The position numbers were made by a program, and so were the translations under genes. A DNA stretch of 59,229 nucleotides from Catajapyx aquilonaris. Taxonomy: Eukaryota. The notes under the pieces were generated by a model that ran no database searches, was not told where the DNA came from, and worked only from the letters and a program-made list of their open reading frames with translations. Below are positions 1-59,229 of the stretch, in pieces (position 1 is the stretch's first letter; every line of letters begins with the position of its first letter). The stretch lies in assembly GCA_000934665.2 (NCBI GenBank), contig KZ538625.1, positions 1 through 59,229 on the forward strand. The letters run 5' to 3'.

Positions 1-270
1 GCATTGCGAAAATCGCATTCTAAATATGAGTAAAAAAATAAAACTTATCAGATGAGCGCCTAAGCTTCAGCAGCGGAATCCGCCATTTTGTCCGCGACTT
101 AATTTTCGCGGCCCAAGCCAGATATTCGACGCTAGGTGGCTACAGCTATTGAGGCCAGATTGTAACCATGGGATACCAGCCTATTACAGTTCTGTTGGCA
201 TCACTGGTTGGCTCCAAAAAAATCTTTTGCTGATGTCGACATATGTCGACACCAGGTCTCAGGAGGATAA

Positions 271-1313
271 GGGGACGTCCACATATTACGTAACGGTATT
301 TTTGGCCATTTTTGACCCCCTCCCCCCCCCCCTCTGTAACAGACCGTAACGAACTTCTGAACCTCCCCCCCGTTACGTAACGCCCGCTATTTTTAAAATT
401 TCGTGCTTCGGAACGAGCCCCACGTGTTTCATGTATATAAAACCAAGGCAATAATTTTAAGAATATGTTTACTGTAAAACTAATGTACTTGTGAGAGAAA
501 AGAAAACTTTTGTACCGATACTAAAATTTAATATAGACAGAAATGATCTGTATTTCAGAAGATTTGTTTAAAAAGGCGAAGCCGAGGCGACTCAGGCTAT
601 GAGGCTCTTGGGAGGGTGGGGGGAGGGCGAAAGAAAGGGGGAGGGGAAGATAGTTTTTGGAGTGTGGGAGGAAATTTATAAAGGGAGAACCCCGATATAA
701 AACCCACGCAAGCGCGGAGAGAACTCCATCGAAACTCAACCCATATGGGAAATCCTTGGCCCAATCCGGGGATCGAACCTGGGATCCCAGAGGTGGGAGG
801 AGGCGGACTTTATAATATTAAACCACTACGCCACCGCGTCGCCCGTATTTCAGAAGAAAAACGAAAAAAATTAACGAACTACGTTACGTACAGGTGCGTA
901 TCTTTAAAGCTACACTATGGGCATGTTTTATATAAAAGAGAAAATAGTCAGAACAAAAATGTCATTTTTCTATGAATTTGAGACCCTGGAACAATTGTCA
1001 CGCAATAGGTATGGAATCAACAAGTAGTACAACATGTGACTCACATAAATACCTTCCATAAAAATAGTGAGGTTGTCAAGTTCCTACGAAAAGTCTAATA
1101 AATAGCTTTTTTCGCACGTTTTTTACCGATTCGGACCAGTAGCGGACGACGCAGCCACGCGGGCCACGCTGAGTCGCACTCGGAATATTTTTATACAGTG
1201 CGTTCAAATGCGTTACGTAACGACTACCCAACCACACCCCCCCCCCCATGTAACGGACCGTCACGCTCGCCCAAACCCCCTCCCCCCCTAAATCCCGTTA
1301 CGTAATATGTGGA
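271..1313. mobile_element. PIF/Harbinger-like MITE with a SINE inside; right end clipped
   Basis: TAA|GGGGACGTCCACATATTACGTAACGG at left is inverted by CCGTTACGTAATATGTGGA at right. Subterminal GTTACGTAAC motifs are repeated. Confidence 0.65.
563..844 (-). mobile_element. tRNA-derived SINE family A (V-domain-like body)
   Basis: A/B boxes on the minus strand (GGTTCGATCCC); 13-bp TSD GTATTTCAGAAGA at 550 and 845. Confidence 0.85.
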
Positions 1314-2056
1314 AAGGGGAACCGGATCATTATGCGTATTTTGGCGATACGGTTGCAACCGTATGCTACTCTTCACGACACCCTCGCCGCCTGTCGGCAG
1401 GAATGGGAAATGGGAGCAGGCGCAGCTCTGCCCGCGAATTCAAACCTGAACGTATTCGAACCGTATGCAACTGTTCACGACACCTGCGCCACCTATCGGC
1501 ACTGTGCGCGCTACACTTCTCCGGTTTGCCGCGGGATGGTGTTGAATCGCCCTTCTTAGCAGACGACGTGTGTAGATATATGATTTTCCGTGTTACCGTT
1601 GGACGTAGAAAAAAACCGATTGCACATTCGGAATCAGGATTTTTTGCCCGATTTTTGGGGACCAACTTGTATTTTGAGTGGAGTGTCCCTTTAAACAGTA
1701 GTAATTAAAGGACCACACGACAATGTAGCTACCACATTAATTTAACACTCCTAGCATGTGTTTAACAGTGACATTGGACCATCGGAAATGTGCCATATTT
1801 GCACAATAATTCGATTTTTTGGGGAATTTTTATTTTGCGTTCTAGCTAGGTTGTGCTACTAAGCTACTTCAAGCTGACGTACCCCGGGGCGGAAAGCTGC
1901 TTCTCTAGGCGGCCATGGTCAAGGCTGCCTGGGCTGCGAAATGGTGGTGTCTTCTAGGCTGATCTAAGGTGCGGTGAATCCTGGAGGGTCTGGTAGGTGC
2001 TCCGGGGCGATGCTATAGTGGCCGAAGATGGTGGTCCTCCCCTCGGAGGAGGGAGA

Positions 2057-4030
2057 ATGTAGGGAAAAATGAGATCAGCCAAAGTATAAGTGTGGGATGT
2101 CCATTCATATGTTTTCTGGCATGCACAAGCGAATGAAACCATAATCAAGGCCATAAAACCAACCGTTGACGAGATAAAACCAGGGTCCCCTACATGGTTG
2201 CCTCCCCCACCCTAACCAGGGTATTGTCTTCACATAGTCCTTATGCAATCTAGTTCCAATATGGCCGCCCCATGCTGCAGGATAGGGAATTGGCAAGCGA
2301 TTCGTTTTTGATTTTTTCAATTGTTTTTTTTTTCCTATGCAATTTTCCTATCTGATTTAGTTCCAATATGGCGGAGAGACAATACCCTGTCTAGGTGGGG
2401 GTGGCACTCATGTAGGTGACCCTGGATAAAACAAGTTTCCATTAAATTGTTTCCGGGGAACACAATAACCCAAGCCCTGTCCTGTCCCGCATTACTTTTA
2501 CCGACCTTTACTGACTTTGGCTTCCTGCTGCAAGTCCAACGTGCAGGGGAAATTTCAAAAAACCCTGACAGTATCAAGACATGTGAACAGCTTCGCAGGT
2601 ACAAACATTTTACACTAAAGTTTCACATAACACAGACCACTCCAATTTGCTCCAATCAAGAAAAATTTCTTACGAATGCAGATAATAAGAAACAGTTGAT
2701 CATTATGCTCAGCAATACATTTCGGGACGCTAACATTGAGGTTAGACAGTCATCTGGGAATGCTGACCTACTGATTTTACAGACAGCCATTCAGAAACAC
2801 AGCTGTGCCATTGTGAGTCAAGATACAGACATCCTAGTATGATTGATTCTTGATTGCTTTGGCTCCCTTAGATCGGGAAATATTCTTGCTTAAACCAAAG
2901 ATCGGTCGTACAAAGCAGAAAGTGTTTTCCTCTACAAGCCTCCAGTAACATGTGAACATCAACAAGCACATTCTCCTGGCCCACTATTTCAGTGGTTGTG
3001 ACACAACGAGTGCCATTTATGGAAAAGGGAAGAAGAACGTTATGAAGCTGCTTGAAGCGGAACCTCGATTTGGTCACACCATTGATGTTTTTCGGAAAAG
3101 TACAGCCACCGACAGTGAAGTTAGAAACGCTGGCGAAACTATTTCCTCTACCTCTATGGTTCCAATGATGGGAAACATAAAACTCTTGATGAACTGCGCT
3201 ACTTCATGTTCCAGAGGTCAGTAACCAAAAATGTTGCCAAATTGATGGAACACTTCCTCCCACATCAGCCAGTGCTGCCCAACATTCATATCGTGCATTC
3301 TACCAAGTGCAACTTTGGCAAGGGAATACACTGGATCCACAACAGTGGGGTTGGCTTCATCAAGACAATGATCTGCACCACTCTTGTCTGCACCCAATCA
3401 GAACAACTCTTGACCCTGCCCCCGAGGCCATCCTGAGGTTGATATCTTGTTCCTGCAAAGGAAACTGCTCTAGTTCTTGATGCTCCTGTGTGAAAACCGG
3501 TGTGAAGTGTTCTGCTTTGTGCAAATTTTGTGAAGGAGGGGCCTGCTCGAACAGCTCTATGGATATCCCGACTTCATTAGAATGTGCAGCTATGCTACTG
3601 GAGGACACTGATGGAGACCTAGATTATGGCTATTCACCTTCTGGTAATGAGGATTGCATGTGACATTATTATTCAGGAGCATTTATGTTTTGCTCTCTAA
3701 TTCCTCTTCTTTTTTCATTTGTCTTGTACTTTCAAGATTAAAACTTGTTTTATCTCGTCAACTGTTGGTTTTATCGCATTGATTATGGTTTGATTCACTT
3801 GTGCATGCCAGAAAACATATGAATGGACATCCCACACTTATACTTTGGTTGATCTCATTTTTCCCTACATCCCCCCCCCCCTCCCCAACCNNNNNNNACC
3901 CCCCCCCCCCCCCAATTCATTAGGAACTCATCGGATTCTTGCACTGCATTATCAATAGGAGCTATAACCAAAGTTTCAGGAGGGTACCATTTTTTCCTTA
4001 TTCAAACCAATTTAACATATCTGGTGACTA
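2057..4030 (+). mobile_element. Degenerate Academ(X)-like DNA transposon: XPG-like nuclease plus Cys-cluster remnant between long inverted repeats
   Basis: Broken frames NKKQLI..ADLLI..DTDILV, HYFSGCDTTSAIYGKGK and a C-terminal CSCKGNC..CSCVKTGVKCSALCKFC..C. ~125-bp inverted repeat at 2057-2180/3747-3870; right end ...GGTGACTA. Confidence 0.65.
3891..3897. other. Assembly gap within poly-C
   Basis: Run of N; further Ns at 43569-43592 and 49433. Confidence 0.99.
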
Positions 4031-4337
4031 GTTAGTAGTATGCTCAGATTGTAGTTTTCAGGGCTTGCATGTAATTATAATGCATCTCATTGTAATGAAT
4101 GTAAAATTTCATGTTTTTAGCTTACTTTAATTATCTTGTCTCCTTCATTGTCGAGTACCTCCTTCCTTCATAAGGAAAGATCACTTTGTTGTTGACGAAC
4201 CCATACAAGTTTACCATACTTACCATAAAAGTTTATTTTCATTCCTCCCATGACTTTGCAGTTGGGTATCACTCAGCAAACCCTGAAAGCACAAGTGCCA
4301 CATGAAAGTGGTGGGAGAAGCAGGGAACTCGATATAA

Positions 4338-4634
4338 TAATAATTTGTACCCCGTACTGGAGCCATGGGCCCTCTTAGGGGGGTGGGATACCACCATATT
4401 TTTTAAAATCTTGAACTCTTGCTTTCGTTTTTACTTCTCGTATATGGGGATGGGATAGGGACAGAAGGAAGCGGCTGTGGCATATAATTACGGACACGAC
4501 CCCGGAATTTTCCTGGTGAGACCATGGGAAACCAAAGAAAACCACGGTCAGGGTCGGCGGCCACCGGGATTCGAACCCAGGACCTCCTGATTAGCAGTCG
4601 GATACCATATCCCCTCCGCTACCACTGCTTCGGT
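4338..4634 (-). mobile_element. tRNA-derived SINE family B
   Basis: Head ACCGAAGCAGTGGTAGCGG...GGTTCGAATCCC; TSD CAGGGAACTCGATATAT at 4321 and 4635. Confidence 0.88.
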
Positions 4635-5933
4635 CAGGGAACTCGATATATTTCTGTTGTTGATGTGACTAGAAGTTGTACAAAATGAGGTGTGTGGTGG
4701 GAAAAGGTGATAACCCTCATTTTTGACATTAACACCTAGCAATAACTATGTAAAAGACATGAGAAACAGTTTGGTATACCCCAAGTTCATGTATCATGCA
4801 TGAGTCAGCAACACGGACTAGATCAAAACCAGCATTCCCTATGATTTGTGAAGAGTGCCAACATAAATTTGCTCTCCGAAAAATTACACTTTTGTGGGTT
4901 ATCACCTTTTTCCACCATGCCCCTCAAATGGGGAAATCTTGCGACTTGCACTCATTCAGAAATACAATTGCTAAAAAGCTCTCAATTTAAATAATCATGA
5001 AAAAAAAAAATCCTCCATACATTCATATACATACTATACTGTAGAAGTGTCATATCGTCAGCATTAGGGAGGATGGCCAAAGAGATGGCCCGATAATGTA
5101 TAATTATAAATGCTGCACATGTACAGTAGATTTGGTTTTCCTACATGTGATGCTCCCACTTCTTGTCATACAATTATTTGAACATGACAAATATGCCAAA
5201 TATTTTCATCGTGCCCCAAAAAAGCCCAGACAGTGGAAAATCCAAGTCTGGGAGAAACCCATCCCCCTCCCACCCACCATGCGCTATTGCTTCAACATGG
5301 GTGAAATTCTTGGGAGAGAAGCGCTCTTTTGCATCTCATATGGGTGCATTTCAGTGACAAGAGGCTATACTGCTTAATGAGAAACCTCTCAGTCACCAAC
5401 AAAGGTGTGAATTTTAAAAACATGAGTATTATGTTATATGATACTGTGTACATTTAATACACTACTGGTTACCTCAACATACACAGAACATTACAAGGTG
5501 TAATAGATTACTCTTAACAATTACTCAAAATTATAACCAAGTAATAATTTTAGTACTACGAATAAAATCAGGTCACTCAGTGTGGAACCACTATCACTGG
5601 TTTCTTTTAGCCTGTGTGGTGACCACTCAAACTTCTTACTCTCCTTTACTTATCTACCTACACCCCCACGTCCTATAGAACAAAAGGTACAAAAACAAAA
5701 AAGTACATATAATAGGTACATCAGAGAAGTGAGCTTCCGGTTTGGGCATTCAAAGATCTTCTGAGAATTTCCCCCTAAACGCTACATTGCCACATGTGTG
5801 TGTGATGGCACATGCAATCATCTCAAACTACTACTGTACATAATCACCACATTCATTTAGGCATTTTTATCATACCATCAAAGCAGCTTTTGTATGTCTC
5901 TATCAAAGGCTCTTGCTACCAAGTCAAATTATA

Positions 5934-6268
5934 CAGGGTGATTCTCTCGAATGGAAACCCAAACATTCCTCAATAACGTTTTAACTATGGTATGGTTCCC
6001 GGTGAAAATTGACATGTACTTACCTTGTATCATGCCAAACAAGGTCTGACTAAAGAATGTACCAAAAGTGGTCCCCTCCAGCATCCAGGAGTTTTTTAAT
6101 GCGAGTCTGCATCTTTACCGAAGACTCCTGCCGACTGGCGGCGGGGATGGCTCAATCTCCAGCCCGCCCGCCCGCTTTGCAGGGGAGAATCTCATGGCAA
6201 CAGGAACCATACCATAGGTAACAAGTTATTGAGGAATGTTTGGGTTTCCATTCGAGAGAATCACCCTG
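5934..6268. mobile_element. Tc1/mariner-derived MITE
   Basis: TA|CAGGGTGATTCTCTCGAATGGAAACCCAAACATTCCTCAATAAC perfect TIR on both sides with TA TSD. Minus strand holds a transposase C-terminus-like remnant (RIKKLLDAGGDHF). Confidence 0.9.
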
Positions 6269-6332
6269 TATATCTTGGGCTCATGCCTGCCAAATTTCTG
6301 AAGATGGCAAAAGTAGCTAAAATCATTAGGTA

Positions 6333-6722
6333 CAGTACCCTGCATTAATGGCCATGCACAGACATCGCCACCTGGCCAGATTGAGCGGAACTAGGCGTCC
6401 GGTGGGCTGTGTCCAAAAATACTTTGATGATCAAGACTGCTCTAGACGGCTCAAGATATCGCGGTGGATTAACAGGCATTCGCTTGGTCCGTGTAATAAC
6501 TGGTTCACAACCTCAATACATTGATAGGAATGGCAATGGTAGTATAATTCATCCCACATATATATCTGTGATCCGCTGTGATCCATCTTTGTAGCAAGAG
6601 TTTGAATCTACCACTATATCTTGAGCTGTCCAAGTATTTTGGACGCACCCCACTGACGCATATTTCCGCTCGTTCTTGGACAGGTGGCAATGTCTGTGCA
6701 TGGCCATTAATGCAGGGTACTG
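6333..6722. mobile_element. Tc1/pogo-type MITE (copy 1)
   Basis: TIR CAGTACCCTGCATTAATGGCCATGCACAGACAT with TA TSD; second copy at 29642-30022. Confidence 0.9.
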
Positions 6723-7687
6723 TACAAGGTTGGGGTTGTGTGGTGAATACTCAGAGATGTTCCACTGTTTGAGTCGTTAATGTGTTTGATTGCACATTCT
6801 ATTGCATCCCTCTCAAAAAGTGCTGGTGGACCATCCTCCTACACTATTATTCTTTAGAGTCCCAACCTTGCAACAACTGGTTTTACTCCATCAAGAAATT
6901 TTAAAGACTTGCCTTGGTAGGCAGCATTCTCAACACAGGCATACAAAAGCTGGTTCCACGCCCCAAATGTGTTCCTTTATTGAAATGATTATGTGCAGCC
7001 ATACCAAAATGTATTTGCATCTATGTTGCCATGTATTTTGGATGGAATTCTCAGAACACGTTTTACACAGATGACACCTCACAGCCTCGCTGGATGGGCC
7101 AATATATCATACTTGGCCCACATTACAACTTAAAGTTTGAAGTTTCTGCAGTGGGGTGCTTACATTGGTACAACTGCAAATCGCCCAGCTGCATGAATGC
7201 AGCATTAACCTGACAGAAAATCCTACTTACCACATGTGACTGATATGCACCATATTTTACATCACAAGAACATGCATTTTGTCAAATTATATTAAGCAAT
7301 TATGGTAATGATTATTCTAGTATTATACAAATTCTGCTTATTATGCTAGTATTATGCAAATTCTAGTGACAATATTATTCAAAGATATCTTGGGTCTACA
7401 GTGAATGAGCACTTATTTTTGGTCCACAGCATGCAGTCCCTCCAGCAGTTGTAGGCAGGCTGACATCATTTGCTGGATGGCTGCAGACAGCTCAGCCTCA
7501 CTGCTTCCTGCTATAGCCAGGACTCCTGTAATGTTGATTTGGAAATGCCTATCTCTTTGTTTGTTTGTCTAGGGTGAGTCACCACCTCAACTCAGGAACA
7601 CATCTGAGTTCCGGTGATGACACCCTGCACAAACACACATACTGATTATTATCAGTTTAGCAATTTTCAGCCACTGGTTCACTAGTA

Positions 7688-8646
7688 GGGGAGATCGGGG
7701 TCAGTTGTAACAGGGTACGGTTGTAACATCGCCAATAATAAATATGGTACTTCCAAAAAGTCCTGAAGCTGAAACTCACACAGCACGTGTGTCACTATGG
7801 TCTCTAAGCCAGGCAAAACCTAGGCTTCTCCTTTTTCGTTTTTTGTTCTTCTATATGCAAAAAACCAAAATCAAGGTGTGTTCCCAACTTTTGTAAGTGA
7901 CAGTAACCAAGTGATTATGCGGGGGGTAGATGTGTTATTGAATTGCCCTTGGTATCATGGGAAAGGTTCCTTTCGTAGGGTCACACTGATGGTATGGATG
8001 ACCAAATCATGTGCACAGTTAAAAAGTAGTAAGCATATCTACAAGACAACACACAAAGGGGACAGTTGTAACAGCCTCCTTGGGGTCAGTTGTAACATTG
8101 TAAAATCATTGGAGATAGGTCAAGTCTGTGTACAGATGCTACAGCTACACATCTCACAGGACATTGAGAGTAGAAACAGCTATTATTTTGTGCAATAAAG
8201 CCTCTTATAACCAGTTTGTCGAAAATTTATATGAATAAAGAATCTATTGCACTACTATTCTGCTGAATAAATCCAGTGCATCGAGAGATAAAGAGCAATC
8301 TATGTGGATCAAGTACGCTATAAAGACAATTGCCAAGAAGATGAGTGGGTGTAAACTGTTCTTCCATATTACATTTACCATTCAAGTATTTTAAGACATA
8401 GTGTTACAATCAACCCTGCCCTCTGTTACAACCACCCCTATGATTGGGTCGGTTGTAACACTCTGCCTTGCCTTGAAAAAATATTTATAAATCTATAAAT
8501 TTGTAATCTTAAGATTTCATTATGACAATTTTACAAAGATGAATGTTGCCTTATTTTCATCATGTCAAAAACCTTTGCCTAAATGCATATGTAACTGAAT
8601 TAAAAAATCAAGACTACAAAGTGTTACCACCGACCCCGATCTCCCC
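7688..8646. mobile_element. Non-autonomous DNA transposon with GGGGAGATCGGGGTC TIRs
   Basis: TA|GGGGAGATCGGGGTC...GACCCCGATCTCCCC|TA; the motif GGTCAGTTGTAACA is repeated internally. Confidence 0.85.
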
Positions 8647-8648
8647 TA

Positions 8649-8810
8649 CAGCATTGGACATTAATCGCATCGTACTGCTAGTAACATTTTCTGAAGAGGC
8701 AGAAGAACGAATCGAAGCAATGGATAGTACGAGCCGTGCAAGCAAGATTCGTTCTTTTGCCGCTTCAGAAAATGTTTCTAGCAGTACGACGCGATTAATG
8801 TCCAACACTG
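8649..8810. mobile_element. 162-bp hairpin MITE (copy 1)
   Basis: ~65-bp inverted arms with TA flanks; same family as 49219-49380. Confidence 0.88.
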
Positions 8811-9415
8811 TACACCAATATTCTTCTCAATCACTTAAAACTGAATTGTTGCTAATCTATGACAACCACTCCATTCCAGTTCCAGTCAACTTCCACTTGG
8901 TCCCATTTATTTTCCATTACATTATTTCACCATCCCCTCATATTCCATGAACTTCCCCTTAACTACCCTTCATTTTATTTCCATTGGAATGTATGTGATA
9001 TGGTTGGAACTAACTGTAGCAAAAATCTGGTCATTTACAAGCTTGCAGCATTAAGCTTATCAGACACTTCTTGAATGTGTTTCCAAAAGTCAGTGCTATC
9101 ACTTTCCAATCACCAATCTAAAGGCTGTTTCACTAATTTAGCAATTAGCAGCAAGGGATTGAGGGGCACAATCATAGGACCATCTCCCATGAAAAGCATT
9201 CCAATAAACAGTCATGACCCCTATGCTGCTGGCTCCAAACCTGCTTCTCATCTGCCCAAAGTTCGTAGGGTTGGACTTATGCAATCCAGATCCACTCAGT
9301 CAACACCCACCAATAAAACGTGGAATGTGTGAATTTCTGCCATGCACAATCCACCTCCTAAGTGCCAATTTCTTGCCCTCCTCACTTTCCACAAAATTTG
9401 TGAAACAGTCTTTAA

Positions 9416-10826
9416 CCCCTTGACCCCCAGCCGCTTAGAATCTAGGGGCTGAGAACTCGCCCGCCAGGTACCAGCTATACCTCCTCGATTCTTTTCGCTT
9501 CTGTTCCACTTGCATATAAGGACAAGGTATTTTACAAATAATAATAGCTATACTTTGACATTCATGGTCTACACAATGCATGTTTTGGAAACAATTTTAC
9601 TTATAGAAGTCTGTAAATTAATTTCCGAAAAGATTGCAGCACAGTATACCTGCTATATTTCTGCCTAGATTTTCTCTTCTGTTCAACTTACAAGTACTCT
9701 GAAGGTAAGGGCAAGATATTTCACAAATAGTAATAGCTATACTTACCCATTCATGCAAAACACAACATATGTATTGGAAACAATTTTCCTTGGCTAAAAG
9801 TCCGTAAATTAATTTCCAAAAAGATCACCGTAAAGTATGAAAATCCGAGTGATACCGGCCAACTGTTAGGGTGATTTAATTATGAAATACATTAAAATAT
9901 ACGGAATAACAATCTTGAGAACCATGCCAGAAGGCTTTGTTGAAATCGTTGTACTTTCCGAGAAATAAATTAATACTTTTCTGCGACTTGCCTGTCACTT
10001 CGGATTACTCCCAAATTTTCTTGTTTCTCAAAAAGTATGATGATTTCAGCAAATCCATTTGGCACCCTTCTCTAAATTGTTATTCTGTATATTTTAACGT
10101 ATTACATAACTAAATGAGCCCAACAGTTGTCCAGCAGTACTCGAATTTCGGGTTTTTACAGCAATCGTTTTGGAAATTAATTTAGGAACTTCTATGGGAG
10201 GGAAATTGTTGTCAACACATTCATAACGTTTTCCCTGAACGGTAAGTAGAACTGTTATTATTTGTAAAATATACCGAAGCAGTGGTAGCGGAGGGGATTT
10301 GGTATCCGGCTGCTAATCGGGAGGTCCTGGGTTCGATCTCCGGTGCCGGCAACTCTGACCGTGGTTTTCTGTGGTTTCCCACGGTCCCTCCAGGGAAATC
10401 CCGGAGTTGTTTCCGTAATAACAGGCCACAGCCGCTTCCTTCCCTTCCTATCCTTGTCCCATACCTGAGGAGGTGCGGGGTCTGTGGGGGGTTTCAGATC
10501 CCGCACCAAGGGAGTCATCTATGGCGAACGGGCCCCCTGAGGGACTGCACACGACCCCCAACATATAGACAATGCACTTGCACCAGTGTCCCTCCCTCAT
10601 ATCCCTATCCTTCCCTTGCACCGGAGAGAAAAAGAAAAAGAAATTCAGAAAACTGATGGTGGTGTGCCACCCCCCAAAGAGGCCCTTGATGCCTAGCACG
10701 GGGTAAAATATCTTGTTAGTATCGTCAGCGCACGAGTAAGCGGAAAACTAGGCAGTGGCGGGTATAGCTGGTACCTGGCGGTCGAGTTCTCAGCGCCTAG
10801 ATTCTAGGCGGCTGGGGCTCACGGGG
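9416..10826. mobile_element. piggyBac-like non-autonomous element containing a SINE
   Basis: TTAA|CCCC...GGGG|TTAA; ~65-bp TIR (CCCCAGCCGC..AGAATCTAGG..CTGAGAACTCG..CGCCAGGTACCAGCTATACC); internal degenerate duplications. Confidence 0.88.
10273..10702 (+). mobile_element. tRNA-derived SINE family B, long form
   Basis: A/B boxes; central GGCCACAGCCGCTTCCTTCCC domain; TSD GTAAAATAT at 10264 and 10703. Confidence 0.88.
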
Positions 10827-11427
10827 TTAACCTCCATTACAATCACTCCTCATTCACCTTCACTCATATTTATTCACTTCAATCCCCAGCCATAAATTAC
10901 GTAGGAACAACAAATATGCTATAGTCAATGCCACAGTCTTGTATAATAAACAGGTCACGCAATTCCCTCCCCTTTTGCGTGAGCTTTGATGTGCACCGAT
11001 TTGGCTGATTTGGCACTGCCTTCACAGGTCGCTCCACGGAGCATTTGTTCGGGCCATGTTTGGGCGGCTGGTGGACGCGGCTCTGCGAATGTGCTATGGA
11101 CCCAGCTGCATTGGTTTGGGTTGCTTCAGAAGGCGTCCGCCCGAACGCCTAATCCTCCGTGGAGCGACGCCAGCGCCAAATCGAACATTCACGGGGGAAT
11201 GGAACTAAGCTCGCAGCCCTCTGCATAAGGCTGGGGTAGAAGTTGCGGGGGGCTGGTCAATGCACATCCTAGAGAATGTCCTCCCAATTTTCAATTTTAA
11301 TGGAGATGCCCTCATTCAACAGAAGGAGTACATAAGTGTCCTTCTGTTGTCCTCCTTTTGTTGTGTGAGGGCACCTCAATTGAAATTTGAAAAGTGGGAG
11401 GTTCCAGAAGTACATTCTAGTTATCTA

Positions 11428-12212
11428 CGAGGGCCCTTCAATAAAGAATGAGAATGATTTTTTAAATGAGAAAGTAGGGAAGTCCTATCATGAGAGTGAT
11501 ATATTTAAGTACGTCTGTCGAAGATGCATGTGCATGCTTATGCGCAGAAGTCTACTGCTCATTATGTGGGTGTCGTGGCGTCACAAACACCACCACCCTT
11601 GATGTCACCTCCAGAGTCATGGCATCGACATGTGTGAAGCAGTACACCGCGCTAAAATTCTTATTTTTCCTCAAGAAGACAGCCAGTGAGTCGTACTCCA
11701 CACTGACATAGGCATACGGAGAAAATATGCTCAAGAAGAGTCCCGAATCCACCTGTAAACAGGGTGCTCTGGGAGCTCGTGCCAGAGCGTTGACGGAGTT
11801 CTATCTGATTTGTTACAAGTATCTGTTGGTGGTGTGCACACAATTATGCATAACCACCTGCACATGAGGCATGTATCGGCTCAGGCAGGAGCTCCAAAAG
11901 CACCCTGGTTGCAGGTGGATTCAGGACCCTCTGGCAGTACATCTTCTCCATATGCCTATGTCATCATGAAGTAGGCCTCACTGGCCATCTTCTTATACTG
12001 CTCTTCACATGTTAACGGCATGACTCAGGAGGCGATTTCAGGGGGGTACGCGATTGTGTTGACACCACACCCACATGGTGTGCAGTAGACTTCTGTGCAT
12101 AAGCATGCACATCCATCTTCGCCAGTTGTACTTAAATATATAACCATCATGATAGTACCTCCCTACTTTCTCATTTAAAAAATCCCTCTCATTCTTTATT
12201 GAAAGGTCCTCG
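11428..12212. mobile_element. Fold-back element built from two mariner 5' ends
   Basis: TA|CGAGG...CCTCG|TA; arms inverted over ~360 bp. The left arm encodes a mariner N-terminal HTH remnant (KQYTALKFLFFLKKTASESYSTLT*AYGEN). Confidence 0.85.
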
Positions 12213-12866
12213 TAGAATGTCAATTGACTGTACAATGACAAACATATATACACAACTACTCACCAGTAATGCAAGATGAAGAGTAGTCTTGCTCATCACC
12301 TCCTTGCGTCCAAGCAGCAACAATGGCCCTCATTATGCATGCTAATTCGCTTACATCTTCTCCTGAATCTTTGTCCTCTTCCTCAGCCTCCTGCTTAAGG
12401 AACTCAACATCTTCCTCCCCAAATTGTCCTTGGGATTCCCAGAAATCATTGCACGACCGAGGTCGGGTTCTCCAGCATCGGATCACAGCGGGCCAGTTCC
12501 CTTGGGCAGCCAGAGTAGCCAGTGTGGTTGACAAATCCTCTCCAGTCCCTTCTCCATCCCTTACATCTTCTTCAAAGTATCCATCTCCACCACCACCACT
12601 GATGACGCCTTTCAGTTGCTGCATTATTACGGTGGCATCCTCCGAGGCATCTTTTATCTGAAGTGACAAGCATTGCAACTGTAAAATGCCATGTAGGTAA
12701 CCAGCAACAGTGCATGGGCAGGGTGAGCAGGGTCGGGACCTCTTTATGATTGTGACATCTAAACCTTTTTTTAGAGGCACGATTTTTATGCAATTAATGT
12801 GTATTCTCAATGTTTATTAACAAGAACCAAAAAAATTAAATTCTGAGCCCTAACTGCTATAATTAT

Positions 12867-13167
12867 ATGGGTGGCATGGTGGTCTAGTGGTTACGGGTTA
12901 CGCCATTGGCCAGCCAAGCGGGAGGCCGGGGTTCAAATCCCGTCCCCGTCACCTCTGCTTGGCTGGGTCTTTTTCCGGTTTTCACCCAACATGCCAGAGC
13001 AGAATTGCACTCCCTACTCTGCCCAGGGCCAGGAGAAAAGGCCTGGTGTTAAAGAATGCCAGAAATGGCTGTCGCATGGCGCCCTCCCTTGGGAACTTCC
13101 GCTTCCCCCCTAAGAGGGTCTCGAGCCCTATCACGGGGTTTTAAAAAATAAATAAAAATAGGAAAAA
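12867..13167 (+). mobile_element. tRNA-derived SINE family C
   Basis: GGTGGCATGGTGGTCTAGTGG...GGTTCAAATCCC; A-rich tail; TSD TGCTATAATTAT at 12855 and 13168. Confidence 0.88.
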
Positions 13168-13753
13168 TGCTATAATTATCAGAAAATGACAGTAAGTTGA
13201 TTTAGTGTGGATTAAACTGAAAGGGTGGAGACTCTTGTGATAAAGGTTTAATGTGAAATTATCATTATGGCACTATGTGCAGGGAAGGGTGGGGGGAAGC
13301 TGACTCTTGCTCTGGCCCCTGCAACCTGTATGCGCCTGCAGTGTAGGTAACCTCCAACAGTGGAAGTCTATTATAAAATCATAGTTGCCAGTAGCATCCC
13401 AAACACAAAAGGCAGCTCACATCTGACCTGTATTGGTACCACACTTCGCACACAAAACAACCTTCACCTCATCCTCATACCAAAAGATTCCTTGTCTTAT
13501 CCTTATCCACTGCACTTAGCCTTAGGACAAGTCTTTAATAACCCAACCACCTTCCAAAATGGTTTGGCAATCATTTAACGTTAGAGCAGTGTTCACAATA
13601 GAAGCCTGTTGTTAGTTATGTTAGGCTCAAACCCCGAAAACGGCCATTGGGCAAAAAATCTGTCCATTCTGCAGAATGCTCCATGTGACCATGTCAAACC
13701 ATTCATTCTACAGAATGGACGGCCAGCTGGGGGAAGCGCCCACAATTAAACTA

Positions 13754-14747
13754 CAGGGTGGACGGAAAGTTTCGGACCCCCCCAGGTTTTTTAACCCTAC
13801 TTTTCACAGCGTCTTTTCACATCTTTTAAAAGTCCACAAGCAGTTCTAATGTACACTATCTTTTGAAGCATAATCTTGAGAACATCTGAGCACCTTCGCT
13901 CTCGCAATTCCATTAATAACTTCGCCTCTGTGACTCATCTAAACATCCTATCTGTTTTGCGTTTATTTTGCTTGTTGCCTTGGAGGACACCTGGTCATAT
14001 TCTGCGTCAGATAAGGTTTTTATGACCCTTTTCCATGAGTTCCCCTTCATGCAAATGTTGTGAACTCACTCCTGACCTTATTTTTCGCATTGGTCCATAA
14101 CCTGGTCCAATAAAAATTTGAAAAGGAATGCATGAAATGGCGGACCCAGATGCATTACTTTCGAATTTGTACCATCACATTTGTCTCCATTTTTACTTTC
14201 AAATAATTTTTTGGTGCGAAAGGACGTGAACGAAAGGATGTGTCATGTTGATTAATTTACCAAGGTAGGACTGTTTACTGTCCTTTCCCACCAAAAAATT
14301 ATTTTAAAGTAAAAATGGAGACAAATGTGATGGTACCAATTCGAAAGTAATGCATCCGGGTCCGCCATTTCATGCATTCCTTTTCAAATTTTTATTGGAC
14401 CAGGTTATGGACCAATGCGAAAAATAAGGTCAGGAGTGACTTCACAACATTTGCATGAAGGCGAACTCATGGAAAATGGTCATAAAAACCTTATATGACG
14501 CAGAATATGACCAGGGGTCCTCCAAGGCAACAAGCAAAATAAACGCAAAACAGAGAGGATGTTTAGATGAGTCACAGAGGCGAAGTTATTAATGGAATTG
14601 CAAGCGAAGGTGCTCAGATGTTCTCAAGATTATGCTTCAAAAGATAGTGTACCGGTACATTAGAACTGCTTGTGGATTTTTAAAAGATGAGAAAAGACGC
14701 TGTGAAAGGTAGGGTTAAAAAACCTGGGGGACTTTCCATCCACCCTG
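13754..14747. mobile_element. ~1-kb fold-back Tc1/mariner-type MITE
   Basis: TA|CAGGGTGGA...TCCACCCTG|TA; arms nearly identical over ~460 bp around a ~70-bp loop. Confidence 0.93.
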
Positions 14748-15059
14748 TAGTATATGGTAATTTTTGAATCCAGGGTCAAAATGGAGCAAAATTCCCCACT
14801 AGTCATGCCCTGGGGCATTGACAATTCACCCCCAAAAACACTACGAATCCACAGCAGTGTCAAAGCATGTCTCTCAGCACGATCCACACAGGCATGCAAC
14901 CAATCTGGATCACTCTCGTCAAGCTTCCCTGAAATGGTAGTAGCTCTCAACTCGCCTGTGGGACTGTGTGAGACCTTGGCTGCTTCTATCCAAGCACCAA
15001 GACAACATACGTATATGGTTACGGTGGGAATGAAAGGGTTAAAATGTCGGGGAAGAGGA

Positions 15060-15230
15060 AGGGGTTGACAAAGGCTCAATGTATTGCTCCTCTCCAGGCA
15101 GATGGTCCAAAAGAGCAGGCAAAATATAGCCCAAAAACTTGGTATGGCAAAACTTCGTGTTTCAAATGGGTGGATGGAAAGTTTCTACAACAGGCGCAGA
15201 ATTTCGTGGAAAAAAGTGTGTGGTGGACTG
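15060..15230 (+). pseudogene. pogo/Tigger transposase fragment (CENP-B-type HTH)
   Basis: IAQKLGMAKLRVSNGWMESFYNRRRISWKKVCG resembles the F.AS.GWL..FK.RH motif; frameshifted. Confidence 0.7.
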
Positions 15231-15380
15231 ATTTTGCACCCTATTGAAGGTAAGGTGCCATTTTCCTCTCTTTTTCACCGGCAAAAAAACTTAGTAACGT
15301 CCTTAATCTGAATATAGCAGAAACCTGTCCCTTATGGAAAATTTTTAGGGTCTCGTGCGATTCCGTAATACACAGGTTTC

Positions 15381-15730
15381 GGGGAGGTGCGGTGGCCGAG
15401 ATGGTAATGTCTCGGCTTGCTGAGTGAAAGGTCCCAGGTTCGATCCCCACCTGGGATTTCCCTTTCACCTGCGTCGGGAGGGTCTCTGACCAGCATCTTG
15501 GAGGTGTCTGGCAACCTAACCTCCTAGGAAACAGCACGTGACCCCTTTTCAGACATTGCACTTGCACCCATGTTCCCTCCCCAAAAAATCCCTACCCTTA
15601 CCCAATTTCCTTGATTCAATGCACCGGAGTACGAAGAAAACGAAAAAAATACTAGAAAACTGATGGTGATGTGCCACCCCCCTATAAGGGGCTAAGCTCC
15701 ATCATGGGGTGAAATAAATCAATTTAAAAA
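15381..15730 (+). mobile_element. tRNA-derived SINE family D
   Basis: GGTGGCCGAGATGG...GGTTCGATCCCC; TSD AATACACAGGTTTC at 15367 and 15731. Confidence 0.88.
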
Positions 15731-15823
15731 AATACACAGGTTTCACTGTACTACCGTTTCATTTAGAATACAGTGTACACAGTGTACAGTGTACAGCTGC
15801 TGGACAAAATAGCAGTCCTTTAA

Positions 15824-16576
15824 CCCTTTCAGGCCTATGATCGTCATATGACGATCTGCGGGTTTTTGAACTGGGCGTGCTAGAGTTTAGACATAAATGG
15901 CGCAGTTTGAGGCTCAAACTGCTCCTACTACCTCGTGGAAGGGGGCTCAACTACCATGGCGTATGCTAATCAGTTTTTCCGCCTCCCAGCTTGAGCTAAA
16001 CGTAACCCCTCCCGCAGTGTCAGAACAGGGTGTACCGTAAGTCTGGACTCTTAGGAATTTCTCATAGTACAGTGTTTTAGTATTATTTTGCAACCATAGT
16101 AACAATTTTATAGTTACTTTAAAAATTTAAATAAATTTCATTACATTTAAAGTTAATTGCACTTTAATTTTTTTCTGGAACACCCTGTAGATAAATATTT
16201 TCAGCATTTTACATTCAATGAGTTGAAATGATAAATATTGGAGCATATTGTTTTTCATCAATATCACTCCTACTACAAAGGACTTGGCACAAAATGTATA
16301 TGGCCCAGACTGTCCTGATCAATGTTAGATAGGGACATTTCGAGGTAGTACCTACAGGGAGCATGGAACTATATTACCTTCGGAGGCCATTAGCATGCTC
16401 CCTGTAGGTACTACTTCGAAATGTCCCTATCTAACACTGATCAGAACGGTCTAGGCTGCAACATATCCCATTTTCAGGCAAATCAAACGGAAGGCCACTG
16501 GCCCATACATTTTGTGCCATGTCCTTTTTGTCAAAAAGAGACTAAAACAGCTAAAAAAAACTCAGGCGTCAAAGGG
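15824..16576. mobile_element. piggyBac-like MITE nested in an older MITE (TIR GCTGGACAAAATAGCAGTCC at ~15799 and ~16667)
   Basis: TTAA|CCCTTT...AAAGGG|TTAA; internal ~50-bp-arm hairpin at 16316-16443. Confidence 0.75.
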
Positions 16577-16825
16577 TTAAACATTATCTGGCGAAGGCGG
16601 CTCCTTTCGCCTCCACATGTGCCGCCCAAGCTGGAAAATTTTCTAGGGACTGCTATTTTGTCCAGCCATCTGCATGCCACCTGTCTAACTACAGGAAGGA
16701 CCCAATTTTCTAGGCTTAATTTTATGCCAATTCACATTAACGCCATTTTCCAATTTCCTTTGGAAATATTATGTTAATCTGAAAATTTTGAGCAAATTTG
16801 AAAATAATAATACTAGATAATAATA

Positions 16826-18475
16826 CAGGGTCGTCGGAAAAAATGTCCCAATTTTAACACCCTATAACTCGAAAACTTGTAGAAATATCAGGGGTCGAAT
16901 TTAAATTTTTTTGTCCAGATGCAAAGTTTGCACTCTAGGCTTTTATCTGGAGTGCAAATTACATACTTGGAGTGCTTAATTTTTTATTACTGGGTATTGC
17001 CATGTTTAAAAGCAGGACCAGATGGAGTGCAAACTTTGCACTCCAAGGCTCAGTTTGGAGTGCAGATGACAATTTTGGAGTACAAATTGCACCTTTGCAT
17101 CCGAATATTTCGACCACTGACATATCTTAATGATTTAAGTTTTAAAATTCTGCGAAATGTCTCAAGTTTTGGTCTCACCTTAGTTTGTTTCGATATGAAC
17201 TACATTTGCCGCTCGAAAAATGTAAATACAGTAATTGGTGTCATGCCTAATCCAATCAGACATGTCTGAAGTCACCATTGTGATCCTATCCCGTAGGTGC
17301 TGGAGATGCCGGATCTTTTCACCATACATGTTATCTCCACAAAAAAGTCAATCGGGGTAATATCTGGGCTTCTGGAGGGGCTAGGCATTGGGAAACTTCT
17401 CATTCAAGACTTTGCACACTGGGGGGCTGAACAAATGAAACTTTCCTACACAGTAGGTTTGTTTCCTGGATGAGGCGATATTTATGTGCATCATCAAGAA
17501 CAATGTGTGTGGTGTAAAGACCCATCATCTCTATCACCTACAGCAGTGTGGTTCTCAACCTGTGGTACGCGTACCCTCAGGGGTACGCGGGCGACTTTCA
17601 GGGGGTACGCGAGCAGCTCTGAAGGTAAAACAACAGTGAAATAAAATGATGCGGGAAATTTCAAGGCGACTTAGGATTTTTTTTGCATAGCCTTCAGAAT
17701 GTGGCCGAAGAATGAGATAGGGGCGTTGGCGGTTAAGGCCTTTTTTCGGGTGCATTTTAGCCTTCCCTCAGTAGGTGGCCCCGGCGAAGTTGGTGTGGCT
17801 GGGAGCACCGTGACAGTTAGGCCGACGCAAACGAGGGAATCGGAGGGCAACAAGCTGCCGCCACGCACGCGCGCCACGGCTGCCAGAATTCAAGCAGTGC
17901 TGAATCTGGGCACCGCCACGCCGACCGGCAGCCTTCACCTGCGTATGTTTTTAAATGAAGTCTTCAATTAAAATATCAAATCTGCATTCTTTTGACAATA
18001 AAATATTGTTATTTTAATTTTATATTTACAACTGATAATACCGATTTTCAATGAGAGATTGTTTTGGAAAAACATGTGGTTTTTTAAATATAACTTATTA
18101 AAACTGCCCAACTAAAAAAATCAGCAGGTAGTCAAATGTTAAAATCTATTATTTTTGAACATGTTATCTTGGGGGTACATTAGACTTCTAGTCATGGCCA
18201 GGGGGTACAATCTGGGAAAAGGTTGAGAACCACTGACCTACAGGATAGGATCGCAATGGTAACTCCAGATATGACTGTGCAGTTTTGGCTCGAGACCGAA
18301 TACCGTCGATTTTTAATTCGCTGAGCAACAAATGAAGCTCATATCGAAACAAACTAAGGTGAGACCAAAACTTGAGACATTTCTTAGCATTTCAAAATTT
18401 AAATCATTTAGATATGGGTGCAAGTTTTCGAGTTATAGGGTTTTAAAATTGGGACATTCTTTTTCGATGACCCTG
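16826..18475. mobile_element. Tc1/mariner non-autonomous element with long TIRs and a nested hAT MITE
   Basis: TA|CAGGGTC...GACCCTG|TA; minus-strand remnant PSRSPDITPIDFF at ~17340-17380. Confidence 0.88.
17544..18235. mobile_element. hAT MITE
   Basis: CAGTG(TG)GTTCTCAACC / GGTTGAGAACCACTG TIRs with 8-bp TSD ACCTACAG. Confidence 0.9.
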
Positions 18476-19199
18476 TATAATAATGGATACCCCACAATAG
18501 GCTTCCTTGGGCCTTCCAGGGGATAATCTTTTCATTATGGAGGGGATAAAGAGAATTTGGAAGTAAAATTCTGGCTAACTAACAGCAGAACCGAAATTTT
18601 TTCTGTGTAAGTGTAACATACTGACCCCTCTCTTACACATGAAGGGCTCCATGAAAGAAGGGGGTAACTTACTAACAAGGAATCCATTTCGAGAGAATGC
18701 AAGGCAAAGTTTCTTGCTTATATCTTTGGATGTATGAGTGATAAATACTTCCCTGTGGGTATCACATGGTAAGCTCATGATGCGAAATCTTTCTCGCTAC
18801 CAGTGGTGGAGGTACTTTTTCCATATTATTAATATAGTAGGGCCTATTATTAAAAGTCATTTTGCACACGGGAGTAATTTACACCGTCATGAAATTTTAA
18901 GTGATGTCGTAACAAGCACCCAAAAATGCGAAAAAAATTGGTGCTCCTGACCAATGAAGCCGATTTTTATGTTTAGCTATAATAATCTTTCGGCAAATAA
19001 TAATTTTGTCAAAATTTGACTGATTTGAGAACTACTAGCAGTTGGGAGAAACCTCATTTTCACGGTTTTATTGTGCGCCTAGAGGGAATGCTCAACCGCA
19101 AACGCAACCCTTCTTTTGTGTAGGGAGGGTGGGATCGAGTGTCTCCTCTTTCGACCAGTTGGAACTCGAAGAAGGTACCAATTTTTTTAATCTCCGCCT

Positions 19200-19410
19200 T
19201 AACTTAACCCTGTTTTTAACCATTTGCCTGTGCTATGACGAGTTTTGGTAGTGGGAGGAAATGGGAGAGCCCCAAGGAAACCGGCGCGAACACGGAGAGA
19301 ACCCATCGAGATTCTATCCACATAAGTATCCTCTGTCTGATCCAGGGATTGAACTTGGGACCTCAGAGGTAGAAGGCTGTGGTGCTAGCCACTACACCAC
19401 TGTACCACCC
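19200..19410 (-). mobile_element. SINE family A head and body; tail probably at 18477-18530
   Basis: Aligns by eye with 45671-45947. Confidence 0.8.
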
Positions 19411-19980
19411 GAATTTGAAAATGACAAATCATTCTAAGCATTGCTGCAACACTTCTGAACCAATCACACTACAGTATAGGTGCTTATTTTGCTTTTTGTG
19501 GTGATTGTGGCAGGACCGTTTAGTAGCTAGGTGGCACCACGTAGCAACTAAACAGTCCGCTCTCTAGCGCCTCCTGCCTGACGCATCTGAGCGTACCCGT
19601 TCCTCATTTATTGACACCCTCTAGATGTCGTTTCCGGACATGGGTTTATATGTGAAAAATATTTGTCTTGGTCCCCTCTATTACCCCTACAACTTTGTTC
19701 CCTGAATTCAGACACTCCCTGTATATAGTACTGTATTATTGGTCTCAGCCCTCCCTGAAGTACTGTACCCATGGTTACAATACACTACATGTACTGCGGT
19801 TCTTGCTAAAGGGAAAGGAACCTTCAGTACCCAACAACCCTCAACCTGGAACGTCTTACTAAACGTGTGTTATAAATGTTTCAAAATACTGATGTTATAA
19901 TTTTGCCTCATTTTACACCAATGCACTTTACAATGCAGTGTTGCTGAAACCAATTACTGGCATAAACAGATACCCCCTGG

Positions 19981-20301
19981 CAGCGCCGGATTAAGTGTGG
20001 TGGGGGCCCGTAGGCTGAAATGTGGTGGGGGCCCCTTCACTGGGGTCAAAAAAAGTTATACCATGTATGTGCCATAAATGATACGTTTAATAGTTTAAAC
20101 TTTAAAATACCATGAAGAAGGACACAAATAACAGTGTAATACATACAGTATAGTTATGTTAATTGAGGGAGTCATGCCGCGGCATACAGTTTGAAAATGG
20201 CTGTACTATTGTTGTTGTTTTTTAATTAAATGGTGGGGGCCCCATTGTGGTGGGGGCCCCTAGGCTGCAGCCTACTCAGCCTTCCCCTAAATCCGGCCCT
20301 G
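19981..20301. mobile_element. hAT MITE in the furry 3'UTR region
   Basis: CAG(C/G)GCCGGATT TIRs; 8-bp TSD CCCCCTGG at 19973 and 20302; subterminal TGGTGGGGGCCC repeats. Confidence 0.9.
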
Positions 20302-20313
20302 CCCCCTGGATTA

Positions 20314-40837
<20,524 letters not shown>

Positions 40838-41266
40838 GGTACAATCAATTTATGCCTGGATAAAGAGTAAGAATAAAAAATAATTGACGGCTTTCATTCA
40901 TGCATGTGTATTACATAAGTTATTAGGAAATATTCATAGAGCTCTCCTATTTGAAGCTCATACGAGGTGCTACCCAAAAGTTCGCGAACTGACGCCAGTA
41001 CTTTTGAACTGCGTATGGTTGGTCGCTACCACTCTTGGTAATGCTGCAGGTGACCTTTCTGAACTACTCCGCCAAGTGGCAGCGTCTGAGGTTGAATGGA
41101 TCAGTTTTTGTGGGCAGTTTTGTAGGTTGCGTTTGGTGCATTCTCCGATTCTATCTGGGGGTGAAAATGGATGGCGTGAAAGAACAGCGCAAATTTTGTT
41201 TCAAACTTGGCAAAAGTGCTGCAAACTCACAAGATGCTACAAGATGCATTCGGTGACGATGTTTTA

Positions 41267-42396
41267 GGGCCGATTTCTCGAACAGTGGTTCAAATGTAAA
41301 CCCGTTTCAAATCCAGTTTAAACCCAGTTCAGAGAGATTTGATTTCCATTTCTCAAGGCAAAAGTAAACCCCGGATGTGGTTTAAACTCGGTTCACATCT
41401 GACGGCCCGATTGCCGGCCGTTATCGGGAATAAACCGGGTTTGGAATGCCAGGAACAACAATGAAAGGTGTCATTTTTTGACTAGTTGCCGACGTTACTC
41501 CGCAAAATGAGTTTTTATGGCACTTCTCGGAGGCCAAAAAATTCCCCCTGTGAACCATAGATAGTGCAAATCTTTGTCTATCTAATGATATATTTGAAGC
41601 TTAGAAATCGCAACTACGTGTAATCATAATTAAGTTAATTGCGCACCTCAGTTATCTCGGCCGTTTCTCATCCGAATTACCTCACGAATGTATCGACGGC
41701 AAGCCAGAAATGTGCGTGATAAAATTACATCGTTCTCTATTACACTAAAAAATTTAAAAGTACTGTTTTAGTAAGTTTAATAGACTAGTACTCAGCCCGC
41801 TTTCTGGCGGGAATAGACGGTGATACTTTCAAATACGTTTAAAATTTTTTGTGTAGCACGATGTAATTTTATCACCCACATTTCTGACTTTCCGTCGGTA
41901 CATTCGTGAAGTAATTCGGATTATAAACGGCCGAGATAATGAACTTAATTATGATTACACAAATGGTGATTTCTGAGTTTCAAATACATCATTAGAAAGA
42001 CAAAGATTTGCACTATCCAGGGTCCACAGGGGGAATTTTTTTTGCCTACAAGAAGTGTCATAAAAAATTCATTTTGCTGCATAACGTCGGCAGCTAGTCA
42101 AAAAATGACACTTCAAATGTGATGTCCCTCTCTCCACCTTCTAGACTTGCTGACTAGAGTTTGTTCACAGGCCGGTAAAGACTCGCGCTGAAGCTCAGAC
42201 CGGTTCGGGTAAATGGGTAGGACGCGACATGTAGCAACGGCGCAATTCTAACCAAGGCTTGTCGTTCGCATAGTAACCGAGGGTTTGTTTACGCTCGAGG
42301 AATGCGCACATTCGGAAGGAGAGTTTAAACTGAATCCAGCGTGTAGACGCAAACCCAGTTCAAACTGACTTGAACCACTGTTCGAGAAATCTGGCC
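41267..42396. mobile_element. PIF/Harbinger-like MITE
   Basis: GGCC.ATTTCTCGAACAGTGGTTCAA TIRs with TTA flanks; subterminal TAAACCC motifs. Confidence 0.82.
41468..42111. mobile_element. Fold-back module (also present at 47943-48390)
   Basis: GTGTCATTTTTTGACTAG..CCGACGTTA arms inverted over ~300 bp. Confidence 0.85.
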
Positions 42397-43014
42397 TTAG
42401 GGTCATAGAAATGATATAATTGGGGTTTAAAGATGGCCCCATTTCAATTGAAGATGACGATTGTTCTGGCCATCCTTTGAAGAGCATAACCCCATAGAAA
42501 ATGGGTAAAATTATTCACAAATCTTCTTTCTTTCAGCTTAATTTTCATTTTCAGGTTAGGAAGAAGTCGCAGGGAAATAAATCTAGCGTAAAAGGCGGCC
42601 AAGGAAGGACATTCGAAGGAAACTCCTCGCGCGAGTGGTGCGAGAACATCATGACAACTCGTGTTTAAAATTTGCAATTTCAATCTTTTTAACGCAAAAA
42701 TTTTAAAATTTTAAATTAACCATAGAATACGATTGTATCAACCTTTCTGAGTAAATTGATATCAAAAGCACATCTGTCTCACGATTAGTTGCGGAGAAAC
42801 AGCCAAAAGAAAAATGGCTCTCAAAGAAAAGGCTCAAAATTACCACCCCCCAAAAAACAGGTAAAAATCAAAATATTTCAAAACGCTTTGGTACAATGTT
42901 TTAGCAGCGCTAGGGCACCATAACCTGTGAATATCATTCAAATCCGCCACATCAAGGGTACAAAGGGGGTCCCGCTGACATGGAATGACCCCTATACTTT
43001 TTCATCGGAATTGC

Positions 43015-43200
43015 GGCAAGGATAGGTAAGGAAGGAAGCGGTTGTGGCCTATAATTACGGTAACGACCCCGGAATTATCCTGTGATGACCATGGGAAGCC
43101 ACAGAAAACCATGATCAGGGTCGCCGGCCTCCGGGATTCGAACCCAGGACCTCCCGATTAGCAGTCGGACACCATACCACTACACCACTACTGCTTCGGT
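43015..43200 (-). mobile_element. SINE family B (3' truncated)
   Basis: Near-identical to 21935-22107. Confidence 0.85.
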
Positions 43201-43537
43201 CTGTGAGAGTAATTATGTTGCACAGTGCAGAGAGTGGGACCAATCCCATTGTCAGCCTGCTTTGAGAGGGGAACCCCCTACTCTATTACAAATGATCACG
43301 ACACTCTTTCACTCCTTTGCTTTGCTCAATAATTGCTCGCTGGTTGCATGTCTCACTGGTTTTATACTTCAGGCACACTGGTACTAACAATATCCTAATA
43401 TCAGTAATATTGATAAATAAAAGCGTTAATTTCGAAAAATGGTATCTCCCAAAAAATCAGCGAAGTGGGGATATAGTGAAAGTAACAAGTGCTCACTGTA
43501 TTCTACAATACACTGTACACACAGATTATTGCCACAC

Positions 43538-43652
43538 AATATTTCTTCTTCTTTCTTGTGTATTTTTGNNNNNNNNNNNNNNNNNNNNNNNNCCCCCCAA
43601 AAGGGCCCATGGCCCTATGAACGGGGAAGGAAAATAAAATAAATAAATAAAT
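43538..43652 (+). mobile_element. SINE tail spanning an assembly gap
   Basis: CCCCCCAAAAGGGCCCATGGCCCTATGAACGGGG + (AAAT)n; 17-bp TSD ACAGATTATTGCCACAC at 43521 and 43653. Confidence 0.7.
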
Positions 43653-43859
43653 ACAGATTATTGCCACACTTTAATTGAAAAGAACATGCTGTATACAATA
43701 TTAGATTCGGAAAATGTGCCTTTTTGATAGCCTTTTCATGGATTTCGATTTTCAAGCAAATGTCAAGTTTTGAAAAGCTAATGTAAGTGAAAACCTCGCC
43801 TCATACCAGCATACCTCACTTAGACCGGCATGCCAGAATAGCCACCAGATAATGAATTT

Positions 43860-44105
43860 CTATAAAACTGGTCGACCTCGACTACACCGGCATGCAGCTT
43901 TATGTGAGGTAATACGGTACCTTTTTCTACCTTGAAGGACTTTTTTGAGTTTTGAAAACAGGTAAAAGCCACTGGCAGCTAAGTCTGGGCTATAGCATGG
44001 GTGGTCATGCTCCTCAAAGCCACAGTCCCTGTTTGATAGCACTAGGAGCAAGGCCGTCCTTTCGGTACTCAATTGTTTGACTTGATTTGAAATGGCGCAA
44101 GACAT
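43860..44105 (-). pseudogene. mariner transposase catalytic-domain fragment
   Basis: HPCYSPDLAASGFYLFSKLKKVLQGRK matches the mariner HPPYSPDLAP.D motif. Confidence 0.85.
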
Positions 44106-44824
44106 CTGACGGAAACTGAGTGTATTAAAGTGTGTGACACAATTTTCGAGGAGAAACTCATAAATGGCACTACGAATGAAAAGAAATAGCTAATAATTCC
44201 CAACACTAATAGAAACACGCATTGTTACGTCACATACGGTTTAAATAACAAATACACAAAAGCATGTGTCTCCCACCCTTAAAATAAAAAGGGTGGAATT
44301 TTGTATGTTGGATATTGTTTTGTAAACTGTACATAAATGAACACTGATTGATTGATTGAATGGCACTACCTGACACTATCATTATTTCCAGCACCCCAGG
44401 AACATAGTCAGGCCAAAAACTTTTGCTGCTTACCTTGTAGTACCTCCAAAATATTCACATGCAAGGTATGAATGCATCCTGATGAGCCCCTTATCAGATA
44501 AGATACCAAATCAGATGGTGGGTGGGAGCTTCCTTTAAAGGGAAAACAGATAATATATTGCCAGTGAGAAAATATACAGGATGCTCGTAATGATACTATT
44601 AAACCTCTAGGGTCTTCTGGTCAGTAACACATAATCACATTATCTTTAGGTGTCAGCTGCAGCCTCACTACACTGGGATACTGAACTTCAAAATGCAATG
44701 TAAAGAACAGGGGTGAGCAACCCTCTTGCCATTTGCCACTTCTGAGAATTGCCCATGAAAGTGCAGTAAACATGAGTTAGCCATGTTACATTCCCAGAAA
44801 TAAAATACTCTGTGCAAGGAAGGC

Positions 44825-45047
44825 CATGGGGTAAGGATGGGGATTTTTGGGGAGGGGACACATGTGCAGGTGCAATGTCTGAAAATGGGTCACGTGCAAT
44901 CCCCCTGGAGGCTAGGTTGCCAGACGCCTCCTAGGCGTGGGTCAGAGACCCCCTGACGCAGGTGAAAGGGAATTCCCGGGTGGGTTCGAACATGGGACCT
45001 TTCGCACAGCAAGCCAAGACGTTACCATCTCGGCCACCATGCCTCCC
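44825..45047 (-). mobile_element. SINE family D
   Basis: Reverse complement of 15381-15610. Confidence 0.85.
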
Positions 45048-45048
45048 T

Positions 45049-45555
45049 GTCTTTCTCTAATTTTAGACATAGTCATCATACACTTTGGTGCACTTGTCCC
45101 AGCAGGACACTAGTTTTTCCATGCCACTGCAGAAGAAAGTGTTGGGCTGGCTGGGAAGCCAGTGGCAGAAGGCCTCTTTCAATTCCTTGAAGTCACTGAG
45201 GTATTTACAAGTCAGTGCTTCCCTTTTGGTCAGAAGAGATGGTAGACCATGGTTAAGACCATCATTTCGTACCAATGAAGAAGCACCTGGCCAGTCAGCA
45301 CTTCAGCAACATGGAGGAAGTGAAAGAGGCCATCTGCCACTGGTTCTCAGCCAGTCTGATGCTATTTTCTGCAGTGGCATGGAAAAACTAGTGTCCTGTT
45401 GGGACAAGTGCACCAAAGTGCATGGTGACTATGTCTAAAATTATTACAGAAAGACTTGCCCTTTCATATCTACATTTGGGAACATTTCAGTTTGAGTTTC
45501 TCTGGTGAAGATTAGGAACTTCAAGAGTAGTGAATTACTTTTTGATTCGCCCTCG
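45049..45555. mobile_element. Inverted duplication of a mariner 3' end
   Basis: GMEKLVSCWDKCTKV.DDYV/GDYV is encoded on both strands; right mariner terminus TTACTTTTTGATTCGCCCTCG|TA. Confidence 0.85.
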
Positions 45556-45670
45556 TACCATGTCAAGTGGCGCAAAATACATATTTGGAATTGAATTATA
45601 ACTATTCATACTCCTCATTCCACATGGGCCTATTTTCTGCAATTGAAATTCATCACAGCTGAGTTAAATA

Positions 45671-45947
45671 ATAATATAATAATAATAATAATGGATACCC
45701 CGTGATAGGCCCCTTGGGCCTCTTAGGGGATCATCTTTTGAATAACTGCCATTAATCTTTTGCCTGTAATGTGATGGATTTTGATAGTGGGAGGAAACGG
45801 CAGAACCCCGAGAAAACCCACGCGAACACGGAGAGAACCCATCGAAACTCTATCCACATAAATATCCTCCGTCCGACCCAGGGATCGAACTCGGGACCTT
45901 AGAGGTGGATGGCTGCGGCTCTAACCACTCGGCCACCGTGTCGCCCT
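45671..45947 (-). mobile_element. SINE family A, full length
   Basis: tRNA-like head, V-like body, (TAT)n tail; TSD GCTGAGTTAAATA at 45658 and 45948. Confidence 0.9.
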
Positions 45948-46152
45948 GCTGAGTTAAATACATGTAGTGGAAGTTTGTAAGTGCTCAAATTGTTACTTCC
46001 TGGTGTGGGCAATACGTATTAGATTAAAAGTAGAGGAGAGATTCGTGTACGAACAAGCTTGGAGTAGTCCACATGGCATCAAGCACAAAGTAACACATGC
46101 TTGCCTAGAATGGGGCAAATTTGTGATTTCCTTCTTCAAAAATTGTTAAACA

Positions 46153-46730
46153 CTAGGGGTGTTAGGAAAGTCTTTAATTTTTCTCCCTACAAATACAGGG
46201 CCCATGCAAGTCGGCAGATAGGCACACATTATTATTGATATAACCCTCCTGGAGCCAAATGCCCTGGCACCACGGGTGTGCCAACCTCTCCAGGCCTTCC
46301 AGGAACCACTTTTTGGAGGTGTGGCGCACCCACACCCGGACAACTGCTCCTGTTCAACAATGTCCTCGAAATGGTGTCAGCGAAGGTTTTTTTTTTTCAT
46401 GGATTCGAACAGGTGAAAGTGTCTGGGGGCTAGGCCAGGGAAGTGGTGTGGGTGGGGAAGCACCCAAACCCGGATCCATGGAGGAAAAAACCTTCGCCTA
46501 TGCCATTTTGAGGACATTGTTGACAGTTGTAGACTGTGAGCAGCTGTCTGGGAGTGGGCACCTCCAAGAAGTGGTTCCTGGGGGGGCCAGGAGAGGTTGA
46601 CATACCTATGATGCCAGTGCATTCGGCTCCAGGAGGGTTATATTGATAATGTGTGTCTATCTTCCGGTCTGCATGGGCCCTGTATTTGTGGCAAAAAAAT
46701 GAAGTGTAAAGACTTTCCTAATGCCCCTCG
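46153..46730. mobile_element. mariner-type fold-back element
   Basis: Arms inverted over ~250 bp; right end CCCCTCG|TA. Confidence 0.82.
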
Positions 46731-47106
46731 TATTTTTATTTTGAATGTCTGCAGCAGTGGCCTTGAGGATGAACAAAATGTAGTAAGTAAATTATAAATG
46801 TGAACCCATGCTTATCTATCAATATTAATATCTCAGTGAGTGGGAGGAAGGCTACATTTTTTTCAGAAGTTGTGGAATGATAGCAACAAGTCATCATTAT
46901 GGCCACTGATTGATGAGGGAGGGTGGGTGGGGCTCTGCTGCCTGACCCCTATTTGCAAGTTAAATTTTAGTTTTAACTTACTGTATTTTTCATTGGATTG
47001 GTTGATTAGAGGAGTCACTGCATCTAAAGGCTACCTGGCATTGGGGAGAGTGAGAGGGAAAGACAGATTTTTGGACAGTGGGAGGAAATGGGAGAACCTC
47101 AATTAA

Positions 47107-47262
47107 CCCTGTAATGCCACTAATATAAGTAATGCCCACTGGGTCATATCTGGCACACCATTTAGTGCAATTTTTGCAACTTTTGCAATTTTTATATTTT
47201 CTGTAAGTGTGCCAAATTGCACTAAATGGTGTGGCAGATATGACCCAAGGGGCATTACAGGG
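47107..47262. mobile_element. Small piggyBac-like hairpin MITE inserted in a degenerate family A SINE (~47076-47352)
   Basis: TTAA|CCCTGTAATGCC...GGCATTACAGGG|TTA; internal inverted arms. Confidence 0.78.
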
Positions 47263-47762
47263 TTACCCACACGAACATGTAGAGAACCTCTCAAAACTCT
47301 TTCCACATGAGAAAAACGATCCTGGGGTTCAAATGCTGGACCCCATAGGTGGGAGATTAGATGGAAGGAAACTTGTGCATTTTGGAAAAGCTGGTCACCC
47401 TTGTTTTTACAGGCATCTATATTATTAATACCCGACTGTTGTGGAAACTCCTCCCGCACTGTATGGCCTACAGCAGTGGGAGTGGTGTTCAAATTTTGCC
47501 CACGTTTTCTACATTTGCAAATCAGTTTTGTTTTTTAGAACCAGTGCCGAGGAACTTTGTAAAACTCAAAAAACTCAGAAAACCCCCAAAAAAGAGCGGC
47601 CAACCATGGAATTCCCATTTCTGCCGTTACAGGATGGGTGCGGCTGACTCGCTTACTTCTGCACATTACCGCCGGATGTTGCAGTCTCTCTCCCTCTCCC
47701 TCTCTCCCTCTGGTCCAAACTTCACTTTCGCACTTCTGCCTCATTTTTTGCCAAGTTGGTGT

Positions 47763-48510
47763 CTACTATCCGTTTATTTAATATAGACCCCTGTGTTTGA
47801 CTCTAAACAACTCCCAGGCAAATTATCAAAAAAAATAATGGTATGTATCGTTAGAAAGCTTGTTTAAATCCACGTTACATACATGCGAGTTGTTTTCCTA
47901 TCGTCAGTCTCTAATTTTTTATCGTAAAAAGAAGGCAGAAAAGTGTCATTTTTTGACTAGTTACCGACGTTACACCGCAAAGTGATTTTTTATGACACTT
48001 TCAGGAGGCCAAAAAAATCCACCTGTGAACCCTGGCTAGTGCACATCTTTGTCTATCTAATGATATATTTGAAACATTGAGATCGCCATTTGTGTAATAA
48101 TAATGAAGTTAATTGCACACCTCTGTTATCTTGGCTTTTTATAATCCGAATTACTTCGGGAATGTATCGACGGCAAGCCAAAAATGTGCGTGATAAGATT
48201 ACATTGTGCTCTATTACACTAAAAATTTTACAAGTATTGTTTTAGTCGGTTTAATAGAAAATGACCCAGCCTGCTTTCTGGCGGGAATAGACGGCAATAC
48301 TTTTAAATACTTTTTAAAAATTTAGTGTAATAGAGTACGGTGCAATCTTATCACGCACATTTCTGGCTTGCCGCTGATACATTCCCGAAGTGCTGGTTCC
48401 GGGGGCCTGGGGCTTCGGCTAACGATACATACCATTATTTTTTTGGATAATTTGCCTGGGAGTTGTTTGGAGTCAAACACAGGGCTCTATATTAAATAAA
48501 CGGATAGTAG
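47763..48510. mobile_element. TIR element with ~90-bp TIRs carrying the fold-back module
   Basis: CTACTATCCGTTTATTTAATATAGA.CCCTGTGTTTGACTC...GTATCGTTAG is mirrored at 48419-48510. Confidence 0.85.
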
Positions 48511-49218
48511 TGTCATAATATTTGGGTAATGTAGTGCGTTGACAACTTTTCATTCAACTTTTGAGAAATAATTAGAGCAATTCATTTTTACAATGAAGGT
48601 TTTTCCAAATACCCAGGAAATAAAATACTGTAGCTCTGCAACACTTTCCAAGAGAGGGCAGGTCAATGCTCCCCATCCCCCACTTCCCCTGTGCTTGTGC
48701 TTCTGATGTCATCAACAGAGCAGGAATTGCATGTCATAAGCTTTGAGTGTGGTTGACATCCAAAAGAGACCACATTAGTGAAATCACTCTGCATAAACTG
48801 GTGCTTTCATTTCTAGAATTTTAAAAAAAATCAATGTCATCAATGGATTCCTACTCGTGATGTAATTTGCGTCATAGTGAATCCCTACAGGTCAACAGGT
48901 AGGGTTTACACTCTACCAGGAGGTGAAAAGAAGCTTGCAGAGGTCACTAAAAACTTCATGGACTCAACAAAGACTATTAGCCTTGATTTCTGAGCCACCA
49001 CCTGCAGCATATAGACAAATGCTATGTTAATGTTTTGGGGTAATCTGATGCAAGATTATTTTGTGTATATTGAATTCAATATTTTAGTTGCCATCAACTA
49101 AAATTGAAATGTTTAATAAGCACTATCATGATACTGACGGCTAGATTTGGCTAGAGCTAAACTTTTGTGAAAACCTAGGTACGGATGTTGGTATTTTTCT
49201 GCATGTGTGAAACTTGTA

Positions 49219-49380
49219 CAGTGTTGGACATAAATCGAAACGTATTGCTAGCGACATTTTCCGAAGCGGCAGAAGACAGACTCGAAGATAAGGATACTGC
49301 AAGCCGGGCGAGCAAGATTCCTTCTTCTGCCGCTTCGGAAAATGTCGCTAGCAGTATGACTCGATTAATGTCCAACACTG
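49219..49380. mobile_element. 162-bp hairpin MITE (copy 2)
   Basis: TA|CAGTGTTGGACAT...ATGTCCAACACTG|TA. Confidence 0.9.
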
Positions 49381-49672
49381 TACCGGTACTCTCTGTATCA
49401 CCTGATCCCATTGTGATCCCAAAATGAAACTTNCCACATATCTACAAATATATGGGGGGTGGATTACCACCATCGGGATTATTTTTGGAGCTAGTCAAGA
49501 TTTAATCTTGTTAGTATGCTCCAAAATGTGATCCCAAAATGAAACTTTGGGAGGTGCAAGAGAATAGAACAAAGTAATTTTGAGAACTTTTTCAAAATTT
49601 TAAAAATGTCGTTTTCTGAAATATGTAGTATACAATTTAAAATTGAAGCTAGTTTTAAAATTTTAAGATATA

Positions 49673-50226
49673 CAGGGTGTTTCAGAGTCACGGGTCAAGC
49701 GTGTGTGAGGGGGTGGGGAAAAATCCTAGGTGGCTATAACCTTGGTCTGTTTTATAAAACAATTAGAAATATGGCAGTAAACGATTTATTTATTACGGCC
49801 GTATGGAGTGACGTCACATCCTTGCTATTCGAATTGACTGGCGCGGACTTGCAGGTGCAGCATGGGTTGAACGGCTTTTTAGCCTTGCGGGTTGCACTGA
49901 AACAGGCGCTCTCATGCTATGCCGGTAGGGTACTGTACAAAGTAGTGTACTGTGCAGTAGTGTGTACAGTACCCTGCCGGTATAGCAGGAGAGCGCCTTT
50001 TTCAGTGCAACCTGCAAGGCTAAAAAGCCATTCAACCCATGCTGCACCTGCAAGTTTGCGCCAGTCAATTCGAATAGCAAGGATGTGACGTCACACCGTA
50101 CGACCGTAATAAATAAATCGATTACTGCCGTATTTCTAATTGTTTTATAAGACCAGCCGGGGTTGTCGACACCTACCATTTTTCCCCACCCCCTCGCGTG
50201 CTGGACCGTGACTCTGAAACACCCTG
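49673..50226. mobile_element. Near-perfect 554-bp palindromic Tc1/mariner-type MITE
   Basis: TA|CAGGGTGTTTCAGAGTCACGG; arms pair up to a ~25-bp loop near 49950. Confidence 0.92.
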
Positions 50227-50758
50227 TATGTTAACCTCTGTCGTGTTACATATCAAATTAAAGCCTATCAAAAGACCTTAAAAATGAGACCTTTCCCAGG
50301 TTTCTATCTCATCTGGTTTCTGAGAAAACAGTACTTAACTAATTCAAGACGCAACAATTTTTCATGAAAATCTGAATTTTGATATTTAATAACTTTTGAA
50401 CGGCACCTGGGCAAAAAAAAAAAAAAAAAAAAAAAATCTTATGGTTTTCATTCTTAACTATGTAAGGACACTTGGTACACCAAGTTTCATCAAAATCTGG
50501 GGGGGTCAAGGCAGAATCAGTGTTATTTGACATTGAATGACAGCCAATCCCCACAAATGCACCAAAAGTAATAGCCTGTTACTCCATACAAATCAGTCCT
50601 ACCTGGTCCTACCAATTCTGGCAGAGTGGAGATTTATATCTCTAAATTGCTTTCGGTGACTTGCGTCCCAATCATCGTAGAAAGTTCACATGCCTAGTGA
50701 TTCATTAGTGTCTAGTGATTCATTATTCTATCGGGCTTTAGTAACCTCAATGTCTTAC

Positions 50759-51350
50759 CTAGTGTGGATGAGTGACCTGTAGCATTGCTTCTTGGCCTAT
50801 ACAGACTATTAACCAAAGTGAGCCGAGCCTGCTAGAGATTTTTTGCATATGCACATTGACTCCAAATTCCTTCTTTAGGCTAGTCTATAGCTCCTCTTCT
50901 CCCGTCGACGCCCGGTTGCCCGTCCAGGTACGATTAATCGCCGCACAAATCACTCAGACGTCAGTCAGTACGCAATACACGTTACATTCATCAGTAGGCA
51001 CAGAAGCCGCAGGAGGCCGCTCACTGAAAGAAGCGAATGTTCTCCACTGACCTCCACTGTGTACTGAACACGGCTTTAGAAGTCCTGCTCTGTGATACTG
51101 ACTGTTAACTACTTCTTTCTTCGCCTCATTCCCATTCTGCTGGGTTCGCTAACTTCGCTTCGATCTCAGCCGAGAGCAGGCTCCACTGTCCACTGAAAAT
51201 TAGGGCGCAAAGTAGCACAGCAGTTACAATTAACTGCTAAAGCCATTCGCATTCGCGGAGTTCTCATTCACAGTTACAAAAGAATAATTATGTCGCTCAC
51301 GCTCGTATAGGTGCTATCAGGAACTCACGCAGGAACTCAAGCGATTCATG
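50759..51350 (-). promoter_or_regulatory. Candidate promoter and non-coding first exon of furry
   Basis: The ATG-containing exon has an upstream acceptor, so a 5'UTR exon is expected. This is a CpG-richer, non-repetitive stretch ending in a strong donor AG|GTAAGA at 50759/50758. Inference only. Confidence 0.35.
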
Positions 51351-52414
51351 ATTAGCTTTTTATACTTGGATTATGCGGAATTTTATTCAACATTTTAATC
51401 AACGATAATTCGTGTGCATACTATTTTCTTCTCTCATTGTCTTCAGCATATTGAATATTGATAATTGCTTGGTTAAGTTCTGGGAGCACTTCTGAGCAGT
51501 TTTGTTCATGAAATTAATTAGTGTCATCTCATTGCACTCTTTCATTTGATACGTATATGAGTAATGTGTATCTATAAGCACTTTCGCCTGACTTTTGCAG
51601 TAAGGTACCATAATAAATGGGTGCATAGTAGCACCAATATTTCTGTCAATTTTTTTTCTAAAAAGCTATATACTGTTTTGTATTTGGCAATCGGTTATTA
51701 GTGTAATGCCCCATGATTTTTTTATATAAAATTCTATATATGTCTTCAACCCATCACTCAGGACTGCTTTGACATGTAATGGCCCATAGTGGCCTCATTG
51801 TACGTAGATCACCCCTAGGGCAATGTTCAGATGTTTCTGATACCCCATTAATGAAGTAGAACCTGCTATACATCCTTTCAGGGTGTCACCTTTTAAATTT
51901 CCAATGTCATTAATCATGCTCAATGGGGTCGCGTCTTAGCCTTGCCCTGGGATTTGGGTAATTTGTACATGAATAGCTCAACCATACATAAAGTAATAAA
52001 CAAGCGTATTCCACCACTGTTCGGCACCTAAATGTCATTCCTCGATAAATTATTGGGGGGTTTAAAAGTCATTTGCAAATTGGCAGGAAAAAAGGGGCCA
52101 TAGCCTAAAAAGCGCATTCCCACTGCTGTATATAACCAAGCTAACAACAGTGACGTCAGCAGGCCGTTGCCTCGCGGTCGTTCGATTCAGCTTGTGTACT
52201 GGGCGGCTGCGGTCATTCGATTCTGTTGTTAGGCAACGAACAAAGGAACAAAGCAACCCAGGTGCATTCCTGCGTCTGCACAGATCTTTTAACAACAGTG
52301 ACGTCAGATGGCAATACGATACCGTATAATTATTATGATCTTAGAACTTAGATCGACCATAGCTCGTAAACTAATATGTATTTCTTCAAACAAAAAACAC
52401 CAAAATTAATTTAA

Positions 52415-52706
52415 CCCTGGAACCGTGACGTGGGGTCTTTTAGGACCCCAAAGTAATTAAAATGCATTAAAATGATAATTACAATGAACTTTTGCCATTA
52501 AAAAGAGTATATAACAGGAAGTGCATGTTTATTTTGAATTAGTGATCATTTTAGGCATTGTTCAAAGAATGATTGCATATAGTCAATACATTTAAAAGTA
52601 TTATATAAAAATTAATAAACATTAAAATATGGCATGGGATCCTAAAAGACCCCATGTCATGGTTGCCGTAACTTTCAGGCATGTGCCGCACGTCACAGTT
52701 CCCGAG
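52415..52706. mobile_element. piggyBac-like MITE
   Basis: TTAA flanks; GGAAC.GTGACGTG terminal and TGGGGTCTTTTAGGA.CCCA subterminal inverted repeats. Confidence 0.78.
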
Positions 52707-55700
52707 TTAAAAATATAATGACGATTTTTTACATGAGTTTGCAAAATGTAGGCTAGAACCCCATTCTGATAAATTTTGAACACAGAGAGAGGACCCATCA
52801 AAAGTTTCCAACATGAGATTAATGAAACTTTAAGCTCTCAATGGTATACACACTCTACAAGTTAGCATCCAAACATTCCTGCAATATTGCTGTAGATCCC
52901 TGGGCAACACTCCGCCATCCTCATTCATAATATTGCAATCCACTCAAATCATGAGAATATGAAATCAGTAACTCCTATCTGTGGAAGAGAAAATGTGACA
53001 GAAGTGTGCAACCAGTCTTCCCTCATGCCACTAACTTTATGTGCATTGATTAGAGATGTCCTCTAATAGTAGCTGCCAGGGTTTAAAGTGGTAAATTAAT
53101 CCAACACTCTAGCATAAAATGTTTTAAAACTGTTTAATATTTCTTAAACTTTAATGATTGTCATACTATCATACTATACTAGAATGCATTCACACACATC
53201 ATCAAATATTGCCGCACAATATTTGATAATGTGCTGTACATACAGTAAAACAGGTACTGCAGTAGAGACCTCAGCAATGTGCTCTAGCATGCACTCACTC
53301 TTACAGTCAACTGTACAATCATTTCTTGGCATGTAGTCAGAAGGTCTTGTGATAATTATTGTTGCAGCATAGCCTCTTTATGAAGGTACTGTACAAATAC
53401 TGTATATTGCAGCCAGTTTAAAAAAAAAAATAGACACCCCTTAGTAAATCTACAGGGTGATCCCTTAGTATTGTACTCTCAGTTTGCCTGATATAAAGAG
53501 AAGTGTTATTTGTTCAATTGTGTGAGGATTTTTATCAAGGATTCTCAAGGTGACACCACAAAAACATCAGAAGTTGTGCAGCCAAAGTGAGCCATAAATG
53601 AATCTATATAAAATTTAACAATAATATTTCATGTCATAAATGAGACATATTGGCATATTTAATGAGTATCAGAGGACAATAGCAATGCATTGCAATGACA
53701 CTATGCATTCAATGAACATTTGTGTTACTAGGGGAGGAACTATGAGCAGTACTGCATATTTGTACATTTTCAACATTTTGTGGAACAGCTGCATGATGCA
53801 GAACATATTCAAGATGACTTCCAGCAAGATAGTGAAAATGCCATGCCACACTTCCATAGAAATGCATGGCAATCATTGAGTGTTTCTCTCCTGAGCAACT
53901 TAACACCAAAGACACCATACAGCACCGTACCCAGCAGTCATCCATTTCAGCTCTACAACTCCTCTGTAACCACACACATGCTCAATGATTGTTCAGTGAA
54001 TTACATTTCTTCACATTGCTATGGTCCTCGGAATGTTCAGTGAACATTCAGGTCTAATTTTTGGCCATTCATAAACTTGGTTGCTAAATTTTAAAATTTA
54101 TCCATGGACTGATTATCATCTACTGAATTTAACTTATTACCTGGCATTATGTAGGTCCAAAGTCACGCATTAGCTTAATATTTAGAAGACACTGATAAAT
54201 GAACAAAAATTCAATGTCCAGTAATGCACATTCACTTGATGTTCACTGAACATTCGTGTGTTACTGGGGAAGGGATCTGTTACAGGATTGTTTTTGGCAT
54301 GACCTGCCACAATATATCCTTAGTGGAAGTTGCTCCTAATAATGTTAGATGAAAAAGTAAACCTCAGTTTTGCCCTACCTATTCTGGTATAGCCTACTGA
54401 AAAAATAAACAATTGAAATTATAAATTTCGCATAGAAACCTTAAATTGCTTTCGATATCACTTTTTCAAGCAATAATATATGGCTCCTCATTTTTAGCTT
54501 TGCATTGTTTACTATGAGAGTTAATTAAATCAATAATAATTATGTGATACTGGTTACACAGGTTCAGGCCCCTTAAAATGCTCAATACAATGAGAAACCA
54601 TAATTTTGCACTCATTTCTAATTACAATTTTAATGAACAATTGGCAACTCTAAAAATGAGTCATAATCAACCAGTGCCAAAATAATTGAACTAAGAATTA
54701 TATAGAATTCACAGCATCTTTTGTTGATTTTCTTGTGAGAAAAATTGATTGAAGTGTAGCATTTATAATGCTTATTATTATTTGGCTTTAATAAACATGG
54801 AAATGGAAACGTAGGAAAAATTGTGAAATTGTGAGTTTTCACAGTACCAGAATCACAGAGAGAAAAAACTACATTTCACTATTTCATATATCATTAGGAA
54901 CAACTTCCACTAAAAATTGTGATGGTTCATGGCAAAAGTGTGATCCTGCAACAGATCCTTTATTTTGTGGGGTCACCTTGAGAAAAGTTTTGTACAAACC
55001 CTACATAATAAATTGTCACATCATTGAGAGGAAACATTGCATTTGATATCAAGAAAAATGCAAGTGCCGAATTCAAATGTCTGGCAGAGCCCATTAGTCA
55101 CTTTGATCATGTAATGGAGCTTCACCTGGTTAAGCATGAAACAAGGTATATAGCCATTTGATTTTATCACATCTTATTGTCCACATGTTCTTCATTTCTA
55201 GGAAAGCAGATTGCATCAACTGATCAACCTGTAGGCCTACAGTGGATACAACATTCGCACAATGGTGTTAATTTGTTAAGGGCAACTGGCTGCATTTGCC
55301 CTTCATGAACTGCAATGCTAGCATCAAAAAAGAACCACAAGGTTGAATCTCCTGATCATTCTAACATTTCACTTGTAAGAGGCCATTAGCAAAATGAAGA
55401 TGCCTTACATGAAATCTACCTGTTTTCAAGAAAACAATTTTTCAACTCCCCATAAAAATGTACAGAGAGCAATTTGTGTGATGATGGCTTTGATCAAAGG
55501 TAAGTCAATCAATCAACTGTGCATAGGCATACGTATATAAGTAACTATGAGATTTAAAAATCTTGAGGCTTCAGATTGGTCTCACCAATAATCTCACTAA
55601 ATTTGATGGCACTCAGTGACGCCAGTCTTTGACCAAATGATAAATTTCAACCAGAAAAAACAATACTGGTACCCTCAATGACAATTAATATGGGTGAGCA

Positions 55701-55755
55701 GCTTTGAGTAGAAGTCCAATTACTGATACCAAAAAGAGTGGGGGTGTTCAATGTA

Positions 55756-56298
55756 CAGTAAAACTTCTATAAGTCGAAGAAAATTATGAGCTTGGTTGGT
55801 CACAATGTAAAATAATAGGAAATACACTTCCTTAACTCAGATTTCTATAACTCGAAGTGCAGGCAGGGCCTTACGATGGGATGTTGATGCATTTTCAGTC
55901 TCCCTAAGTTGGCGAGTACAGAAAATTTTTTAATTTCCCAGCCGAAGGGTCGAGAGTAGGCCACATGTACAGAAAGGCTCTTTCCTGATCTCCGTCTGCC
56001 AAAAGAAGTGTTTGACTCGATTGTGACAATTATTGAATCATTTATTAAGAGTCAGAGCCGATCTAAGAGTAGGCAAATGTCCATAACAGAGTTTTTTACA
56101 ACAAAACAATGAGGAACATTGTAGTGTGATAGTGACAGTTACTTTTAAGTTTTGAACATCTTTCTTCGCGGGATATAAAGGTACTCTTCCTTACAGAGTT
56201 ATGTGCTTAAAAAATTCCAAACTTCTCTAACTCGAATCTTCTATAACTCGAAGTTTTTTCCCGGTCCCATGGAGATTCTACTTATAGAAGTTTTACTG
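55756..56298 (+). mobile_element. Tigger/pogo-derived MITE
   Basis: CAGTAAAACTTCTATAAGT TIRs; subterminal CTATAACTCGAA repeats; C-terminal remnant RQMSITEFF. Confidence 0.85.
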
Positions 56299-56532
56299 AA
56301 TGTACTGCAAATTGTGGTTTCTGGTGATAACTTCACGTGAATGACTAAGAGTCCATAGGATATATGGGCTACTCTCCAACAAAAATGTGGGATTGGTAGC
56401 TGAGAAATAATATTACTTCTCCTAGCTTAGCACTTACACTGACGAGAGCTATTTTTGGAAGGATAATATTATACCAGCTCCATTCAAAACCACATGATTT
56501 TTCAACCTCCACTTACAACCATGCCTACATTG

Positions 56533-57298
56533 CACAGTGTGTCCAAACGCGAGAACACTTGGACAAAAATGGTAAAACCAAGTTGGCAGAGTCATGTCAA
56601 ATCTGCCCGAATGTAATAAATTAATGTCTGAACAATAATAAAAAGAACCCTTGGTAGGTTAAATTGAGATGCGTTTTATGCCACGCAGGTACTCAAGTCG
56701 ACTGTTTGCCCGCCACCTTTTTGTGTCTGTTCAGTCGGCTTCGAATGGTCATGGAAGAAAGGTCACTGCATTTCCAAATTCAGGCTCATCCGGATTTTAA
56801 GCTGTGCATAAAATATCTCTGGCTAAGTACTACTTACTCTCATGTAGCAATTTGAATGTGACCTTGAAGTATCGGTGCCAAGCGCTCCTTTCTTGAGGCC
56901 TCCATCACCCGTATTTGTCACGTCAATGATTTGATTTCAAAGACGAAAAGTAACGGCTTTCACAATATTTCACTTCGAATCACACATTAAACGAAAGACT
57001 AGACTTCCTAGTTATAGACTCACTTCGTTTCAATCCCACATAATCCCACATTTTATCCAAAAAGGAGGCAGCATTTGTCATGCTACCCCGACAAAAGTTG
57101 CAATTATGTGCACTTAAAACTAAGTGAATCTATAACAGGGGAGTATAGTCATTCATTTGGTGCGCCATTCAAAGGGAAACTTGTGAAATTCACTACTTTT
57201 CATCTTGAAAATCAGAGGAATATCGTGACCTTCATGACAAATCCGCGCGGAATGGAAGCCATTTTTGTCCAAGCATTTCCGCGTTTGGACACACTGTG
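56533..57298. mobile_element. Transib-type non-autonomous element with RSS-like TIRs
   Basis: 5-bp TSD CATTG (56528-56532 and 57299-57303); 40-bp TIRs beginning CACAGTG; no transposase ORF. Confidence 0.85.
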
Positions 57299-58602
57299 CA
57301 TTGGTATAGTGCAGGTTTGTTGAGTTTCAAATGGCACCACACCTTTGGTACTGTAATGTTGATTTGCTTAGTAGTGACAACAAACAATAGTCATGACGTG
57401 ACGTCATTAGGGACTAATCAAAATCACACTACAGACTGGATCACATGTAACCTACTAAAATCACCCTCGTATCATGTAATCTTTTATGGTAGCATTTGAT
57501 GCTGGTGAAATATCAATTTGGCATGTTCCTTGTGGCAGCTTCATTCTGCTAGTAACTCATTAACTGCATGAACATTTTTCTTGGGAGGAATAGCAACAAG
57601 AATTGGCACATAAGTTGGCACCTGCTTAAACAGCCAATCGAAATGTTGAGTAGCTGGCAGTCACTTGTCAAGTCTGTGGGTTGAAATATTAAGGCAAAAA
57701 TGTGAATATTAAAACCAGTGTCCACATTTTGCATTATAAAATCACCCTATATGTCACTTTGAAAATAATCCAGTCATATAACTCTTACATATCCCATAAT
57801 CTGCTTTGTGTGTTCCTGACCCCCCCCCCCCAAACAAACATTCTACAGATGGTAACAAACTGGCAGGTCAAGTGAGTGGCAGGCAATTCCTTGATTCCAA
57901 AAAGTTGACAATGTATGAATGTGAAAATCATGGAGTGTCACCTTATGAAATAAATGTCAATTAAATTGCATTATTAAATGTCGACACAATCCTTACTGGC
58001 CTAATTTTAAGTGTGGGTTAATGAAAAATGGAGTAATGGCATTAAATAAGATGAAAAGACAGACACACAGAATGTATAAGTAACATCTACTATTGTTACA
58101 CATAAACTGCAGCAAAGCACTGTAATCACAGTGCAAAATAACATTCTCTGTCTTAATGTATGACCAAGAATATTCCTCTAATCACCAGCTGCCCAGTTGA
58201 TTCACTAGTTTGTTACATCTTGAACATGTCAATTGTATACATAACAAATATTACCCAGCCATAACTCATTCCTTAGTTTGTACTTTCCAAATGGCCCCTT
58301 GCCTTCCTCTTGATTCTTCGAAGACCTACCAGTACTGATATGAATTGTTCAGATAACCTTAAGCATTAAAATAATTTCTATTTGTGAGTGATGTTAATAA
58401 TACAGTTAATTTTAAAATCCACTTAATAAAAGTATTCTGAATGGGAAAAATATTACTTTAAATGTGGCATTGATGGTTGACAGGGCTCATTCTTCTCGTC
58501 CACTAGCACCAAGAAATAAATGTTTCTCTCTTGTCCTAGTGAGTTTCTTATCACAGACAATGTGAGGTGTCCTCACAAAAAAAAGACCTGAATTTAAGAC
58601 AT

Positions 58603-58976
58603 TTAAAAATATGGGTCCCGTTCTCGGTCCATGGGTATTTGGCCATTCAATAGCACATGACTATTTCTCTTAATAGTTGCTGTCTCAAAGTCCTTGCTGA
58701 ACATAGCAGGTGTTTCCTTTGAGGAAGAGTCCATGGCACTGTTGTTCTTCTTGGCAGTCAGTGTTGGCACAGACACATAGGAATTTTGTTTTGGCTTCGT
58801 TGTGATATAATGAGGACTGCTAGGAATTTCAGGCTTCCTCTTCTTAAATATGTAATACATTATTCCAGAAGAGGCCAGTGCACCTACAATAAAAGCACAC
58901 ACAGTGGCTCCAATAATGATTCCAATCAGGTGCTGGTTGTCATTGCCGTTGGTGAGTGCCAGTGAATTCAGGTTGT
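58603..58976 (-). CDS. Sema5c: Last coding exon (TM helix + cytoplasmic tail) of a single-pass membrane protein, probably class-5 semaphorin; gene continues beyond the window
   Basis: CTTCCAG acceptor at 58978-58977; hydrophobic LIGIIIGATVCAFIVGALASSGIMYYIF followed by KKRK. Tail motifs IPSSPHYIT.K.QNSYVSVP and DFETATIKRNSH are recalled from arthropod Semaphorin-5, not searched. Confidence 0.72.
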
Positions 58977-59229
58977 CTGGAAGACAAGAGTATTGTCATG
59001 TGAAAGTTCCTATAGAGTAGTGCCACATCAGACTCTAAAATTGTGACCTTATTTCTAGACTGAGTTTCACATTATTTATTTTCTTTCAAAATTAATTTCA
59101 GTATGTTGCATTGCCTGGGTACTCTTTAATTTAGCAAAAAGATTGGCATACTTTCTTTTGTTTTTCTGTGTTTATGTCTTGGCTATCCTGGCGCTGCCAG
59201 GTTACCGTGGTTGTTTATTTTGCGAGTTT

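What the first reader, a model, noticed from the sequence alone, without database searches (positions are those of the whole stretch)
56533..57298. Transposon whose two ends both mimic a V(D)J 23-RSS (heptamer + 23 bp + nonamer)
Seen: left end CACAGTG-TGTCCAAACGCGAGAACACTTGG-ACAAAAATG; right end (reverse complement) CACAGTG-TGTCCAAACGCGGAAATGCTTGG-ACAAAAATG. Both spacers are exactly 23 nt, mismatches are confined to the spacer, and the element has a perfect 5-bp TSD (CATTG). Known: the RSS consensus is CACAGTG-12/23-ACAAAAACC, RAG and Transib transposition makes 5-bp TSDs, and Transib is the proposed RAG1 ancestor with RSS-like TIRs. Inference: a non-autonomous Transib/RAG-like family with a symmetric 23/23 architecture (perfect heptamer, 7/9 nonamer), implying a cognate transposase elsewhere in the genome.
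Basis: partly seen in the sequence, partly recalled or inferred. Interest (0 to 1): 0.75.

Follow-up and report, generated by a model that had tools for sequence, protein, structure and literature searches.

The report
Ordinary non-autonomous Transib transposon copy
This is a 766-base, non-coding, many-copy DNA transposon of the well-known Transib superfamily, whose ends look like V(D)J recombination signals because that is how Transib ends normally look.

Summary
At 56533-57298 lies a 766-bp element with 40-bp terminal inverted repeats (36 of 40 identical). Each reads CACAGTG + 23 nt + ACAAAAATG, and all 4 mismatches lie in the spacer. CATTG flanks it on both sides. Chance does not give this. 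Public contigs of the same organism show a multi-copy family: summed depth is about 40-150 times that of the unique flanks, and likeness stops within about 2 bases of the proposed ends.

The Transib reading is supported. The ends share blocks with published Transib ends: GTCC[A/G]AACG and TTGG[A/C]CAAAA with TransibN1_DP, and ACAAAAAT with Hopper. CA-N-TG 5-bp duplications are a published Transib target preference (CAWTG, CASTG, CARTG).

The claimed novelty is not supported. Kapitonov and Jurka (2005) already gave the Transib consensus end as CACAATG-23-AAAAAAATC and wrote that most families are RSS23-like. Families with a perfect CACAGTG are in their supplement.

Not shown: paired 5-bp duplications in other copies, and the cognate transposase. 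No genome was held, and the window has none detectable.

Verdict: a new member of a known kind, low interest.

The parts
56528..56532 (.). left copy of the 5-bp target-site duplication, CATTG
   Evidence: Identical to 57299-57303. It fits the CAWTG target preference published for TransibN2_AG. Other copies read TG, preceded by a consensus CAA, at this place (table 7).
56533..56572 (+). left 40-bp terminal inverted repeat: heptamer CACAGTG 56533-56539, 23-nt spacer 56540-56562, nonamer-like ACAAAAATG 56563-56571
   Evidence: 36 of 40 identical to the reverse complement of 57259-57298. Contigs of other copies begin to align at 56531 (tables 7 and 8).
56573..57258 (.). non-coding interior, 41% G+C over the whole element, including an imperfect internal palindrome at 56932-57214
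   Evidence: No reading frame longer than 101 aa. 0 of 6 internal or overlapping frames match Pfam at E up to 1. The palindrome is 69% alike over 291 aligned nt. Other copies carry rearranged or replaced interiors (joints, table 5).
57259..57298 (-). right 40-bp terminal inverted repeat: heptamer 57292-57298, 23-nt spacer 57269-57291, nonamer-like 57260-57268 (read on the - strand)
   Evidence: By my interpolation in bin 57291-57336, the multi-copy depth falls back to the single-copy level at about 57297-57300 (table 2).
57299..57303 (.). right copy of the 5-bp target-site duplication, CATTG
   Evidence: 5 of 5 identical to 56528-56532.

Best explanation
The element at 56533-57298 is one copy of a moderately old, multi-copy, non-autonomous (MITE-like) transposon family of the Transib superfamily, in what is probably an arthropod genome. 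It encodes nothing. A Transib transposase, the RAG1-core-like DDE enzyme, encoded by an autonomous relative elsewhere or formerly in the genome, would move it. Inferred steps: the enzyme binds the two 40-bp ends and cuts exactly at the outer C of each CACAGTG by the nick-hairpin route. It then inserts the excised element with a 5-bp stagger into a CA-W-TG target, which duplicates CATTG. The RSS likeness (heptamer, 23-nt spacer, A-rich nonamer) is the ordinary layout of Transib ends, from which RSSs are thought to descend. It is not mimicry and not a new architecture. Shown here: the anatomy, the multi-copy state, the position of the family's boundaries and the likeness of the ends to published Transib ends. 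Inferred: the transposase, the cleavage chemistry and the target preference in this family.
For: Anatomy: a 36/40 TIR, 23-nt spacers and a 5/5 flank repeat, beyond chance.

Family: in Logan contigs of three runs of one sample and one run of a second sample, depth rises from about 16-28 in the flanks to about 440-3700 in the element in X1-X3, and from 6.8 to as much as 109 in X5. Nine to ten contigs per run in X1 and X3, and 3 in X5, start to align at 56531 with unlike sequence before it (agreement 0.47-0.57). Listed pieces are about 84-97% like this copy.

Conservation of the ends: of the 40 best-supported differences from other copies that were listed, 0 lie in the 80 nt of the two ends; about 4 would be expected if they were spread evenly. 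A further 132 rows were not shown (table 3).

Published Transib ends (PMC1131882 Fig S4, read; compared by eye):
- TransibN1_DP is CACTATG-GTCCGAACGACCACTTTTGTTGG-CCAAAACCT. It has the same 23-nt spacing. Its block GTCCGAACG matches ours, GTCCAAACG, at 8 of 9 with a 1-nt offset. Its block TTGGCCAAAA matches ours, TTGGACAAAA, at 9 of 10 in register.
- Hopper has ACAAAAATT, against ours ACAAAAATG.
- TransibN3_AG and Transib-N1_SP begin with CACAGTG.

TSD: the paper states 5-bp TSDs for the superfamily and targets cCASTGg and cCAWTGc for TransibN1_AG and N2_AG. Fig S4a and S4b list copies flanked by CAATG, CATTG, CAGTG and CACTG, and one TransibN1_DP copy has CATTG. Nozomi/Hopper is reported with a 5-bp CARTG TSD (bioRxiv 10.64898/2026.08.26.747230, passages).

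Mechanism: nick-hairpin cleavage and invariably 5-bp TSDs for Hztransib are as cited in PMC4840297 (passages).

Host: the Furry gene exon is nearest to arthropod clusters in the Atlas (a lead only), and arthropods are the main Transib hosts.
Against: No second copy could be read with both flanks, so the 5-bp TSD rests on 1 of 1 copy. In other copies only the left junction was seen, and mostly as a consensus.

The flanking CA-A/T-TG recurs at other copies' left ends. That could equally mean that these 5 bases belong to the element, so that the heptamer is subterminal. For this copy that reading needs an A-to-T change at 56530 and leaves no TSD.

No transposase was found. None of the 150 translations scanned, out of 189 frames of at least 70 aa in the window, hits a RAG1 or transposase family above threshold. 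This is weak evidence either way, since the 2026 preprint reports that a true Transib transposase gave no conserved-domain hits.

Published Transib targets are usually GC-rich; CATTG is not.

The comparison with published ends was made by eye, not scored.
Confidence: 0.87

Rival explanations
1. The true ends lie 5 bases further out (CAWTGCACAGTG...), giving a 45-bp TIR. CACAGTG would then be subterminal, CATTG/CATTG would not be a target duplication, and the element would belong to another or an undescribed superfamily.
For: The repeat finder extends the arms over CATTG (45 nt, 89%). Other copies align from 56531 (TG), and the consensus just before it is CAA in X1, X3 and X5. One X5 contig reads CAATG directly before a shortened end (table 7).
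Against: A palindromic CA-N-TG target gives exactly this picture in the published TransibN1_AG and N2_AG alignments. In this copy the two flanks are direct repeats, CATTG and CATTG, where an inverted pair would read CAATG and CATTG. One X5 contig aligned from 56527, so it also matches CATTG on the left. Outside the 5 bases there is no repeat: CCTA against GTAT.
Confidence: 0.05
2. A non-autonomous RAG-like (RAGL) element, moved by a RAG1L/RAG2L pair rather than by a Transib transposase.
For: It starts with CAC and has a 5-bp TSD. A CAAACG block lies near the heptamer, recalling the CAAACK of the protostome RAGL TIR consensus CACTWMCAAACKTYKBB (PMC7204232, passages). A heptamer-conserved block-spacer-nonamer layout is described for PflRAGL-A (bioRxiv 10.1101/2023.08.20.553239, passages).
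Against: In register, only 6 of 17 positions fit the protostome RAGL consensus (by eye), and the CAAAC block is 5 nt out of place. The nearest published ends are Drosophila Transib families. In the passages read, RAGL is reported in deuterostomes, molluscs, nemerteans, cnidarians and protists, not in arthropods. PflRAGL-A ends differ in length by 10 bp; these ends are symmetric.
Confidence: 0.04
3. A member of the CMC (CACTA/Mirage/Chapaev) group, which is related to Transib and also has ends starting with CAC.
For: The ends start with CAC. The 2026 preprint shows that TSD length varies even among Transib relatives.
Against: With the ends at CAC...GTG, 2-, 3- and 4-bp flank repeats fail (TG/CA, TTG/CAT, ATTG/CATT) while 5 bp is perfect. 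The block likeness is to Transib ends.
Confidence: 0.02
4. Not a mobile element: a chance or structural inverted repeat.
For: None beyond the lack of an observed empty site.
Against: It is multi-copy, with sharp boundaries at the repeat ends. A 36/40 TIR with a 5/5 flank repeat did not arise in 100 simulations.
Confidence: 0.01

Closest known systems
TransibN1_DP (non-autonomous Transib of Drosophila pseudoobscura; Kapitonov & Jurka 2005, Fig S4d)
   Same: A CAC..TG heptamer, a 23-nt spacer, the block GTCC[A/G]AACG next to the heptamer, the block TTGG[A/C]CAAAA at positions 27-36, symmetric ends and a 5-bp TSD. One listed copy is flanked by CATTG.
   Different: The heptamer is CACTATG, not CACAGTG. 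The first block is offset by 1 nt, and the middle of the spacer is unlike. Interiors were not compared (not printed), and the host differs.
Hopper/Kodama with its autonomous partner Nozomi (Drosophila melanogaster Transib)
   Same: Nonamer-like ACAAAAATT against ACAAAAATG here (8 of 9). It has a 5-bp CA-R-TG TSD and is a non-coding derivative amplified in trans.
   Different: The heptamer is CACTATG, the spacer is T-rich, the TIR is 37 bp and the element is about 1.4 kb. Its Table S2 was not seen (preprint supplements are closed).
TransibN1_AG / TransibN2_AG (Anopheles gambiae)
   Same: A strong CASTG / CAWTG target preference, with copies flanked by CATTG and CAATG.
   Different: Their two ends are RSS12-like and RSS23-like; here both are 23.
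TransibN3_AG and Transib-N1_SP
   Same: A perfect CACAGTG heptamer on a non-autonomous Transib. Transib-N1_SP has symmetric ends with CCAAAA from position 31.
   Different: The spacer sequences differ, and the N1_SP TSDs are GC-rich (CGGCG, CGACG).
V(D)J 23-RSS (CACAGTG-23-ACAAAAACC)
   Same: Heptamer 7 of 7, spacer 23, nonamer 7 of 9, including the A run.
   Different: It is a transposon end, not next to any antigen-receptor segment. Both ends are 23, whereas RAG recombination needs a 12/23 pair. The likely host is an arthropod.
RAGL / ProtoRAG TIRs
   Same: A CAC start, a 5-bp TSD and an A-rich block near the heptamer.
   Different: RAGL-B ends lack an A-rich nonamer. Only 6 of 17 positions fit the protostome consensus in register (by eye).

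Membership tests
Transib superfamily | 5-bp target-site duplication | tested here: met
   CATTG on both sides, 5 of 5, for this one copy. Other copies were seen only at the left junction: TG preceded by a consensus CAA, and one contig matching CATTG. That is consistent, but the paired flanks were not seen.
Transib superfamily | Ends begin with CAC, with a CACAATG-like heptamer | tested here: met
   CACAGTG at both ends. The same heptamer occurs in published TransibN3_AG and Transib-N1_SP.
Transib superfamily | About 23-nt variable spacer followed by an A-rich nonamer (consensus AAAAAAATC) | tested here: met
   A 23-nt spacer at both ends. ACAAAAATG matches AAAAAAATC at 7 of 9 and ACAAAAACC at 7 of 9.
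Transib superfamily | Likeness of the ends to those of established families | tested here: met
   Blocks are shared with TransibN1_DP, TransibN1_DM and Hopper. Compared by eye, not scored.
Transib superfamily | Repeat family whose homology stops at the TIR ends | tested here: met
   There is a depth step, and loose ends at 56531. By interpolation the right limit is about 57297-57300.
Transib superfamily | Transib-type (RAG1-core-like DDE) transposase carried by an autonomous copy with the same ends | not testable with these tools
   No genome is held. None is detectable in the window: 150 of 189 frames of at least 70 aa were scanned. Pfam may miss such proteins.
Transib superfamily | GC-rich target sites (usual, not universal) | tested here: not met
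   CATTG is 40% G+C. Published exceptions exist with CAWTG or CARTG targets.
CMC (CACTA/Mirage/Chapaev) | 2-4-bp TSD | tested here: not met
   The 2-, 3- and 4-bp flanks do not repeat (TG/CA, TTG/CAT, ATTG/CATT); only 5 bp does.
RAGL transposons | TIR fits the RAGL consensus (protostome CACTWMCAAACKTYKBB), with a RAG1L-RAG2L pair in autonomous copies | tested here: not met
   6 of 17 positions fit in register (by eye). The gene pair is not testable.
V(D)J recombination signal sequence | Flanks a V, D or J gene segment and is paired 12/23 | tested here: not met
   Both ends are 23. Frames across the flanks (56400-56621, 57209-57496) have no Pfam match. The ends bound a repeat family.

The most novel reading that the evidence does not exclude
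The ends of this family combine a perfect RSS heptamer, exact 23-nt spacing, an RSS-grade nonamer and a conserved CCAAACG block beside the heptamer. That is the heptamer-TR2-spacer-nonamer layout so far described only for the 'missing link' RAGL-A ends. If a RAG1L/RAG2L-type enzyme moved it in an arthropod, or if its cognate Transib enzyme truly read the nonamer through a GRPR/K-type nonamer-binding domain, it would extend the RAG-like lineage or nonamer recognition to a clade where neither is reported.
Probability: 0.04. Interest if true: 0.55.

Novelty: new member of a known kind. Interest (0 to 1): 0.15.

Why it matters
It matters little beyond annotation. It adds one more non-autonomous Transib family, with unusually RSS-like ends and a CAWTG-type target, to a superfamily whose RSS-like ends, 5-bp TSDs and link to RAG1 have been in print since 2005. 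It could serve as a natural 23/23 substrate for comparing Transib and RAG end recognition. It also marks the genome as one in which an autonomous Transib is worth looking for.

Tried and rejected
Genome-wide copies, TSD tables and a transposase search were therefore impossible.
- Earlier notes of this scan: nothing by sequence or by place.
- Metagenome scan with the first 17 nt of the end: 21 loci. In 20 of 21 the likeness stops after 17-27 nt, which is chance.
- L007 shows 39 nt at 79% likeness but has no inverted mate in its 2081 nt. It lies inside a minus-strand frame that, from recall, looks like the tail of a non-LTR retrotransposon ORF. There is only a faint RVT_1 match nearby (E 0.045, 13.9 bits against a cutoff of 29.6), so I rejected it as a family member without proof. 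The rest of that contig could not be reached.
- Pattern scans of genome contigs and viral contigs with both conserved blocks of the end: 0 and 0.
- Literature search for the 12-mer CACAGTGTGTCC: 4 papers, all on mouse or human topics by title. Repbase and Dfam could not be consulted.
- Frames inside or overlapping the element: 0 of 6 have Pfam matches at E up to 1.
- Hairpin TGTCCAA-N12-TTGGACA inside each end: z -1.1 on the left (30 of 200 shuffles fold as well) and z -2.7 on the right (3 of 200). Not convincing as a structure.
- A second CAC...GTG pair at 45081-45420 (29 of 30) lies inside longer 100-nt arms (45058-45157 and 45344-45443) and has no flank repeat. It is not Transib-like.
- No contig skipping the whole element (an empty site) was listed, in either sample (table 5).
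- The organism was not pursued beyond an Atlas lead to arthropods.

Full report
WHAT IS THERE

CATTG (56528-56532) precedes CACAGTG (56533-56539). A 23-nt spacer (56540-56562) and ACAAAAATG (56563-56571) follow. The right end mirrors this: CATTTTTGT at 57260-57268, a 23-nt spacer at 57269-57291 and CACTGTG at 57292-57298, followed by CATTG (57299-57303).

The two 40-nt ends agree at 36 of 40 positions. The four mismatches are at TIR positions 20, 21, 24 and 25, inside the spacer, and likeness ends after position 40. The repeat finder reports 45-nt arms at 89%, because CATTG is almost its own reverse complement. That point matters below.

The element is 766 bp and 41% G+C. Its longest frame is 101 aa, and 0 of 6 internal or overlapping frames match Pfam at E up to 1.

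IS IT MORE THAN CHANCE?

- The first 19 nt of the end, with up to 3 mismatches allowed, occur only at the two ends. 0.00 are expected from 100 shuffles.
- A loose RSS-23 pattern with up to 2 mismatches gives 4 matches against 1.04 expected, and 3 of 100 shuffles reach 4. The only two perfect matches are these ends.
- My scan for CACNNTG...CANNGTG pairs with at least 21 of 30 TIR identity found 2 pairs, against a mean of 0.09 in 100 Markov simulations. With at least 4 of 5 flank identity it found 1, against none in 100 simulations.
- The other pair (45081-45420) sits inside longer arms and has no flank repeat.

IS IT A REPEAT FAMILY?

No genome is held for this window. I therefore laid Logan contigs of four public runs on 56233-57598 at 80% likeness or more. 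Three runs are of one sample and one is of a second sample and study.

- Depth: summed contig depth is 22-27 just left of the element and 16-28 to its right in X1-X3, and about 440-3700 inside it. In X5 it is 6.8 on the left and up to 109 inside; X5 does not cover the right flank. The tool warns that this is not a copy number. I take it only as showing many copies, of the order of tens to a hundred or more.
- Left limit: 10 (X1), 9 (X3) and 3 (X5) contigs begin to align at 56531, with unlike sequence before it (agreement 0.47-0.57).
- Right limit: the right-end loose ends were not among the rows shown. Interpolating the depth in bin 57291-57336 puts the right limit at about 57297-57300.
- Age: listed pieces differ from this copy by about 3-16%.
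- Interior: several joints show copies with replaced or rearranged interiors but the same ends (table 5). That is usual for non-autonomous families.
- Ends: of the 40 best-supported differences listed, 0 fall in the 80 nt of the two ends, where about 4 would be expected if they were spread evenly. A further 132 rows were not shown. Both ends of this copy therefore look like the family majority, and the left/right spacer difference is probably a family trait rather than decay.
- No contig skipping the element was listed. A contig of the second sample bridges the left junction without a difference, so the insertion is shared.

WHAT IS IT?

Kapitonov and Jurka 2005 (PMC1131882; passages; supplementary Fig S4 read) make three relevant statements:

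- Transib is the only eukaryotic DNA transposon superfamily with 5-bp TSDs.
- Its 38-bp consensus end is CACAATG, a variable 23-bp spacer and AAAAAAATC.

Their Fig S4 gives ends that can be set beside ours. I compared them by eye:

- TransibN1_DP is CACTATG-GTCCGAACGACCACTTTTGTTGG-CCAAAACCT. It has the same 23-nt spacing. GTCCGAACG matches our GTCCAAACG at 8 of 9, offset by 1 nt. TTGGCCAAAA matches our TTGGACAAAA at 9 of 10, in register at positions 27-36.
- TransibN1_DM has CTGGCCAAAA at the same place.
- Hopper has ACAAAAATT where ours has ACAAAAATG.
- TransibN3_AG and Transib-N1_SP start with a perfect CACAGTG.

Across families the heptamer and the block that includes the nonamer-like run are kept while the middle of the spacer is not.

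THE FLANKING CATTG

Other copies align two bases beyond the heptamer (TG), and the consensus before that is CAA. One X5 contig aligned from 56527, so it matches CATTG. Another reads CAATG before an end that is 2 nt shorter (table 7). Two readings fit.

- (A) A 5-bp TSD at a preferred palindromic target, CA-W-TG.
- (B) The 5 bases belong to the element.

I prefer A, for three reasons. This copy has a direct repeat (CATTG and CATTG) where B predicts an inverted pair (CAATG and CATTG). B also leaves no duplication outside the 5 bases (CCTA against GTAT). Finally, the same picture is in print for Transib. The paper states that TransibN1_AG and N2_AG integrate at cCASTGg and cCAWTGc. Fig S4a and S4b list copy after copy flanked by CAATG, CATTG, CAGTG or CACTG, one TransibN1_DP copy is flanked by CATTG, and a 2026 preprint reports a 5-bp CARTG TSD for Nozomi/Hopper (passages; its Table S2 was not seen).

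B is not excluded, because I could not read both flanks of a second copy.

HOW IT MOST LIKELY WORKS

The element carries no gene, so a Transib transposase supplied in trans must move it. From the literature, not from this window: Hztransib cleaves by a nick-hairpin route like RAG and makes invariably 5-bp TSDs (PMC4840297, passages, citing Hencken et al. 2012, which I did not read).

The two conserved blocks of the end are the likely protein-binding parts, and the heptamer edge is the cleavage site. This is inference.

The short inverted repeat inside each end (TGTCCAA-N12-TTGGACA) is not convincingly more stable than shuffles (z -1.1 and -2.7).

WHAT COULD NOT BE SHOWN

No transposase was found. 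150 of the 189 frames of at least 70 aa in the window were scanned against Pfam. The only clear matches are exons of a Furry/Fry gene on the minus strand. The one transposon-related match is sub-threshold: HTH_Tnp_Tc5 at 15069-15308. This negative result is weak, because the 2026 preprint notes that a genuine Transib transposase gave no conserved-domain hit.

Scans of public collections gave no further copy. The one look-alike, L007, appears to be coding sequence of an unrelated retroelement.

The host is probably an arthropod, by an Atlas lead only.

COMPARISON AND NOVELTY

It works like, and by every testable feature is, a non-autonomous Transib:

- It is not an RSS. It lies next to no receptor segment, both ends are 23, and it bounds a repeat family.
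- It does not fit CMC, because 2-4-bp flanks do not repeat.
- It does not fit the RAGL TIR consensus in register, at 6 of 17 positions.

The exact 12-mer of the end is in no paper of the searched library in a relevant context. Repbase and Dfam could not be consulted, so the family may already have a name.

I file it as a new member of a known kind, with low interest. The remaining bold reading is a RAGL-type or nonamer-reading enzyme in an arthropod. I put it at about 4%.

Noticed in passing
window 56219-56298: A very abundant mini-repeat just left of the element. Contig depth is about 134,000-171,000 in 56233-56278, against about 25 for unique sequence. It holds 18-nt inverted arms at 56235-56252 and 56276-56293. 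The motif AAACTTCTATAACTCGAA recurs 5 times in 55761-56293 with up to 3 mismatches, against 0.09 expected. It looks like a tiny MITE or SINE-like unit with thousands of copies.
   Followed up: partly
window 56932-57214: An imperfect palindrome, 69% alike over 291 aligned nt, lies inside the Transib element. A related 19-nt motif lies outside the element at 56138-56156 (pair I2). Other copies show opposite-strand joints here (table 5). It may be a nested foldback element or a family-specific hairpin.
   Followed up: partly
window 20317-40849, minus strand: Exons of a Furry/Fry (MOR2-PAG1) gene with very long exons. MOR2-PAG1_N has E 4e-105 at 34381-37053. MOR2-PAG1_C and Fry_C lie at 23412-27164. 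The nearest Atlas clusters are arthropod.
   Followed up: partly
window 13901-14604, 49707-50195, 38478-39047, 11424-12216: Several long, close inverted repeats (arms of 221-325 nt, 82-97% complementary) suggest foldback or MITE-like elements. 66 inverted pairs of at least 25 nt were found within 8 kb.
   Followed up: no
window 15069-15308 (+): A sub-threshold match to the Tc5/pogo transposase DNA-binding domain (HTH_Tnp_Tc5, E 0.0013, 19.1 bits against a cutoff of 22.2). Probably a decayed pogo-like remnant.
   Followed up: no
window 58606-58995 (-): A sub-threshold match to the insulin-receptor transmembrane segment (Insulin_TMD, E 2e-05, 25 bits against a cutoff of 33.4). Possibly an exon of a receptor tyrosine kinase gene near the window's end.
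   Followed up: no
L007 865-910: A metagenome contig carries CACAGTGTGTCCAAACG followed, after a 14-nt gap, by CTTGGACAATGG, which looks like the element's end. It lies in a minus-strand frame of what seems to be a decayed retroelement and has no inverted mate. Probably coincidence.
   Followed up: yes
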